The notes under the pieces were generated by a model. That model saw nothing but the letters and a program-made list of their open reading frames with translations. It had not been told where the DNA came from and did not search any database. Of a DNA stretch of 64,000 bases, positions 1 through 64,000 are shown in pieces. Numbering within the stretch: position 1 is the stretch's first letter; each line of letters begins with the position of its first letter. The DNA is taken from positions 461-64,460 of the IMG/VR virus record IMGVR_UViG_3300046171_000068; one strand, written 5' to 3'. Both the position numbers and the translations under genes were made by a program. This DNA is from a virus (taxonomy: Duplodnaviria; Caudoviricetes).

Positions 1-1440
1 GGGTCAATTACAGGTAACGCAGATACAGCTACAGCTTTAGCTACAGGTCGTACAATAGGTATGACAGGTGATATTACTTGGACTTCAGCATCTTTTAATG
101 GCACAGGTAATGTAACAGGTACAGCAGCAATAGGTAGTGGTGTTATTGTCAATGCCGATGTCAATGCAAGTGCTGCAATAGATGCAAGTAAAATACATGA
201 TGGCACAGTTTCTAATACAGAATTTGGATATTTAAATGGTGTTTCTTCTGCAATACAAACGCAGATGAACACAAAGATTACAGCTAGTTCTACAGATACT
301 CTAACAAACAAGACTATCAATACAGCTAGTAATACGATTACAATAGTAGAAGCAGATATATCAGACCTCGGCTCATATATCACAGCATCTTCTACAGACA
401 CACTAACTAATAAGACATTTAATGCTAATGGAACAGGCAATAGTCTTTCTAATGTCGAGGTAGCAGATTTAGCATCAGGTGTTCTTGATACAGATATATC
501 AAGTGTATCAGGAAGTGATGATACACTAGCATCAGCAAAAGCAATTAAGACTTATGTAGATGCACAAGTTACAGCACAAGACCTAGACTTTCAGGCAGAT
601 ACAGGTGGTGCATTATCTATTGACCTAGATACTGAAACACTAACCTTTACTGGTGGTACAGGTATAGATACAAGTGGTAGTGGTAATGCAGTTACTTTTG
701 CGATTGATTCAACTGTTGCAACTTTATCAGGCACACAAACACTAACCAATAAAACAATCAATAGTTCGTCAAATACAATAACGATTACAGAATCAAACAT
801 ATCTGATTTAGGTTCTTACATTACTGCAAGTTCAACTAATACTCTAACTAATAAGTCAGGAAGTAACAGTCAATGGACTAACGATGCAGGGTTTATTACA
901 GCTTCATCTACAGATACACTTACCAATAAATCAGGTAACATTAGTATGTTTACTAATGATTCATCATACTTAACTGGCAACCAAACAATAACATTAAGTG
1001 GTGATGCTAGTGGTAGTGGAACAACAGCTATTACAGTTACAGTTGCAGATGATTCGCACAACCACATCATATCTAATGTCGATGGATTACAAACAGCACT
1101 AGATGGCAAGGTAACAGAAACTGCTAGTACAGGAAGTGCCGAAATACCTGTAGGTACAACAGCACAACGAGATGGCTCACCTGCAACTGGTATGTTTAGA
1201 TTTAACTCTACAACAACAGGATTCGAGGGCTACGATGGTAGTGCTTGGGGTGCGATTGGTGGAGCAGGTGGTGGTGCTACTGGAGCAGGTGGAGACGAAG
1301 TATTCCAAGAAAACGAAAGAGTAGTTACAACCAACTATACTTTATCTACTAATAAATCAGCTATGTGCGTTGGACCATTAACGATTAATACAGGGGTTAC
1401 AGTAACAATCCCATCAGGAGAGAGGTTAGTTATCTTATGA
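1..1440 (+). CDS. Main tail fibre (5' truncated by window; ORF track 61-1440)
   Basis: Thr/Ser/Gly-rich, repeated TLTNKT motifs; homologous to 36608-38229. Confidence 0.85.
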   Translation, partial: GSITGNADTATALATGRTIGMTGDITWTSASFNGTGNVTGTAAIGSGVIVNADVNASAAIDASKIHDGTVSNTEFGYLNGVSSAIQTQMNTKITASSTDTLTNKTINTASNTITIVEADISDLGSYITASSTDTLTNKTFNANGTGNSLSNVEVADLASGVLDTDISSVSGSDDTLASAKAIKTYVDAQVTAQDLDFQADTGGALSIDLDTETLTFTGGTGIDTSGSGNAVTFAIDSTVATLSGTQTLTNKTINSSSNTITITESNISDLGSYITASSTNTLTNKSGSNSQWTNDAGFITASSTDTLTNKSGNISMFTNDSSYLTGNQTITLSGDASGSGTTAITVTVADDSHNHIISNVDGLQTALDGKVTETASTGSAEIPVGTTAQRDGSPATGMFRFNSTTTGFEGYDGSAWGAIGGAGGGATGAGGDEVFQENERVVTTNYTLSTNKSAMCVGPLTINTGVTVTIPSGERLVIL

Positions 1441-2039
1441 CAGTTAAGATTAATGCAGATACATCAGATGGATTAAAGTTTGTATCAGATACAAGTGGTG
1501 CTATAGATTTTCAATCTAATGGTTCTACAAAAATGTCAATGGACGCTAGTGGTAATCTTACAGCAAACTCTTTTGTAGGAAGTGCATTAAAATTACTACA
1601 TGTTCAAGATGAAAAAGGAACAACAACACATGGTGGTTCTGCTAGTGCAAATACAGATAATATTAGAGATTTAAACACAGTAAAAACAAATGAAATTACA
1701 GGAGCTAGTCTTTCATCTAATCAAATAACATTACCTGCTGGAACGTATTTTGTCGAAGCATTGGCAAGTGGTTTAGCAGTAGACCATCACAGAGCATTTT
1801 TATATAACGTAACTGATAGTGATATAGAAGTTTTAGGTATGCAGATTTTCAATTCTGCTTGGAACACATTAACTAGTGGATTTTCTCCTGTTTATGGAAG
1901 ATTTACTATATCAGGCACAAAAGTATTTGAACTAAGACATAGAACACAAAGTGCAAAAGCCGATATAGGATTAGGGCATTATATGAATGATACTAGAAGT
2001 TCTATATATTCAAGTGTAATTATAAGGAAGATATCATAA
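1437..2039 (+). CDS. Accessory tail fibre / receptor-binding protein, slot 1
   Basis: N-terminus MTVKINADTSDGLK shared with 38226; beta-rich C-domain (ITLPAGTYFV). Confidence 0.7.
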   Translation: MTVKINADTSDGLKFVSDTSGAIDFQSNGSTKMSMDASGNLTANSFVGSALKLLHVQDEKGTTTHGGSASANTDNIRDLNTVKTNEITGASLSSNQITLPAGTYFVEALASGLAVDHHRAFLYNVTDSDIEVLGMQIFNSAWNTLTSGFSPVYGRFTISGTKVFELRHRTQSAKADIGLGHYMNDTRSSIYSSVIIRKIS

Positions 2040-2305
2040 TGAAATATGCACTCATAGAAGGTAATGTAGTAAAACAAATATCATATATAGTAGAAGATGG
2101 TTATGTCGAGGTAAGTGATGACGTTTTTGCTGACATGGTAAAAAAAGATGATGGCTCATATGACTACACAGATGAAGTAAAAGCAGTAGCTCAACAAGTA
2201 ATACAAGAAGAAACAGACAGACAAACAAGCAGAGCAAGTGGCAAAGCAAAGCTAAAAGAATTAGGATTAACAGATGCTCAAATTAAAGCGTTGGTAGGTG
2301 AATAA
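2039..2305 (+). CDS. Putative tail fibre assembly chaperone
   Basis: Small ORF after fibre; C-terminal KLKELGLTDAQIKAL, also in 3440-3727. Confidence 0.6.
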   Translation: MKYALIEGNVVKQISYIVEDGYVEVSDDVFADMVKKDDGSYDYTDEVKAVAQQVIQEETDRQTSRASGKAKLKELGLTDAQIKALVGE

Positions 2306-2829
2306 TGGCATTAACATTACATGGTACAGAATTAGATAATGTAGATGTTCTCGTTGATGGGAAAATTGAAGTTGATATGTTTAGACTTACTACTGACACA
2401 AGTGGTGGTACTAATGCTGATTTGACTGCAAATCTTGAAAGATGTGATACTGATGGTTTTGCTAAAATAGGAACAGGTATGACTGAATCTTCAGGTATTT
2501 TTACATTTCCACGAACAGGTGTATATGAAGTAAAAGTACATGCAATGATAGAAACAGCAGATGGTGATGGCACAGCTGTATTGGCAACTCATGTAACTAC
2601 AGATAACAGTAGTTATAATCCAAGTGCAGATGCTGTTGGTGGTGATGACCAAGGAACTAATAGTGTTCAAGTAACAGCATATTCTCAATGTTTTGTAAAT
2701 GTAACAGACACATCACAAGTTAAAGTAAAATTTGTAACATCATCTTTTGGCTCTAACTCGTATATAAGAGGAAATTCAAATAAAAATGAAACATCATTCA
2801 GTTTTATAAGATTAGGAGATAGTCAATAA
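2305..2829 (+). CDS. Accessory tail fibre / RBP, slot 2
   Basis: MALTLHGT N-terminus shared with 39278; C-domain paralogous to 2829-3440. Confidence 0.7.
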   Translation: MALTLHGTELDNVDVLVDGKIEVDMFRLTTDTSGGTNADLTANLERCDTDGFAKIGTGMTESSGIFTFPRTGVYEVKVHAMIETADGDGTAVLATHVTTDNSSYNPSADAVGGDDQGTNSVQVTAYSQCFVNVTDTSQVKVKFVTSSFGSNSYIRGNSNKNETSFSFIRLGDSQ

Positions 2830-3440
2830 TGGCATTAGTAATTAAAGGTAGTACAAGTGGGCAAGTAACTATAGATGTTCCTTCTGAAGCAGGTACACGA
2901 GCAATTAATTTTCCTGCTGTATCAGGAAATGTTTTAACAGATGGCTCGGCTCTACCTGCAATAGATGGTTCTGCATTAACAGGGCTTAGTGGTGGAATAA
3001 CACAAGCAGATATATGGAGATTGACTACAAATGTAACATCAGATACAGGTGGTGTTAGTAATTTTGAAAGAGCAGATGACGGAGTAACAGGCAAAGTTGG
3101 TAGTGGTGTAAACTTTTCAAACCCTTACTTTTCATTTAATGAAACAGGTATATATATGATTGAATCAATGGTTACTTTTGTTCCTACAGATGATAACGAT
3201 AATATAAATTGGGTTACTGTTGCATACAATAGTGCAACATCATCATCAGATACACTTACTACTGCAACAGGTGGAGACCCTATAATTTCAGCTTATTCAA
3301 CATGTTTTTATGATGTAACAAGCACGACAAATAGCAAACTTTATTTTCAAGCATTATCAATAGGGTCAGGTAGCTATATACAGGGAGACACAAATGAAAA
3401 TTTAACTTGTGTAAGTTTTATTAGACTTGGAGATACATAA
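2829..3440 (+). CDS. Accessory tail fibre / RBP, slot 3
   Basis: KGSTSG..TI..P..AGT N-terminus shared with 40581. Confidence 0.7.
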   Translation: MALVIKGSTSGQVTIDVPSEAGTRAINFPAVSGNVLTDGSALPAIDGSALTGLSGGITQADIWRLTTNVTSDTGGVSNFERADDGVTGKVGSGVNFSNPYFSFNETGIYMIESMVTFVPTDDNDNINWVTVAYNSATSSSDTLTTATGGDPIISAYSTCFYDVTSTTNSKLYFQALSIGSGSYIQGDTNENLTCVSFIRLGDT

Positions 3441-3727
3441 TGGCAAAAGATTATCTACAACTATCATTAGCTTATTTTAATACAGATAAAGGTCAATGGT
3501 ATAAATGGAAAAAAGATTATACTGGTAGTGAAAGAATGGCATATGCTAACTTAGAACTTGCAAATGATTCAGCTACAATGCCAAGTGAAGCAGATGTTAA
3601 TGCAAAAATACAAGAAATTAAAGACGCAGAAACACAAAAAGCAACTGATAAAACAAATGGCACAAACAAATTAAAAGCATTAGGACTAACTGATGCAGAA
3701 ATTAAAGCATTAACACAAAAATATTAG
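3440..3727 (+). CDS. Putative tail fibre assembly chaperone
   Basis: Small ORF after fibres; KLKALGLTDAEIKAL. Confidence 0.6.
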   Translation: MAKDYLQLSLAYFNTDKGQWYKWKKDYTGSERMAYANLELANDSATMPSEADVNAKIQEIKDAETQKATDKTNGTNKLKALGLTDAEIKALTQKY

Positions 3728-3736
3728 AGGTAACTA

Positions 3737-4461
3737 ATGGGATTAGAAACAGGAACATATATAGACAGTCTTAACAGCTCAAACCCTACAGCAGGTGATG
3801 CCGTATCTGAGGGTGATGACCATTTAAGACTTATAAAATCGACAGTAAAAGCAACATTCCCAAATTTATCAGGTGCTGTAACAAGTACACAGGCAGAATT
3901 AAATTTACTAGATGGCGTAACTGCAAACACTACAGAACTTAATTATGTAGATATAACGACACTTGGTACTGTTCAAGCGTCTAAAGCCGTAACTGCCGAT
4001 GCAAACAAAGATGTAACAGCAATACGAAACCTAACTATTACAGGTGCATTGTCAGCAGGTAGTGGACTTGTAACTATGTCAGACATATATCCTGTAGGAT
4101 CTATTTATATAAATGCAGCAGTAACAACTAACCCTGCAACTTTATTAGGATTCGGCACATGGGCAGCGTTTGGTTCAGGCAGAATGATGGTTGGTTATAA
4201 CGCAGCAGATAGTGATTTTGACGCATTACAAGAAACAGGTGGTGCTAAAACTCATACATTGAGTATTGCTGAAATGCCATCTCACAATCACAATAACCCT
4301 AAGGGTGTAAACCACCTTTCAACTCTAATGATGTAGATATTACAGGTGGTAATGGAACAACTCTTGCTGACAACATAGTAACAGACAATACTGGTGGAGG
4401 TGGAGCTCACAACAACATGCCACCATACATCGTTGCATATATGTGGAGAAGAACTGCATAA
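3737..4461 (+). CDS. Short tail fibre/collar-domain protein (frameshift near 4305-4325)
   Basis: IYPVGSIYI...GFGTW...ETGGAKTHTL; intact homolog 41464-42183; other frame ends YMWRRTA at 4461. Confidence 0.75.
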
Positions 4462-6006
4462 TGGCAACATTTGTAGCACCTGCACCTAAAGGTCTAGTAA
4501 AAGATACAAACAATACTGTATTGCCACCTGAATTTTATTCAGAAGCATCTAACATAAGATTTGCAGATAATGCAGCTAAAAAAATTAAAGGACATGACCA
4601 GGTATTCGGCACACCAACAGTAGCCCCATATTTTGTTATTAACTGGGCAATCAGGCACAAATGTATATTGGTTTATGCAGGTACAGCAAAGATTTACAGA
4701 CAAAGTGGTAGCTCAACACACACAGACTTTACAAGGTCATCAGGTGGAGATTACTCAACTAACTTAACTACATAGGAAACTGGACAGGAACTATTTATAA
4801 TGGTTTACCTATTCTATGTAATGGAGTAGATGACCCACAAGTATTAGCAACAACAGGTGCAAGTAATTTTAGCGATTTAACTAATTGGCCATCTAATACA
4901 ACTTGCAAAACTATAAAAGCATTTGGTAACTATTTAATGGCACTAATCTTACAGAAAGTGGCACAGAACTTCCTAACAAAGTTAGATGGGGAGATGCAGC
5001 AGAAAACTTTGCATTACCTTCTTCATGGACAGCTCAGCAACTAATGACGCAGGTTCTGTAACCATAGGTGATGAATCAGATTTTATTGTAGATGGTTTGG
5101 CTCTCAAGCAATCATTTGTTATATACAAAGAAAACTCTACATGGTTAGCCTAACTATATAGGGGGAAACCTTGTATTTAGTTTTCAAAAACTATTTAACG
5201 ATACAGGCGTATTGACAAGAAACTGTATAGCAGAATTTGACGGAAACCATTTTGTGGTAACGCAAGGTGATTTAATTGTACACAACGGAGTATCTAAAAA
5301 GTCTGTAGCTACTGATTTAATTAAAAGACAGCTATTTGATGATATTAATGATGCCTACTACAACTTAACATTTTGCACACACAATGTTCAGCAATCTGAG
5401 ATGTGGGTGTGTTATCCTAGTATCGGTTCACAATATTGCAATAAAGCACTAATTTATAACTATGTTAATAACTCATTTACTTTTCGTGATTTGCCTAATA
5501 TTTATCACATTGGTCCTGGAATTGTAGACCCTGGGGCAACATCCATAACTTGGAATACACAGACAGCTACATGGACAACTTATGATGGAATATGGGGAGA
5601 AAGAACCTATAATCCTACAGAAAGAAGTATATTGATGGCAGGTGTTGCAGATACTAAATTGTATCGTGGTGATTTTGGCAGACAGTTTGATGGCGAAAAC
5701 TACATATCTACACTAGAAAGAAAAGGATTAACCTTAGATGGTAATACGAATACTGTTAAACAAGTAAGAAAACTAACACCTAAAGTAGGTGGTTCAGGTG
5801 TTGTCGTTGTATCAGTTGGAAGTTCTATGTCACCTAATGGCACATATACTTATACAGCAGGACAAAACTTTGACCCAACACTTAATAACAAAGTGGATTG
5901 TAGGTCAACAGGTAAATACATCGCAGTAAGATTTCAACACACAGATAACAGTCCATTTGAACTTAATGGCTATGATTTAGAGTATGAAGTTATAGGGGAA
6001 AGATAA
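4461..6006 (+). CDS. Tail hub / DNA stabilization protein (P22 gp10-like position), several frameshifts
   Basis: Fragments 4443-4775 and 5212-6006 align with intact 42183-43727. Confidence 0.75.
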
Positions 6007-6728
6007 TGGCACAAGCTCCTAAGTATGTACCTAATCCTGTACCTGCTAACTCAGAAGATTTACCTAGATATATCTTTGAAGAACTTACTAAACTACAAGG
6101 GGCATTACAAGAAAACCCTATAGCATTTATAGAAGAAAAGAATGTTGCACCTAGCAGAGTAAAGCAAGGCGATATTGCTTATGCTGATGGTACTAACTGG
6201 AATCCAGGACAAGGTGAAAACCTATATTACTATGATGGTACTGTATGGAGAGCATTTGCAGGTGGCAGTGGTGCAGGAGATTTTGGTTTCTTTTCATCAA
6301 CAGTAGACCAATCACCAACATTAGCAGATACAGCTTATGGAATTACTTGGAATACTACAGGAGATAAACAAGGTATAACTGTAGATGGCACAGATACAAC
6401 TAAATTAAATTTTACTCATACAGGCAAATACTATATTAGTTTTCATGCTTCACTAACAGCTGATAGTGCTAGTACAAAAACTGTATATTTTTTTCCAAAG
6501 ATAAATGGAGCTACATCAGCAGCGTCTACAATTATTAGTACACTACATGAGAATGGGCAGAAGAAAGTTGTATCAAGAAATGGAATATTTAGCATAACAG
6601 CAGGACAATATTTACAAGCAATGTGGGCATCAGATGACACAGATGTTACTTTAAAAAATACTGCAGCTACATCATTTGCTCCATCAACACCATCTGTTAC
6701 ACTCAGTATTATACAAGTAAGTCAATAG
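6006..6728 (+). CDS. Tail needle/plug-position protein with variable C-terminal knob
   Basis: Sits between hub and gp14-like gene as P22 gp26 does; N-half almost identical to 43727-44449. Confidence 0.55.
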   Translation: MAQAPKYVPNPVPANSEDLPRYIFEELTKLQGALQENPIAFIEEKNVAPSRVKQGDIAYADGTNWNPGQGENLYYYDGTVWRAFAGGSGAGDFGFFSSTVDQSPTLADTAYGITWNTTGDKQGITVDGTDTTKLNFTHTGKYYISFHASLTADSASTKTVYFFPKINGATSAASTIISTLHENGQKKVVSRNGIFSITAGQYLQAMWASDDTDVTLKNTAATSFAPSTPSVTLSIIQVSQ

Positions 6729-6737
6729 GAGAAAGCG

Positions 6738-7172
6738 ATGATTTATGTATCTGGTATACCATCAAGATATATTGATGATGTTTGGGAAGACTGTAAAAAA
6801 TATGTAGAAATGGGTATTAATAAAGCTCAAGAAGAAATGAATACGCATGATATTTACTTCTTTTTAAAAGATGCAGAAATGCAACTTTGGGTTGTTTTTG
6901 ATGAGGAAAATGGAAAAGAAATTAAAGCTGTAGTTACTACACAAATTATAAACTATCCACAAAAAAAGGTCTGTCGTATTGTTACACTAGGTGGGCAAGG
7001 AATGGATGAATGGGTAGAGCAAACACTAGAAATACTGGAAGAATGGTCAATAGAACAAGACTGTGATGCTATGGAAACAGTATGCAGAAAAGGATTCGTT
7101 AAAAAATTAAAAAACTTTGGTTATGAACAAACATACACCATAGTCGGAAAAGAACTCACAACCATACATTAG
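6738..7172 (+). CDS. Virion assembly protein, GNAT-like (P22 gp14 position)
   Basis: QLWVVF...IINYPQKKVCRIVTLGG...CRKGF motif; synteny. Confidence 0.6.
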   Translation: MIYVSGIPSRYIDDVWEDCKKYVEMGINKAQEEMNTHDIYFFLKDAEMQLWVVFDEENGKEIKAVVTTQIINYPQKKVCRIVTLGGQGMDEWVEQTLEILEEWSIEQDCDAMETVCRKGFVKKLKNFGYEQTYTIVGKELTTIH

Positions 7173-7181
7173 GAGAATATT

Positions 7182-8027
7182 ATGAGTAAAGGTGGAGGGG
7201 GAGGCACAACCCAAACACAAAAATCAGAGCCATGGGCAGGTCAAGCACCTTACCTAACTAATTTATATGAACAAGCACAAAATTTATATGAACAAGGGCC
7301 GCAACAGTTCTATCCAGGCAGAACTTATGCTGAAGCTAGTCCTACAGTTTATCAAGCTGAAAATTTACAAAGACAAGCAGCATTAGCTCAAGCAGGATTA
7401 GGATATGGTTCTATTGTTCCAGGATTTCAACAAGCATTAATGAGTCCTGCACAAAGGTTTCAAGACCCAATGCTACAAGAAACATTAGCAGCAAATCTTA
7501 GACCTATAGAAGAGAGTGGTTCAAGGTTATTACAACAAGCAAGAAGGGATGCTACAGGAAAAGGCCAATTAGGCGGTACAAGACAAGCTATTTTAGAATC
7601 AGAAGTTATAAGAGATATTACTCAGAAACAAGCCGATGTTGCATCTAAATTGTATGGAGATGTGTATGGAGATGTGTTAAAAACACAAGCTGCAACATTA
7701 GGACTTGCACCAAGTATTATGAACACTTTTGCCCTACCTGCGGCAACACTAGGACAAGTAGGCCAAGCACAAACAGCAAGAGCGCAACAGCCTATAACAG
7801 AAGCTATGCAACGATTTGCATTTGAACAGGCAGCGCCAACTCAAGCACTACAGCAATATGGAAATATTGTAGCGGGTAATATTCTACCAGGCACAATAAC
7901 AACATCAGGCCAAAGCAGCAGACCTAGTTTCTTACAAGGTGCGGCAGGCGGAGCCGCAGCAGGAGCATCAATAGGTGGTGCGCCAGGGGCTGTTATCGGT
8001 GGATTATTAGGAGGACTATTTAGATAG
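7182..8027 (+). CDS. DNA ejection protein (P22 gp7-like)
   Basis: MSKGGGG..TQ..PW N-terminus, Gln/Ala-rich, Gly-rich hydrophobic C-terminus. Confidence 0.7.
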   Translation: MSKGGGGGTTQTQKSEPWAGQAPYLTNLYEQAQNLYEQGPQQFYPGRTYAEASPTVYQAENLQRQAALAQAGLGYGSIVPGFQQALMSPAQRFQDPMLQETLAANLRPIEESGSRLLQQARRDATGKGQLGGTRQAILESEVIRDITQKQADVASKLYGDVYGDVLKTQAATLGLAPSIMNTFALPAATLGQVGQAQTARAQQPITEAMQRFAFEQAAPTQALQQYGNIVAGNILPGTITTSGQSSRPSFLQGAAGGAAAGASIGGAPGAVIGGLLGGLFR

Positions 8028-8037
8028 GAGAAATATT

Positions 8038-8529
8038 ATGGAACAAGGCGGATTTTTTAACATACCAGGGCTTTTAAATTTTTTTACAAACAATCCTGTA
8101 GCCCCATCAGGTATTTTTACTTCACCTGAAGAAGTAAGAAAATTTCAACAATTGCGTTCTCCCACTTTTGAACAAAATTTAATTAAACAACAAGGAATGG
8201 TAAACCCAGTTGCTTCGGTAGACCCTAGCGGTAATGTTGGGCAAGTAACGCAAGACCAGTTACAACAAGGAATAGGTGGAGCATATAATTTAGAAACTGG
8301 GCAAATGCAGCCTGGAGGAATAATGGGTATGCTATCGAACCTAGGAGATAATTTTTCTAATATGTCGGCAGATGAAACTATGAATTTAGTACAAGGACTA
8401 TCAGGACTTTTAGATGCAACTCAACCTGCTCCTATGGATTTAAGACCGATATCAATGCCTTCTGCATCAGCAGGCCTTAGATTACAGCCAATTGACTTAA
8501 ATCAATACTATGGCAGTTTATTAAAATAG
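8038..8529 (+). CDS. Putative internal virion/ejection protein
   Basis: Position in ejection block; distant counterpart 45793-46263. Confidence 0.55.
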   Translation: MEQGGFFNIPGLLNFFTNNPVAPSGIFTSPEEVRKFQQLRSPTFEQNLIKQQGMVNPVASVDPSGNVGQVTQDQLQQGIGGAYNLETGQMQPGGIMGMLSNLGDNFSNMSADETMNLVQGLSGLLDATQPAPMDLRPISMPSASAGLRLQPIDLNQYYGSLLK

Positions 8530-8538
8530 GAGATATAG

Positions 8539-9342
8539 ATGGCAATATTAGGACCAGACGGGAGACCAGTAGAAGAAACAGTTGCTGAACAAGAAGAAAG
8601 GAAAAATCGTAAAAATACTGGCGCTCAACAAACGCAACAACAAAGGCAAGCTCAAAATAGAATAGAATTTGAAAAAACAGAAAGAGCGCAAGCAAAAATT
8701 AGAGAACAACAAAGATTAGCCGCAAGAGGACTAGGACAAAGAGCATTATCAGGTTTACTTTCGGCAGGTCGTTTTGCTTTAACAAGAAGCCCTTATGGTT
8801 TGTTGGCATATGGTGGTTACAAAGGTCTAGAAAACCTAGGAGTTTTTGGTAACAACGAAGTTCAACCACAACCTACAGTAACTGCTACACCTGTTGGAGT
8901 GCAAGAACAACAAGAACCTTCAGCAAGATTTAGTCAAGTTATATCTCCAACAACATCTGCTACTAGCAAAGAAGTTTTAAACGCTGCCTTATTAAGAGCG
9001 GGTTTAAGTTTATTGCAAGGCGGGTCAGCAAAAGAAGCATTAACCGCAGCATCTACTGTATCAGAAGCTAGAACTAAATTTAGAACTGGCGCACAAGCAT
9101 TAGCAGAAGGACAAAAGAACTTAGGAAGTACTGCTACAATATATGTATCACAAAACAAAGATGGCACATACAGTTATAGCGGTAGAACTGATGCTAACGC
9201 TACAGATATTTTAGGAAAGATTATAAGTCAATCGCAAAAGAAAATAACAAACGAAGTTTTAGAATCAGCTAAAAAAGCTAATCCTAATTTAAGTGATGAA
9301 CAAGTAATATCCGAACTTAAAAAAGTAGGATACACAGAATAA
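8539..9342 (+). CDS. Putative internal virion/ejection protein
   Basis: KEVLNAALLRAG shared with 46273-47355. Confidence 0.55.
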   Translation: MAILGPDGRPVEETVAEQEERKNRKNTGAQQTQQQRQAQNRIEFEKTERAQAKIREQQRLAARGLGQRALSGLLSAGRFALTRSPYGLLAYGGYKGLENLGVFGNNEVQPQPTVTATPVGVQEQQEPSARFSQVISPTTSATSKEVLNAALLRAGLSLLQGGSAKEALTAASTVSEARTKFRTGAQALAEGQKNLGSTATIYVSQNKDGTYSYSGRTDANATDILGKIISQSQKKITNEVLESAKKANPNLSDEQVISELKKVGYTE

Positions 9343-9351
9343 GGAGTTAAA

Positions 9352-12300
9352 GTGGTAGAATTTGTATTACCTGATGAACTAAAAGATGAAGAAAGTTCTT
9401 TTGTATTACCTGAAGACTTGCAAACACCATCTTTATCTGATGAAGAACCTGTAAGGCCTACTCCAGGTGGAGATGTAGGTGCGGGTAAAATGGCTCAAGC
9501 ATTAGCAGCAGAAGTTGCTATATCAGAGGGCGGAAGAACAGCGTCAGCATTTGGAGGCCCATTAACTTATATTTTTGGAGCTTTAGCTTCAGGTGCAGCA
9601 GGTTCATACGCAGCACAAAGAATTACAAATCCTGATGACATATCAAAAGGAAGATTAGTAGCCGATGCATTTATAAATTTAATACCAGGGATGAAAGCAA
9701 CCAAAGGAGTAGGTGCTGTTCAAGATGCTTTAGTAAGACAAGGCGCACTAGGTGCAGGTATAGGTGCAGCAGGTATTACTGGTGAAGTTGTTATAGATGA
9801 AGGCAGGATGCCAACAATAGAAGAATTAGCTAGCGCAGGAATAACGGGTGGCGCATTAGGTGGTGCATTAGGTTTAACTGGAGCAGGAATATCTAGACTT
9901 CTTACAAAGTATGGTGGAAGCCCTGCTGAATTAATGTCTAAAGTTATTAGAGAAAACTCTGACCCTGACTTAACAAGAATGTATAGTAAACTTAGAAATC
10001 TTGGTGAAGAAGATGAAACAATATATCAAGGCATTGCTAAAGATAAACTAACAAATGTTAGAGAACAATTATCAGATGAAGCTATACGAGCAAGAAGACT
10101 ACAAGATACTTCTGCTGATGGTCAATATAATGAAGGTGGTGTCTTAAAAGTAAGAGAATATCAAAACGAAAAAGGCGTAGCTATGGGAAAAGACCAACAA
10201 GATTACTACGCAAAAAGAAGACTACAAGAAGCTAAAATAACAAATAACTTAAAAGCGTTATCAGAAGAAAGTCAACTTATAGATGATGAGCTTACTAGAG
10301 TAGCGGCAAGAAGAGGAATTTCTCCAAAACAATTAAGCACCGACTTAGACAATTATTTACATGCTAAATATGCATTAGATTATAATAAATTAAAAGGCGA
10401 AGGAAAATCAGGCATGTCTACTGAGGCTGCAAATGAATTTGTAAAAGATTTTGAATCTAGAGGTCTTACAGGTTATTTAAACAATTCTATAAACATATTA
10501 AGAGACCAAGTAAAAAGAACAAACGACCTTGCTTTAGATAGTGGCCTTTTGTCAAAAGAAAAACTAGCACAATACAAAAGAGAATATGGAGAAAACTATG
10601 TTCCTTTAACAAGAAAGTTAGATGAAGATACACAGCTATTTTCAGCAGACCCTTATGATGTAAAAGTATCAGGAATCTATGACGACATTGGTAGTGATTT
10701 AGAAGTTAAATCTATAAGAGAAAACATTACAGAAAATTTAGCAAACATTGCAAGAAAAGCAGAACTTAATAAAACTAATTTATCTTTTGTTGATTTAGTG
10801 GATAACCCTATAAACAGGGATGCTGCAAAAGGAATATTAAAACAATTTAATGGAAAAAATTATGCTCAAGGAAAAGGTAATAGAGATACAACATTAAGTT
10901 TTTTTAGAAATGGCGAACAGTATCATATGGATTTTGCAGACCCACAGCTAGCTAGGGTTTTCAAAGGCGCACCACAAAAAGACATGGGGCCAATAACACA
11001 AATGATTTATAATTTTGCATCAGGCGCTAACAGATATTTAGGTAGTATATATACAAGACTTAACCCTGACTTTGTAATACCTAACTTATTTAGAGATAGA
11101 ACAGAAGCATTAGTTAATAATACTATAAGATTAGGTTCTAAGCCTGGGCTAGGAACTATAAACCCATTCAAAGCTATAAATGAAGACATGGGGATTATTA
11201 GAAAAAAATTAAACAAAACCCCACCTGAAACTGCAAAAGAAAGAGAATTATATGACCTTTACGATAAATTTGTAGAAGATGGGGGGAATGTTGGAGGGCT
11301 TGGCCTAACAACAAGAACTGAAATTATAGATGAAATAAAAAATTTACCTAACAATTTGGATGCAGGAAGCGGTAAAAAAACTGCTAATGCTGTTGGTAAT
11401 TGGATAAACAAAGTTAACACAATGTTTGAAGATGGAACTAGATTTGCAACATACAAGTTAGCTATACAGTCAGGTAAATCTAGACAAGCAGCAGCAATAG
11501 CAGCAAGAGATTCATCTTTTGACCCTACACTAGGTGGTACAGAAAAAGGATTAGTTAGAGCAACATTTCTTTTTGCAAACCCTGCGCTACAAGCTAGTAA
11601 AGTATTTTTAAAAAACTTAGCAAGTAAACCAAAACTTGCTGTAGGATTTTTTGGAACTTTGATGGGCTTAAAATATGCAATTAATAAATGGAATACTAGC
11701 GTAGACCCTGATTGGGAAGAAAAACTTAAAACAACATCAGGTAGTGAATTTATAAAAAATAAAACTTTAGTATTTTTAACAGGTGTTAAAGATGACGGAA
11801 GCCCACAATATGTATCTATACCCATAGGTTATTCTATGGTTCCATTCGCTGTTGCAGCAGATTACGCACAAAAGACAATAAATCAAGAAATGACTGTAGA
11901 TAAAGCAGGAGAAGCAGCAGCAGATATTATAAGAGAGATGGGAGATACTTATAACCCAACAGGCGGAAGTATAATACCAACTATTGCTAGACCATACTTT
12001 GAATTAAAAAGTAACAAAGACGGATTAGGAAGAACTATTAGGCCTGAATGGATGGAAACAAGACCTATGGCTGCTAAAGAAAGAATGTACTCACATACTA
12101 TGGATACATATGGTGGCGAGCTTGCATACTCTATGGCAGAAACTGCTGAAGCATTAGGCATAGAAACATCTCCTGAAAATTTAAAACATTTATTTCAAAT
12201 GTTTACTGGCGGTATAGGTGGCACTATGGGCAGGTTAGTCAATGTAACTTCTGATGCATACAACAAAGGATGGGAAGGTATAAAAGAAAAAGATATTCCT

Positions 12301-12783
12301 ATAGCTCGTAGATTCTTTGGTAGCGGTTATAAAAAGAAGTTTGAAGATAGAGCGGGTTATCAGTCTGAAATAGAAGAGTTTACAAGAATAGACAATACCG
12401 AAAGAGCAAAAGACGGAAGAATAGCTTCTGATATCTTTAGACAAATAAGAGATGCAAATGAAGCTAACAAACCTGAGCAAGCTTTGGATGTACTTCAAGA
12501 ATCAATAGAACTTGGCCAATTAACACCAAGCGTACAAAGAAGATTAAAAACTAAGTTTGATAACTATAAAAAAGGTTTAACTCAAACAGACGCAAGGGTA
12601 AAACAACTTACTGTAAAAGTAAGAGCAAAATATTTATTAGACCAAATGAAAACAAAATCATTACCTGAGTTACAAGAATATGTAGCTGACCAAATGAGAA
12701 AGGGTGTATTAACTAAAAATGTTCTTACAGAATTATCAGGCCTAGAAGAGTTTAAAAACTTAACGCTAAGGAAAGTAGAATGA
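9352..12783 (+). CDS. Large DNA ejection protein with LPD38-like C-terminal domain
   Basis: 1143 aa, Gly/Ala hydrophobic N-region; FLFANPALQ...IPIGY...NKDGLGRTIRPE...SPEN motifs. Confidence 0.7.
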   Translation: MVEFVLPDELKDEESSFVLPEDLQTPSLSDEEPVRPTPGGDVGAGKMAQALAAEVAISEGGRTASAFGGPLTYIFGALASGAAGSYAAQRITNPDDISKGRLVADAFINLIPGMKATKGVGAVQDALVRQGALGAGIGAAGITGEVVIDEGRMPTIEELASAGITGGALGGALGLTGAGISRLLTKYGGSPAELMSKVIRENSDPDLTRMYSKLRNLGEEDETIYQGIAKDKLTNVREQLSDEAIRARRLQDTSADGQYNEGGVLKVREYQNEKGVAMGKDQQDYYAKRRLQEAKITNNLKALSEESQLIDDELTRVAARRGISPKQLSTDLDNYLHAKYALDYNKLKGEGKSGMSTEAANEFVKDFESRGLTGYLNNSINILRDQVKRTNDLALDSGLLSKEKLAQYKREYGENYVPLTRKLDEDTQLFSADPYDVKVSGIYDDIGSDLEVKSIRENITENLANIARKAELNKTNLSFVDLVDNPINRDAAKGILKQFNGKNYAQGKGNRDTTLSFFRNGEQYHMDFADPQLARVFKGAPQKDMGPITQMIYNFASGANRYLGSIYTRLNPDFVIPNLFRDRTEALVNNTIRLGSKPGLGTINPFKAINEDMGIIRKKLNKTPPETAKERELYDLYDKFVEDGGNVGGLGLTTRTEIIDEIKNLPNNLDAGSGKKTANAVGNWINKVNTMFEDGTRFATYKLAIQSGKSRQAAAIAARDSSFDPTLGGTEKGLVRATFLFANPALQASKVFLKNLASKPKLAVGFFGTLMGLKYAINKWNTSVDPDWEEKLKTTSGSEFIKNKTLVFLTGVKDDGSPQYVSIPIGYSMVPFAVAADYAQKTINQEMTVDKAGEAAADIIREMGDTYNPTGGSIIPTIARPYFELKSNKDGLGRTIRPEWMETRPMAAKERMYSHTMDTYGGELAYSMAETAEALGIETSPENLKHLFQMFTGGIGGTMGRLVNVTSDAYNKGWEGIKEKDIPIARRFFGSGYKKKFEDRAGYQSEIEEFTRIDNTERAKDGRIASDIFRQIRDANEANKPEQALDVLQESIELGQLTPSVQRRLKTKFDNYKKGLTQTDARVKQLTVKVRAKYLLDQMKTKSLPELQEYVADQMRKGVLTKNVLTELSGLEEFKNLTLRKVE

Positions 12784-13214
12784 TACCTTTTGAAGTAATA
12801 ACCATGCTTGGCTCTAGTTTGTTTACTGGGTTACTTTCTATATGGTCACAGAAATCTAAAGACGCAGCAGATCAACAAAAGTATCTTATGCAAAGAGCAG
12901 AGATAAATCGTGCATCAGTAGAAGATGCAAGAAAAGATAACAGTCAATATCAATCTACAACAAGAAGATGGATGGCATTATTAGCTGTGTTCTTTATTAT
13001 CTGTTTACCTAAATTAGCAGTATTCTTAGACCCATCAGTACAAGTACATCTTATGTATCTTGAACAAGTTAAAGAGGGTTGGTGGATATTCGGCAGTATA
13101 GAAGAAGTTACAACATTTCAAGGAATATCAGGTGTAGTTATTACTACAGCAGACACACATTTTTTAGCAGCGATATCAGGATTCTATTTCGGTTCTGCTG
13201 CAACAAGGAGATAA
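12780..13214 (+). CDS. Membrane protein, holin-like
   Basis: Three hydrophobic segments ending GFYFGS; protein identical to 50836-51270. Confidence 0.55.
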   Translation: MIPFEVITMLGSSLFTGLLSIWSQKSKDAADQQKYLMQRAEINRASVEDARKDNSQYQSTTRRWMALLAVFFIICLPKLAVFLDPSVQVHLMYLEQVKEGWWIFGSIEEVTTFQGISGVVITTADTHFLAAISGFYFGSAATRR

Positions 13215-13215
13215 C

Positions 13216-13464
13216 ATGGTAGCTAAAAGATATCAAAGCAAAACTGGTGGATTAAACGAAGCAGGAAGAAAACATTTTAAACGTACTACAGGTGCTAATT
13301 TAAAAAGACCTGTAACAGGTAAGGTAAAGCCAGGATCAAAAGCTGCAGGAAGACGTGCAAGTTTTTGTGCAAGAATGTCTGGTGTTAAAGGTCCTATGAA
13401 AGATTCTAAAGGTAGACCAACTCGTAAAGCACTAGCACTTCGTAAATGGAAATGCCGTGGATAG
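13216..13464 (+). CDS. Small basic phage protein (DUF6321-like)
   Basis: GGLNEAGR...RRASFCARM...ALRKWKC. Confidence 0.65.
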   Translation: MVAKRYQSKTGGLNEAGRKHFKRTTGANLKRPVTGKVKPGSKAAGRRASFCARMSGVKGPMKDSKGRPTRKALALRKWKCRG

Positions 13465-14068
13465 AATATATATAGCACTTGTTATTATAATTGTATTAAT
13501 CTTAGGGTACGCAATAGAAGATGCTGTGTCAGACACTACATCATCAGGTGCTACAACAAATAATCAGACAAATGCTTCAGGCAGTAACACATCTATATCA
13601 GGTGGTTACTCGCAAGAGACAACCAATAACTATACTGGTGGACAAACTAATACCACAAGTAATTCTACAACTAATAACTCTAATCAAGAGACTGCTGTTA
13701 ATTCTGCAACAGCACCTGCTATGTCAGTATATGGTCAAGACAGTTGTGTAATACCCCTTTCTATTGGCATGACTGTTATTGGCTTTAGCACATCTATGGG
13801 TACTTATTATCACGATATGGAATGTGAACGCAGAAAGAAAGCTAAACTACTTAATGGTTTAGGTATGAAAGTCGCAGCGATATCATTGATGTGCCAAGAC
13901 AAGTCTGTTTGGAAATCCATGATGGATGCAGGTACACCATGTCCTATAGATGGATTGATTGGTGAACAAGCTAAACAACGATGGGAAGAACTAGGTAATG
14001 AAAAAGTTTTTGATACTGTTAATGCTACCTCTAGTGGCAAATTCAGACACCACAGAAAATCTCCTTAA
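13457..14068 (+). CDS. Membrane-anchored Cys-containing phage protein
   Basis: N-terminal TM, T/N/S linker, DSCV...CERR...LMCQD...TPCP. Confidence 0.65.
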   Translation: MDRIYIALVIIIVLILGYAIEDAVSDTTSSGATTNNQTNASGSNTSISGGYSQETTNNYTGGQTNTTSNSTTNNSNQETAVNSATAPAMSVYGQDSCVIPLSIGMTVIGFSTSMGTYYHDMECERRKKAKLLNGLGMKVAAISLMCQDKSVWKSMMDAGTPCPIDGLIGEQAKQRWEELGNEKVFDTVNATSSGKFRHHRKSP

Positions 14069-15209
14069 CCAACAAATTTATGATGGCAATAACTTTGCCA
14101 ATGGTTGGTCTGGAACAAATGACCACAATCATGGTAATAATATTGCAGCAGGTGTTGATGGAGAATACATAGAAAATAGTATCTCATTACAAAATGATGC
14201 AGGATTATCTAAAGGTATTATTAATAATGGGTTTACATCTACGGCAGGTGCAGATATTTGGTTCTGGAATCAGATAGAACAAAACGTAGAGATAACACAA
14301 ACTTTAGTAGATGATAATGGCAATGTAACTACACAGACTAAAACTATAAACAACGATGGCTGTTATTATTGCACACATACTGATTCAATTATTATTGGTA
14401 ACAATAGCCAAGAAGATTACGACATAACAGTTAGATATACTTTTAATGAGAACAGTAATTCTATATCTCATTATGGTGCTGACTTAAAAAGTCCTACATT
14501 GTTTATCGAGTATGATCCTGTAGTAGTAGATGTTGCAACACAATCAGCTATTACAGAAATATCGAATGATATACAAGAGATATATATAGAAGAATTTGTT
14601 TACGAAGAACCTATTATTGAAGAAGTAGTTTTTGAAGAACCAGTTGTAGAGATAATAGAAGAACCTATTTTTATAGAAGAAGAATTTGTAGAGGAGACTA
14701 TTGTATTAGCTCCTGCTATGATAGAACCTGAGATAGTAGAAGAAGTTATAGAAGAACCTGCTATCGAAGAAGTATTTGAAGAAATAGTTGAAGCACCTTT
14801 GGAGGAAGTAAATGAAACAGAAGTTGTCGAAGAAACAGAAAGAGATACGGAAGTGGGTGAAGATACAGGAGGAGCTGTCGAAACAGAATCAGCAGGAGTA
14901 TCTGAAAGCACACAAGACAACAGTAGGAGTTTTGAAACCGAACTAACAATAGAAGAAATATCTATTAAAGTAGCAGACAAAATTAAAACAATAGATGGTC
15001 AGCTAAAAGCTACACAAATGATAGTAGCTAAAGTCATGGCTAAAGATAATAAAATATCTTCTTACTCAAAAGTAAACACAGATATATTTATACAACCTGA
15101 ATTACAAAGTATTGATATAGGTACATACACTAACAGTAACTATGTTGATATTAGAAACATTTACCCAAATCAAACTTACGAGGACAGACTATGGACATCA
15201 AGACAATAG
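13998..15209 (+). CDS. Exported protein with beta domain and long acidic linker
   Basis: Signal peptide MKKFLILLMLPLVANS; EEP/IEE-rich tract. Confidence 0.65.
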   Translation: MKKFLILLMLPLVANSDTTENLLNQQIYDGNNFANGWSGTNDHNHGNNIAAGVDGEYIENSISLQNDAGLSKGIINNGFTSTAGADIWFWNQIEQNVEITQTLVDDNGNVTTQTKTINNDGCYYCTHTDSIIIGNNSQEDYDITVRYTFNENSNSISHYGADLKSPTLFIEYDPVVVDVATQSAITEISNDIQEIYIEEFVYEEPIIEEVVFEEPVVEIIEEPIFIEEEFVEETIVLAPAMIEPEIVEEVIEEPAIEEVFEEIVEAPLEEVNETEVVEETERDTEVGEDTGGAVETESAGVSESTQDNSRSFETELTIEEISIKVADKIKTIDGQLKATQMIVAKVMAKDNKISSYSKVNTDIFIQPELQSIDIGTYTNSNYVDIRNIYPNQTYEDRLWTSRQ

Positions 15210-15397
15210 CAGGAATACTAGGACTAGTTATTACATTAGGTGGTTTGTTTGTTCAAGTTGGGCAGATTTTAAACAGATTAGAGGTGGTTGAGTCCAGAAC
15301 AGTTCCAGACATAACGCCACTAGAAAAAGAATTATCAATACTTAGAACAGAATTAGAGGGTTTAAAAGCTAGAAATAGTAATCCTTTAATGCGATGA
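15191..15397 (+). CDS. Small TM + coiled-coil protein
   Basis: N-terminal TM; homolog 53164-53370. Confidence 0.6.
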   Translation: MDIKTIAGILGLVITLGGLFVQVGQILNRLEVVESRTVPDITPLEKELSILRTELEGLKARNSNPLMR

Positions 15398-15522
15398 TAA
15401 AGATAATTAAGTTCTTATTAAGTAAGGTAAGAACGAAATATCTAAGACCTGAACTATCAGTCTTAGAGTTTATACTTATATTGGTTATGTCATATTACAT
15501 CACTAGATGGATATATGCTTAA
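15394..15522 (+). CDS. 42-aa membrane protein (not in ORF track)
   Basis: MIKIIKFLLSKVRTKYLRPELSVLEFILILVMSYYITRWIYA; frame conserved at 53367-53495 with synonymous changes. Confidence 0.6.
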   Translation: MIKIIKFLLSKVRTKYLRPELSVLEFILILVMSYYITRWIYA

Positions 15523-15539
15523 ACTAATAGGAGATAACT

Positions 15540-15749
15540 ATGAGTGCAAATATTCCCTACACAAAAAGGGAAATGCAAATCATCAAAGCAATCCATGCGA
15601 TTGATCCCAAAGCAGAAATCAGCATTAAGTCAAGAATCAATAATAGACTTGACTATAAATATGGTGGTATAGTGTTCTTAAATTGTACACCGATAACTTG
15701 GGATGAAGTTATGGATAAGATTGATGAAGAAGAAAGAAGACCTTATTAA
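15540..15749 (+). CDS. Hypothetical protein
   Basis: AGGAG RBS; conserved in copy B. Confidence 0.6.
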   Translation: MSANIPYTKREMQIIKAIHAIDPKAEISIKSRINNRLDYKYGGIVFLNCTPITWDEVMDKIDEEERRPY

Positions 15750-15936
15750 TCGACCAAGTCATTATACTAAAGGTATAGAGACAATCGAATACATAAGATC
15801 ATGGGATATGGATTATGTTCGTGGGAACATCGTGAAATACGTTACCCGATTCCCTTACAAAGGCACACCTATACAAGACTTAGAGAAAGCTAAGTGGTAT
15901 CTCGAATATCTAATTAAACAGGAAAAAAACAAATGA
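15703..15936 (+). CDS. DUF3310 protein (T7 gp1.7-like nucleotide kinase family)
   Basis: INRPSHY..GIETIEYI...GNIVKYV.R...KG...DLEKAKWYL. Confidence 0.85.
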   Translation: MKLWIRLMKKKEDLINRPSHYTKGIETIEYIRSWDMDYVRGNIVKYVTRFPYKGTPIQDLEKAKWYLEYLIKQEKNK

Positions 15937-17012
15937 CAAACCAAATACATAACAATGGTGGTAACTACAGTAGAGTAGGTATCATACAAAGAAATGAAGA
16001 TGGTAATGCTTTATGTTGCCCTCATTGTAAATCAACCCACTTGATTAAAGCAGGTACAGATGGCTCAGAAAAACAAAGAAAGAGATGGAAGTGCAGGACT
16101 TGTAATAAGAAAACATCAAACCCTGAAGTTATAAAGAATTATGAATTAGAAGAAGCTCAGAATCTTGATTGGTCTACAGAAGAATTAATCAATGCAAGAA
16201 CAGAAGTATTCAAAAGAAAAGAAGCAAGAGAAAAGTCTGAAAAGTTTATCAACATAAAGATAAATGATAAGAAACCTATAGGATTATATATTCAAGGCGA
16301 TCCTCATGTTGATGATGATGGATGTGATTGGGTATCACTTAGAAAGCACATAGATATAGTCAATGATACAGAGGGTATGTATGCCTGTTCTGTTGGTGAC
16401 TTATCTAATAACTGGGCTAGACGTGGTAAGTTAGCAGGATTATGGGCAGACCAAACAACTAATGGCGAACAACAATGGCAGTTAGTAGAATGGTTAGTCA
16501 ATGCAACACCTTATATCTTTATCGTTGCAGGAAACCATGATATGTGGGCTATGGAGGGTGATCCGATTACTTGGATGTGTAAACCTCTAAAAACTGTATA
16601 CTCTAACCATAACGCAAGACTTAAAATCAAACTACCTAAACACGAAATAAAGGTAAACTGTTCTCATAATTTCAGAGGACATTCCATGTACAATACAGCT
16701 CATGGTATTGTTAAACACGCATTGTTCAATGCAAGAGACCACTTACTCATAGCAGGTCATACTCATGTATCAGGATATAGCCCTATCAAGGATGCTAACT
16801 CAGATAAGATTATGCACTGTGTACAAGTAGGTTCATATAAGAAGTACGACAACTTTGCTAAACAACTTAATCTTCCATGTAAGATGATGTCAGCTTGTGC
16901 TGTTGCTGTATTTAATACTGAACTCACAGAAGATCATCCAGACTTTATTAAAGTATTTTGGGAAGTACAAGAGGGTGCTGATTATCTTAATTATCTAAGA
17001 AACAAAAAATGA
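15933..17012 (+). CDS. Calcineurin-like metallophosphoesterase with N-terminal Zn ribbon
   Basis: CPHC...CRTC ribbon; GDPH, VGD, GNHD, H, GHTH motifs. Confidence 0.8.
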   Translation: MTNQIHNNGGNYSRVGIIQRNEDGNALCCPHCKSTHLIKAGTDGSEKQRKRWKCRTCNKKTSNPEVIKNYELEEAQNLDWSTEELINARTEVFKRKEAREKSEKFINIKINDKKPIGLYIQGDPHVDDDGCDWVSLRKHIDIVNDTEGMYACSVGDLSNNWARRGKLAGLWADQTTNGEQQWQLVEWLVNATPYIFIVAGNHDMWAMEGDPITWMCKPLKTVYSNHNARLKIKLPKHEIKVNCSHNFRGHSMYNTAHGIVKHALFNARDHLLIAGHTHVSGYSPIKDANSDKIMHCVQVGSYKKYDNFAKQLNLPCKMMSACAVAVFNTELTEDHPDFIKVFWEVQEGADYLNYLRNKK

Positions 17013-17320
17013 AACCAAAATTAGTAGTGATAAATTGGGAAGATGCAATCACCCCAACATCAGGGTGGACGAACATAAAAGAATTAGAAAGCACATTAGC
17101 TGACTGTATATCAATCGGATTAGTCGTTGAAGAAAACGACAAAACTATAACACTTGTTAGTCACATCTCAGGATCTGATACGCAAGTAGATATAGATGGG
17201 AGTCTCGTATTGGATAAGTCTTGGATTAAATATAGAAAAGACTTACCTCTACCTAAAGAGACAATTAATAAATTAAAGATATGGTTATTGGAGAACGCAG
17301 ATGCCCAGAAAGATAAGTAA
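17009..17320 (+). CDS. Conserved phage hypothetical protein
   Basis: VVINWEDA...GW...SIGLVV motif; conserved in copy B. Confidence 0.65.
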   Translation: MKPKLVVINWEDAITPTSGWTNIKELESTLADCISIGLVVEENDKTITLVSHISGSDTQVDIDGSLVLDKSWIKYRKDLPLPKETINKLKIWLLENADAQKDK

Positions 17321-17792
17321 AGAAGACGAACAAAAATTTATAGATTATTACCTAGAGGGAGAGACAGCAGGTAATGCAACACAATCAGCTAAAGCTGGAT
17401 GGAAAGATGATTCTAGACAAATGGGTTACTATCTTAAAAACAAATACGTTGCCGAAATCAAACAAAAGAATGAAGAGCGTATAGCATCTACATCAGGACT
17501 CGCAATATCTGTATTACAAAACCTATTACATTCCGAGCAAGACAATGTCAGACTCAACACAGCAAAATTAGTTTTAGAAATGGGTGGTTTTAGTTCTCAG
17601 AATATAAATTTAAATGTAGAGAAAGGACAAAATAAAACTGACGAGGAGCTAATAGAAGAGTTACAAGGCCTAGTTAGCAAGATTCCTGCTCTAAAACCTA
17701 AGTTAGCAGCAATTAAGGACCACACAGAAGAGGAAAAGGTTGAACAGCCTTCAGAAGCTTCTGAGGTAGACGAGAAGAGACTTACGCATTAG
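17301..17792 (+). CDS. terS: Terminase small subunit
   Basis: KFIDYY...GNATQSAKAGW HTH-like start, VRLNTAKLVLE helix, KTDEEL tail. Confidence 0.7.
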   Translation: MPRKISKEDEQKFIDYYLEGETAGNATQSAKAGWKDDSRQMGYYLKNKYVAEIKQKNEERIASTSGLAISVLQNLLHSEQDNVRLNTAKLVLEMGGFSSQNINLNVEKGQNKTDEELIEELQGLVSKIPALKPKLAAIKDHTEEEKVEQPSEASEVDEKRLTH

Positions 17793-17865
17793 TGGGTTAT
17801 AATCGTACCAGACACCTTAATTAAATTGGATTACGGGCATTCTAGAGCCTGTTTTTTTTCATTAA

Positions 17866-18738
17866 TTATTTTTTATTATAATTTTTACAGGCTTCGCTAA
17901 AGGTTTCTATAAATTCGTAAAATTTTACAGCTAACGACCCATAAGAACATCCTTTTGGATGTTTTTTAGCTAACTTTATCAAATATTCTATTGCTTCCAT
18001 CTTATCTTTTTTATTATCGAACTGTCTCATAAAGCAACCAAGGTCTGAAGATAAAGTATAAAGCTCAGAATCCCCAAAATATGAAACTCTATTCCTTACA
18101 ACACCTCTTAAGTACCCTTTCCTTTTTTCATAATCTGTTGTTTCTGTGTGATAAATAACAGTATTTATAAACCTTTCTATAACTTCTTTTTTTTCTTCAA
18201 AAGTTTCTTTTTCAACAATTTGTTCTAAGATATTTTCTGATGTATCTATTGATTCATATATTCTTTCTATAGAATGTTTTTCTGTTAATCTTTTTATAGT
18301 ATTTAACCCGACTTTATTAATCTTTATTGTTAATCCATATTCAGAAAATAATTTTTCCATAAATTTTTTTATCTTTGTTGGAATAAAGTTTTTAGATTTT
18401 AATTTTTTTTCTTGTTTTTCTAAATCTTTCTGTATCTTTATTTTTTCTTCTTGTAATTTTTTTATGGTTTTCTTTTTTGTTTCTAGTATTTTTATTTCAC
18501 CAGGCATTTTATCTGATTTACCTTGATTACATGTTTCGCAAGTGGCTCTTAAATTAGAGAACTCTGATTTGCCTCCATGTTTTACAGGAATTATATGGTC
18601 GATTACCAGCTTAACATCAGGGGCCTTAGCTCCGCAATCACAACAAGTAAAGTTATCTCTTACTAAAACGTCATGCCTTAACCCAGGCCTAATGTATCTT
18701 GGATTACTTTTATTCATCTCCAATCTTAGATAAAGCAC
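17866..18738 (-). CDS. HNH endonuclease with long C-terminal extension
   Basis: RDNFTCCDCG...IDHIIPVKHGG...NLRATCETCNQGK. Confidence 0.85.
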   Translation of the reverse strand: MLYLRLEMNKSNPRYIRPGLRHDVLVRDNFTCCDCGAKAPDVKLVIDHIIPVKHGGKSEFSNLRATCETCNQGKSDKMPGEIKILETKKKTIKKLQEEKIKIQKDLEKQEKKLKSKNFIPTKIKKFMEKLFSEYGLTIKINKVGLNTIKRLTEKHSIERIYESIDTSENILEQIVEKETFEEKKEVIERFINTVIYHTETTDYEKRKGYLRGVVRNRVSYFGDSELYTLSSDLGCFMRQFDNKKDKMEAIEYLIKLAKKHPKGCSYGSLAVKFYEFIETFSEACKNYNKK

Positions 18739-19252
18739 TATTCTCTATATCCTTTATCTTTTCTAAAACTTTCATATATTGTTTTTTAAATTCCATATAA
18801 CCTTTCTTATCATATCCCATAATTTCATATCGATTATTATCATCATATATAAATTGTCCAGTACCTTGGCAATGTTCACACTTCACAATCTTATCACCAC
18901 TAGTAACCGAACCTCTGCCTAAACAAAAAGGACACACATTATCCATAACTTCAGAGATGGCAAGATTAACAAATGCACGCACCAATAACTTATCACTAGA
19001 TACTAGTTTATCTTTTTTATCCTTAATAAATATATCAGCACAATCTGTAAATATATCGTCAAAGAACATTGCTCTTGCGTAATTGTTATCTGTGTACTTT
19101 GCTATAAGAAAATCATATTCTTCTGTGGTCAATCCCCTACTCCCTAAAAACGCAGCTATGTCCTGTGGGGTAATAGCATCGTGGTTCGCAGAAGATGATA
19201 CCTCATAATTCATTGATTTGGCAGTTAAAAGTGTTAATAATTCAACTTTCAT
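18710..19252 (-). CDS. Lambda Q-like antiterminator / late regulator (Zn finger)
   Basis: CPFCLGRG...CEHCQGTG; near end of nin-like operon; start at MKVELL. Confidence 0.55.
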   Translation of the reverse strand: MKVELLTLLTAKSMNYEVSSSANHDAITPQDIAAFLGSRGLTTEEYDFLIAKYTDNNYARAMFFDDIFTDCADIFIKDKKDKLVSSDKLLVRAFVNLAISEVMDNVCPFCLGRGSVTSGDKIVKCEHCQGTGQFIYDDNNRYEIMGYDKKGYMEFKKQYMKVLEKIKDIENSALSKIGDE

Positions 19253-19541
19253 TCTCTCTCTCCTGTAATCTTTTCTTTTCTGCTGCGGCACGAGATTTAA
19301 GGTGTTGTAAATATTTTTCTCCATTCTTTCGATATCTCTCAATCATATACACTTGCATGGCGTAAGAAACGCCCCAAGGAAAACTACTATCACTTTCTTG
19401 ATGTGGTTTAGGTAAACTGTCTTCTATCTTATATAGTATACTTCTTTCTTCGTTAGTAAATCTAGTAGATGATTTAACAAGAGCGTGCCAATAAATTCTT
19501 TCATTACTAATTCCATTCTTAGCCCAATACTTTTTACTCAT
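19242..19541 (-). CDS. Hypothetical protein
   Basis: Overlap-coupled operon gene, conserved in copy B. Confidence 0.6.
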   Translation of the reverse strand: MSKKYWAKNGISNERIYWHALVKSSTRFTNEERSILYKIEDSLPKPHQESDSSFPWGVSYAMQVYMIERYRKNGEKYLQHLKSRAAAEKKRLQERENES

Positions 19542-19770
19542 CAGCTTTCCATATTCTATATTTCTCTCTAGCTAATGTTCTAAATCTACATGGTATACTA
19601 TTCCTCCAGGCATACTTTCTAACAGAATCTACTATATTGTAATCGTATACAACAAAAGATTCTCCTTCTTTCATTAATATAAAAGCATCAACATATTCTT
19701 TGTACTTCCATGGCCTTCCACCCTGTTTCCCAGGCACAGGAATATTACTATCTATTTTTATTTCTTGCAT
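19534..19770 (-). CDS. Small putative DNA-binding protein
   Basis: IKIDSNIPVP...KY...MKEGESF...YRIW pattern. Confidence 0.55.
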   Translation of the reverse strand: MQEIKIDSNIPVPGKQGGRPWKYKEYVDAFILMKEGESFVVYDYNIVDSVRKYAWRNSIPCRFRTLAREKYRIWKADE

Positions 19771-20153
19771 CTTTTACCCATGTTTAATAAAAATTCTTGA
19801 AATAAATCTACTTTAATTTCTTTATGTTTTTTGTTTGGTTTTTTATTATCAGCAACTCTTTGCTCATCCACTCTTTTTTCTATTGGCATTCCATGTAATA
19901 TTTTTAGTGCATCTACAGGCCTTTTAACAATGTAATACCATTTATAAAACTTTTTTCTAAACTGATACATGCCATCGGTAATTAAATTGTTCTCAACCAA
20001 GAACTTAAACATAGCTATTCTGCCATTGTAATTACAAATGATATCTATAAGACAGTCATCGCCTTTGGTAAAGTGAACTATAACTCCTTTATCAGTTAAG
20101 TTTTTCTTTACAGACTTCTTTAAACTCTCGAAGTAGTTCTTGTTGTCTTCCAA
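19758..20153 (-). CDS. VRR-NUC-like protein, apparently degenerate
   Basis: DCLIDIICNYNGRIAMFKFL resembles G.PDL...G...F.EVK without the E-x-K. Confidence 0.4.
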   Translation of the reverse strand: MEDNKNYFESLKKSVKKNLTDKGVIVHFTKGDDCLIDIICNYNGRIAMFKFLVENNLITDGMYQFRKKFYKWYYIVKRPVDALKILHGMPIEKRVDEQRVADNKKPNKKHKEIKVDLFQEFLLNMGKRCKK

Positions 20154-20382
20154 ATTTATCCTCCCATGTACGGGTTCCTAGAGTGTGTATACCCTCTCCT
20201 CCTTGATGATGATGATGACAAAGGGGTATAAAGTCATCACTTTTCAACGCCATGCCAGCACCAGTTATGTGATGAATGCATGGTTGAGTATACACACCAT
20301 ATTTATTCTTACATACAATACAGCCATAATCGACAGCTAGTTCATATAATCGTCTTGTAGCTTTATTAGGTTTCTTCGCCAT
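20092..20382 (-). CDS. Ref/DUF968-like HNH-type nuclease
   Basis: GCIVC...IHHITGAGM...IPLCHHHH...GIH. Confidence 0.75.
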   Translation of the reverse strand: MAKKPNKATRRLYELAVDYGCIVCKNKYGVYTQPCIHHITGAGMALKSDDFIPLCHHHHQGGEGIHTLGTRTWEDKFGRQQELLREFKEVCKEKLN

Positions 20383-20752
20383 TTATAAAGAAGTCCATAA
20401 CATCTTTTACTTTTACAAGCATACCTTTAGATGTATTTTCATCTCCCCCTTGTATCAACTTACCCTTTCTTGCTATCTTTTTCATGTCTTCAATAGGCAC
20501 AGTTAGTGTAAAACATAACTTGTTTCCTTTATAAAATGATACTACCCAATGTTCTGCATGTGTTGTAGCAATACCACTTTTCTTACCTCTAGATTCAAAC
20601 TCAACAAACATGTTGCCAGTCTTGGCCCATTGGTCTCTCTCAGCTTTACATTCAGTCTTGCCTTCAATTAAGTCATGCATTACTTTCCCATAAAACTTTT
20701 CAGATATTACTCCAAAATCTAAATCATATTTAAAGTCGTTGTTATGTTTCAC
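20366..20752 (-). CDS. PD-(D/E)XK-like nuclease
   Basis: FKYDLDFG...TECK...TGNMFVEFESRGKKSGIATT. Confidence 0.65.
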   Translation of the reverse strand: MKHNNDFKYDLDFGVISEKFYGKVMHDLIEGKTECKAERDQWAKTGNMFVEFESRGKKSGIATTHAEHWVVSFYKGNKLCFTLTVPIEDMKKIARKGKLIQGGDENTSKGMLVKVKDVMDFFINGEET

Positions 20753-21102
20753 GATAGGTCTCCATATAGTTTTTTCTCTCCCCTGATATTGGCAGAGTTA
20801 GTTCTAAATAAATTACAAGCGGTTTCGATACTGCTGATATGGTGGCGCAAAGACAAATACTTTTTCTTTTGCTCTTTAATCAAAGGTATATATTTAACTA
20901 CATCCTTATGTGATTCAGCCATTGATTCTCTATCTCTTACAGTTAAACCTTGGCCTTTAGTCTCCAAAAATACTGTAGCTTTAGTTATCTTATGCATAGA
21001 TTCTAGATATTGATATTGAGCTTCAGCTTCAGCAAGTTCAGCACCTTTTTCTCTAATCTCTATCACAGCTTTCTCTAATTCTTCTTCACCTAGTCTTATC
21101 AT
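20749..21102 (-). CDS. Helical hypothetical protein
   Basis: Start at MIRLGEEE; conserved in copy B. Confidence 0.6.
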   Translation of the reverse strand: MIRLGEEELEKAVIEIREKGAELAEAEAQYQYLESMHKITKATVFLETKGQGLTVRDRESMAESHKDVVKYIPLIKEQKKKYLSLRHHISSIETACNLFRTNSANIRGEKKLYGDLS

Positions 21103-21208
21103 TCTTTTTTTCCTTTTTTTCTTTTTTTCTAAATATATTGTCGTAGTTATCCCCATATTTCTTTGGGTCAACAGGCCTATATCTATCGCCTTTACCAGCT
21201 TGCAACAT
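21086..21208 (-). CDS. 40-aa basic protein (not in ORF track)
   Basis: MLQAGKGDRYRPVDPKKYGDNYDNIF...; coupled to neighbours; conserved at 59010-59132. Confidence 0.6.
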   Translation of the reverse strand: MLQAGKGDRYRPVDPKKYGDNYDNIFRKKEKKEKKNDKTR

Positions 21209-21657
21209 TATTTATTACCTATTAGTTTTGTTTTTAATTTATCGGGAAGAGCGGCAAAAGTCTCCTTACTACCTTCTTCTAAATATAGCTGTACAAACTT
21301 ATCTTCCAGCTTTTTAGTTTGATATTCAGATAACTTATGCATCTCTAACCCGCCTAATCTATTGTATATAGCCTTAGCTTTCTCATCTTTAACATCTTTA
21401 CGTTTGAAGAAATCATTAAACATAACTCTTATGGTATCTTCTGATGTTTTCAGAAACTTAGATAGATGACATATTTGTGGTTTCCACTCGCCATCATCAG
21501 TTTCACAATGCAAAAGAAGGGCAGACATACAATCATCTAAATCATACTTTTGTAAACTTAGCCAAAACATACCACGCTGCACGTTATTTATCTTAGCTTG
21601 TTTAGGATATGTATTCTCAATCACATCCATGAAAGAATTAAACTCCCTCTGATTCAT
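21208..21657 (-). CDS. Helicase loader/inhibitor-like replication protein (G39P/DUF6475-like)
   Basis: F...I..TYP...FW.SL..YDLDDC..AL..H....GEWKP. Confidence 0.55.
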   Translation of the reverse strand: MNQREFNSFMDVIENTYPKQAKINNVQRGMFWLSLQKYDLDDCMSALLLHCETDDGEWKPQICHLSKFLKTSEDTIRVMFNDFFKRKDVKDEKAKAIYNRLGGLEMHKLSEYQTKKLEDKFVQLYLEEGSKETFAALPDKLKTKLIGNK

Positions 21658-21877
21658 CTTTCTTTCGCTCCATCATTTCATGCATTCTCTCTATTTCACC
21701 ATCTATAGATTGTTCAACAATTTGTTCGAATTTATCACAAAAATAAATAACGAGACTTACTGTACTATTTATAGATTTATCAACAATATCTGTTTCTTTT
21801 TTTTGTTTTATTGATTCACAATACTCCTTTACTTCTTTGTATGCTTTTATCATTCCATTCATTTCATCTATACTCAT
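21638..21877 (-). CDS. Hypothetical protein, first gene of leftward operon
   Basis: GAGG RBS; replaced by a mostly unrelated ORF (59562-59699) in copy B. Confidence 0.55.
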   Translation of the reverse strand: MSIDEMNGMIKAYKEVKEYCESIKQKKETDIVDKSINSTVSLVIYFCDKFEQIVEQSIDGEIERMHEMMERKKDESEGV

Positions 21878-21905
21878 TTTGTACCTCACTTGTTATTTAA
21901 TGTGA

Positions 21906-21963
21906 TTATATATGTGGTTATTTCAATAATCAACTTGTTTTTGAAATAATTTATGATTATAAT
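21906..21963. promoter_or_regulatory. Back-to-back sigma70 promoters
   Basis: Minus: TTGATT-17-TATAAT; plus: TTGTTT-17-TATAAT; at the strand switch. Confidence 0.7.
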
Positions 21964-21993
21964 ATGGACATGAAAACAATATTGGAGGTCAAT

Positions 21994-22545
21994 ATGACAA
22001 AAAACACATACAAAGAGGTAGCTGACACCTTATCTAAGGTAGATATAACAGGTATGGTTGAGACTAAAGGTAGATATTCTTATTTACCATGGGCTTACGC
22101 AGACCAAATCATGTTACATTTCTATCCTGAATATCAGGTTAAATGGTTTGCCCCTGAAAAATACGAAGATGGCACAATGCTACTCAAATGCATAGTACAT
22201 ATAGGTAACTTACATAAAGAAGCATTCTTGCCTGTTTATGACAATAGTTACAATGCTATATCTAATCCAAATGCAAGTGACATACAAGATAACATGCAAC
22301 GATGCATGGTAAAAGCATTCGCTAAGTTTGGACTAGGTCTATCTTTATATCAGAATGGCTCAACAACACCTAACAAGTTACCATTCTTACCTAAAGAAGA
22401 GACTAAAGTAACTGATGACAACCTTGTAGCAATACAAAATGCTAAAGATGTTGAGAAAGAAATAGAAAATCAATTAAAAACAGGAGGTATTGCAGATGGT
22501 AGAACCGATGAAAAACAGTTCGGCAAAGTCTTACAATCTTCGTAG
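21994..22545 (+). CDS. Sak/Rad52-like single-strand annealing protein (DUF1071)
   Basis: ETKGRYSYLPWAYA...LPVYD...QRCMVKAFAKFGLGLSLY. Confidence 0.85.
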   Translation: MTKNTYKEVADTLSKVDITGMVETKGRYSYLPWAYADQIMLHFYPEYQVKWFAPEKYEDGTMLLKCIVHIGNLHKEAFLPVYDNSYNAISNPNASDIQDNMQRCMVKAFAKFGLGLSLYQNGSTTPNKLPFLPKEETKVTDDNLVAIQNAKDVEKEIENQLKTGGIADGRTDEKQFGKVLQSS

Positions 22546-23152
22546 CTCAATGTTTAAGGCCTATGCATTTGGCATGGACACTAAACGTGAAGAGCAATTG
22601 AAGTTAGACTTGGCTGGCGAGGTCAAAGAAATACCGCAAGAAATGATGTGCTATGTAAACTACGGCACCGAGCATGAAACATGTGGTATTGGTAAATGGA
22701 TATTAGTTAACAAGATGGCTGCTAGAGATTATGGCGACAATCAACAAAACTATGTTATCCAGGACTGGCTAAACCTAAAAGAAGATACTGTAGTAGATAT
22801 CAGTACAACGCCCGATGGCATCAGCAAGGACCAATCTACATTAATTGAAGTGAAGTGCAGCAACATGGGAAAAACTAATTATAAAGAGTTCCCAAAGCGC
22901 TATTTACCACAGATTGCAGGCCAAATGATGATATTGAACATGCTAGGCATACCTGTTGAGCAAGTAGATTTAGTCAATTGGACACCAATTAAGACTAAGA
23001 TATGGAGATTCGAGAAAGATAAAGATTATGAGAGATATCTTATCGACCACCTAGAAGAGTATAGTCTTGCACTCTTGAGCAAAAAGGATTTGCCTGAGAA
23101 GAAAAGAAGGTACACAAAAAAACTAAAATTTGACCTTATCTACGGAGGATAA
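22490..23152 (+). CDS. YqaJ/lambda-type exonuclease
   Basis: YGTEHE...STTPDG...LIEVKC...YLPQIAGQM. Confidence 0.85.
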   Translation: MQMVEPMKNSSAKSYNLRSSMFKAYAFGMDTKREEQLKLDLAGEVKEIPQEMMCYVNYGTEHETCGIGKWILVNKMAARDYGDNQQNYVIQDWLNLKEDTVVDISTTPDGISKDQSTLIEVKCSNMGKTNYKEFPKRYLPQIAGQMMILNMLGIPVEQVDLVNWTPIKTKIWRFEKDKDYERYLIDHLEEYSLALLSKKDLPEKKRRYTKKLKFDLIYGG

Positions 23153-23153
23153 T

Positions 23154-23495
23154 ATGGCAAAACAATACATAAATATATTTATAAATGACAGGACATATGG
23201 AGATGAAACCGATGCTTTTTATAAGAAAATAGAAGGTATACAGGCGGTAAAAACATATGCGCCACCTTTTCTAAGCAACCCTAAGTTCGTTGCTAAAGAA
23301 GACATAATCATACCTAAAGGTGAGACTATGGATGTTACCCTATGGTTTAATGAGCGTGATGGCAGAAGAAATGCAAGTATCTGTATTAAACCTGCAGAAG
23401 ATACAGGCAAATACAATAAGGCCAAGGAAGATATTAAAACAATAGAAAGCGTTTTTAATGATGACATCATAAAAGACGAAGACATACCATTCTAA
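23154..23495 (+). CDS. Single-stranded DNA-binding protein-like
   Basis: Follows SSAP/exo; acidic DEDIPF C-tail. Confidence 0.7.
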   Translation: MAKQYINIFINDRTYGDETDAFYKKIEGIQAVKTYAPPFLSNPKFVAKEDIIIPKGETMDVTLWFNERDGRRNASICIKPAEDTGKYNKAKEDIKTIESVFNDDIIKDEDIPF

Positions 23496-23504
23496 GGAGG
23501 ACAT

Positions 23505-23801
23505 ATGAGTAAATACGACCCTGATTATTATGATAAAAACAAAGACAAAATGAAATCTAGTAACAAAATGTGGTACGAGAAAAACAAAGCAGCTATTCTT
23601 ACCAAAATGCGGGAGAAAAGACTCAACAGAACTGATGAGGAAATCCAGCAAACAAAAGAAAAGCGCAAAGAGTACTACGAAAAGAATAAGGAATCATTCT
23701 TAAATTACAGTAGAAATAAATACCAAGAGCAGAAAGCTAAGATGGCCGAGCTTGAGGAAAAAGTTAAACAAATGGAGGCAAACAATGCTAGAGAAGATTA
23801 G
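23505..23801 (+). CDS. Charged helical hypothetical protein
   Basis: YYEKNK repeats; AGGAGG RBS; conserved in copy B. Confidence 0.65.
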   Translation: MSKYDPDYYDKNKDKMKSSNKMWYEKNKAAILTKMREKRLNRTDEEIQQTKEKRKEYYEKNKESFLNYSRNKYQEQKAKMAELEEKVKQMEANNARED

Positions 23802-23886
23802 AGAAATTTGCTACAATGCACCTGACTGGGTACAAGGGATACTAATCATAAGCGTGATAGCTATCTTTTGGGACTTAGTCTTGTAA
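23785..23886 (+). CDS. 33-aa single-TM peptide
   Basis: GGAGG RBS; MLEKIREICYNAPDWVQGILIISVIAIFWDLVL; identical at 61607-61708. Confidence 0.55.
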   Translation: MLEKIREICYNAPDWVQGILIISVIAIFWDLVL

Positions 23887-23903
23887 ATCATTTTGTTTAT
23901 CTC

Positions 23904-23943
23904 GGGGAGGGTGAAATTCCCTTCCCTTCCTTCCCTTCCTTCC
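23904..23943 (+). terminator. Hairpin followed by CT-rich tract at operon end
   Basis: GGGGAGGG-TGAAATT-CCCTTCCC then CTTCC repeats; no classic U-run. Confidence 0.45.
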
Positions 23944-24127
23944 ATACAAACACAAATATTAATGCATTAGTATATTAGCAAATACTAATATAGACCTATA
24001 TTATGCATTAGAATATTCTAATATTCTTATTTAGAATCATTCTAGAAATCTATATAAAAATAATTGTTTTTTTTTTATAAAAGTATGCTAAAGTTTCTAT
24101 ATGAAACTTAATAAAGAGGCATACAAA

Positions 24128-24517
24128 ATGAAAAACAAATATTATATTTTAGATTCACATTATAAAAACGATAACACACCCGAATTTGGGTTCGGTGATT
24201 TCCCACAGAAAACAAGATATGTTAAATGTATTGTTTTTGCGGAAACTAAAAGAAAAGCACAAAACATTTTCAAAAAACATTACGGAAAAGATAAAACTTT
24301 TGGCGGCTATTTCGGATATCAAATTGAAGATGAAAGCGAAAATTTTACCAATATAACATTGAACCGCACGGGCAACGCCTTAACAGATACATTTCCTACA
24401 TTAAAGGAAGTTTTTACATCTGAGTTTAAGACATTGCCACATACAATAGATTTATCTGTATTGCCTTATGAAATGTCAAAAGAAGTAGAAAAACAATATG
24501 AAGGGGGCGAAAAATGA
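24128..24517 (+). CDS. Early hypothetical protein (variable slot)
   Basis: After promoter and AAAGAGG RBS; unrelated gene in same slot of B (61947). Confidence 0.6.
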   Translation: MKNKYYILDSHYKNDNTPEFGFGDFPQKTRYVKCIVFAETKRKAQNIFKKHYGKDKTFGGYFGYQIEDESENFTNITLNRTGNALTDTFPTLKEVFTSEFKTLPHTIDLSVLPYEMSKEVEKQYEGGEK

Positions 24518-25261
24518 CAAGTACAATTATATATAAAGGGCCTAGTTTGATAGATAATAAACCTATAGTTGTTATATATCAGCCGCAAGGACGAAACCCT
24601 AAAATTGGTGATATGGCACAAACTTGGATTATTAGAAGTGACATTGACCCGATAACCGCAAACCGCACGGGCCAAGATTATTCTATTTGCGGAAATTGCC
24701 CACATAAAGGAATAGTTGACCCGCAAAAGAAAAAAGGAATGGCTCCAGAGCGTTCATGTTATGTCAATCCAATGGCACCGCTTTCAGTTTATAAAGCTTA
24801 TAAGAAGGGGAATTATAAAAAGCTCAATTATGGCAGTAACTTGCACCCGCTGGCAATGCTGGGGGCTGGCCAGGATATCCGCCTAGGCTCTTATGGTGAC
24901 CCTGCAGCCGTTCCCGCTAAGGTATGGGAAGGCCTTCTAAGGTTCGCAAAATCTCACACGGGCTACACTCACCAGGCAAATATAAAAACATCTTCATATG
25001 ATTACATTAAAAATATATTAATGACATCATGCGAAACACTAGAGCAAGCCCGCAAGGCGTGGGATAAAGGCCTAAGAACCTTTAGAACCATTCTAGATAT
25101 ATCAGAAATATCAGATAATGAAAAAACTATGCCCCGCAACGCTTGAAGGCTCAAAAACAACCTGCGAAAAGTGTAATAAATGCAATGGGGATAATACCTT
25201 CAAATCTATTGCCATAGTAGTCCACGGAAACGGGGCAAAATACGCAAGGGGGCAAGCATGA
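24514..25261 (+). CDS. Cys-rich conserved phage protein, probable Fe-S/radical-SAM-like (frameshift ~25125)
   Basis: ICGNCPH...SCYV...RLGSYGDP...GYTHQ...CP..C..C..C; intact at 62192-62938. Confidence 0.6.
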
Positions 25262-25264
25262 CAA

Positions 25265-25327
25265 ATGATTGATATTATATATATGTTACTAGTTATATTA
25301 TTTATGATATTTCTAGCTACTGATTAA
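25265..25327 (+). CDS. 20-aa hydrophobic peptide
   Basis: MIDIIYMLLVILFMIFLATD after AAGGGGG. Confidence 0.4.
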   Translation: MIDIIYMLLVILFMIFLATD

Positions 25328-25573
25328 AAAATATATAAAAATAAATGTTTTTTTTATAAAAAGTATGGTACTTTAATTATATGAAAACAAACAAAAAGGA
25401 AAACAAATTGAAGGAGGCAAGACAATAAAGACCAATAAATTAATAGCTAAAAGGTAGATAGTTGTTAGAGATGGTTGGTTATTCTTAGCCCTTGAAAGCC
25501 AACAAAACCTGTTCCAAGATGGCTATGTATGGAGGAAAACTAACACTTATCTGCCAAGAGTATAAAGTAAATT

Positions 25574-25599
25574 AGCCCGCACAAAATAGCGGGCTTTTT
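25574..25599 (+). terminator. Rho-independent terminator
   Basis: AGCCCGC-loop-GCGGGCT-TTTT; stem kept with different loop at 63139. Confidence 0.85.
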
Positions 25600-26105
25600 A
25601 GTGCCTATCTATATTAGAATCTACTAATATTCTTATACAAGTAAAATAAAAATCTGATGGCGGGGAAAAGTCCTAAATGCCTTATTCTATATACACATAT
25701 ACTACTATAGTAAGCAGAAATAGCCTTTTTTGAGGGTTTTACAAATCACACGCACACAATACTAGATAAGGAATAGACGTTCCTAATAGCACACACACAC
25801 GCCTTTTTTAGCCAATTCAGTACATTACCATATACTAATATAGCCCTTAGAATAACAATCATAAAAATAAATAAAATACAATCTTGTTTTTTGTATATAT
25901 TTATGCTAGCCTTCTATTAGTATATTAGGAACTACTAATATTATAATATAAGCACATACTAATATTCCCTTCCATTTCCAAGATGGGCTCCCTTCCCTTC
26001 ATAGGATAGGGGGAAAGAAAAAAAAGATGCTGGTTAAGGAATATTAACACCCGCTAATATTAGTTTATTAGTATATTCAGATATACTTATATATAAAAAT
26101 AGATG

Positions 26106-26148
26106 TTGACATAACCTTATCCTGTCATATAATAGGTGGGCGGGCGGG
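26106..26148 (+). promoter_or_regulatory. Sigma70 promoter followed by G-tract
   Basis: TTGACA-16-TATAAT-AGGTGGGCGGGCGGG. Confidence 0.7.
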
Positions 26149-26272
26149 ATAATAGATATATATATATAATAGATATATATCTATATATACGCACACACAA
26201 TATATATTAAAATAAATACTTGTTATTAATATTATTATTTGTTATTGTATATACATACCAGCAATAAAGCTG

Positions 26273-26713
26273 GTGGAGAAAAACAAAATGAACCACAAAA
26301 TAAAAAACTTTCTTACATTCGGACTATATGACAGATTAGTCAAAGCTGAATGTGAGGTTATAAATCTTAAAAGTAAAATAAGCGACTTGGACATTCAATC
26401 TACAGTTGAAGACATAATACGCAATGATGGCATAGTTGATGATGAAATCAGAAACAACTTTAGTCCTAGTGATTATGATTTAGTAACAACTGATGATTAT
26501 GACTTTGACACCTTCATGAATGATGATGAAGTGGCTAGAGTTGTTGAAAATGAAATGGAAGATTACAGAGAAAAAATCGACCAAGATATCAGAGACAACA
26601 TCAGTGAAATGCAAGGACGTTTCATCAAGGACACAGTCAAGGAGATATGTACTGAAATGCTAGTTGATTGGTGTACCAGGACTGCAGAGGCGGCAAACAA
26701 AAACAAGGAGTAA
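26273..26713 (+). CDS. Acidic early hypothetical protein (likely start 26288)
   Basis: GGAG RBS; very Asp/Glu-rich; absent from copy B. Confidence 0.6.
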   Translation: MEKNKMNHKIKNFLTFGLYDRLVKAECEVINLKSKISDLDIQSTVEDIIRNDGIVDDEIRNNFSPSDYDLVTTDDYDFDTFMNDDEVARVVENEMEDYREKIDQDIRDNISEMQGRFIKDTVKEICTEMLVDWCTRTAEAANKNKE

Positions 26714-26722
26714 TTTTCTCCA

Positions 26723-26749
26723 TCACCCGAGCATGTGACTAAACTGCTC
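26723..26749 (+). ncRNA. Candidate 3'-UTR pseudoknot motif, copy 1
   Basis: CAC-CC-GAGCA-T-GTG-ACTAAAC-TGCTC. Confidence 0.55.
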
Positions 26750-26868
26750 AATACTCCCTCCCTCCCTTCAAATAAATAAAAAAAAACAAAACAAAATATC
26801 TTATTCTCACGCCCAACTATATTAGTATATTCTGATATTCTTATCTTCAATATATATAAAAATAATTC

Positions 26869-26912
26869 TTGACATATTATTGACTAGGATTTATCATAGG
26901 TGGGTGGGTGGG
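26869..26912 (+). promoter_or_regulatory. Sigma70 promoter followed by G-tract
   Basis: TTGACA-17-TATCAT-AGGTGGGTGGGTGGG. Confidence 0.65.
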
Positions 26913-27023
26913 ACAAAATCCCACTGATATTATCTACATATATTCATTTATAAATAATATTGACTTTTATATATAAAATATGCTATGGTGGTGGTGTACA
27001 AACAAACAAAGGAGAAAAACAAT

Positions 27024-27266
27024 ATGACACATACAATAATCGAACCAATGGGTGCTAAACTTAGCTTATTGAAAGCTGGTCTTAAAATGTATCTCAGTGG
27101 CTCTAAATTGAGATTAACCAGGACAATGACACCTAAAGCTATACTTAACCAAGTAGGCTCAATAACAGGTAAAGAATACAAGCTTAGTAAGAACCAGGCA
27201 CAGATAGCATTGGCTGATTTACAAGAACTTGTAGAGTTGTACAAAAGCAAAGGTTATTCAGTTTAG
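27024..27266 (+). CDS. Early hypothetical basic protein
   Basis: AAGGAG RBS before MTHTIIEP; absent from copy B. Confidence 0.6.
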   Translation: MTHTIIEPMGAKLSLLKAGLKMYLSGSKLRLTRTMTPKAILNQVGSITGKEYKLSKNQAQIALADLQELVELYKSKGYSV

Positions 27267-27274
27267 GAGTTAAT

Positions 27275-27334
27275 ATGCAATACATAACATTAATAATATT
27301 ATGGACAGCTATTTGGTACATAGCTATCTTATAA
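27275..27334 (+). CDS. 19-aa hydrophobic peptide
   Basis: AGGAG RBS; MQYITLIILWTAIWYIAIL. Confidence 0.5.
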   Translation: MQYITLIILWTAIWYIAIL

Positions 27335-27340
27335 ACCAGG

Positions 27341-27367
27341 CACCTAGGCAAGTGGATAAACTGCCTA
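27341..27367 (+). ncRNA. Candidate 3'-UTR pseudoknot motif, copy 2
   Basis: CAC-C-TAGGCA-A-GTG-GATAAAC-TGCCTA. Confidence 0.55.
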
Positions 27368-27550
27368 ACGTTCTAATATTATAATATTCTAATATTCCTG
27401 CTCCGCAGTAAACCATCTCGGCCCTGCGGGCCTCGACCCCCCATGACGTGTGTCCGCATATATATATATTCTCTCCACACAGCGGAGGGGAAATATGTTC
27501 TATACTAACACTACTTACTGACACTCATATAGCTAAAAAAAATTTGAAAA

Positions 27551-27597
27551 ACACAACATATAGTTGCAAAAAGAAAAAAAATCACTATACTTAGTGG
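27551..27597. promoter_or_regulatory. Tandem NrdR-like boxes overlapping candidate terL promoter
   Basis: ACACAACATATAGTTG (27551) and TCACTATACTTAGTGG (27582), 31 bp apart; TTGCAA-16-TATACT at 27564-27591. Confidence 0.6.
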
Positions 27598-27606
27598 TGG
27601 ATAACT

Positions 27607-29031
27607 ATGTCTACTGAAACTCAAAGAATAGAAGAGATACTATCCACCCTTAAAAAGCGTCAAGAGACTAATCGTCTTAACTACTATCAGCCCTATAGAT
27701 TTCAGCTTGATTTTCATGAAGCAGGTAAGCAGGCCAATCAAAGATTATTGATGGCGGCCAACAGGGTTGGCAAATCATTTGTAGGCGCTATGGAGATGTC
27801 TATTCATCTCACAGGAGAATATCCTGAATGGTGGAAGGGAAAAAAATTTAAAGAGCCTATTAAGGCTTGGGTTTGTGGTGCGAGTAATGAAACCACAAGA
27901 GACATATGCCAAAAAGAATTGTTCGGGCAACCCGACAACCCAAGAGACAGGGGAAAAGGTTCCATCCCTAAACATCTCATTGGTGAAACTACAAGGAAAC
28001 CTGGAGTACCAAATGCACACTCGTCAGTCCTTGTTAAACATAAAAGCGGTGGGTGGTCGAGAGTTGCCTTTAAGGCCTATGAAATGGGTGCTGAAAAATT
28101 TATGGGGGAGAGTATTGATTTAGTATGGCTAGACGAAGAACCACCACAAGACATATATTCGCAGTGTATTACAAGAACATTAGACAGGCGTGGACAAGTT
28201 TATTTAACATTCACACCCGAATCGGGAATGACAGAAGTCGTACAGAACTTTACAAGCGATTTAAAGCCAGCTCAGGCCCTAATCACTGCAGGCTGGAATG
28301 ATGCAGACCATCTAACAGAAGATATGAAAGAGCAGATATTAAGTGCTCTACCACCTCATGAAAGAGAAATGAGGTCTAAAGGGATACCTATGGTAGGGTC
28401 AGGCTTAGTATTTCCAGTATTAGAAGATAATTTGGCCTGTGAGCCCTTTACCATACCCCCTCATTTTAGTCGTATTGCAGGCCTCGATTTTGGATATGAC
28501 CATCCTACAGCAGTTGTATGGATAGCATGGGATAGAGATGAAGATATTGTGTACGTTTATGATGTCTACAAGATGTCGAAACAAACACCTGACTATCATG
28601 CCAGTCATATCAATGAGCGTGAGGGAAGTCATTACATACCGATTGTATGGCCACATGATGGATACCAGCATGATAAAGGAAGCGGTATAACACTAGCAGA
28701 ACAATACAGAACGGCACATGTCAACATGTTGCCATTTCACTTTGAGAACCCACCTGCATTAGGTGAGAAGAAAGGGGGTAATAGTGTTGAGGCTGGAATC
28801 ATGGACATGCTGACTCGTATGGAATCAGGCAAGTTTAAAGTATTTAATACTTGTACTGAATGGTTTCAAGAATACAGATTGTATCATCGTAAAGATGGCA
28901 AGATAGTAAAGATTAAAGATGACTTGATGTCAGCAACACGTTATGCTGCAATGAGTCTAAGACACAGTACAACAGAGACATCTAAGTGGAATAGTAAAGG
29001 TAGACTAGGCCCAGATGTAGCGATAGTTTAG
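27607..29031 (+). CDS. terL: Terminase large subunit (P22-like)
   Basis: Walker A AANRVGKS, Walker B VWLDEEP, TFTP coupling motif, nuclease GLDFG...DDLMSATRYA. Confidence 0.95.
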   Translation: MSTETQRIEEILSTLKKRQETNRLNYYQPYRFQLDFHEAGKQANQRLLMAANRVGKSFVGAMEMSIHLTGEYPEWWKGKKFKEPIKAWVCGASNETTRDICQKELFGQPDNPRDRGKGSIPKHLIGETTRKPGVPNAHSSVLVKHKSGGWSRVAFKAYEMGAEKFMGESIDLVWLDEEPPQDIYSQCITRTLDRRGQVYLTFTPESGMTEVVQNFTSDLKPAQALITAGWNDADHLTEDMKEQILSALPPHEREMRSKGIPMVGSGLVFPVLEDNLACEPFTIPPHFSRIAGLDFGYDHPTAVVWIAWDRDEDIVYVYDVYKMSKQTPDYHASHINEREGSHYIPIVWPHDGYQHDKGSGITLAEQYRTAHVNMLPFHFENPPALGEKKGGNSVEAGIMDMLTRMESGKFKVFNTCTEWFQEYRLYHRKDGKIVKIKDDLMSATRYAAMSLRHSTTETSKWNSKGRLGPDVAIV

Positions 29032-29040
29032 GAGATAAAA

Positions 29041-29262
29041 ATGCCAGGACCATTACTAGGATTAGCAGCTAGAAAAACATTAAAAAAAGCAGCTAAAGAA
29101 GTAGGAGAAACATTAGGTGGTATAGGATTAGGTACAGCAGGACTTTTTGGGGCTTCAGAGATTATCGGCAGAGATATGGAGAAAAAAGCTCGTAAAAAGC
29201 TAATGAAAGAGGGTGGTTCTGCAGCTAGAAAACTAAAACAAAGGTTTAAAAACGCAAAATAA
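29041..29262 (+). CDS. Small basic Gly-rich protein
   Basis: AGGAG RBS; ORF. Confidence 0.55.
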   Translation: MPGPLLGLAARKTLKKAAKEVGETLGGIGLGTAGLFGASEIIGRDMEKKARKKLMKEGGSAARKLKQRFKNAK

Positions 29263-29429
29263 TGGCTAACTTAATCGCATCACCTACTCAAATGGCTTAC
29301 AAACTACAAGAAGTAGAAAATAAGCTAGAAGAACTTGACTTAAAGATAATGAAACTACAAGCTGTGGCTGAAGCACAACTTGAAACACTAAAGGCAAAGA
29401 ATGGCAAAAAAACCAAGAAAAATGACTAA
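29262..29429 (+). CDS. 55-aa coiled-coil protein (not in ORF track)
   Basis: TAATG coupling; MANLIASPTQMAYKLQEVENKLEEL... Confidence 0.5.
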   Translation: MANLIASPTQMAYKLQEVENKLEELDLKIMKLQAVAEAQLETLKAKNGKKTKKND

Positions 29430-31454
29430 AGACGAATTAGTCGCACAACTTAACTCTGAGATATCAGGAGCTACTGGTTACGCAAATACAGAACTCTCTA
29501 ATCAAAGAGAAGATGCCATGAAATATTATCTTGGTGAACCATTCGGAAATGAGATAGATGGACGTTCAGAAATCGTTACAACCGATGTAAGAGACACAAT
29601 CGAATACATTATGCCATCATTGATGCGTATTTTTACTACACATAACAACACAGCAGAATTCGAGCCACAAGGTCCAGAAGACGTTGAAATGGCACAACAA
29701 GCTACTGACTACTGCAACTATGTATTTAATCGCCAAAATAACGGGTTTAAGGTCCTTTATGATGTATTTAAAGATGCATTGATATCTAAAACAGGCGTAA
29801 TTAAACATTATTGGGAAGAAAGAAAAGAAGTCCTGACAGAGACATACACAAATCTAACTGAAATAGAATATCAATCTATTCTAGCTAATGATGATATGGA
29901 AATCATTGAGCACACAGAATCAATAGTACAAAAAGCAGTTACTGATGATTATGGAACATTAGTCAGCCCTGAAGTTATAGAACATGATGTTAAGGTTAAA
30001 TGTTATAAAGATTACGGACAAGTAAAAGTAGTTGCTGTACCACCTGAAGAATTTTTAGTTTCACGCAGAGCATCATCATTAGAAGATGCAGACTTTGTCT
30101 GTCATAGGGTTAAAAAATCTGTAAGTGATTTAATCGCTGAAGGATATGACCCCGCCATCGTCAATGAGATACCTAGCTATGCTAATTCAGAGGCAGAACT
30201 TAATGAAGAACGATTAGCAAGATTTAGCTATGATGATGACTCAGTACCACCATCTGAGGGTGAAGGACCAAACAAAAAGGTTTGGATTGATGAATGTTAT
30301 ATGCGTATTGATTACGATAACGATGGTATAGCAGAACTCAGAAAGATTACTAAAGGTGGACAATACATCTTAGATAACGAAGAGATTGATATGATTCCTT
30401 TCTCTGCTATCTGTCCATTACCTATTCCACATAAATTCTATGGCATGTCTATTGCCGATACAGTCAAAGATATTCAACTCATTAAGTCAACAATTATGCG
30501 TAACCTGTTAGATAACATGTATCTAACCAATAACGCACGCTATGCTGTTATGGCTGGCCAAGTAGAACTAGATGATTTATTAACATCGAGACCAGGCGGT
30601 ATTGTTAGAATGAGAGCACCAGGTGCTGTTACAGCTTTACCTACACCACAAATCCAACCTTATGCGTTCCAAATGGTTCAATACCTAGATGGAATTAGAG
30701 AAGAAAGAAGTGGTGTATCTAAAATGACACAAGGTCTCAATCCTGATGTATTAACTTCACATGTGACATCAGGTGCAGTTTCAGCAGCAACAGAGTCTGC
30801 AATGCAACGTGTAGAGTTAATAGCTCGTATATTTGCAGAAACAGGTGTTAAAGATTTATTTAGAAACATATACGCACTCGTACAAAGATACGAAGATAGA
30901 AAAAAGTATTCTATCTCAATGGTAAATTTGTACCGATTGATGTATCAAGATGGAAAGATAAACTTAACTGTACTGTCAATGTAGGTATTGGTAGTGGTTC
31001 GCAACAATCTAAAACGCAAACAATGTCTTCTATTATGACTTTACTAGGTACAGTAGTACAACAAGGCGGTATGGGTAGTTTAGTTACACCTAAGAATTTA
31101 TATAATGCTATTAGCGAATTTATTGCACAATCAGGATATAAAAATACAGACCAATTTATATCTAATCCTGAAATGATGCCACCACCTCCTCCTCCTGAGC
31201 CAACTCTAGAAGAAAAGGTTGCAGCACAAAAAGCACAAGTAGAATTACAAAAATTACAATTACAAGCTAAAGAACTAGAGATTGAAACACAACTTAAATC
31301 TCAAGAGTTACAACTTAAACAAGAAGAAGCTGCAATTGATTTAGCTTTAAAACAACAAGATTTAAAAATTAAGAAATCTCAATTAGAACTTAACGAAGCG
31401 GAACTTGCTCTAGAAGCAGTACAAGGAAGACCTGTAGGTATAGGGCCAAGATAA
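29401..31454 (+). CDS. Portal protein (frameshift in A-run ~30900)
   Basis: YYLGEPFGNEIDGRS...DVRDTIEYIMPSLMRIF; continues in other frame into 31023-31454 Gln-rich barrel. Confidence 0.9.
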
Positions 31455-31612
31455 TGGCTTATCCTAAGACTTCAGGTTATGGTAAATTACAAAGGCGTAA
31501 GTTAATTTCTAAAAAGATTAAAGTATTAAAAAAAGAAGGGAAGCCACAGAAACAAGCAGTAGCAACTGCTTTATCTATGTACCCTAAAAAGAAAAGGTTA
31601 CCGCTAGCATGA
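31454..31612 (+). CDS. 52-aa basic protein
   Basis: ...KEGKPQKQAVATALS...; TAATG coupled. Confidence 0.6.
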   Translation: MAYPKTSGYGKLQRRKLISKKIKVLKKEGKPQKQAVATALSMYPKKKRLPLA

Positions 31613-31834
31613 ACGATAAGGATATCAATACAGAATTAGAATTGCTTAAAAAAGATGTGACATCTGATTAAGACAAATCATTTAGCACATATTGCATCAG
31701 ATATAGATGATTTAAAAGACGATATGAAAGATGTTAAAATTGAGGTGTTTAGATTTAAATACGTAGCTTATGGAGCTATTGTTGTTTTTGTCTTAATGAG
31801 TGATAAATTTACAGAGATATTGAGGTTATTATAA
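31609..31834 (+). CDS. Coiled-coil + C-terminal TM protein (XhlA/holin-like; frameshift ~31670)
   Basis: MNDKDINTELELLKKD.../IKTNHLAHI...VAYGAIVVFVLM. Confidence 0.45.
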
Positions 31835-31914
31835 TGCCAAAAGGACCAGGAACATACGGAAAGAAACGTGGTAGACCACCAATGAAAAAAAAGAAGAAGT
31901 GTTATGGCAAGTAA
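31834..31914 (+). CDS. 26-aa basic AT-hook-like peptide
   Basis: MPKGPGTYGKKRGRPPMKKKKKCYGK. Confidence 0.55.
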   Translation: MPKGPGTYGKKRGRPPMKKKKKCYGK

Positions 31915-32056
31915 AGGGCTATATCACAACATAAATAAACGTAAGAAAGCAGGTACTAGTAGACCTAAATCTAAATCTACTATAAGTGCTAAAGCTTATG
32001 CGAATATGAAAGCAGGATTTCCAAAATCAAAAAGCAAAAAAAAGAAGAAGGCATAG
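31904..32056 (+). CDS. 50-aa basic protein
   Basis: MASKGLYHNINKRKKAGTSRPKSKSTISAKAYANMKAGFPK... Confidence 0.6.
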   Translation: MASKGLYHNINKRKKAGTSRPKSKSTISAKAYANMKAGFPKSKSKKKKKA

Positions 32057-32198
32057 AGCGTAGTAAATATTACAGCGATAGATATGACCATTACACATCT
32101 TTAGGACATCCTAATGGTTTATCTGCTAAGTTAGCTCATGTTGATTTAGCAAAAGAATTTAAACAAAAGAATCCAACAATAGACAAACTTAAACAAAT

Positions 32199-32372
32199 AT
32201 GACAAGACAAGAATTAGAAAAATTCATGTTACAAAACCGACTTTCTGTCGAGGAATTTCATCGTAGGATAGGATACAGTCCTGACAATCATACGCAAGTT
32301 TCTCAAAGGCACAAAGAAGATTCCTGACATATGTCACTAGAATCTTTAAACAAAACCATAAAAGGTGAATAA
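32199..32372 (+). CDS. Small XRE/Cro-like HTH protein (frameshifted)
   Basis: MTRQELEKFMLQNRLSVEEFHRRIGYSP / IRKFLKGTKKIP after frame correction. Confidence 0.4.
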
Positions 32373-32443
32373 CTCGCCACTACATAAGTAATCAGACTCG
32401 CATTGGGCGAACAACTGCTCTTATAAATGTAGAAGAGACTCAC
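32365..32443 (+). ncRNA. Long multi-bulged hairpin abutting RBS (candidate cis-regulatory RNA)
   Basis: GTGA/TCAC, CTC/GAG, CTACAT/ATGTAG, AAG/CTT, CAG/CTG, TCGC/GCGA nested stems. Confidence 0.5.
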
Positions 32444-32453
32444 AGGAGAAATA

Positions 32454-32712
32454 ATGGAAGACAAAAAAGAAGCTCAGATTAAAGCTGGGCAAGATGCAAA
32501 GCTAATAGCTTGAGAACCCTCAAATGATAGCAGCATTTAATACTGTACTTAATAACGGATACCAACAATGGATATCTACAGAGATTAAAGATACAGAAGG
32601 TAGAGAGTCCCTTTACCATAAACAAAGAGCCATCCTAGAAGTTAAAAACACTCTAGTACAAACTGTTGAAAACGGACAGATACTAGAAGAAGAACGTAAA
32701 GGAGGCAAATGA
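32454..32712 (+). CDS. Conserved protein upstream of scaffold (1-nt insertion ~32508)
   Basis: AGGAG RBS; MEDKKEAQIKAGQDAKL/LENPQMIAAF...EGRESLY. Confidence 0.65.
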
Positions 32713-33755
32713 TGAGTGAAGATAATAATATACCAACAAAAGAAAGTAATGTTGGAGGGATTCCTATACAGGATGGCACTGTAAGAAGTGCACAAGAACA
32801 GATTCTTCTTAATCAAAGAACTCTTGCAAAAGAACAATCCGAGGTTAATGAAGAGTCAACAGAAACTCAGGAAGATGTTTCTGCACAGGCAATGGAAGAT
32901 GCCGAATCAGTTGAAAACGAAGTAGTAAATTCGGAAGAATTAACTGCAGAGGACTTAGTTGATGATATTCCTGAACAAGGGCAACAAGACACATCGAAAT
33001 ACTCTATTGATTACAATGGAACAAATCTAGAAGTTGACTTGGAAGAATTGAAATCAGGATATATGAAACAGGCTGATTACACTAAAAAAGCTCAAGAAAT
33101 TGCTGAACAACGTCAACAGTTTGAACAAGAACTAGCAGCGACTCAGCAAGAGAGACAGCGATATCTTTCGCAACTTGAACAATTTGATACACAATCTGAT
33201 AAAAAGATTCAGGAGCTCGAGTCTACAGATTGGGCAAAACTCAAGGAAGAAGACCCTATGGAGTGGGCCATGAAAAGGGACCAGCTTAGGGAACTTCAAG
33301 ACAATAAAAGGTTAGTTGCAGAAGAACAAAAAAATCTTCAACAGAAACAACAAACTGAAATGCAACAGAAGTGGAATGAAGAACTTCAAAGACAGCAACA
33401 AATAATGACTCAAAGACTACCTGAGTTTAATGACCCTGAAAAAGGGCCAAAGCTTAAACAAACTATTAAAGCTTACGCTCTTACAAAAGGGTTTACTGAA
33501 CAGGAAGTTGATAGTCTAATTGATGCTAGGTCAGTAGAAGTTTTACATGAAGCTGCTATGTATCGTAATCTCTTAGATGCAAAGATTGCTAATAAGAAAC
33601 AAAAGGTTGTTCCTAAAATGCAAAAACCTGGTACACCAAGTACTAAGTCTGAAGTTAATAGTGAAAAGATAAAGCAAAAACAAAAGAGACTGAAAATGTC
33701 AGGAAAAACCGATGATGCAGCAGCAGTAATCGAATCCTTACTAAAACAGTCTTAA
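32709..33755 (+). CDS. Capsid scaffolding protein
   Basis: Acidic N-term, EVDLEELKSGYMKQADYTKKAQ, directly before capsid. Confidence 0.85.
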   Translation: MMSEDNNIPTKESNVGGIPIQDGTVRSAQEQILLNQRTLAKEQSEVNEESTETQEDVSAQAMEDAESVENEVVNSEELTAEDLVDDIPEQGQQDTSKYSIDYNGTNLEVDLEELKSGYMKQADYTKKAQEIAEQRQQFEQELAATQQERQRYLSQLEQFDTQSDKKIQELESTDWAKLKEEDPMEWAMKRDQLRELQDNKRLVAEEQKNLQQKQQTEMQQKWNEELQRQQQIMTQRLPEFNDPEKGPKLKQTIKAYALTKGFTEQEVDSLIDARSVEVLHEAAMYRNLLDAKIANKKQKVVPKMQKPGTPSTKSEVNSEKIKQKQKRLKMSGKTDDAAAVIESLLKQS

Positions 33756-33783
33756 TTAACTTTAACACAGAGGTGTAATTCAA

Positions 33784-34725
33784 ATGGCACAATTAGGAAA
33801 TACATTTGAAACTTATGATGCTGTGGGTAACAGAGAAGATTTACAGAACGTAATCTATAATATCTCTCCAACAGATACACCATTTATGTCTTCAATCGGT
33901 TCAGGTAATGCTGAATCTACCAAGCATGAATGGCAAACTGACTCACTAGCTTCAGCAGCTTCAAATGCTCAAATAGAAGGAGATGATTCTCCAAGTGCTG
34001 CGTTATCTGCTACTTCTCGTGTTTTCAACTATACACAGATTTCTTACAAACCTGTGATGGTCTCTGGAACACAAGAAGCAGTAAATCACGCAGGTAGAGA
34101 TTCTGAACTAGCTTATCAAATAGCTAAAGCTGGTAAAGAACTCAAAAGAGACATGGAACTTGACCTTACAGGTAAAAACGCAGCTACAGCAGGAAGCGGT
34201 AATGGTGCTACTGCTCGTAAATCTGCAGGTTTCGAGTCTTGGACAACAACAAACAACAGCTATGGTTCAGGTGGTTCTAACTCTAGTGGTACTGTAACAG
34301 ATGGTACACAAAGGGTTCTTACAGAAGCTATCTTAAAAGGTGAGTTAAAATCTTGCTTTGATAATGGTGGCGACCCTGACCTACTATTAGTTGGTTCATT
34401 CAACAAACAAAAGGTATCTGGTTTTACAGGTAACTCAACTCGTATGGACATGGCAGAAGATAGAAGCTTAGTAGCTACTATTGATGTTTATGTTTCTGAC
34501 TTCGGTGAAGTAAGAGTTGTAGCTGACAGATTCCTACGTTCTTCTGGTAGAAGTGCGTTGGTTGTTGATACAGAAATGTTTGCGACTGGTTTCTTGAGAC
34601 CTTTCCAAACACAAGAACTAGCAAAAACTGGTGATGCTGAAAAACGCTTACTACTCGCTGAGTGGACACTCGTTGCTAAAAATGAAGCATCTTCAGCTAC
34701 TATTGCTGACTTGACAACTTCATAA
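33784..34725 (+). CDS. Major capsid protein (DUF5309/SU10-like)
   Basis: GNREDL..IYNISPTDTPF...HEWQTDSL...NYTQI...KELKRDME...SDFG. Confidence 0.9.
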   Translation: MAQLGNTFETYDAVGNREDLQNVIYNISPTDTPFMSSIGSGNAESTKHEWQTDSLASAASNAQIEGDDSPSAALSATSRVFNYTQISYKPVMVSGTQEAVNHAGRDSELAYQIAKAGKELKRDMELDLTGKNAATAGSGNGATARKSAGFESWTTTNNSYGSGGSNSSGTVTDGTQRVLTEAILKGELKSCFDNGGDPDLLLVGSFNKQKVSGFTGNSTRMDMAEDRSLVATIDVYVSDFGEVRVVADRFLRSSGRSALVVDTEMFATGFLRPFQTQELAKTGDAEKRLLLAEWTLVAKNEASSATIADLTTS

Positions 34726-34868
34726 AAAATATTTTTCATGTAACTTTCTCATCATGAAAGGGGGCAGGTTTTCTCATATTGTTTTCCTGCCCCACCCAAG
34801 ATACTGATTAATAATGACCTTGAAGAACGTATCGCTTCGGAACGAGGGTTATTAACTAGGAGACTTTA

Positions 34869-35216
34869 ATGAGAACATTAAATGATTATTTTGTAACAGC
34901 AGAGATAGAAGACGTATCTACTGCATCTAGTACATTCGTTGCTATCCCAGATGGTGGACGAGTAGTTAAAATTATATCTGCACTACAAGGTGCTATTAGT
35001 GGTGGTAATGCTGCAGTTTCTTTTGAAATCGGTGGCACAGCTATTACTAGTGGTGGTATTACAGTTGCTCACTCAGGTTCAGCAGCAGGTGATGTAGATA
35101 CATCAGTTCCTACAGCAGCTAACTCAGTTGAAGAAGACGGAACTATTGAAATGATAACAGATGGTGGTTCTACAGGAACAGCTAAATTATTAGTAACATT
35201 TGTAATTAGGAGATAA
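34869..35216 (+). CDS. Putative head decoration/virion protein
   Basis: Beta-rich, follows capsid, AGGAG RBS. Confidence 0.55.
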   Translation: MRTLNDYFVTAEIEDVSTASSTFVAIPDGGRVVKIISALQGAISGGNAAVSFEIGGTAITSGGITVAHSGSAAGDVDTSVPTAANSVEEDGTIEMITDGGSTGTAKLLVTFVIRR

Positions 35217-35218
35217 GC

Positions 35219-35494
35219 ATGTCAAGAATGAGAGTAACAAATACTATCGTAAGAGGTGTTACTGCTACATCTCAACAGTCTACAGCTACTGATGCAAATA
35301 CTGAGTATGTCAGAATCGTATCTGATACAGATGGAGTTCATATAGCTTTTGGTGCATCACCAACAGCAACAACAAGTACAACAATACTTGGTGCATATGA
35401 CCCTGAAATATTTAAGATTGATGGTGGCATGAAAGTCGCTGCAATACTTGCAAGTGGAACAGGTAATATTTATATAGATGAGTTAAGTGAATGA
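35219..35494 (+). CDS. Putative virion protein
   Basis: Beta-rich small ORF in head cluster. Confidence 0.55.
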   Translation: MSRMRVTNTIVRGVTATSQQSTATDANTEYVRIVSDTDGVHIAFGASPTATTSTTILGAYDPEIFKIDGGMKVAAILASGTGNIYIDELSE

Positions 35495-35790
35495 AACGTA
35501 AGATAGGACAAAATCAGATATTTCATTATCATAATCCTACTGGCGAGTTCGCTATAGAACACATCGAAGATATACAACCCCTTATTGATTCTAATAAAAA
35601 ATTACAGAACGAGGACCATCATAAAGCAGATGAGTTTAGACTCTCTGCTCGTATTCCTTTGACTGTAGTTTATGAATGGAAAAGACTATTTGGGGTTGAT
35701 TTATTTAATAAAGACCACAAAGAAGCAGTAAAAAAACTTATTAACAGTCCTGATTACAGGTATCTAAAGACAACCAATAGGCGAATATAA
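35491..35790 (+). CDS. Conserved phage hypothetical protein
   Basis: ARIPLTVV.EW....G......LINSPDYRYLKT. Confidence 0.6.
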   Translation: MKRKIGQNQIFHYHNPTGEFAIEHIEDIQPLIDSNKKLQNEDHHKADEFRLSARIPLTVVYEWKRLFGVDLFNKDHKEAVKKLINSPDYRYLKTTNRRI

Positions 35791-36416
35791 TGGCAATAAC
35801 TAATTACTCAGAACTTAAATCAGCTATCGCTGACTGGTTAGATAGAACAGATTTAACTGACCAAATACCTGATTTTATTACACTAGCAGAAGCTAGACAT
35901 AAAAGAGATTTTAAACTCAGAAGAATGGAAACAAGGGTTACAGCAGATACTATAGCTGATACCGAGTATTATACATTGCCTGATAATTATGTTGCTATGC
36001 GTAATATACAACTAAATACTGACCCTAAAACATCTTTAGAATATTTAACACCTGAACAAATGGACAGAATTTATGCAGGAAGCAATAAAGGCAAACCTAA
36101 AGCATACAGTATCATTGGTAATGATATACAGCTAAGACCAACACCTGATAGTGCATACGAAATAGAAATATTATATTTTAAACACTTTGCCGCATTATCA
36201 GATTCAGCACCTACTAATGAAATGCTAACTAACCATCCTGATGCTTATCTTTATGGAGCATTGGTTGAAGCAGAACCTTATTTACAAAACGATAAGAGAA
36301 TACAAGTATGGTCTAGTTTCTATGATAGAGCAAAGAAAGATATAATAGATTCTAATGAAAGAGATAGACACTCAGGTGTAGCTCCTACAACAAGAGTTGA
36401 TTACGGATTATATTAA
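35790..36416 (+). CDS. Head-tail adaptor / tail tubular protein
   Basis: NYSELKSAIADWLDR.DL...IPDFITLAEAR...PDAYLYGAL.EA.PYL. Confidence 0.8.
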   Translation: MAITNYSELKSAIADWLDRTDLTDQIPDFITLAEARHKRDFKLRRMETRVTADTIADTEYYTLPDNYVAMRNIQLNTDPKTSLEYLTPEQMDRIYAGSNKGKPKAYSIIGNDIQLRPTPDSAYEIEILYFKHFAALSDSAPTNEMLTNHPDAYLYGALVEAEPYLQNDKRIQVWSSFYDRAKKDIIDSNERDRHSGVAPTTRVDYGLY

Positions 36417-36607
36417 TGACAGTTTGGGCAGAACAATCTACAACTAGTACCAACTGGGAACTAGAGGGAACATTTTTTTTTAAAACAGAAGATGATTTGT
36501 TCTTTTTTGCAACAGAAAACAATATTATTTTTGAGCAAGAAAACATACCAGTATTAACAGTTGATGATTGGACAGTACAATCGACAACAGCAACCACATG
36601 GACATAA
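36416..36607 (+). CDS. Small tail-associated protein
   Basis: Trp/Thr-rich ends; coupled to adaptor and fibre. Confidence 0.55.
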   Translation: MTVWAEQSTTSTNWELEGTFFFKTEDDLFFFATENNIIFEQENIPVLTVDDWTVQSTTATTWT

Positions 36608-38229
36608 ATGGCAAATAAGAAATTTTCAGAATTAACAGAAGTTACCACCCCGAATAGTGAGTCTATATTTGCTACAGCTTATGATGGGGATAACTTTAAA
36701 GTTACACTAACAAACATAGCTGCAAACATGCCATCTATTACTACAAGTGGCACAGTTACAGGTACAACATTTATAGGTAATGTAACAGGTAATGTTACAG
36801 GTTCAGTTACAGGTAATGCAGATACAGCTACAGCACTAGCTACAGGTCGTACAATAGGTATGACAGGTGATGTTACTTGGACTTCAGCATCTTTTGATGG
36901 TACAGGTAATGTAACAGGTACAGCTTCTATAGGAAGTGGTGTTATTGTTGATGCTGATGTCAATGCAAGTGCTGCAATAGATGCAAGTAAAATACATGAT
37001 GGCACAGTTTCTAATACAGAATTTGGATATTTAAATGGTGTTTCCTCTGCAATACAAACGCAGATGGACACAAAGATTACAGCTAGTTCTACAGATACTC
37101 TAACGAATAAGACAATTAATACAGCTAGTAATACGATTACAATAGTAGAAGCAGATATATCAGACCTCGGCTCATATATCACAGCATCTTCTACAGACAC
37201 ACTAACTAATAAAACATTTGATGCTAATGGAACAGGCAATAGTCTTTCTAATGTTGAGGTAGCAGATTTAGCATCAGGTGTTCTTGATACAGATATATCA
37301 ACTGTTTCTGCATCTGATGATACACTAGCATCAGCAAAAGCAATCAAGACTTATGTAGATGCACAAGTTACAGCACAAGACCTAGACTTCCAGGCAGATA
37401 CAGGTGGTGCATTATCTATTGACCTAGATAGTGAAACACTAACCTTTACTGGTGGTACAGGTATAGATACAAGTGGTAGTGGTAATGCAGTTACCTTTGC
37501 GATTGATTCAACTGTTGCAACTTTATCAGGAACACAAACACTAACAAACAAAACAATCAATAGTGCGTCAAATACCATAACGATTACAGAATCAAACATA
37601 TCTGATTTAGGAGCTTACATAACTGCAAGTTCAACTGATACTCTAACTAATAAGTCAGGAAGTAACAGTCAATGGACTAACGATGCAGGATTTATTACAG
37701 CTTCATCTACAGACACACTTACCAATAAATCAGGTAACATCAGTCAATGGACAAATGATTCATCATACTTAACTGGCAACCAAACAATAACATTAAGTGG
37801 TGATGCTAGTGGTAGTGGCACAACAGCTATTACAGTTACAGTTGCAGATGATTCGCACAACCATATCATATCTAATGTCGATGGATTACAAACAGCATTA
37901 GATGGTAAAGGTAGCACAAACATCAACAACAGGTAGTGCAGAGATTCCTGCAGGTACAACAGCTAGAAAGAGATGGCTCACCTAGTGCAGGTTATTTAAG
38001 ATTTAATACAACTGATTCATCATTTGAGGGCTACGATGGTAGTGCTTGGGGTGCAATCGGTGGTGGTGGAGGAGCATCAGCAGGTGGTGCTATCTATGAA
38101 AACTCAGATGATATAACATCTGACTATACAATAACATCAGGTAAGAATGGATTTTCAGTTGGACCAATGACCATAGCAAGTGGTGTAACAGTAACAGTTC
38201 CTAGTGGACAAAGGTGGGTAATACTATGA
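36608..38229 (+). CDS. Main tail fibre (two frameshifts ~37908 and ~37965)
   Basis: 36608-37936 plus 37936-38229 align with the continuous 61-1440 ORF. Confidence 0.85.
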
Positions 38230-39266
38230 CATGTAAGGTTAATGCCGATACAACTAATGGATTAAAACTAACATCAGATACAAGTGGTGAAATAGACCTA
38301 CAAACCAATGGTACAACTAAAGTACACATGGAGAGTAGTGGTAATGTAGGGATAGGTACTAGTAATCCATCATATAATTTAGATGTACAATCTAGTGACC
38401 AAACTAATATAAGGATTCACAACACAGGTACAGAAAATTCTTTTTTAAGAATAACGACTAATAGCACATCTGCTTCTTCTGGTATTGTTTTTGGTGATGT
38501 TGATGATATTGATGTTGGCACAATGATTTATGACCATGCAAATAATTATATAACTTGGAAAACAAATGCAGATGAGCATATGAGGTTAAATAATGCAGGT
38601 GATTTAATTATTGGAGATACTCTATCAGAAGTACAACCAGGATTTAATAATAACACACAAGCTATATCTATAAGAGGTGGCACTAACGAACAATTTTTTA
38701 TTTCATCAAGTTCAAATCCTATGTTTGTAAATAGAACTGTAGATGGTAGTTTAGTTGTTTTTAGAAGTGCTGGAAATTCAGAAGGAAATATATCAGTATC
38801 AGGTTCAACAGTATCCTACAATGGTGGACACTTATCTCGTTGGGGAAGATTATCGGACAACTCACAACCAACTATCTTAAAAGGCACAGTCATGTCTAAC
38901 CTAGATGAAATGGTTGTATGGGAAGTAGATGGTGTTGAAGTAGAAAACGAACAAAGAAACCAACTTAAAATAAGTGATGTTGAGGGTGACATCAATGTTG
39001 CAGGATTATTTGTTAAGTGGGATACAGAAGAAGATGGATATAACGATATAGATTTAGCAATGACAGGTGATATGATTATCAGAATTGCACAAGGAACAAC
39101 AGTTCAAAGAGGAGACTTACTCATGTCAGCAGGTGATGGCACAGCAAAACCACAAGGAGATGATATAGTAAGAAGTAAAACAATCGCAAAGGTAACATCA
39201 ACTACAGTAATCAATACATATGATGATGGAAGTTATGTAGTACCTTGTGTAGTAATGGCTTGTTAG
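38226..39266 (+). CDS. Accessory tail fibre / RBP, slot 1 (B)
   Basis: Shared N-term with 1437; GNVGIGT repeats; chaperone-like C-domain GDLLMSAGDGTAKPQ. Confidence 0.75.
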   Translation: MTCKVNADTTNGLKLTSDTSGEIDLQTNGTTKVHMESSGNVGIGTSNPSYNLDVQSSDQTNIRIHNTGTENSFLRITTNSTSASSGIVFGDVDDIDVGTMIYDHANNYITWKTNADEHMRLNNAGDLIIGDTLSEVQPGFNNNTQAISIRGGTNEQFFISSSSNPMFVNRTVDGSLVVFRSAGNSEGNISVSGSTVSYNGGHLSRWGRLSDNSQPTILKGTVMSNLDEMVVWEVDGVEVENEQRNQLKISDVEGDINVAGLFVKWDTEEDGYNDIDLAMTGDMIIRIAQGTTVQRGDLLMSAGDGTAKPQGDDIVRSKTIAKVTSTTVINTYDDGSYVVPCVVMAC

Positions 39267-39277
39267 GAGAATAATTA

Positions 39278-40411
39278 ATGGCACTCACTTTACATGGTAC
39301 AGTATCAGATAACACAGTAGCTTTAGATAGAAAGACTGCTACTCCATTGATTATAAATGGTGATATGCAAATTGCACAAAGAGGAACTTCTTTTTCTCCT
39401 AGTAGTAGTGTTGATTTTTATTCGATAGATAGATTTGCTTATTTTGCTACAAGTGGTGCTACAGGTGATGCTACAATTACACAAGCAACTGATGCTCCAT
39501 CAAATACAGGACTTGTTAAATCTTTAAAAATAACACCTGATGCAACTGAAACACCAACAGGAACTCACAATGTGTGTTTTGCTTATTCTTTAGAGGGTCA
39601 AGATGTGCAAGTTTTACAACATGGCTCTACTTCTCCTGAATCAGTTACTTTGGCTTTTTGGGTAAAATCAAATAAGACAGGTACTTATTGTGTTCAAATT
39701 AAAGAAGAAAATATAACAGATGAAAGTTATGTGCTTTTTGAGTACACCATAAATAGTTCTAATACATGGGAAAAAAAAGTAATATCATGGACTGGTAATT
39801 CAGCTCATACAATTAATAATGATAATGCTCAAGGGTATAGAATACTGTGGCATTTAGCAACTGGCTCAGATGACCATGCATCAGCAACTACAAGTTGGAC
39901 TGTATCAACATCATTTAAAGCCACATCAAACCAAGTAAACTTTTTTGATAGCACATCTAATGAATTATATATAACAGGTGTTCAACTAGAAGTAGGAACA
40001 TTTGATGCTAACAGCATACCACCATTTCAGTTTGAAGATGTAGGTACAAGTCTAGCTAGATGTATGAGATATTACGAAAGAAGTCAAGGAACAGGTAGTA
40101 ATAGAGAATACTTTTCAATAGGAATTAAAAGAGATGGTTATACCAACTCTGACCACACAGTATCAGGAATTATAACTTACAAAGTTAGAAAAAGAGCAAT
40201 TCCTACAATAGGTTATAATAGTGCAACTAGTTTTGTTTATACCTATGGTATATCAAGTGTTCAAAATTTTAGTAGTGTTAATATTCAAAATATAGGATTA
40301 GACCATGCAAGATTTCATGGTGAACTAGGAACTGCAGTTACAAATAGTGGTGGCATTATAGCTAGGAGAGAAGAAACTGCATATTATTATGATATAGATT
40401 CGGAGTTATAA
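39278..40411 (+). CDS. Accessory tail fibre / RBP, slot 2 (B), carbohydrate-binding-like
   Basis: LIINGDMQIAQRGT...DRF...ITGVQLEVG...LARCMRYY. Confidence 0.75.
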   Translation: MALTLHGTVSDNTVALDRKTATPLIINGDMQIAQRGTSFSPSSSVDFYSIDRFAYFATSGATGDATITQATDAPSNTGLVKSLKITPDATETPTGTHNVCFAYSLEGQDVQVLQHGSTSPESVTLAFWVKSNKTGTYCVQIKEENITDESYVLFEYTINSSNTWEKKVISWTGNSAHTINNDNAQGYRILWHLATGSDDHASATTSWTVSTSFKATSNQVNFFDSTSNELYITGVQLEVGTFDANSIPPFQFEDVGTSLARCMRYYERSQGTGSNREYFSIGIKRDGYTNSDHTVSGIITYKVRKRAIPTIGYNSATSFVYTYGISSVQNFSSVNIQNIGLDHARFHGELGTAVTNSGGIIARREETAYYYDIDSEL

Positions 40412-40584
40412 TGATTAATACAGTTAAAAAAGTTTATTCAGATGGAAATTTAGATAATTACCAAGTAACCTATCAAAATTCTAGTGTTATTAAATCAGTA
40501 CCATTAGATGAAAATAATTCAGATTACCAAGCAATTCAAGAATGGGTTGCCGAGGGTAACACAATACAGGAAGCAGATGAATGA
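40411..40584 (+). CDS. 57-aa tail fibre chaperone-like protein (not in ORF track)
   Basis: VPLDENNSDYQAIQEWVAEGNTI; coupled on both sides. Confidence 0.65.
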   Translation: MINTVKKVYSDGNLDNYQVTYQNSSVIKSVPLDENNSDYQAIQEWVAEGNTIQEADE

Positions 40585-41144
40585 GTAGTATAAAACTAAA
40601 AGGGTCTACGAGTGGCGATATAACAATCTCAGCACCTGCTGTAGCAGGAACTAATACTCTTACTTTACCTGCAAATTCAGGGGAGATAACTGTAGGTGGA
40701 AATAATACTCCTGCTTTTCAAGCAGAATTAAGTGCTGACCAGACTATAAGTTCTAATGTAATTACAAAAGTACAATTTGATACGGAAATTTTTGATACAG
40801 ATGGATGTTATGATAACACAACTAATTATAGGTTTACTCCGACAGTAGCAGGTAAATATTTTGTTTATGCACAAATTAGGTCAGACTCGGCAGGTAATAG
40901 TCAAGGTTCATTTATAGCATCTAATATTCAAAAAAATGGGAGTATTATTGCAGAAAGTGTTATAGATTTTAGAAGTAATAATGGTCGTCAAGCAGGATTA
41001 TCTCTAAACACAGTAGTAGAAATGAATGGAAGTACAGATTACTTAGAGGGTTATGGAAGACTGCTAGACACTAGTGGTAGTCCAAAATTTGAGAGCGTTA
41101 ATTCTTCTAATTATTTTGGAGCATATAAGCTAATAGGAGTATAA
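40581..41144 (+). CDS. Accessory tail fibre / RBP, slot 3 (B), C1q/TNF-like domain
   Basis: PAFQA...KVQFDTEIFDTDGCYD...RFTPTVAGKY. Confidence 0.7.
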   Translation: MSSIKLKGSTSGDITISAPAVAGTNTLTLPANSGEITVGGNNTPAFQAELSADQTISSNVITKVQFDTEIFDTDGCYDNTTNYRFTPTVAGKYFVYAQIRSDSAGNSQGSFIASNIQKNGSIIAESVIDFRSNNGRQAGLSLNTVVEMNGSTDYLEGYGRLLDTSGSPKFESVNSSNYFGAYKLIGV

Positions 41145-41145
41145 T

Positions 41146-41460
41146 ATGGCAAGTTTATCAAGCAAAATTAGACAATATGTTAATAAAGAAATAGATTTTA
41201 CCAAAGAGGTAATTTTACAAGATGATGGTCAAGGTCCATATATTAAAAAATGGAATTTAGATATTTCTAAACCTACAGATGCTGAATTAGACGCATTAGA
41301 ATCACAAGCAAATATTTATGAGAGTAATCTTCAACAAGATGAAAAACGCAAATACGAGTATGGCAACTGGGAATATCAGTTAGATGAAATTTATCATCAA
41401 GGCATAGATGTTTGGAAAACAAGAATACAATCTATTAAAAACAAATACCCTAAGGAGTAA
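41146..41460 (+). CDS. XkdW-like tail chaperone
   Basis: LQDDGQGPYIKKWNLDISKPT...IKNKYPK. Confidence 0.65.
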   Translation: MASLSSKIRQYVNKEIDFTKEVILQDDGQGPYIKKWNLDISKPTDAELDALESQANIYESNLQQDEKRKYEYGNWEYQLDEIYHQGIDVWKTRIQSIKNKYPKE

Positions 41461-41463
41461 CGA

Positions 41464-42183
41464 ATGGGATTAGAAACAGGAACATATATAGATAGTCTTA
41501 ATACTTCAAATCCAGGAGCAACTGATTCTGTTGCTCAAGGTGATGACCACATAAGATTACTTAAATCAACAATAAAAAATACATTCCCCAATATAACAGG
41601 GGCAATGACATCAACACATACAGAATTAAATTTACTTGATGGTGTTACGGCAAATACTACAGAACTTAATTATGTAGATATAGCAACACTTGGTACTGTC
41701 GAAGCATCAAAAGCTGTTACAGCAGATTCTAACAAAGACATAACAGGTATTAGAAACCTAACAGTTACAGGTACTATTACTAACAGTTCAATAATAACTT
41801 TAGCTGACGTATATCCTGTCGGTTCTATTTATATAAATGCATCAGTAACAACTAATCCTGCAACTTTATTAGGTTTTGGTACGTGGGTAGCATTTGGTGC
41901 AGGTCGTGTTCCAGTAGGACAAAATACTAGTGATTCAAATTTTAATACTTTAGAAGAAACAGGTGGTGCTAAAACACATACATTGACTACTTCTCAAATA
42001 CCATCTCACACACATACGCATGATTATTTTGATAATAATACAGGTGGACCATCAGCATATGGTTTGAACTTTGCAGGTAATTATAATCCAATTACTCAAC
42101 AAACAACTGCTACTGGTGGTGGACAAAGTCATAACAACTTACAACCATATATTGTTGTTAAAATGTGGAAAAGGACTGCCTAA
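41464..42183 (+). CDS. Short tail fibre/collar-domain protein
   Basis: YPVGSIYI...TGGAKTHTLT...HNNLQPYIVV.MWKRTA. Confidence 0.75.
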   Translation: MGLETGTYIDSLNTSNPGATDSVAQGDDHIRLLKSTIKNTFPNITGAMTSTHTELNLLDGVTANTTELNYVDIATLGTVEASKAVTADSNKDITGIRNLTVTGTITNSSIITLADVYPVGSIYINASVTTNPATLLGFGTWVAFGAGRVPVGQNTSDSNFNTLEETGGAKTHTLTTSQIPSHTHTHDYFDNNTGGPSAYGLNFAGNYNPITQQTTATGGGQSHNNLQPYIVVKMWKRTA

Positions 42184-43727
42184 TGGCAACATTTGTAGCA
42201 CCTGCTCCAAAGGGCATGATAAAAGATACAAACAATACTGTACTTCCACCTGAGTTTTATTCACATGCAAGTAATATAAGATTTACTGATAATGCAGGAA
42301 AGAAAATCAAAGGACATGATGCAGTATTTGGAACACCTAGTGTAGCTCCATACTTTGTACTTAACTGGTCTACTGGCACATCATCATATTGGTTTTATCC
42401 AGGCACAGCAAAGATTTATAGAACTGATGGTACTACTCATACAAACTTTACAAGGACATCAGGTGGCGATTATTCAACTAATTTAACTACAGTAGGTAAT
42501 TGGACAGGAACTGTCTATAATGGTTTGCCTATTCTTTGTAATGGGGTAGATGACCCACAATGTTTAGCTACTACATCAGCAAGTGCATTTAGTGATTTAA
42601 CTAACTGGCCAGCAAGTACAACTTGCAAAACTATAAAAGCATTTGGTAACTACCTAATGGCACTTAATCTTACAGAAAGTGGAACAGAGTTTCCTAACAA
42701 AGTAAGATGGGGCGATGCAGCAGAAAACTTTAGTTATCCCTCTACATGGACTGCAGCTAGTACTAATGATGCAGGTGAAGTAACTATAGGTGATGAATCA
42801 GATTTTATTGTTGATGGTTTAGCACTTAAACAATCATTTATTATTTATAAAGAAAACTCTACATGGATAGCTAACTATATCGGTGGCAATCTAGTATTTA
42901 GTTTTCAAAAGTTATTTAACGATACAGGGGTGTTGACTAGAAACTGTGTAGCTGAATTTGATGGTAATCATTTTGTAGTAACTCAAGGTGATTTAATCAT
43001 ACACAATGGCGTATCTAAAAAGACTGTAGCTACTGACCTAGTTAAAAAAGAATTATTTGATAATATAAATGATGAATATTATAATCTCACTTTTGTTGCA
43101 CATAATGTACAGCAAACAGAAATGTGGGTATGCTATCCTAGTATAGGGTCGCAGTATTGTAATAAAGCATTAATTTATAACTATGTTAATAACTCATTTA
43201 CTTTTCGTGATTTGCCTGACATTTATCACATTGGTAATGGAATTGTAGACCCAGGTGCTACATCCATAACTTGGAATACACAAACAGATACATGGACTGA
43301 TTATAGTGGGGTATGGGGAGAAAGAACCTATAATCCTACAGAAAGAAGTATATTGATGGCAGGTGTTGCAGATACTAAATTGTATCGTGGTGATTTTGGC
43401 AGACAGTTCGATGGTGAAAACTACATATCGACATTAGAAAGAAAAGGATTAACCTTAGATGGTAATACCAATACTGTTAAACAAGTACGAAAATTAACAC
43501 CTAAAGTAGGTGGCTCAGGACAAGTCGTTATATCAGTTGGAAGTTCTATGTCACCTAATGGTACATATACTTATACAGCAGGACAAAACTTTGACCCAAC
43601 ACAAAACAACAAAGTAGATTGTAGGTCAACAGGTAAATACATTGCAGTAAGATTTCAACACACAGATAACAGTCCATTTGAACTAAATGGCTATGATTTA
43701 GAGTATGAAGTTATAGGGGAAAGATAA
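42183..43727 (+). CDS. Tail hub / DNA stabilization protein (P22 gp10-like position)
   Basis: ~515 aa beta-rich; synteny. Confidence 0.75.
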   Translation: MATFVAPAPKGMIKDTNNTVLPPEFYSHASNIRFTDNAGKKIKGHDAVFGTPSVAPYFVLNWSTGTSSYWFYPGTAKIYRTDGTTHTNFTRTSGGDYSTNLTTVGNWTGTVYNGLPILCNGVDDPQCLATTSASAFSDLTNWPASTTCKTIKAFGNYLMALNLTESGTEFPNKVRWGDAAENFSYPSTWTAASTNDAGEVTIGDESDFIVDGLALKQSFIIYKENSTWIANYIGGNLVFSFQKLFNDTGVLTRNCVAEFDGNHFVVTQGDLIIHNGVSKKTVATDLVKKELFDNINDEYYNLTFVAHNVQQTEMWVCYPSIGSQYCNKALIYNYVNNSFTFRDLPDIYHIGNGIVDPGATSITWNTQTDTWTDYSGVWGERTYNPTERSILMAGVADTKLYRGDFGRQFDGENYISTLERKGLTLDGNTNTVKQVRKLTPKVGGSGQVVISVGSSMSPNGTYTYTAGQNFDPTQNNKVDCRSTGKYIAVRFQHTDNSPFELNGYDLEYEVIGER

Positions 43728-44449
43728 TGGCACAAGCTCCTAAGTATGTACCTAATCCTGTACCTGCTAACTCAGAAGATTTACCTAGATATATATTTGA
43801 AGAACTGACTAAGCTACAAGGGGCATTACAAGAAAACCCTATAGCATTTATAGAACAAAAGAATGTTGAACCTAGTAGAGTAAAGCAAGGTGATATTGCT
43901 TATGCTGATGGTACTAACTGGAATCCAGGACAAGGTGAAAACCTATATTACTATGATGGTACTGTATGGAGAGCATTTGCAGGTGGTAGTGGTGCAGGTG
44001 ATTTTGCACAGATTGCCGATACAACATCACAGAATATAGCTACTATAGATACAGCACAAGCTATAACTTGGAATACATTAGTATACTCACAAGGAATAAG
44101 CATTAATGGAGTTGATACATCTAAGATAGAATTTAGTCGTAGTGGTAAATACTATGTAAACTTCTCTGCATTGTTACATTCGCAAAGTGCTAACAACAAA
44201 GATATATGGTTTTTCCCAAGAATAAATGGTACAGATATAACAGGAGCAGGAATAGCACATACACTTGCAACTAATGACCATAGAAGAACACTATCTAAAG
44301 CAGGGATATTTGACATAACTGCAGGTGATTATCTACAAGCAATGATGGCAGCAGATGACACCGATATAGATATAGACCCATTAGCAGCTACAGCATTTGC
44401 ACCTGCTACTCCATCAGCTACAATAAGTATTATACAAGTAAGTCAATAG
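43727..44449 (+). CDS. Tail needle/plug-position protein
   Basis: Homolog of 6006-6728 with diverged C-domain. Confidence 0.55.
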   Translation: MAQAPKYVPNPVPANSEDLPRYIFEELTKLQGALQENPIAFIEQKNVEPSRVKQGDIAYADGTNWNPGQGENLYYYDGTVWRAFAGGSGAGDFAQIADTTSQNIATIDTAQAITWNTLVYSQGISINGVDTSKIEFSRSGKYYVNFSALLHSQSANNKDIWFFPRINGTDITGAGIAHTLATNDHRRTLSKAGIFDITAGDYLQAMMAADDTDIDIDPLAATAFAPATPSATISIIQVSQ

Positions 44450-44458
44450 GAGAAAGTT

Positions 44459-44893
44459 ATGACGACATATTTGTCAGGAGTTCCTGCAGACATGATTGAT
44501 GATGTTTGGGACGAATGTAAAGATTTTATACAGTTAGCAGAAAAGAAAGGACAATCAGAAATGAATGCACAAGATATCTACGAGTTTTGTAGAAATCAAG
44601 AAATGCAACTATGGATTGTTTATGATGATACCGCAATGGATGAAATAAAAGCTGTAGTTACAACTGAAATAGTTAATTATCCTAGAAAAAAAGTATGTAG
44701 GATAGTTACATTAGGCGGGAAAGGAATTGATTCATGGATACATGCTATATCTACAATTGAAGCATGGGCTGAAGCACAAGGCTGTGAATCAATGGAAACA
44801 TTTTGCAGAAAAGGATTTATTAAAAAATTAGAGAACTATGGATATGAACAAACATACACAGTACTCGGAAAAGATTTATCAACCATACATTAA
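44459..44893 (+). CDS. Virion assembly protein, GNAT-like
   Basis: Homolog of 6738-7172. Confidence 0.6.
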   Translation: MTTYLSGVPADMIDDVWDECKDFIQLAEKKGQSEMNAQDIYEFCRNQEMQLWIVYDDTAMDEIKAVVTTEIVNYPRKKVCRIVTLGGKGIDSWIHAISTIEAWAEAQGCESMETFCRKGFIKKLENYGYEQTYTVLGKDLSTIH

Positions 44894-44905
44894 AGGAGAC
44901 TTAAT

Positions 44906-45793
44906 ATGAGTTTAGGTGGAGGCGGTGGTGGAGGTACTACCACGCAAGTACAAAAAGCAGACCCATGGGCAGGGCAACAACCCTACCTAACTGACTTATA
45001 CAGGCAAGCACAAACACAATTTCAAGCAGGACCACAAGAATTTTTTCCAGGCAGAACTTATGCTGAAGCTAGTCCTACAGTTTATCAAGCAGAAAACTTA
45101 CAAAGACAAGCAGCATTAGCTCAAGCAGGATTAGGATTAGGTTCTATTGTTCCAGGATTCCAACAAGCATTAATGAGTCCTGCACAAAGGTTTCAAGACC
45201 CAATGCTACAAGAATCTTTAGCAGCAAGTCTAAGACCTATAGAAGAAACTGGCTCAAGGTTATTACAACAAGCTAGACGTGGGGCTACCCAAGCAGGGCA
45301 ATTAGGTGGCACAAGACAAGCAATACTAGAATCAGAAGTAATAAAAGATATTACTCAGAAACAAGCAGATGTTGCATCAAAAATGTATGGTGATGTGTAT
45401 GGTGACGTTCTTAGGTCTCAAGCTGCAACATTAGGTCTTGCTCCAAGTATTATGCAAACATTTGCTCAACCTGCAGTAACACTAGGACAAGTAGGTGCAG
45501 CAGAAACAGCAAGAGCACAACAACCTATAACAGAAGCTATGCAACGATTTGCATTTGAACAAGCAGCTCCAGGTCAAGCACTACAACAGTATGGAAATAT
45601 TGTTGCAGGTACTATCTTACCAGGAACTGTTACAGCTAGTGGAACACAGCCAGGCATGAGTCCTTTAGCAGGTGCATTAGGTGGTGGACTTGCAGGAGGA
45701 GCACTCGGAGCTAGTTCTCTAGGAGCTACACTAGGAATGACAGGACCTATGGGAGCATTAGGTGGAGCAATATTAGGAGGTTTATTATCATAA
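44906..45793 (+). CDS. DNA ejection protein (gp7-like)
   Basis: Homolog of 7182-8027. Confidence 0.7.
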   Translation: MSLGGGGGGGTTTQVQKADPWAGQQPYLTDLYRQAQTQFQAGPQEFFPGRTYAEASPTVYQAENLQRQAALAQAGLGLGSIVPGFQQALMSPAQRFQDPMLQESLAASLRPIEETGSRLLQQARRGATQAGQLGGTRQAILESEVIKDITQKQADVASKMYGDVYGDVLRSQAATLGLAPSIMQTFAQPAVTLGQVGAAETARAQQPITEAMQRFAFEQAAPGQALQQYGNIVAGTILPGTVTASGTQPGMSPLAGALGGGLAGGALGASSLGATLGMTGPMGALGGAILGGLLS

Positions 45794-46263
45794 TGGAAAA
45801 CTATTTTACAAACTTATTTAACATGCTGGGAGGACAACCACAGATTCCAACAATAAGACCCGAAGTGTTAAAACAAGCTCAAAGACAAATGATTCAACCA
45901 CAAACAAGCACTCAACCAGGAATGTTTTTTGGAGTTGGACCCGCTTTTAGTGGACAAGCTGACCCTTTAACACAAACAATGCAGTCAGCAATAAGTTCAC
46001 AATATGATTTAGGAACAGGCCAAGTAAAAGCACCTGAAGGTGTTTATATGGGAGATGGAGTAGTTCCTAAAGAACCAGGAATGTTTGACGCATTATCTGA
46101 TATGTCAGGCCAAGAAACAATGGCATTAATATCAGGCATACAAGGGTTATTAGCTGAACCTGAAGCACCACAATTAGCAAGTCTTAGAATCCCATCAGCA
46201 ACTGCTGGTTTAAGATTAGATGAAACAGACTTAAGTAAATATTATCAAGGTTTATTGAGATAG
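45793..46263 (+). CDS. Putative ejection protein
   Basis: Distant counterpart of 8038-8529. Confidence 0.55.
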   Translation: MENYFTNLFNMLGGQPQIPTIRPEVLKQAQRQMIQPQTSTQPGMFFGVGPAFSGQADPLTQTMQSAISSQYDLGTGQVKAPEGVYMGDGVVPKEPGMFDALSDMSGQETMALISGIQGLLAEPEAPQLASLRIPSATAGLRLDETDLSKYYQGLLR

Positions 46264-46272
46264 GAGATATAA

Positions 46273-47355
46273 ATGGCAGTACCAGTATTACTAGGATTAT
46301 TAGCAACGCAAGGAGCTAGAGCAGGTGTTACTAGAGCAATACAATCAACAGCTTTAACAGGAGCTAGAGCCTCAAAACAACTAGCAAGTAAGTTAAAAAA
46401 GAACTTTGATAAACAAACATCTAGAGCAAAAATTCCTAGTCAATCAAAACTGATAGAAAACCTTACCGCTCAAGAAAAAAATATTATAAAAAGAAGCGGC
46501 TTGTTAGATGATGTTCCAACAAGAACAGTAACAATTCCATCAGGAGCATATAAGGGAGGAGCAAGTAAAGGATTAAGACCATTAAATATTCCAGCTCAAT
46601 ATTCAAATAAATTTCCAATTCCTTATCAAGCAGCTCCTCAAGAAGCTTTAAGACAACAGGCTGCAAGACAGGCTCTTTATAGAAATCCAATGGGCAGAAG
46701 ATTAGAAGGACAAGATTTACCAGTTAATTTAAGACCGAATTACGTTCCAGGATTACCACCAACTCCTTATCAAAAAGCTTTAGCACTTGCTGGAAGAAAT
46801 AAACTTTTGACAGGAGCTGGTTTATTAGGAACTACTGCACTAACATCTTCTTTTATGGGCGAAGAAGCTCCACAAGATACTATAGAACCAGTAGTAACTA
46901 CACCTCCTACTGAAACACAACCAGTAAGATTTAGTCAGTTACTTAGACCAGGTTATGACGCTACAGGAAAAGAAGTATTAAATGCCGCTTTATTAAGAGC
47001 AGGTATATCTTTGCTTAGAGGTGAAGGGGCACAAGGAGCACTAAAATCTGCTGCCTCAGTATCTGAATCACAAAATATATATAAAACAGGCTCAGAAGCA
47101 TTAGAGGCTGGAAGAAGAGCATTAGGCCCTGAAGCTGCTGTAGAAGTAGGGCAAAGGTCAGACGGAACATTCTATTACAGAGGAAAGTTTGACCCAACAG
47201 ATGTACTAATGCAACCAACAACAACTGGTAAAGAAATAACAGCAGAACAATATCAAGCTGTTAGAAAAAAAATACTAGAAGCAAAACCTGACGCAACAGA
47301 GGAAGATATAAAAGATACTCTTGCTGCACAAGGTCTAGTCTATACAGGAGTATAA
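46273..47355 (+). CDS. Putative ejection protein
   Basis: Counterpart of 8539-9342; unrelated N-half. Confidence 0.55.
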   Translation: MAVPVLLGLLATQGARAGVTRAIQSTALTGARASKQLASKLKKNFDKQTSRAKIPSQSKLIENLTAQEKNIIKRSGLLDDVPTRTVTIPSGAYKGGASKGLRPLNIPAQYSNKFPIPYQAAPQEALRQQAARQALYRNPMGRRLEGQDLPVNLRPNYVPGLPPTPYQKALALAGRNKLLTGAGLLGTTALTSSFMGEEAPQDTIEPVVTTPPTETQPVRFSQLLRPGYDATGKEVLNAALLRAGISLLRGEGAQGALKSAASVSESQNIYKTGSEALEAGRRALGPEAAVEVGQRSDGTFYYRGKFDPTDVLMQPTTTGKEITAEQYQAVRKKILEAKPDATEEDIKDTLAAQGLVYTGV

Positions 47356-47356
47356 T

Positions 47357-50300
47357 TTGGCAGTAATAGATGTAAACTTAAACGAGTTTAAAAAAGATAA
47401 GAAAGGCGTTGATGTTGATTTAACAGATATATTAAATCAAGTGTCTCCAAGTAATTCATCATTGCTTAACGATAAAATAGAATCTCCTATTAGGTCAAAA
47501 AATGATGAAGCTAGTTTAGGTTTAATGGCTGGTGCTATAGGAACTGAAATAGCTATATCTGAAGCTGGAAGATTTGCTGGAGCTGCAGCTGCAGGTCCAT
47601 TAGGTTTTGTTATAGGCGGATTAACATCAGGTGCTTATGGTTCTTTGGTAGCACAAAGAATGATAGACCCTGATAATATATCTTATGGAAGAGTATTAGC
47701 TGATGCATTTATCAACTTAATTCCAGGCTCAAAGGCCGCAAAAGGAACACAAGCGGTAGCTGATGCTGTAGCTAGACAAGGTGCTGTTGGTGCTGGTATA
47801 GCTGCTGGTGGAGAAACAATACAGACAGCTTATGATGAAAAGAGATTACCAACAATAGATGAACTAACTGATGCTGGTATGACTGGTGCAGCTTTAGGTA
47901 CTGGATTAGGACTTACTGGTGTAATGTTCAATAGAGCATATTCTAAAATAGCTGGCTTACCTGAAAGAGATGTAACAAAGCTTATTGAAGAAAATGACCC
48001 TGACGTAAAAGGATTATATAACAATCTTTCAGAAGCAACCAAAAAAAACAGAACAGAGTTTCAACAAGACCTTGATAATAAATTATTAGATATAAGCGAA
48101 CAGTTTAGTGACGCAAGTGTTAGAACAAAAATTATACAAGATGAAGTTGCTGGCGGTCAATATACAAGCGAAAAAGGAATACTAAAAGTAAAAGGAAATG
48201 ATGAAGCTGATTATTATTTAAATAAAAGATTAGCTACAGCTAAAATAGATGCACAAACAAAAAAAATTGAAACAGAGGATGCATTAAGCGTTAAGTTTTT
48301 AGCGGAACAATCTATACATACAAAAAGAACTCCACAAGAATTATCAGAAAGTATCAATGATTACCTACATGCAAAACATGCATTATCTTACAATAAAAAT
48401 CTAGGTTTAGATGGAGCTGCTGGTAAGACTAAAGATGGTCTTACTATGACTAACGCACAAGCTAAAGCAATTATTGATAAATTTGAAAAAGCTAATTTAC
48501 ATAATGACTTAAAATTTTCTATAGATTTATTAAAAAATCAATCTAAAAGGATATTGGATATTGCTGTTGATGGCGGACTAATATCGACAAAACAAGCTAA
48601 TGACTGGAGAAAGGTATATCCTGACTATGTTCCTATGTATAGGATATTAGATGAGACTAATGTTCAAAAATACTTTAATCCTAGATTTGGAGGATTGAGT
48701 TCAGGTGAGGTTAAATCAACAGGATTCTTAAAAGAAAAAGGAGATGTAGATTTAGAAGTAAGTTCTATTAGACAAAATGTTTATGACAGTTTAACAGATG
48801 TTATTAGAAGGGCTGAAACAAACAAAGCAAACTTAGCATTTAAAAGATTACTAGACCAAAACAGAGATGTAGCTGACCAAATTGTTGCAGTTAATAAAGC
48901 AACAAAAGACCCATACTTTAAAGCAGACAATCTTGCAGATGATATTAAAAAAGATGATACAGCTTTTAGTATTTTTGAAAATGGTGAACAATTTATTGTT
49001 AAATTTAAAGATGCTAAATTAGCTAAAGCTTTTAAAGGTACGCCTAAAAAAGAAATGAATTCTGTTGTAGAATCTATATTTAATTTATCAAGTAATATCA
49101 ACAGATGGTTCGGGCAAGCATACACCAAACTTAACCCTGACTTTATCATTCCTAACTTATTTAGAGATAGAACAGAATCTGCTGTAAATAATATGAGAAA
49201 ACTTGGAGGTAAAGGAGGTAGAACTCTAGACCCTGTAAGAACCGCACAAGATTGGAATATTGTTAGAAAAAAACTTTTTGGCGGTAAAGCTGATAACGCA
49301 GACGAACAAAGAATATTTGATGAATATGATGAGTTTGTAAAAGAAGGCGGAAGCACAGGCGGTCTAGCAGCAACAACAATAAAAGAAGCAGACAAAGAAA
49401 TAGCAAATTTATCTAAAAGATTAGACTCTCCAGTAAGAAGAACTGCTGATTCATTTAGCAAGTTCATGGATAAAGTTAATGGAATATTTGAAGACTCTAC
49501 TAGATTTGGAACTTATAGATTAGCTATAGAAGCTGGCCTAAGTCCTAAACGTGCAGCATTAGCAGCAAGAGATTCATCATTTGACCCATTACTAGGTGGT
49601 ACAGATGTAGGAACATTAAGAGCATTATACTTGTTTGCTAACCCAGCATTACAAGGTATGAAACAATTTACACGCTCAATGTATAATAGCCCTAAAGTAA
49701 GATATGGAGTTTTGTCAGGTTTATTTGCAACTACATATTTACTAGATAATTGGAATTCTTTACAGGACCCTGAGTGGGAAGAAAAACTAAGAACAACATC
49801 GGGTAGTAATTGGCTTAAAAACAAAAACCTAGTTATCGTAACAGGTAAAGAAGAAGATGGTTCTTTAGATTATGTAACTATACCTATAGGTTATCCTTTA
49901 ATCCCATTTAAATACATGGCTGATGTGGCTCAGAAAATGAGTTTCTTACCTTCTTATGGGCAAGGAATTACTGCAAGTGCAGAAGAAATAGCAAATGAAG
50001 CAAGGTCTGAATTAGTAGACGCATACAACCCTATAGGTGCTAGTTTATGGCCAACACCACTAAGGTCAGTTATTGAAGTTATGCAAAACAAAGATGGTTT
50101 AGGTAGAACTATTAGACCTGAATGGTTAGAAGCTAAGAATATGTCTGCGGTAGAAAAAGTTTATCCATGGACAATGCAAACGCAAGGCGGTGAATTAGCT
50201 TTTGCTCTTGCAGAAACATTAGAAGGAATGGGCTGGGAAACATCACCTGAAAACATTATTCATTACGCTAAGACTGTTACTGGTGGTCCTGGAGCAACAT

Positions 50301-50839
50301 TAAGTAAATTAATCAATATAGCTTCTAAAGTTAAAAACGGTAAAGAAATAGATAAAAGAGAAATTCCTATCGTTAGAAGATTCTTTGGTGATTCATATCA
50401 AGAAGCATTTGAACTAAGAGGTGGTCCAGCTACCAAGATAGAAGAGTTTGACTTTGAAGATGAAACATTAAAAGCTAGAGATTCTAGAATAGCATCACAA
50501 ATATATTCAGAGTATAAAGATAATCCTGAAAGAAGAGGAGATATATTAACAGAAGCTTTAGCTGATGGAAGAATAAATACTTCTATAGCTAAAAAACTTA
50601 TTAGAAAAGAAAAAGAAAGTAGACTTGGTATTACTTCCGCAGACAGAAGAGCAAAACAACTATCACTACCGAAACGAGTAGAATACCTGATAAGTGAAAT
50701 GGAAAAAATGGATATACCTACATTACAAAACTATATTATTGAGCAAAAGAAAAAAGGCATAATAACTAAAGATGTAATTAAATTATTAAAGCAAGATAAA
50801 AACTTTCAAAATATAAGACTAGGAAGGCCAGTAGAATGA
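47357..50839 (+). CDS. Large DNA ejection protein with LPD38-like domain
   Basis: Diverged homolog of 9352-12783; TTG start after AGGAG. Confidence 0.7.
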   Translation: MAVIDVNLNEFKKDKKGVDVDLTDILNQVSPSNSSLLNDKIESPIRSKNDEASLGLMAGAIGTEIAISEAGRFAGAAAAGPLGFVIGGLTSGAYGSLVAQRMIDPDNISYGRVLADAFINLIPGSKAAKGTQAVADAVARQGAVGAGIAAGGETIQTAYDEKRLPTIDELTDAGMTGAALGTGLGLTGVMFNRAYSKIAGLPERDVTKLIEENDPDVKGLYNNLSEATKKNRTEFQQDLDNKLLDISEQFSDASVRTKIIQDEVAGGQYTSEKGILKVKGNDEADYYLNKRLATAKIDAQTKKIETEDALSVKFLAEQSIHTKRTPQELSESINDYLHAKHALSYNKNLGLDGAAGKTKDGLTMTNAQAKAIIDKFEKANLHNDLKFSIDLLKNQSKRILDIAVDGGLISTKQANDWRKVYPDYVPMYRILDETNVQKYFNPRFGGLSSGEVKSTGFLKEKGDVDLEVSSIRQNVYDSLTDVIRRAETNKANLAFKRLLDQNRDVADQIVAVNKATKDPYFKADNLADDIKKDDTAFSIFENGEQFIVKFKDAKLAKAFKGTPKKEMNSVVESIFNLSSNINRWFGQAYTKLNPDFIIPNLFRDRTESAVNNMRKLGGKGGRTLDPVRTAQDWNIVRKKLFGGKADNADEQRIFDEYDEFVKEGGSTGGLAATTIKEADKEIANLSKRLDSPVRRTADSFSKFMDKVNGIFEDSTRFGTYRLAIEAGLSPKRAALAARDSSFDPLLGGTDVGTLRALYLFANPALQGMKQFTRSMYNSPKVRYGVLSGLFATTYLLDNWNSLQDPEWEEKLRTTSGSNWLKNKNLVIVTGKEEDGSLDYVTIPIGYPLIPFKYMADVAQKMSFLPSYGQGITASAEEIANEARSELVDAYNPIGASLWPTPLRSVIEVMQNKDGLGRTIRPEWLEAKNMSAVEKVYPWTMQTQGGELAFALAETLEGMGWETSPENIIHYAKTVTGGPGATLSKLINIASKVKNGKEIDKREIPIVRRFFGDSYQEAFELRGGPATKIEEFDFEDETLKARDSRIASQIYSEYKDNPERRGDILTEALADGRINTSIAKKLIRKEKESRLGITSADRRAKQLSLPKRVEYLISEMEKMDIPTLQNYIIEQKKKGIITKDVIKLLKQDKNFQNIRLGRPVE

Positions 50840-51270
50840 TACCGTTTGAAGTCATTACAATGCTTGGTTCTAGTTTATTTACTGGTTTACTTTCTATATG
50901 GTCACAAAAATCTAAAGACGCAGCAGACCAACAAAAGTATCTTATGCAAAGAGCAGAGATAAATCGTGCATCAGTAGAAGATGCAAGAAAAGATAACAGT
51001 CAATATCAATCTACAACAAGAAGATGGATGGCATTATTAGCTGTGTTCTTTATTATCTGTTTACCTAAACTAGCAGTATTCTTAGACCCATCAGTACAAG
51101 TACATCTTATGTATCTTGAACAAGTTAAAGAGGGTTGGTGGATATTCGGCAGTATAGAAGAAGTTACAACATTTCAAGGAATATCAGGTGTAGTTATTAC
51201 TACAGCAGACACACATTTTTTAGCAGCGATATCAGGATTCTATTTCGGTTCTGCTGCAACAAGAAGATAA
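50836..51270 (+). CDS. Membrane protein, holin-like
   Basis: Same protein as 12780-13214. Confidence 0.55.
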   Translation: MIPFEVITMLGSSLFTGLLSIWSQKSKDAADQQKYLMQRAEINRASVEDARKDNSQYQSTTRRWMALLAVFFIICLPKLAVFLDPSVQVHLMYLEQVKEGWWIFGSIEEVTTFQGISGVVITTADTHFLAAISGFYFGSAATRR

Positions 51271-51271
51271 C

Positions 51272-51517
51272 ATGGTAGCAAAAAGATATCAAAGCAAAAC
51301 TGGTGGATTAAATGAAGCAGGAAGAAAACATTTTAAACGTACTACAGGTGCTAATTTAAAAAGACCTGTAACAGGTAAAGTAAAGCCAGGTTCTAAAGCA
51401 GCAAAAAGACGTGCAAGTTTTTGTGCAAGAATGTCTGGTGTTAAAGGTCCTATGAAAGACTCTAAAGGAAGACCAACTCGTAAAGCACTAGCACTTCGTA
51501 AATGGAAATGCCGATGA
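51272..51517 (+). CDS. DUF6321-like basic protein
   Basis: Homolog of 13216-13464. Confidence 0.65.
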   Translation: MVAKRYQSKTGGLNEAGRKHFKRTTGANLKRPVTGKVKPGSKAAKRRASFCARMSGVKGPMKDSKGRPTRKALALRKWKCR

Positions 51518-52128
51518 ATAGAATTTATCTAGCACTTGTTATCATAATTGTACTAATTTTAGGTTACGCAATAGAAGATGCTGTATCAGATACTAGTAGC
51601 ACAGGTGCTACAACCAACACGCAGAGTCATACAGGTTCAGGAAGTAACACAACCATAAGTGGGGGATATTCACAAGAGACAACCAATACATATTCAGGTG
51701 GACAAACTAATACCACAACTAATTCTACAACTAATAATTCTAATCAAGAGACTGCTGTAAACTCTGCAACAGCACCATCAATGTCAGTATATGGTCAAGA
51801 TAGTTGTGTTATACCCCTTTCTATTGGGATGACTGTTATTGGCTTTAGCACATCTATGGGGACTTATTATCACGATATGGAGTGTGAACGCAGAAAAAAA
51901 GCTAAACTACTTAATGGTTTAGGTATGAAAGTCGCAGCAATATCATTGATGTGCCAAGACAAGTCTGTTTGGAAATCTATGATGGATGCAGGTACACCAT
52001 GTCCTATAGATGGATTAATTGGGGAACAAGCTAAACAACGATGGGATGAACTAGGTAATGAAAAAGTTTTTGATTCTGTTAATGCTACCTCTAGTGGCAA
52101 ATTCAGACACCACAGAAAATCTCCTTAA
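51514..52128 (+). CDS. Membrane-anchored Cys-containing protein
   Basis: Homolog of 13457-14068. Confidence 0.65.
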   Translation: MNRIYLALVIIIVLILGYAIEDAVSDTSSTGATTNTQSHTGSGSNTTISGGYSQETTNTYSGGQTNTTTNSTTNNSNQETAVNSATAPSMSVYGQDSCVIPLSIGMTVIGFSTSMGTYYHDMECERRKKAKLLNGLGMKVAAISLMCQDKSVWKSMMDAGTPCPIDGLIGEQAKQRWDELGNEKVFDSVNATSSGKFRHHRKSP

Positions 52129-53179
52129 TCAAGATTTCAGCACATGGTCTGGAACAAATAAAGCTAGACATGGTAACGATACAGTTGCAGGTGTTCATGG
52201 GCAATATGTAGAGTCCACTATATCACTCAACAATGATGCAGGTTTATCTAAAGAAGTTATTAATAATGGATTTACATCTACAGCAGGTGCAGATGTTTGG
52301 TTCTGGAATAGTTTAGAACAAAATGTAACTATTACACAAACATTAACAGATGATAATGGTAATGTAACAACACAATCTAGGACTATAGATAATGATGGTT
52401 GTTATTTCTGCACACATACCGATTCAATTATTGTAGATAAAAACTCACAACAAGATTACAACATAACTGTTAAATATAGTTTTGAAGAATCAAGTCAATC
52501 TGCCTATCATGTAGGTGCTGATATTAAAAACCCAACTCTATATATCGAATATGACCCTGTAGTTATAGATGCAACAACACAATCAGAGATTGCAGAGATA
52601 TACGAAGATATAGTTGAAGTAACATTCGAACCTGACTTCGAAGTTTCTTCGTACAATGAACCCATAATAAACGAAGTTGTCATCGAAGAAACCTTTGTAG
52701 AAACATTCGAAGAACCTACAGTTGAAGAACAATTTATAGAAGATACAATAGTCTTATCTAACGAAATTATAGAGGAAGAAATCTATGAAGAAGAAGTTGT
52801 CGAAGAAACAGAAAGAGATACGAGAGTGGGTGAAGATACAGGAGGAGCTGTCGAAACAGAATCAGCAGGAGTATCTGAAAGCACACAAGACAACAGTAGG
52901 AGTTTTGAAACCGAACTAACAATAGAAGAAATATCTATAAAGGTAGCAGAAAAGATAAAAACAATAGATGGTCAGCTTAAAGCAGTACAAATACTAACTG
53001 CTAAAGCTATGCAAAAACCAAGCAAGATTAATAAATATGCACAAGTAAACTCAGACATATTTATACAACCTGAATTACAAAGTATTGATATAGGCACATA
53101 CACAAATAGCACCTATGTCGATATTAGAGACATTTACCCAAATCAAACTTACGAGGACAGACTATGGACATCAAGGTAA
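52058..53179 (+). CDS. Exported protein with acidic linker
   Basis: Homolog of 13998-15209. Confidence 0.65.
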   Translation: MKKFLILLMLPLVANSDTTENLLNQDFSTWSGTNKARHGNDTVAGVHGQYVESTISLNNDAGLSKEVINNGFTSTAGADVWFWNSLEQNVTITQTLTDDNGNVTTQSRTIDNDGCYFCTHTDSIIVDKNSQQDYNITVKYSFEESSQSAYHVGADIKNPTLYIEYDPVVIDATTQSEIAEIYEDIVEVTFEPDFEVSSYNEPIINEVVIEETFVETFEEPTVEEQFIEDTIVLSNEIIEEEIYEEEVVEETERDTRVGEDTGGAVETESAGVSESTQDNSRSFETELTIEEISIKVAEKIKTIDGQLKAVQILTAKAMQKPSKINKYAQVNSDIFIQPELQSIDIGTYTNSTYVDIRDIYPNQTYEDRLWTSR

Positions 53180-53370
53180 TTGCAGGGATACTAGGTATAG
53201 CTATCAGTCTTGGTAGTCTATTTGTTTTCCAAGGTCAATTAATTCAAAGGGTTGAGGTGCTAGAATCTAAATCAGTACCTGATATTACACCTTTAGAAAA
53301 AGAATTATCAATATTAAAAACTCAGGTAGAGGACTTAAAAGCTAGAAATAGCAATCCTTTAATGAGATGA
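53164..53370 (+). CDS. Small TM + coiled-coil protein
   Basis: Homolog of 15191-15397. Confidence 0.6.
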   Translation: MDIKVIAGILGIAISLGSLFVFQGQLIQRVEVLESKSVPDITPLEKELSILKTQVEDLKARNSNPLMR

Positions 53371-53495
53371 TAAAGATAATTAAGTTCTTATTAAGTAAGG
53401 TAAGAACGAAATATCTAAGACCTGAAATATCAGTCTTAGAGTTTATACTAATATTAGTTATGTCGTACTACATCACAAGATGGATGTTCGCTTAG
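53367..53495 (+). CDS. 42-aa membrane protein
   Basis: Homolog of 15394-15522. Confidence 0.6.
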   Translation: MIKIIKFLLSKVRTKYLRPEISVLEFILILVMSYYITRWMFA

Positions 53496-53512
53496 ACTAA
53501 TAGGAGATAACT

Positions 53513-53722
53513 ATGAGTGCAAATATACCTTATACAAAAAGGGAAATGCAAATCATCAAAGCAATCCATGCGATAGACCCAGGGGCAGAAATCAGCATAA
53601 AGTCAAGGATTAATAATAGACTTGATTATAAATATGGTGGTATAGTGTTCTTAAACTGTGAAGCAATAACTTGGGATGAAGTTATGGATAAGATTGATGA
53701 AGAAGAAAGAAGACCTTATTAA
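53513..53722 (+). CDS. Hypothetical protein
   Basis: Homolog of 15540-15749. Confidence 0.6.
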   Translation: MSANIPYTKREMQIIKAIHAIDPGAEISIKSRINNRLDYKYGGIVFLNCEAITWDEVMDKIDEEERRPY

Positions 53723-53921
53723 TCGGCCAAGTCATTATACTAAAGGTATAGAGACAATCGAATACATCAGGTCCTGGGATATGGATTATGTTCGTGGGAA
53801 CATCGTGAAATACGTTACCCGATTCCCTTACAAAGGCACACCTATACAAGACTTAGAGAAAGCTAAGTGGTATCTCGAATATTTAATTACACAGGAAAAA
53901 AAACATGCCAAGCACAAATAG
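53676..53921 (+). CDS. DUF3310 protein
   Basis: Homolog of 15703-15936. Confidence 0.85.
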   Translation: MKLWIRLMKKKEDLINRPSHYTKGIETIEYIRSWDMDYVRGNIVKYVTRFPYKGTPIQDLEKAKWYLEYLITQEKKHAKHK

Positions 53922-54933
53922 GTCTAGCATATCGCTAGCCACAGCACATGACATCGTAAGAGCCTGGAACCTGCCAGGAATGAAAAAACAAAAAGACGTT
54001 TTTGAATATCTAGGATTATCTACAGATTCAGGAACAATGTCTTTTTACAGACAGCAAGCAGAAGAATTAACTGGCGTAAGATTAGCTCCGCATTCAGATG
54101 GAAACTGTAATGAGATTATTAGAATAGAAAGGGCAAACTTACCACCACTAACTAATCATGTAAAAATAACTAACACTCCATATTGTATGTTGGTATTTAG
54201 TGATGCACATTTTGAAGGACACGAAACAGTATCTTTTAAAATTATGTGCGAGGTGTTAAAAGATTTACTTAAAACAAGACAACTTAAATTAGTTGTAGCT
54301 AATGGTGATATTATGGATTTATCTATTCTATCTTCGTTTGCAAAGTTTCACACAGAGATAAGGCCAAAAGAAAGAACAGTACAAAAAGAGATTTATGATT
54401 CTCAAGCTCAAATAAATAAAATACAAAAGATTATTGATAAAGCTAAATATCCTGTAAAACAAATAGCAACCTTCGGTAATCATGAAACTAGATTATCTAA
54501 AGTAGCTATGTCTTGGGGTAGAGCATTTGAAGATTTAGAAGCATTTAAAATACAAAGTTTATTTCCTGACTGGGAATGGGCAATGTCACACCTAGTTGAT
54601 GATACTGTAATGATTAAACACAGAATGAGAGGTGGCGTACATACCGCTTATCAAAACGCTATGCGTGGTGGAATACATATTGTAACAGGCCACACACATC
54701 AATTAAATGCTAGAACATTTAATACTTATTCAACTACATCAATGGCAATACAAACAGGACATTTGTCAGAAGCATATCATCCATACTTAGAAGACAATGT
54801 AGCTAATGATTGGAATAACGGATTTGCTGTTATTACTGTAGACCCAAAAGAAAAGACAGTTCATCCTGAATTAGTACAGGTTAGTAACTATCACAGGTCA
54901 GCATTCTTTAGAGGTAAAAAATATACAGTATGA
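53905..54933 (+). CDS. Calcineurin-like metallophosphoesterase (different subfamily from copy A)
   Basis: SDAH, NGDIMD, GNHE, KH, GHTH motifs. Confidence 0.8.
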   Translation: MPSTNRSSISLATAHDIVRAWNLPGMKKQKDVFEYLGLSTDSGTMSFYRQQAEELTGVRLAPHSDGNCNEIIRIERANLPPLTNHVKITNTPYCMLVFSDAHFEGHETVSFKIMCEVLKDLLKTRQLKLVVANGDIMDLSILSSFAKFHTEIRPKERTVQKEIYDSQAQINKIQKIIDKAKYPVKQIATFGNHETRLSKVAMSWGRAFEDLEAFKIQSLFPDWEWAMSHLVDDTVMIKHRMRGGVHTAYQNAMRGGIHIVTGHTHQLNARTFNTYSTTSMAIQTGHLSEAYHPYLEDNVANDWNNGFAVITVDPKEKTVHPELVQVSNYHRSAFFRGKKYTV

Positions 54934-55241
54934 AACCAAAACTAGTAGTGATAAATTGGGAAGACGCAATCACCCCAACATCAGGGTGGACAAATATAAA
55001 AGAATTAGAAAACGATTTAGCCGATTGTATATCAATCGGATTAGTCGTTGAAGAAAACGACAAAACTATAACTCTTGTCAGTCACATCTCAGGAAGTGAT
55101 ACACAAGTAGATATAGACGGGAGTCTCGTATTGGATAAGTCTTGGATTAAATATAGAAAAGACTTACCTCTACCTAAAGAGACAATTAATAAATTAAAGA
55201 TATGGTTATTGGAGAACGCAGATGCCCAAAAGAATAGATAG
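54930..55241 (+). CDS. Conserved phage hypothetical protein
   Basis: Homolog of 17009-17320. Confidence 0.65.
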   Translation: MKPKLVVINWEDAITPTSGWTNIKELENDLADCISIGLVVEENDKTITLVSHISGSDTQVDIDGSLVLDKSWIKYRKDLPLPKETINKLKIWLLENADAQKNR

Positions 55242-55716
55242 AGAAAAAGAATTAAAATTTATAGAGTATTACACAGAAGGTGATACAGCTGGAAACGCAT
55301 CAGCTAGTGCAGCTAAAGCTGGATGGAAAGATGATTCTAGACAGATGGGCTACTATCTTAAAAACAAATATGTTGCCGAAATCAAACAAAAGAATGAAGA
55401 GCGTATAGCATCTACATCAGGACTCGCAATATCTGTATTACAAAACCTATTACATTCCGAGCAAGACAATGTCAGACTCAATACAGCAAAATTAGTTTTA
55501 GAGATGGGTGGTTTTAGTTCTCAGAATATAAATCTAAATGTAGAGAAAGGACAAAATAAAACTGACGAGGAGCTAATAGAAGAGTTACAAGGCCTAGTTA
55601 GCAAGATTCCTGCTCTAAAACCTAAGTTAGCAGCAATTAAGGACCACACAGAAGAGGAAAAGGTTGAACAGCCTTCAGAAGCTTCTGAGATAGACGAGAA
55701 GAGACTTACGCATTAG
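55222..55716 (+). CDS. terS: Terminase small subunit
   Basis: Homolog of 17301-17792. Confidence 0.7.
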   Translation: MPKRIDREKELKFIEYYTEGDTAGNASASAAKAGWKDDSRQMGYYLKNKYVAEIKQKNEERIASTSGLAISVLQNLLHSEQDNVRLNTAKLVLEMGGFSSQNINLNVEKGQNKTDEELIEELQGLVSKIPALKPKLAAIKDHTEEEKVEQPSEASEIDEKRLTH

Positions 55717-55789
55717 TGGGTTATAATCGTACCAGGTACCTTAATTAAATTGGATTACGGGCATTCTAGAGCCTGTTTTTTTTCATTAA

Positions 55790-56662
55790 TTATTTTTTAT
55801 TATAATTTTTACAGGCTTCGCTAAAGGTTTCTATAAATTCGTAAAATTTTACACCTAACGACCCATAAGAACATCCTTTTGGATGTTTTTTAGCTAACTT
55901 TATCAAACATTCTATTGCTTCCATCTTATCTCTTTTATTATCAAACTGTCTCATAAAGCAACCAAGGTCTGAAGACAAGGCATAAAGCTCAGAATCCCCA
56001 AAATATGAAACTCTATTTCTTACAACACCTCTTAAGTACCCTTTCCTTTTTTCATAATCTGTTGTTTCTGTGTGATAAATAACAGTATTTATAAATCTTT
56101 CTATAACTTCTTTTTTTTCTTCAAAAGTTTCTTTTTCAACAATTTGTTCTAAGATATTTTCTGATGTATCTATTGATTCATATATTCTTTCTATAGAATG
56201 TTTTTCTGTTAATCTTTTTATAGTATTTAACCCGACTTTATTAATCTTTATTGTTAATCCATATTCAGAAAATAATTTTTCCATAAATTTTTTTATCTTT
56301 GTTGGAATAAAATTTTTAGATTTTAATTTTTTTTCTTGTTTTTCTAAATCTTTCTGTATCTTTAGTTTTTCTTCTTGTAATTTTTTTATGGTTTTCTTTT
56401 TTGTTTCTAGTATTTTTATTTCACCAGGCATCTTATCTGATTTACCTTGATTACATGTTTCGCAAGTGGCTCTTAAATTAGAGAATTCTGATTTGCCTCC
56501 ATGTTTTACAGGAATTATATGGTCGATTACCAGCTTAACATCAGGGGCTTTAGCTCCGCAATCACAACAAGTAAAGTTATCTCTTACTAAAACGTCATGC
56601 CTTAACCCAGGCCTAATGTATCTTGGATTACTTTTATTCATCTCCAATCTTAGATAAAGCAC
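55790..56662 (-). CDS. HNH endonuclease
   Basis: Homolog of 17866-18738. Confidence 0.85.
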   Translation of the reverse strand: MLYLRLEMNKSNPRYIRPGLRHDVLVRDNFTCCDCGAKAPDVKLVIDHIIPVKHGGKSEFSNLRATCETCNQGKSDKMPGEIKILETKKKTIKKLQEEKLKIQKDLEKQEKKLKSKNFIPTKIKKFMEKLFSEYGLTIKINKVGLNTIKRLTEKHSIERIYESIDTSENILEQIVEKETFEEKKEVIERFINTVIYHTETTDYEKRKGYLRGVVRNRVSYFGDSELYALSSDLGCFMRQFDNKRDKMEAIECLIKLAKKHPKGCSYGSLGVKFYEFIETFSEACKNYNKK

Positions 56663-57176
56663 TATTCTCTATATCCTTTATCTTTTCTAAAACTTTCATA
56701 TATTGTTTTTTAAATTCCATATAACCTTTCTTGTCATATCCCATAATTTCATATCGATTATTATCATCATATATAAATTGTCCAGTACCCTGGCAATGTT
56801 CACACTTCACAATCTTATCACCACTAGTAACCGAACCTCTGCCTAAACAAAAAGGACACACATTATCCATAACTTCAGAGATGGCAAGATTAACAAATGC
56901 ACGCACCAATAACTTATCACTAGATACTAGTTTATCTTTTTTATCCTTAATAAATATATCAGCACAATCTATAAATATATCGTCAAAGAACATTGCTCTT
57001 GCGTAATTGTTATCTGTGTACTTTGCTATGAGAAAATCATATTCTTCTGTGGTCAATCCCCTACTCCCTAAAAATGCAGCTATATCCTGTGGGGTAATAG
57101 CATCGTGGTTCGCAGAAGATGATACCTCATAATTCATAGATTTGGCAGTTAAAAGTGTTAATAATTCAACTTTCAT
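56634..57176 (-). CDS. Q-like antiterminator (Zn finger)
   Basis: Homolog of 18710-19252. Confidence 0.55.
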   Translation of the reverse strand: MKVELLTLLTAKSMNYEVSSSANHDAITPQDIAAFLGSRGLTTEEYDFLIAKYTDNNYARAMFFDDIFIDCADIFIKDKKDKLVSSDKLLVRAFVNLAISEVMDNVCPFCLGRGSVTSGDKIVKCEHCQGTGQFIYDDNNRYEIMGYDKKGYMEFKKQYMKVLEKIKDIENSALSKIGDE

Positions 57177-57465
57177 TCTCTCTCTCCTGTAATCTTTTCT
57201 TTTCTGTTGCGGAACGAGATGTAAGGTATTGTAAATATTTTTCTCCATCTTTTTGATATCTCTCAATCATGTACACTTGCATGGCGTAAGAAACGCCCCA
57301 AGGAAAACTACTATCACTTTCTTGATGTGGCTTAGGCAAACTGTCTTCTATCTTATATAGTATACTTCTTTCTTCGCTAGTAAATCTAGTAGACGATTTA
57401 ACAAGAGCGTGCCAATAAATTCTGTCATTACTAATTCCATTCTTAGCCCAATACTTTTTACTCAT
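57166..57465 (-). CDS. Hypothetical protein
   Basis: Homolog of 19242-19541. Confidence 0.6.
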   Translation of the reverse strand: MSKKYWAKNGISNDRIYWHALVKSSTRFTSEERSILYKIEDSLPKPHQESDSSFPWGVSYAMQVYMIERYQKDGEKYLQYLTSRSATEKKRLQERENES

Positions 57466-57694
57466 CAGCTTTCCATATTCTATATTTATCTCTAGCTAAT
57501 GTTCTATATCTACATGGTAAACTATTCTTCCATGCATACCTTCTAACAGAATCTACGACATTATAATCATATACAACAAAAGACTCTCCTTCTTTCATTG
57601 ATATAAAAGCATCAACATATTCTTTATACTTCCATGGCCTTCCACCCTGTTTACCAGGCACAGGAATATTATTATCTATTTTTATTTCTTGCAT
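57458..57694 (-). CDS. Small putative DNA-binding protein
   Basis: Homolog of 19534-19770. Confidence 0.55.
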   Translation of the reverse strand: MQEIKIDNNIPVPGKQGGRPWKYKEYVDAFISMKEGESFVVYDYNVVDSVRRYAWKNSLPCRYRTLARDKYRIWKADE

Positions 57695-58077
57695 CTTTTG
57701 CCAATGTTTAATAAAAACTCTTGAAATAAATCTACTTTAATTTCTTTATGTTTTTTGTTTGGTTTTTTATCATCAGAAACTCTTTGCTCATCTACTCTTT
57801 TTTCTATTGGCATTCCATGTAATATCTTTAGTGCATCTACAGGCTTTTTAACAATGTAATACCATTTATAAAACTTTTTTCTAAACTGATACATGCCATC
57901 AGTAATTAAATTGTTCTCAACCAAGAACTTAAACATAGCTATTCTGCCATTGTAATTACAAATGATATCTATAAGACAGTCATCGCCTTTGGTAAAGTGA
58001 ACTATAACTCCTTTATCAGTTAAGTTTTTCTTTACAGACTTCTTTAAACTCTCGAAGTAGTTCTTGTTGTCTTCCAA
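57682..58077 (-). CDS. VRR-NUC-like protein, degenerate
   Basis: Homolog of 19758-20153. Confidence 0.4.
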   Translation of the reverse strand: MEDNKNYFESLKKSVKKNLTDKGVIVHFTKGDDCLIDIICNYNGRIAMFKFLVENNLITDGMYQFRKKFYKWYYIVKKPVDALKILHGMPIEKRVDEQRVSDDKKPNKKHKEIKVDLFQEFLLNIGKRCKK

Positions 58078-58306
58078 ATTTATCCTCCCATGTACGGGTT
58101 CCTAGAGTGTGTATACCCTCTCCTCCTTGATGATGATGATGACAAAGTGGTATAAAGTCATCACTTTTCAACGCCATGCCAGCACCAGTTATGTGATGAA
58201 TGCATGGTTGAGTATACACACCATATTTATTCTTACATACAATACAGCCATAATCGACAGCCAGTTCATATAATCGTCTTGTAGCTTTATTAGGTTTCTT
58301 CGCCAT
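58016..58306 (-). CDS. Ref/DUF968-like nuclease
   Basis: Same protein as 20092-20382. Confidence 0.75.
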   Translation of the reverse strand: MAKKPNKATRRLYELAVDYGCIVCKNKYGVYTQPCIHHITGAGMALKSDDFIPLCHHHHQGGEGIHTLGTRTWEDKFGRQQELLREFKEVCKEKLN

Positions 58307-58676
58307 TCATAAAGAAGTCCATAACATCTTTTACTTTTACAAGCATACCTTTAGATGTATTTTCATCTCCTCCTTGTATTAGCTTACCCTTTCTTGCTAT
58401 CTTTTTCATGTCCTCAATCGGCACAGTTAGTGTAAAACATAACTTGTTTCCTTTATAAAATGATACCACCCAATGTTCTGCATGCGTTGTAGCAATACCA
58501 CTTTTCTTACCTCTAGATTCAAACTCAACAAACATGTTGCCAGTCTTGGCCCATTGGTCTCTCTCAGCTTTACATTCAGTCTTGCCTTCAATTAAGTCAT
58601 GCATTACTTTCCCATAAAACTTTTCAGATATTACTCCAAAATCTAAATCATATTTAAAGTCGTTGTTATGTTTCAT
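58290..58676 (-). CDS. PD-(D/E)XK-like nuclease
   Basis: Homolog of 20366-20752. Confidence 0.65.
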   Translation of the reverse strand: MKHNNDFKYDLDFGVISEKFYGKVMHDLIEGKTECKAERDQWAKTGNMFVEFESRGKKSGIATTHAEHWVVSFYKGNKLCFTLTVPIEDMKKIARKGKLIQGGDENTSKGMLVKVKDVMDFFMNGEET

Positions 58677-59026
58677 GATAGCTCCCCATATAGTTTTTTC
58701 TCTCCCCTGATATTGGCAGAGTTAGTTCTAAATAAATTACAAGCGGTTTCGATACTGCTGATGTGATGTCGCAAAGACAAATACTTTTTCTTTTGCTCTT
58801 TAATTAAAGGTATATACTTAACTACATCCTTATGTGATTCAGCCATTGACTCTCTATCTCTTACAGTAAGTTTTTGACCAGCGGTCTCTAAAAATACTGT
58901 AGCTTTAGTTATCTTATGCATAGATTCTAGATATTGATATTGAGCTTCAGCTTCAGCAAGTTCAGAACCCTTTTCTCTAATCTCTATTACAGCTTTTTCT
59001 AATTCCTCTTCACCTAGTCTTATCAT
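58673..59026 (-). CDS. Helical hypothetical protein
   Basis: Homolog of 20749-21102. Confidence 0.6.
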   Translation of the reverse strand: MIRLGEEELEKAVIEIREKGSELAEAEAQYQYLESMHKITKATVFLETAGQKLTVRDRESMAESHKDVVKYIPLIKEQKKKYLSLRHHISSIETACNLFRTNSANIRGEKKLYGELS

Positions 59027-59132
59027 TCTTTTTTTCCTTTTTTTCTTTTTTTCTAAATATATTGTCGTAGTTATCCCCATATTTCTTTGGGTCAACAGGC
59101 CTATACCTATCTCCTTTACCAGCTTGCAACAT
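59010..59132 (-). CDS. 40-aa basic protein
   Basis: Homolog of 21086-21208. Confidence 0.6.
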   Translation of the reverse strand: MLQAGKGDRYRPVDPKKYGDNYDNIFRKKEKKEKKNDKTR

Positions 59133-59581
59133 TATTTATTACCTATTAGTTTTGTTTTTAATTTATCGGGAAGAGCGGCAAAAGTTTCCTTACTACCTTC
59201 TTCTAAATATAGCTGTACAAACTTATCTTCCAGCTTTTTAGTTTGATATTCAGGTAACTTATGCATCTCTAACCCGCCCAATCTATTGTATATAGCCTTA
59301 GCTTTTTCATCTTTAACGTCTTTACGTCTAAAGAAATCATTAAACATACCTCTAATGGTTTCCTCTGATGTTTTTAGAAACTTAGATAGATGACATATCT
59401 GTGGTTTCCACTCGCCATCATCAGTTTCACAATGCAAAAGAAGGGCAGACATACAATCATCTAAATCATACTTTTGTAAACTTAGCCAAAACATACCACG
59501 CTGTACGTTATTTATCTTAGCTTGTTTAGGATATGTATTCTCAATCACATCCATGAAAGAATTAAACTCCCTCTGATTCAT
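59132..59581 (-). CDS. Helicase loader/inhibitor-like protein
   Basis: Homolog of 21208-21657. Confidence 0.55.
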   Translation of the reverse strand: MNQREFNSFMDVIENTYPKQAKINNVQRGMFWLSLQKYDLDDCMSALLLHCETDDGEWKPQICHLSKFLKTSEETIRGMFNDFFRRKDVKDEKAKAIYNRLGGLEMHKLPEYQTKKLEDKFVQLYLEEGSKETFAALPDKLKTKLIGNK

Positions 59582-59699
59582 TCTCTTTTTCCTCTACCTG
59601 TTTCTCAAATGCAATAATAGCATTCTCATTAGCAATCTCTTCTAAATCTTTATAGTTTCCTTGCTCCTCATCATATAATAGTTCTTTTACTTTACTCAT
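59562..59699 (-). CDS. 45-aa acidic protein (not in ORF track)
   Basis: MSKVKELLYDEEQGNYKDLEEIANE...; same RBS and slot as 21638-21877. Confidence 0.5.
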   Translation of the reverse strand: MSKVKELLYDEEQGNYKDLEEIANENAIIAFEKQVEEKENESEGV

Positions 59700-59727
59700 T
59701 TTGTACCTCACTTGTTATTTAATGTGA

Positions 59728-59785
59728 TTATATATGTGGTTATTTCAATAATCAACTTGTTTATAAAGTTATTTATGGTAATATT
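59728..59785. promoter_or_regulatory. Back-to-back sigma70 promoters (B)
   Basis: Leftward promoter identical to A; rightward spacer and -10 altered. Confidence 0.6.
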
Positions 59786-59815
59786 ATGGACATGAAAACA
59801 ATATTGGAGGTCAAT

Positions 59816-60367
59816 ATGACAAAATACACATACAAAGAGGTAGCTGACACCTTATCTAAGGTAGATATAACAGGTATGGTTGAGACTAAAGGTAGATATT
59901 CTTATTTACCATGGGCTTACGCAGACCAAATCATGTTACATTTCTATCCTGAATATCAGGTTAAATGGTTTGCCCCTGAAAAATATGAAGATGGGACAAT
60001 GCTACTCAAATGCATAGTACATATAGGTAACTTACATAAAGAAGCATTCTTGCCTGTTTATGACAATAGTTACAATGCTATATCTAATCCAAATGCAAGT
60101 GACATACAAGATAACATGCAACGATGCATGGTAAAAGCATTCGCTAAGTTTGGACTAGGTTTATCTTTATATCAGAATGGGTCAACTACACCTAACAAGT
60201 TACCATTCTTACCTAAAGAAGAGACTAAAGTAACTGATGACAATCTTGTAGCAATACAAAATGCTAAAGATGTTGAGAAAGAAATAGAAAATCAATTAAA
60301 AACAGGGGGTATTGCAGATGGTAGAACCGATGAAAAACAGTTCGGCAAAGTCTTACAATCTTCGTAG
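59816..60367 (+). CDS. Sak/Rad52-like SSAP (DUF1071)
   Basis: Homolog of 21994-22545. Confidence 0.85.
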   Translation: MTKYTYKEVADTLSKVDITGMVETKGRYSYLPWAYADQIMLHFYPEYQVKWFAPEKYEDGTMLLKCIVHIGNLHKEAFLPVYDNSYNAISNPNASDIQDNMQRCMVKAFAKFGLGLSLYQNGSTTPNKLPFLPKEETKVTDDNLVAIQNAKDVEKEIENQLKTGGIADGRTDEKQFGKVLQSS

Positions 60368-60974
60368 TTCAATGTTTAAGGCTTATGCATTTGGCATGGA
60401 CACTAAACGTGAAGAGCAATTGAAGTTAGACTTGGCTGGCGAGGTCAAAGAAATACCGCAAGAAATGATGTGCTATGTAGACTATGGTACCGAGCATGAA
60501 ACATGTGGTATTGGTAAATGGATATTAGTTAACAAGATGGCCGCTAGAGATTATGGCGACAATCAACAAAACTATGTTATCCAGGACTGGCTAAACCTAA
60601 AAGAAGATACTGTAGTAGATATCAGTACAACACCCGATGGTATCAGCAAGGACCAATCTACATTAATTGAAGTGAAGTGCAGTAACATGGGAAAAACTAA
60701 TTATAAAGAGTTTCCTAAGCGTTATTTGCCACAGATAGTGGGTCAAATGATGATATTAAACATGTTAGGCACACCCGTTAAACAAGTAGATTTGGTTAAT
60801 TGGACACCATTGGCTACTAAAATATGGAGATTTGAGAGAAATAAAGACTATGAAAATTATCTCATTGACCATTTAGAAGAGTATAGTCTTGCCTTGTTAG
60901 GTAAAAAAGAACTACCTGAAAAGAAAAGAAGATACACAGCAAAATTAAACTTTGACCTTATCTATGGAGGATAA
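60312..60974 (+). CDS. YqaJ/lambda-type exonuclease
   Basis: Homolog of 22490-23152. Confidence 0.85.
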   Translation: MQMVEPMKNSSAKSYNLRSSMFKAYAFGMDTKREEQLKLDLAGEVKEIPQEMMCYVDYGTEHETCGIGKWILVNKMAARDYGDNQQNYVIQDWLNLKEDTVVDISTTPDGISKDQSTLIEVKCSNMGKTNYKEFPKRYLPQIVGQMMILNMLGTPVKQVDLVNWTPLATKIWRFERNKDYENYLIDHLEEYSLALLGKKELPEKKRRYTAKLNFDLIYGG

Positions 60975-60975
60975 A

Positions 60976-61317
60976 ATGGCAAAACAATACATAAATATAT
61001 TTATCAATGACAGGACATATGGTGATGAAACCGATGCTTTCTACAAGAAAATAGAAGGTATCAAGGCGGAAAAACCATTCGCACCACCTTTCTTAAGCAA
61101 TCCTAAGTTTGTAGCTAAGGAAGATATACACATTCCAGCTGGCAAAGTTATGGATATAACGTTGTGGTTCAATGAGCGTGACGGCAAAAGAAACGCAAGT
61201 ATCTGTATTAAACCTGCAGAAGATACAGGCAAATACAATAAGGCCAAGGAAGATATTAAAACAATAGAAAGCGTTTTTAATGATGACATCATAAAAGACG
61301 AAGACATACCATTCTAA
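60976..61317 (+). CDS. SSB-like protein
   Basis: DEDIPF tail; homolog of 23154-23495. Confidence 0.7.
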   Translation: MAKQYINIFINDRTYGDETDAFYKKIEGIKAEKPFAPPFLSNPKFVAKEDIHIPAGKVMDITLWFNERDGKRNASICIKPAEDTGKYNKAKEDIKTIESVFNDDIIKDEDIPF

Positions 61318-61326
61318 GGAGGACAT

Positions 61327-61623
61327 ATGAGTAAATACGACCCTGATTACTATGATAAAAACAAGGACAAAATGAAAGCTAGTAACAAAATGTGGTACGA
61401 GAAAAACAAATCAGCTATTCTTACCAAGATGCGGGAGAAAAGACTCAACAGAACTGATGAGGAAATCCAGCAAACAAGAGAAAAGCGTAAAGAGTACTAC
61501 GAAAAGAATAAGGAATCATTCTTAAAGTACAGTAGAAATAAATACCAACAGCAGAAAGCTAAGATGGCCGAGCTTGAAGCAAAGGTTAAAGAACTGGAGG
61601 CAAACAATGCTAGAGAAGATTAG
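61327..61623 (+). CDS. Charged helical hypothetical protein
   Basis: Homolog of 23505-23801. Confidence 0.65.
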   Translation: MSKYDPDYYDKNKDKMKASNKMWYEKNKSAILTKMREKRLNRTDEEIQQTREKRKEYYEKNKESFLKYSRNKYQQQKAKMAELEAKVKELEANNARED

Positions 61624-61708
61624 AGAAATTTGCTACAATGCACCTGACTGGGTACAAGGGATACTAATCATAAGCGTGATAGCTATCTTTTGGGACTTAG
61701 TCTTGTAA
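61607..61708 (+). CDS. 33-aa single-TM peptide
   Basis: Identical to 23785-23886. Confidence 0.55.
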   Translation: MLEKIREICYNAPDWVQGILIISVIAIFWDLVL

Positions 61709-61946
61709 ATCATTTTGTTTATCTCGGGGAGGGTGAAATTCCCTTCCCTTCCTTCCCTTCCTTCCATACAAACACAAAGATTAATGCATTAGTATATTAG
61801 CAAATACTAATATAGGCCTATATCAGTAAATTAGAACATTTTAATATTCATTGATTCTTATATATAAAAATAAACATCAAATATTTGTATATTCATAAAA
61901 AATTATGATAATGTACTTATATGAAACTTAATAAAGAGGTAAAAAA

Positions 61947-62192
61947 ATGACTAAAAAATACATATATGAAGCAAGCGAACAAAGTGTTGATGTTCGTTCA
62001 TGGACTATAGAATCTGATAGACAACTAACAGAAGATGAAGTAACGAATATTTATCAAGATTCACAAATAGATGATGTGGGAGAAGAACAAGAATATTCAA
62101 CAGGTATAACAGTAACTTTCGATGGCACTGAATATGGTGATGATGCCATACCAGATATTCAAGGTGATTTTAAAGAAGAGGAGGAAGAGTAA
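61947..62192 (+). CDS. Very acidic early protein (variable slot)
   Basis: Same leader ATGAAACTTAATAAAGAGG as 24101 but unrelated ORF. Confidence 0.65.
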   Translation: MTKKYIYEASEQSVDVRSWTIESDRQLTEDEVTNIYQDSQIDDVGEEQEYSTGITVTFDGTEYGDDAIPDIQGDFKEEEEE

Positions 62193-62938
62193 TGACAAGC
62201 ACAATTATATATGAAGGGCCAAGTTTAATAGATAATCAACCAATAGTGGTTATATATCAACCACAAGGCCGAAACTCTAAAATAGGAAACATGGGGCAAA
62301 CATGGATATTATTATCTGAAGTTGACCCGATAACCGCAAACCGCACGGGCCAAGATTATTCTATTTGCGGAAATTGTCCGCACAAAGGCAAAATTGACCC
62401 GCAAAAGAAAAAAGGAATGGCTCCAGAGCGTTCCTGCTATGTTAACCCAATGGCACCGCTTGCCGTTTATAAAGCTTATAAGAAGGGCAACTATAAAAAA
62501 CTTAATTATGGTGATAATTTATATCCGCTTGCAATGCTTGGAGCTGGGCAAGATATAAGAATAGGTTCTTATGGAGACCCTGGAGCGGTTCCCGCTAAGG
62601 TATGGGAAGGCTTGCTAAGGTTCGCAAAATCTCATACAGGATATACTCATCAAGCAAATATTAAAACTTCATCATATGAATATATTAAGAAATTTTTAAT
62701 GACATCATGCGAAACGCTAAAACAAGCTAAAACCGCCTGGCGTGAAGGGCTAAGAACATTCAGAACTATTTCAGATATATCAGAAATATCAGATAATGAG
62801 AAACTATGCCCCGCAACGCTTGAAGGCTCAAAAACTACATGCGAGAAGTGCAATAAATGCAACGGTGAAAACTCATTCAAATCGATTGCCATAGTAGTAC
62901 ACGGAAACGGGGCAAAATACGCAAGGGGGAAAGCATGA
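62192..62938 (+). CDS. Cys-rich conserved phage protein, probable Fe-S/radical-SAM-like
   Basis: Intact homolog of 24514-25261. Confidence 0.6.
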   Translation: MTSTIIYEGPSLIDNQPIVVIYQPQGRNSKIGNMGQTWILLSEVDPITANRTGQDYSICGNCPHKGKIDPQKKKGMAPERSCYVNPMAPLAVYKAYKKGNYKKLNYGDNLYPLAMLGAGQDIRIGSYGDPGAVPAKVWEGLLRFAKSHTGYTHQANIKTSSYEYIKKFLMTSCETLKQAKTAWREGLRTFRTISDISEISDNEKLCPATLEGSKTTCEKCNKCNGENSFKSIAIVVHGNGAKYARGKA

Positions 62939-63084
62939 AAACTAGAGAGGAAATGTTAAAAGACTACTTGGACCAATTCAAAGAGGGTAGTTTTGATATT
63001 ATAGTTAATCCTGATGGCAGTACTATCAAAATACCAGCAGAAAAAGATGAAGGGGGCAAGCATAATCAATGTTCGAAATCTTAA
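62935..63084 (+). CDS. 49-aa hypothetical protein
   Basis: ATGA coupling; MKTREEMLKDYLDQFKEG...; absent in A. Confidence 0.45.
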   Translation: MKTREEMLKDYLDQFKEGSFDIIVNPDGSTIKIPAEKDEGGKHNQCSKS

Positions 63085-63125
63085 TAGCAACCATATTAAT
63101 TATGTTTTGTATTTATGAATCATAA
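63069..63125 (+). CDS. 18-aa hydrophobic peptide
   Basis: MFEILIATILIMFCIYES after AAGGGGGCAAGCAT. Confidence 0.4.
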   Translation: MFEILIATILIMFCIYES

Positions 63126-63138
63126 TTAGCAACTAACT

Positions 63139-63164
63139 AGCCCGCTGAAATATGCGGGCTTTTT
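63139..63164 (+). terminator. Rho-independent terminator
   Basis: AGCCCGC-loop-GCGGGCT-TTTT. Confidence 0.85.
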
Positions 63165-63523
63165 AGTGCCTATCTATATTAGAATCTACTAATATTCTTA
63201 TACAAGTAAAATAAAAATCTGATGGCGGGGAAAAGTCCCGAATGCCTTATTCTATATACATATATACTACTATAGTAAGCAGAAATAGGCTTTTTTGAGG
63301 GTTTTACAAATCACACGCACACAATACTAGATAAGGGATAGACGTTCCTAATAGCACACTCACACGCCTTTTTTAGCCAATTCAGTACATTAACACATAC
63401 TAATATTCCCCTCCCTTCCTACCATTTTATTTATTTTTTTTTTTTTGCTGGTTAAGGAATATTAACGCCCGCTAATATTAGTTTATTAGAATATTCAGAT
63501 ATACTTATATACAAAAATATATG

Positions 63524-63566
63524 TTGACATAAGCTTATCCTGTCATATAATAGGTGGGCGGGCGGG
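63524..63566 (+). promoter_or_regulatory. Sigma70 promoter followed by G-tract
   Basis: TTGACA-16-TATAAT-AGGTGGGCGGGCGGG. Confidence 0.7.
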
Positions 63567-63684
63567 TTAATAGATATATATATATAATAGATATATATAT
63601 ATATGAAAAATATCTTTTGACACATATATCATTATTTGCTATCGTATAGACATACTAGGAATTAACCTAGTAGGAGATAACAAA

Positions 63685-63873
63685 ATGAAAAAATATGAAA
63701 TAGGCGTAGACTGTACATTCGGAACATTTGTACAAGTAGAGGCATCAGATGCCGAGGAAGCTAAACTGTTAGCAGAGCAACTAGCAAGCAAACAGATAGA
63801 GTATCCTAGAATAGGCAATACTGTAGCACATTACGTAGGCGTTAAGTCGCACACAGTACACGAAGAGAACTAG
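63685..63873 (+). CDS. Early hypothetical protein (variable slot)
   Basis: TTGACA-17-TATCGT promoter, AGGAG RBS; VQVEASDAEEA motif. Confidence 0.65.
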   Translation: MKKYEIGVDCTFGTFVQVEASDAEEAKLLAEQLASKQIEYPRIGNTVAHYVGVKSHTVHEEN

Positions 63874-63882
63874 TTTCTCCAC

Positions 63883-63909
63883 CACCTAGGCATGTGATTA
63901 AACTGCCTA
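63883..63909 (+). ncRNA. Candidate 3'-UTR pseudoknot motif, copy 3
   Basis: CAC-C-TAGGCA-T-GTG-ATTAAAC-TGCCTA. Confidence 0.55.
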
Positions 63910-64000
63910 ATATTATAATATTAGAATATGCTAATATGCCTGCTCCGCAGTAAACCATCTCGGCCCTGCGGGCCTCGACCCCCCATGACGTGTGTCCGCA

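What the first reader, a model, noticed from the sequence alone, without database searches (positions are those of the whole stretch)
27520..27606. Tandem NrdR-like boxes in front of terL: morphogenesis possibly gated by host dNTP status
Seen: ACACAACATATAGTTG (27551) and TCACTATACTTAGTGG (27582) start 31 bp apart and overlap the -35 and -10 of TTGCAA-16-TATACT. A degenerate third site (GACACTCATATAGCTA) lies another 31 bp upstream at 27520. Known: NrdR binds paired 16-bp boxes (acaCwAtATaTwGtgt) about 31-32 bp apart and represses when loaded with dATP/ATP; its usual targets are ribonucleotide reductase genes, and this phage encodes none that I can recognise. Inference: the late operon (terL-portal-capsid-tail) stays repressed while dNTPs are plentiful and switches on when phage replication drains them, a host-sensor replication-to-packaging timer. 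Caveat: seen once here (B's copy is beyond the window) and the implied leader is very short.
Basis: partly seen in the sequence, partly recalled or inferred. Interest (0 to 1): 0.8.

Follow-up and report, generated by a model that had tools for sequence, protein, structure and literature searches.

The report
NrdR operator on phage terL promoter
A marine phage carries a well-formed pair of binding sites for NrdR, the bacterial sensor of DNA-precursor levels, directly over the promoter of its DNA-packaging and virion genes, which probably ties virion production to the host's dNTP state; binding has not been tested.

Summary
Boxes at 27551 and 27582 start 31 bp apart (15-bp linker) and cover the -35 and -10 of TTGCAA-16-TATACT, 16 nt before the terL ATG.

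- **Score:** I built a weight matrix from 46 NrdR boxes upstream of bacterial RNR genes. The pair scores 28.6 bits, the median of those bacterial pairs. It is the best pair in the window (next 14.7), and 0 of 500 shuffles reach it.
- **Published criteria:** Both boxes meet every experimentally critical requirement in PMC13584703 (C4, G13, A6, T11, at least 63% AT, 15-16 bp linker).
- **Third site:** 27520 scores at background. It is a decayed relic of a distal box that relatives keep.
- **Relatives:** 35 of 80 loci carry a pair heading the packaging operon, mostly at -87/-56 and not at -56/-25. At least 23 have other promoter cassettes with no boxes.
- **Phage genes:** no NrdR or RNR gene was found.
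- **Host:** unknown, so its nrdR could not be checked.

Best reading (0.6): a host-NrdR operator repressing the late promoter. The dNTP timer is inference.

An IMG/VR pattern scan found at least 116 contigs with perfect-core pairs, most often next to portal or terminase genes. This scan has noted similar operators on other phage DNA before. My literature searches found no paper describing it.

The parts
27551..27566 (.). NrdR box 1 (promoter-proximal in relatives, at -56 from the ATG): ACACAACATATAGTTG. Its last three bases are the start of the -35.
   Evidence: 17.9 bits on the bacterial-box matrix (those boxes: median 14.2) and the best single site in the window. C4, A6, A8, T9, T11 and G13 are all present, with 88% AT between C4 and G13. 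In 24 distinct relatives' sequences only positions 1, 7, 10, 12 vary, plus position 11 in 2 of 24.
27567..27581 (.). 15-bp linker between the boxes; holds the rest of the -35 and an A-run.
   Evidence: Sequence. A 15-16 bp linker is the published optimum (PMC12051234, PMC13584703).
27582..27597 (.). NrdR box 2 (at -25): TCACTATACTTAGTGG. It contains the -10 and ends at the predicted start site.
   Evidence: 10.7 bits, inside the range of bacterial boxes (5.1-21.1). C4, A6, T11 and G13 are present. The middle dinucleotide is AC instead of AT; changes at positions 8 and 9 were tolerated in PMC13584703. It passes the strict criteria. It is present only in the window's clade, 7 of 54 relatives.
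27520..27535 (.). Relic of the distal (-87) box: GACACTCATATAGCTA.
   Evidence: -4.9 bits. It sits at the position where 24 relatives have a box. C lies at position 3, giving a 9-bp C-G distance, and T is at position 6. Whether it keeps weak function is open.
27564..27591 (+). Sigma-70-type promoter TTGCAA-16-TATACT of the packaging and virion operon.
   Evidence: Promoter scan, 9 of 12 matches. A -35/-10 pair at the same distance from the ATG occurs in every promoter cassette of the relatives.
27596..27601 (+). Shine-Dalgarno-like GGTGGA, 5 nt before the ATG. The predicted transcript start is at about 27597-27599.
   Evidence: GGTGGATAACT is invariant in 24 distinct relatives' sequences (entropy 0 at -9..-1). 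The start site is inferred from the -10 position only.
27607..29031 (+). terL (474 aa), first gene of the rightward packaging, portal, scaffold, capsid and tail block.
   Evidence: 61% identical to the annotated terminase large subunit of Pelagibacter phage Baldr. Portal, scaffold and major head protein follow.
27469..27491 (+). Weak terminator-like hairpin upstream of the promoter.
   Evidence: Terminator scan. Relatives L002-L004 and L028 have a cleaner hairpin plus T-run directly upstream of box 1 (my reading).

Best explanation
The terL promoter of this roughly 37.5-kb marine podophage carries an operator for the host repressor NrdR: two 16-bp boxes with a 15-bp linker covering the -35 and -10.

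An NrdR tetramer loaded with ATP plus dATP would sit on both boxes and block host sigma-70 RNA polymerase. The packaging and virion operon would then be held off from the moment the DNA enters the cell, with no phage-made repressor needed. Release would come when dATP falls relative to ATP, when replicated phage genomes outnumber the repressor, or both. Late transcription would follow DNA replication.

**Shown:** the sites, their quality, their position on the promoter, and their partial conservation with kept spacing.

**Inferred:** that NrdR binds them, that the host has NrdR, and the timing logic.
For: 1. **Matrix test.** The matrix came from 46 boxes (23 of 59 RNR-upstream loci of unnamed Alpha- and Gammaproteobacteria). 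The pair scores 28.6 bits against a median of 28.6 for those bacterial pairs (range 14.5-41.0). It is the best pair in the window, and 0 of 500 shuffles reach it.
2. **Published criteria.** Both boxes meet every requirement found critical by mutagenesis: C4 and G13 with 8 bp between them, A6, T11, at least 63% AT between, two boxes, 15-16 bp linker (PMC13584703, section 4 parts 1-2 read). Box 1 differs from that paper's high-affinity synthetic box at positions 10 and 15 only. Changing 10 had no effect there; 15 was not tested.
3. **Relatives.** 31 of 54 loci with a placeable start have their best pair on this promoter (19.1-35.7 bits; second best in the locus at most 11.6). 4 of the 26 loci first left out also have one (24.1-30.1 bits).
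4. **Two geometries.** Pairs sit at -87/-56 in 24 loci and at -56/-25 in 7 loci plus the window. Both have 31-32 bp spacing and both keep the box on the -35.
5. **Substitution pattern.** In box 1 across 24 distinct sequences, variation falls at positions 1, 7, 10 and 12. Positions 7 and 10 are the ones the mutational study found unimportant.
6. **One operator per genome.** In complete relatives G441 and G442 it is the only strong pair (26.3 against 14.7; 22.3 against 10.8).
7. **No phage copy of the regulator.** No NrdR or ATP-cone in the window or in 5 complete relatives. No recognisable transcription factor in the 20 early ORFs scanned, apart from two weak Q-like hits.
8. **Other phages.** A perfect-core pair pattern hit at least 116 IMG/VR stretches. 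Of 20 nearest ORFs that I chose, 9 are head or packaging genes (6 portals from 4 PHROG families, plus terL, terS and scaffold) and 2 are NrdD.
9. **Literature.** NrdR binds DNA with ATP plus dATP but not with ATP alone (PMC12051234, abstract and passages). The pneumococcal NrdR regulon rises strongly in lytic phage infection (PMC6755750, abstract and one legend).
Against: - The host is unknown, so the presence of nrdR is unverified.
- No binding or expression data exist.
- Each box alone is within chance: a site of at least 16.3 bits appears in 27 of 500 shuffles.
- Box 2 scores only 10 bits, ranks 12th among single sites in the window, and owes part of its match to the -10 hexamer. Box 1's last three bases are fixed by the -35.
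- By the strict criteria only 16 of 55 promoters (window included) have two passing boxes.
- 11 promoters have one passing box. In 10 of them the partner has G one place early, a 7-bp C-G distance; in L017 the partner has C at position 6. A 7-bp distance abolished binding in an E. coli nrdEF mutant (PMC13584703).
- 27 of 55 have no passing box, so the control is dispensable in this lineage.
- The relatives are not independent. The two geometries may reflect a single change.
- The nearest cultured pelagiphages, HTVC106P and Baldr, have no pair (best 10.9 and 15.1 bits).
Confidence: 0.6

Rival explanations
1. The same sites bind NrdR, but their main role is as a decoy. Replicating phage genomes soak up NrdR and so derepress the host's ribonucleotide reductase genes, feeding a phage that has no RNR of its own. 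The position on the terL promoter would then be secondary.
For: - The phage has no RNR gene and I recognised no DNA polymerase among the ORFs scanned. It therefore depends on host dNTP supply.
- The host NrdR regulon does rise during lytic infection in pneumococcus (PMC6755750).
- This reading is compatible with all the site-quality evidence.
Against: - There is only one operator per genome.
- In both geometries one box always sits on the -35. A pure decoy could lie anywhere.
- In other phages the pairs sit directly in front of portal or terminase genes, 6-78 nt before the start in 8 of the 9 head or packaging cases sampled and 215 nt in the ninth.
- This rival is not exclusive of the main reading.
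Confidence: 0.12
2. The boxes are the operator or activator site of some other protein, phage-encoded or host, that recognises a CAC-N8-GTG palindrome. The likeness to NrdR boxes would be convergent.
For: - In about 10 relatives the distal site is CACAAGATGTG-type. This is a palindrome with a shorter C-G distance that should not bind NrdR (PMC13584703).
- Box centres at about -39.5 and -70.5 from the inferred start are also typical activator positions (established knowledge, recalled).
- Most early ORFs have no known function.
Against: - The sites fit a matrix made only from bacterial NrdR boxes as well as the median bacterial site does.
- The variable positions match NrdR's tolerated positions.
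- The 31-32 bp spacing is kept through a change of partner box.
- No other copy of the motif exists in the genome. That would be unusual for a phage repressor, which normally has several operators.
- The same motif pair precedes morphogenesis genes in unrelated phages.
Confidence: 0.13
3. There is no operator. The pair is a by-product of an AT-rich sigma-70 promoter (TATA-rich -10, TTG of the -35) plus shared ancestry among the relatives.
For: - Single boxes are within chance.
- Promoter hexamers contribute matched positions to both boxes.
- 23 of 54 relatives do without boxes.
Against: - 0 of 500 shuffles reach the pair score.
- The other promoter cassettes of this lineage, which have -35 and -10 hexamers in the same place, score -26 to +0.6 bits at these positions.
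- The distal -87 boxes in relatives lie outside the promoter hexamers and are the best boxes of all, up to 20.2 bits. L025's distal box is identical over 16 of 16 bases to the published synthetic high-affinity box (PMC13584703).
Confidence: 0.1

Closest known systems
NrdR operators of bacterial ribonucleotide reductase promoters (E. coli and Salmonella nrdAB, nrdHIEF, nrdDG; S. coelicolor nrdAB, nrdRJ; Listeria nrdAB, nrdDG)
   Same: - Two partly palindromic 16-bp boxes.
- 15-16 bp linker.
- C4, A6, T11 and G13 present, with an AT-rich core.
- Boxes overlap core promoter elements; the -10 is overlapped in Salmonella nrdAB and nrdHIEF (PMC2892513 passages).
- Matrix score equal to the median of bacterial sites.
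   Different: - The gene controlled is a phage terminase and virion operon, not an RNR gene.
- The element sits on a phage that has neither RNR nor NrdR.
- Binding is untested.
- The partner box has moved between -87 and -25 within one lineage.
Phage promoters controlled by another host repressor, LexA
   Same: A phage places the operator of a host stress or metabolite-sensing repressor on its own promoter, so it reads a host signal without making its own sensor.
   Different: The sensor is different (DNA damage against the dATP/ATP ratio). The LexA cases mostly control lysogeny or lysis decisions, not a late morphogenesis operon of an apparently lytic phage.
Replication-coupled late transcription of phage T4
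   Same: Late gene expression is made dependent on ongoing phage DNA replication.
   Different: T4 does this with its own late sigma factor and the sliding clamp as a mobile activator. Here the proposed coupling is by release or titration of a host repressor that senses the dNTP pool.
Earlier notes of this scan on other phages (e1-5846596, e1-5611331): NrdR pairs on head, packaging or late-sigma promoters
   Same: Same motif pair and same class of downstream genes. My own IMG/VR sample agrees in part.
   Different: These are other, unrelated phages. They are AI notes, not publications. Here the lineage also shows box turnover and optional promoter cassettes.

Membership tests
NrdR operator (NrdR-box pair) | Two 16-bp boxes are present; a single box does not bind (PMC13584703). 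| tested here: met
   Boxes at 27551 and 27582. Both pass the strict criteria.
NrdR operator (NrdR-box pair) | Linker of 15-16 bp (31-32 bp start to start), or one helical turn more. | tested here: met
   The linker is 15 bp (27567-27581). Relatives have 31 or 32 bp start to start. In vivo repression works at 15-17 bp (PMC12051234).
NrdR operator (NrdR-box pair) | C4 and G13 with 8 bp between them; 9 bp tolerated in one box only. | tested here: met
   Both window boxes have C4 and G13. The relic at 27520 has a 9-bp distance and fails the strict test.
NrdR operator (NrdR-box pair) | A6 and T11 present, and at least 63% AT between C4 and G13. | tested here: met
   Both boxes have A6, T11 and 7 of 8 AT. 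Box 2 has a middle AC; changes at positions 8 and 9 were tolerated in PMC13584703.
NrdR operator (NrdR-box pair) | Score comparable with bona fide sites and above genome background. | tested here: met
   The pair scores 28.6 bits, equal to the median of 23 bacterial pairs. The next best pair in the window scores 14.7. 0 of 500 shuffles reach it.
NrdR operator (NrdR-box pair) | Conserved in relatives. | tested here: inconclusive
   35 of 80 loci have a pair of at least 19 bits heading the packaging operon. 16 of 55 promoters pass the strict two-box test and 27 of 55 have no passing box.
NrdR operator (NrdR-box pair) | The organism in which it acts encodes NrdR. | not testable with these tools
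   The host is unknown: the best isolate matches are pelagiphages at 61% (TerL) and 44.7% (portal). NrdR was over cut-off in 342 of 401 sampled unnamed Alphaproteobacteria (the tally includes unpublished G244 and G045). It occurs in 77% of bacterial genomes according to PMC13584703.
NrdR operator (NrdR-box pair) | Nucleotide-dependent binding of NrdR (ATP plus dATP) and nrdR-dependent repression. | not testable with these tools
   This needs MST or EMSA and reporter assays.
NrdR operator (NrdR-box pair) | Lies upstream of a ribonucleotide reductase operon (the usual target, not a binding requirement). | tested here: not met
   The downstream gene is terL. There is no RNR gene in the record.

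The most novel reading that the evidence does not exclude
Gating of virion and packaging promoters by the host's dNTP sensor NrdR is a widespread phage strategy that arose several times independently. It would give a replication- or dNTP-coupled late switch that needs no phage-encoded regulator. In this abundant marine lineage it travels as a swappable promoter cassette whose partner box can relocate while the 31-32 bp phasing is kept.
Probability: 0.45. Interest if true: 0.8.

Novelty: new variant of a known kind. Interest (0 to 1): 0.65.

Why it matters
How small phages that lack their own sigma factors, RNA polymerase or known activators delay virion genes until DNA has been replicated is poorly understood. 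This is especially so for the abundant uncultured marine phages.

A host NrdR operator on the terL promoter would give a simple and testable answer: the phage reads the cell's dATP/ATP sensor. It would also extend the NrdR regulon beyond ribonucleotide reductase genes.

It gives a host clue, since the host should encode nrdR. It also yields a compact, nucleotide-responsive promoter cassette that can be tested in E. coli, because NrdR proteins bind heterologous boxes (PMC13584703).

My sample of IMG/VR suggests the arrangement recurs in front of portal and terminase genes of unrelated phages. The point may therefore be general.

Tried and rejected
- **Rfam and ARAGORN on the window:** 0 families, 0 tRNAs.
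- **GC-rich element 27392-27496:** the fold is not better than shuffles (z -1.19, 20 of 200 shuffles fold as well). Not pursued.
- **Host identification.** The genome-contig scan with TerL gave only 39-50% identical prophage-like hits (14 loci), so no host. The phages collection gave only distant isolates. I did not try to name the unnamed G genomes.
- **Metatranscriptomes.** Four RNA runs from 3 studies (X15-X18, kept as contigs) hold terL pieces. They show no transcript start, and one contig runs across the promoter region. No conclusion on expression or on the start site.
- **Matrix of the phage's own -56 box on the window:** no second site (next best 15.5 against 23.2 bits).
- **G443,** a relative without boxes: its best pair (17.8 bits) lies inside a 323-aa ORF and I take it as chance.
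- **Named isolates with a pair in front of portal:** blastn of L174 and L238 against the phages collection gave no match and two unannotated records.
- **Association of boxes with a particular phage gene:** not attempted. Box-bearing genomes are also the closest relatives, so the test would be confounded.
- **Literature.** Searches 'NrdR + phage + NrdR box', 'NrdR + bacteriophage + regulon', 'NrdR + terminase', 'NrdR + phage genomes + ribonucleotide reductase' and 'NrdR + SAR11' found no paper placing NrdR boxes on phage late or packaging promoters. Supplements were closed and may hold site lists I could not see.

Full report
**What the DNA is.** The window is bases 461-64460 of a single 64,460-base IMG/VR virus record. 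A self-comparison shows two related but distinct genomes of about 37.5 kb, 67-97% identical, joined head to tail. The second copy of the region upstream of terL begins at 63883-64000 (matching 27341-27458 at 92%) and runs off the end.

The ORF at 27607-29031 is the large terminase. It is 61% identical to the annotated TerL of Pelagibacter phage Baldr. Portal, scaffold, major head and tail-fibre genes follow on the same strand.

The early region holds a Sak-like annealing protein, a YqaJ-like nuclease, an HNH endonuclease and many ORFs of unknown function. I saw no recognisable transcription factor there apart from two weak Q-like hits. No NrdR, ATP-cone or RNR family is found.

**The observation.** All quoted sequences are at the quoted places. 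Box 1 (27551-27566) ends in the TTG of the -35 (27564-27569). Box 2 (27582-27597) contains the -10 TATACT (27586-27591). The linker is 15 bp and the ATG lies 16 nt after the -10.

One box on its own is no more than chance. The pair is. It is the only consensus-level pair in 64 kb, and 3 of 300 shuffles hold one.

- The best consensus pairs upstream of these genes have 31 or 32 bp spacing in most cases: 17 of the 27 gammaproteobacterial loci that had any pair.
- 23 of 59 loci gave a pair that I accepted: each box at least 10 of 16 matches, sum at least 22, spacing 31 or 32. One locus from an unpublished genome was left out.
- The resulting 46 boxes made the matrix.
- On it, bacterial boxes score 5.1-21.1 bits (median 14.2) and bacterial pairs 14.5-41.0 (median 28.6).
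- Box 1 scores 17.9 and is the best single site in the window. Box 2 scores 10.7. The site at 27520 scores -4.9.
- The pair scores 28.6 bits (26.3 on the window's own base composition). The next pair in the window scores 14.7. 0 of 500 dinucleotide shuffles reach 26.3; their maxima average 12.9 with sd 2.4 and a largest value of 23.0.

**Published requirements.** I read section 4, parts 1 and 2, of PMC13584703. Its findings:
- Two boxes are needed.
- The linker sequence is free, but its length should be 15-16 bp.
- C4 and G13 are critical with 8 bp between them. A 9-bp distance is tolerated in one box, and 7 bp abolished binding.
- A6 and T11 matter.
- A8 and T9 can be changed.
- At least 63% AT is needed between C4 and G13.
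- Positions 3, 5, 7, 10 and 14 hardly matter.

Both window boxes meet all of this. Box 1 differs from the paper's synthetic high-affinity box only at positions 10 and 15.

**Relatives.** TerL found 312 relatives in IMG/VR, and the best 80 (85-99% identical) were kept. For 54 of them I could place the start codon with enough upstream DNA.
- 31 of the 54 have their best pair on this promoter (19.1-35.7 bits), and the second-best pair anywhere in the locus is at most 11.6. 24 of these sit at -87/-56 or -88/-56, and 7 at -56/-25 like the window.
- 23 of the 54 have other promoter cassettes with no pair.
- Among the 26 loci first left out, L076 has a 30.1-bit pair whose proximal box overlaps a TTGACA.
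- L078, L080 and L081 have 24-26 bit pairs about 0.9 kb upstream of terL. In L081 the same promoter and ribosome-binding site first drive an inserted HNH endonuclease gene; I infer the same for L078 and L080 from the shared upstream sequence.

That makes 35 of 80 loci with a pair heading the packaging operon. Eight more loci hold too little upstream DNA to tell, and L040 shows only its -56 box.

By the strict mutational criteria the count is lower. Of 55 promoters including the window, 8 pass at -56 and -25, 8 pass at -87 and -56, 11 pass at -56 only, 1 passes at -87 only, and 27 have no passing box.

In 10 of the '-56 only' loci the distal site reads CACAAGATGTG or CACWACATGTG; in the eleventh, L017, it has C at position 6. 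Their C-G distance is 7 bp, which should not bind NrdR. I cannot explain these sites.

**Signs of selection on a pair.**
- The box on the -35 is the constant member. Its partner lies either 31-32 bp upstream or 31 bp downstream.
- The window's clade has the downstream partner, and at -87 only a decayed sequence at the homologous place.
- In 24 distinct sequences of box 1, positions 2-6, 8, 9 and 13-16 never vary. All variation falls at positions 1, 7, 10 and 12, plus position 11 in 2 of 24. This matches the tolerated positions of the mutational study.
- The relatives share ancestry, so these are not independent events.
- In the complete relatives G441 and G442 the promoter pair is the only strong pair in the genome.
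- None of five complete relatives encodes NrdR.

**The promoter.** Every cassette in the relatives, with or without boxes, has a -35/-10 pair ending about 15-17 nt before the ATG, followed by a conserved GGTGGATAACT-like ribosome site. The very short leader is therefore a family trait and not a reason for doubt.

Several relatives have a hairpin plus T-run directly upstream of box 1 (my reading). The window has a weak terminator-like site at 27469-27491. This fits an independent promoter at the head of the late block. Many contigs of relatives break within 150 nt upstream of terL. I read that as the junction between a conserved late module and a mosaic early module.

**Host.** The best cultured matches are pelagiphages (TerL 61%, portal 44.7%), which is too distant to name a host. 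Bacterial genomes gave only 39-50% identical prophage-like TerL genes.

NrdR is present in 5 of 5 of the five bacterial genomes I searched. It is over cut-off in 342 of 401 sampled unnamed Alphaproteobacteria (two unpublished genomes are in that tally). It occurs in 77% of bacterial genomes according to PMC13584703. The host's nrdR remains untested.

**Mechanism.** From PMC12051234 (abstract and passages): NrdR tetramers bind DNA when loaded with ATP plus dATP and not with ATP alone, and in vivo repression needs a 15-17 bp spacer (or 26 plus or minus 1). From PMC2892513 (passages): boxes overlap the -10 in Salmonella nrd promoters. From PMC6755750 (abstract and one figure legend): three pneumococcal transcripts preceded by NrdR sites rise strongly during lytic phage infection.

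Put together, NrdR already present in the cell would occlude the terL promoter on the incoming genome. Replication would release it, either by lowering dATP or by multiplying operators. This chain is inference, and no step of it was tested here.

I picked the nearest ORF in 20 of them, preferring longer ones, so the sample is not random. The PHROGs results were:

| Nearest ORF | Count of 20 |
|---|---|
| portal (four different portal families) | 6 |
| terL | 1 |
| terS | 1 |
| scaffold | 1 |
| HNH | 1 |
| tail fibre | 1 |
| NrdD | 2 |
| RusA | 1 |
| family of unknown function | 1 |
| no family | 5 |

Carrying these labels to all 80 loci by blastx within 1.5 kb of the pair matched 35 loci: portal 15, terL 2, terS 1, scaffold 2, HNH 2, NrdD 5, tail fibre 1, RusA 1, unannotated 6. 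The other 45 loci stayed unlabelled.

So perfect NrdR pairs in viral contigs stand next to head or packaging genes at least as often as next to RNR genes. A distant prophage-like element in Zavarzinia marina also has an NrdR-like box on a TTGACA upstream of a small ORF that precedes terL (21.7 bits, 0 of 300 shuffles). Earlier notes of this scan describe the same thing in other phages. These are AI notes, and I tested their claim only through the sample above. My five literature searches found no paper on it.

**Verdict.** By every sequence test available it is an NrdR-type operator on the late promoter. It is present in the window's clade and, in another geometry, in many relatives, but it is optional in the lineage.

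Membership in the NrdR-operator family is met on all sequence criteria. It is untested for binding and for the host's nrdR. It departs from the usual target gene.

I rate it a new variant of a known kind, with interest 0.65 and confidence 0.6 in NrdR-mediated repression of terL. The timer role is a reasonable but untested inference.

Noticed in passing
window 1-64000 (1-27458 against 36340-64000): The record is a head-to-tail join of two related but distinct genomes of about 37.5 kb, 67-97% identical block by block, with no host DNA between them. This could be a chimeric assembly of two strains or a true heterodimer.
   Followed up: partly
window 27392-27496: A GC-rich stretch of about 105 nt in an AT-rich intergenic region, flanked by an 18-nt inverted repeat (78% complementary). 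Its RNA fold is not better than shuffles (z -1.19). A related metatranscriptome contig carries several compensating-looking changes here, which I did not analyse.
   Followed up: partly
L002-L081, the 150 nt upstream of terL: The terL promoter is a hotspot of cassette exchange. At least five unrelated promoter cassettes occur in phages whose TerL is 85-99% identical, all keeping the same -10-to-ATG distance and ribosome site. Many contigs break within 150 nt of the terL start.
   Followed up: partly
L008-L011, L013-L016, L039, L041-L043, L046, L050, at -87 from the terL ATG: The distal site reads CACAAGATGTG or CACWACATGTG, followed by a conserved AATTCAATCTAAC linker. It is a perfect 8-3-8 palindrome in L016. 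The C-G distance of 7 bp should not bind NrdR according to PMC13584703, so its meaning is unknown.
   Followed up: no
L078, L080, L081 (L081: 2059-3025): In L081 an HNH endonuclease gene of 293 aa is inserted between the NrdR-boxed promoter and terL (shown for L081; L078 and L080 share the upstream sequence and pair position). It belongs to the same PHROG families as the window's HNH at 17866-18735 on the minus strand. It looks like a homing-endonuclease insertion into the head of the packaging operon.
   Followed up: partly
L088 2552-2700 (Zavarzinia marina, prophage-like region): The NrdR-like box CCCCAAGATATTGTTG overlaps a TTGACA, with a weak partner 31 bp downstream. A hairpin plus T-run follows, before a small ORF that precedes terL. 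The pair scores 21.7 bits and 0 of 300 shuffles reach it. The genome encodes NrdR.
   Followed up: partly
L169-L248 (IMG/VR loci from the pattern scan): At least 116 viral contigs carry a perfect-core NrdR pair. About ten loci share a portal-like ORF of 377-378 aa starting 6-9 nt after the pair. Only 5 of 80 loci could be tied to NrdD.
   Followed up: partly
window 27542-27547 (run X15, record 1): A contig from an RNA library matches both sides but has 140 other letters in place of 27543-27546, immediately upstream of box 1. This is another mosaic junction at the edge of the conserved cassette.
   Followed up: no
window 27570-27581 and relatives: An A-run of 7-9 bases in the promoter spacer, which is also the NrdR linker, is kept in nearly all box-bearing relatives even though the linker sequence should be free for NrdR. 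Its role is unknown.
   Followed up: no
PMC8790148, gene table: [quoted passage not shown] Phages may therefore also bring the regulator. None is present in this record.
   Followed up: no
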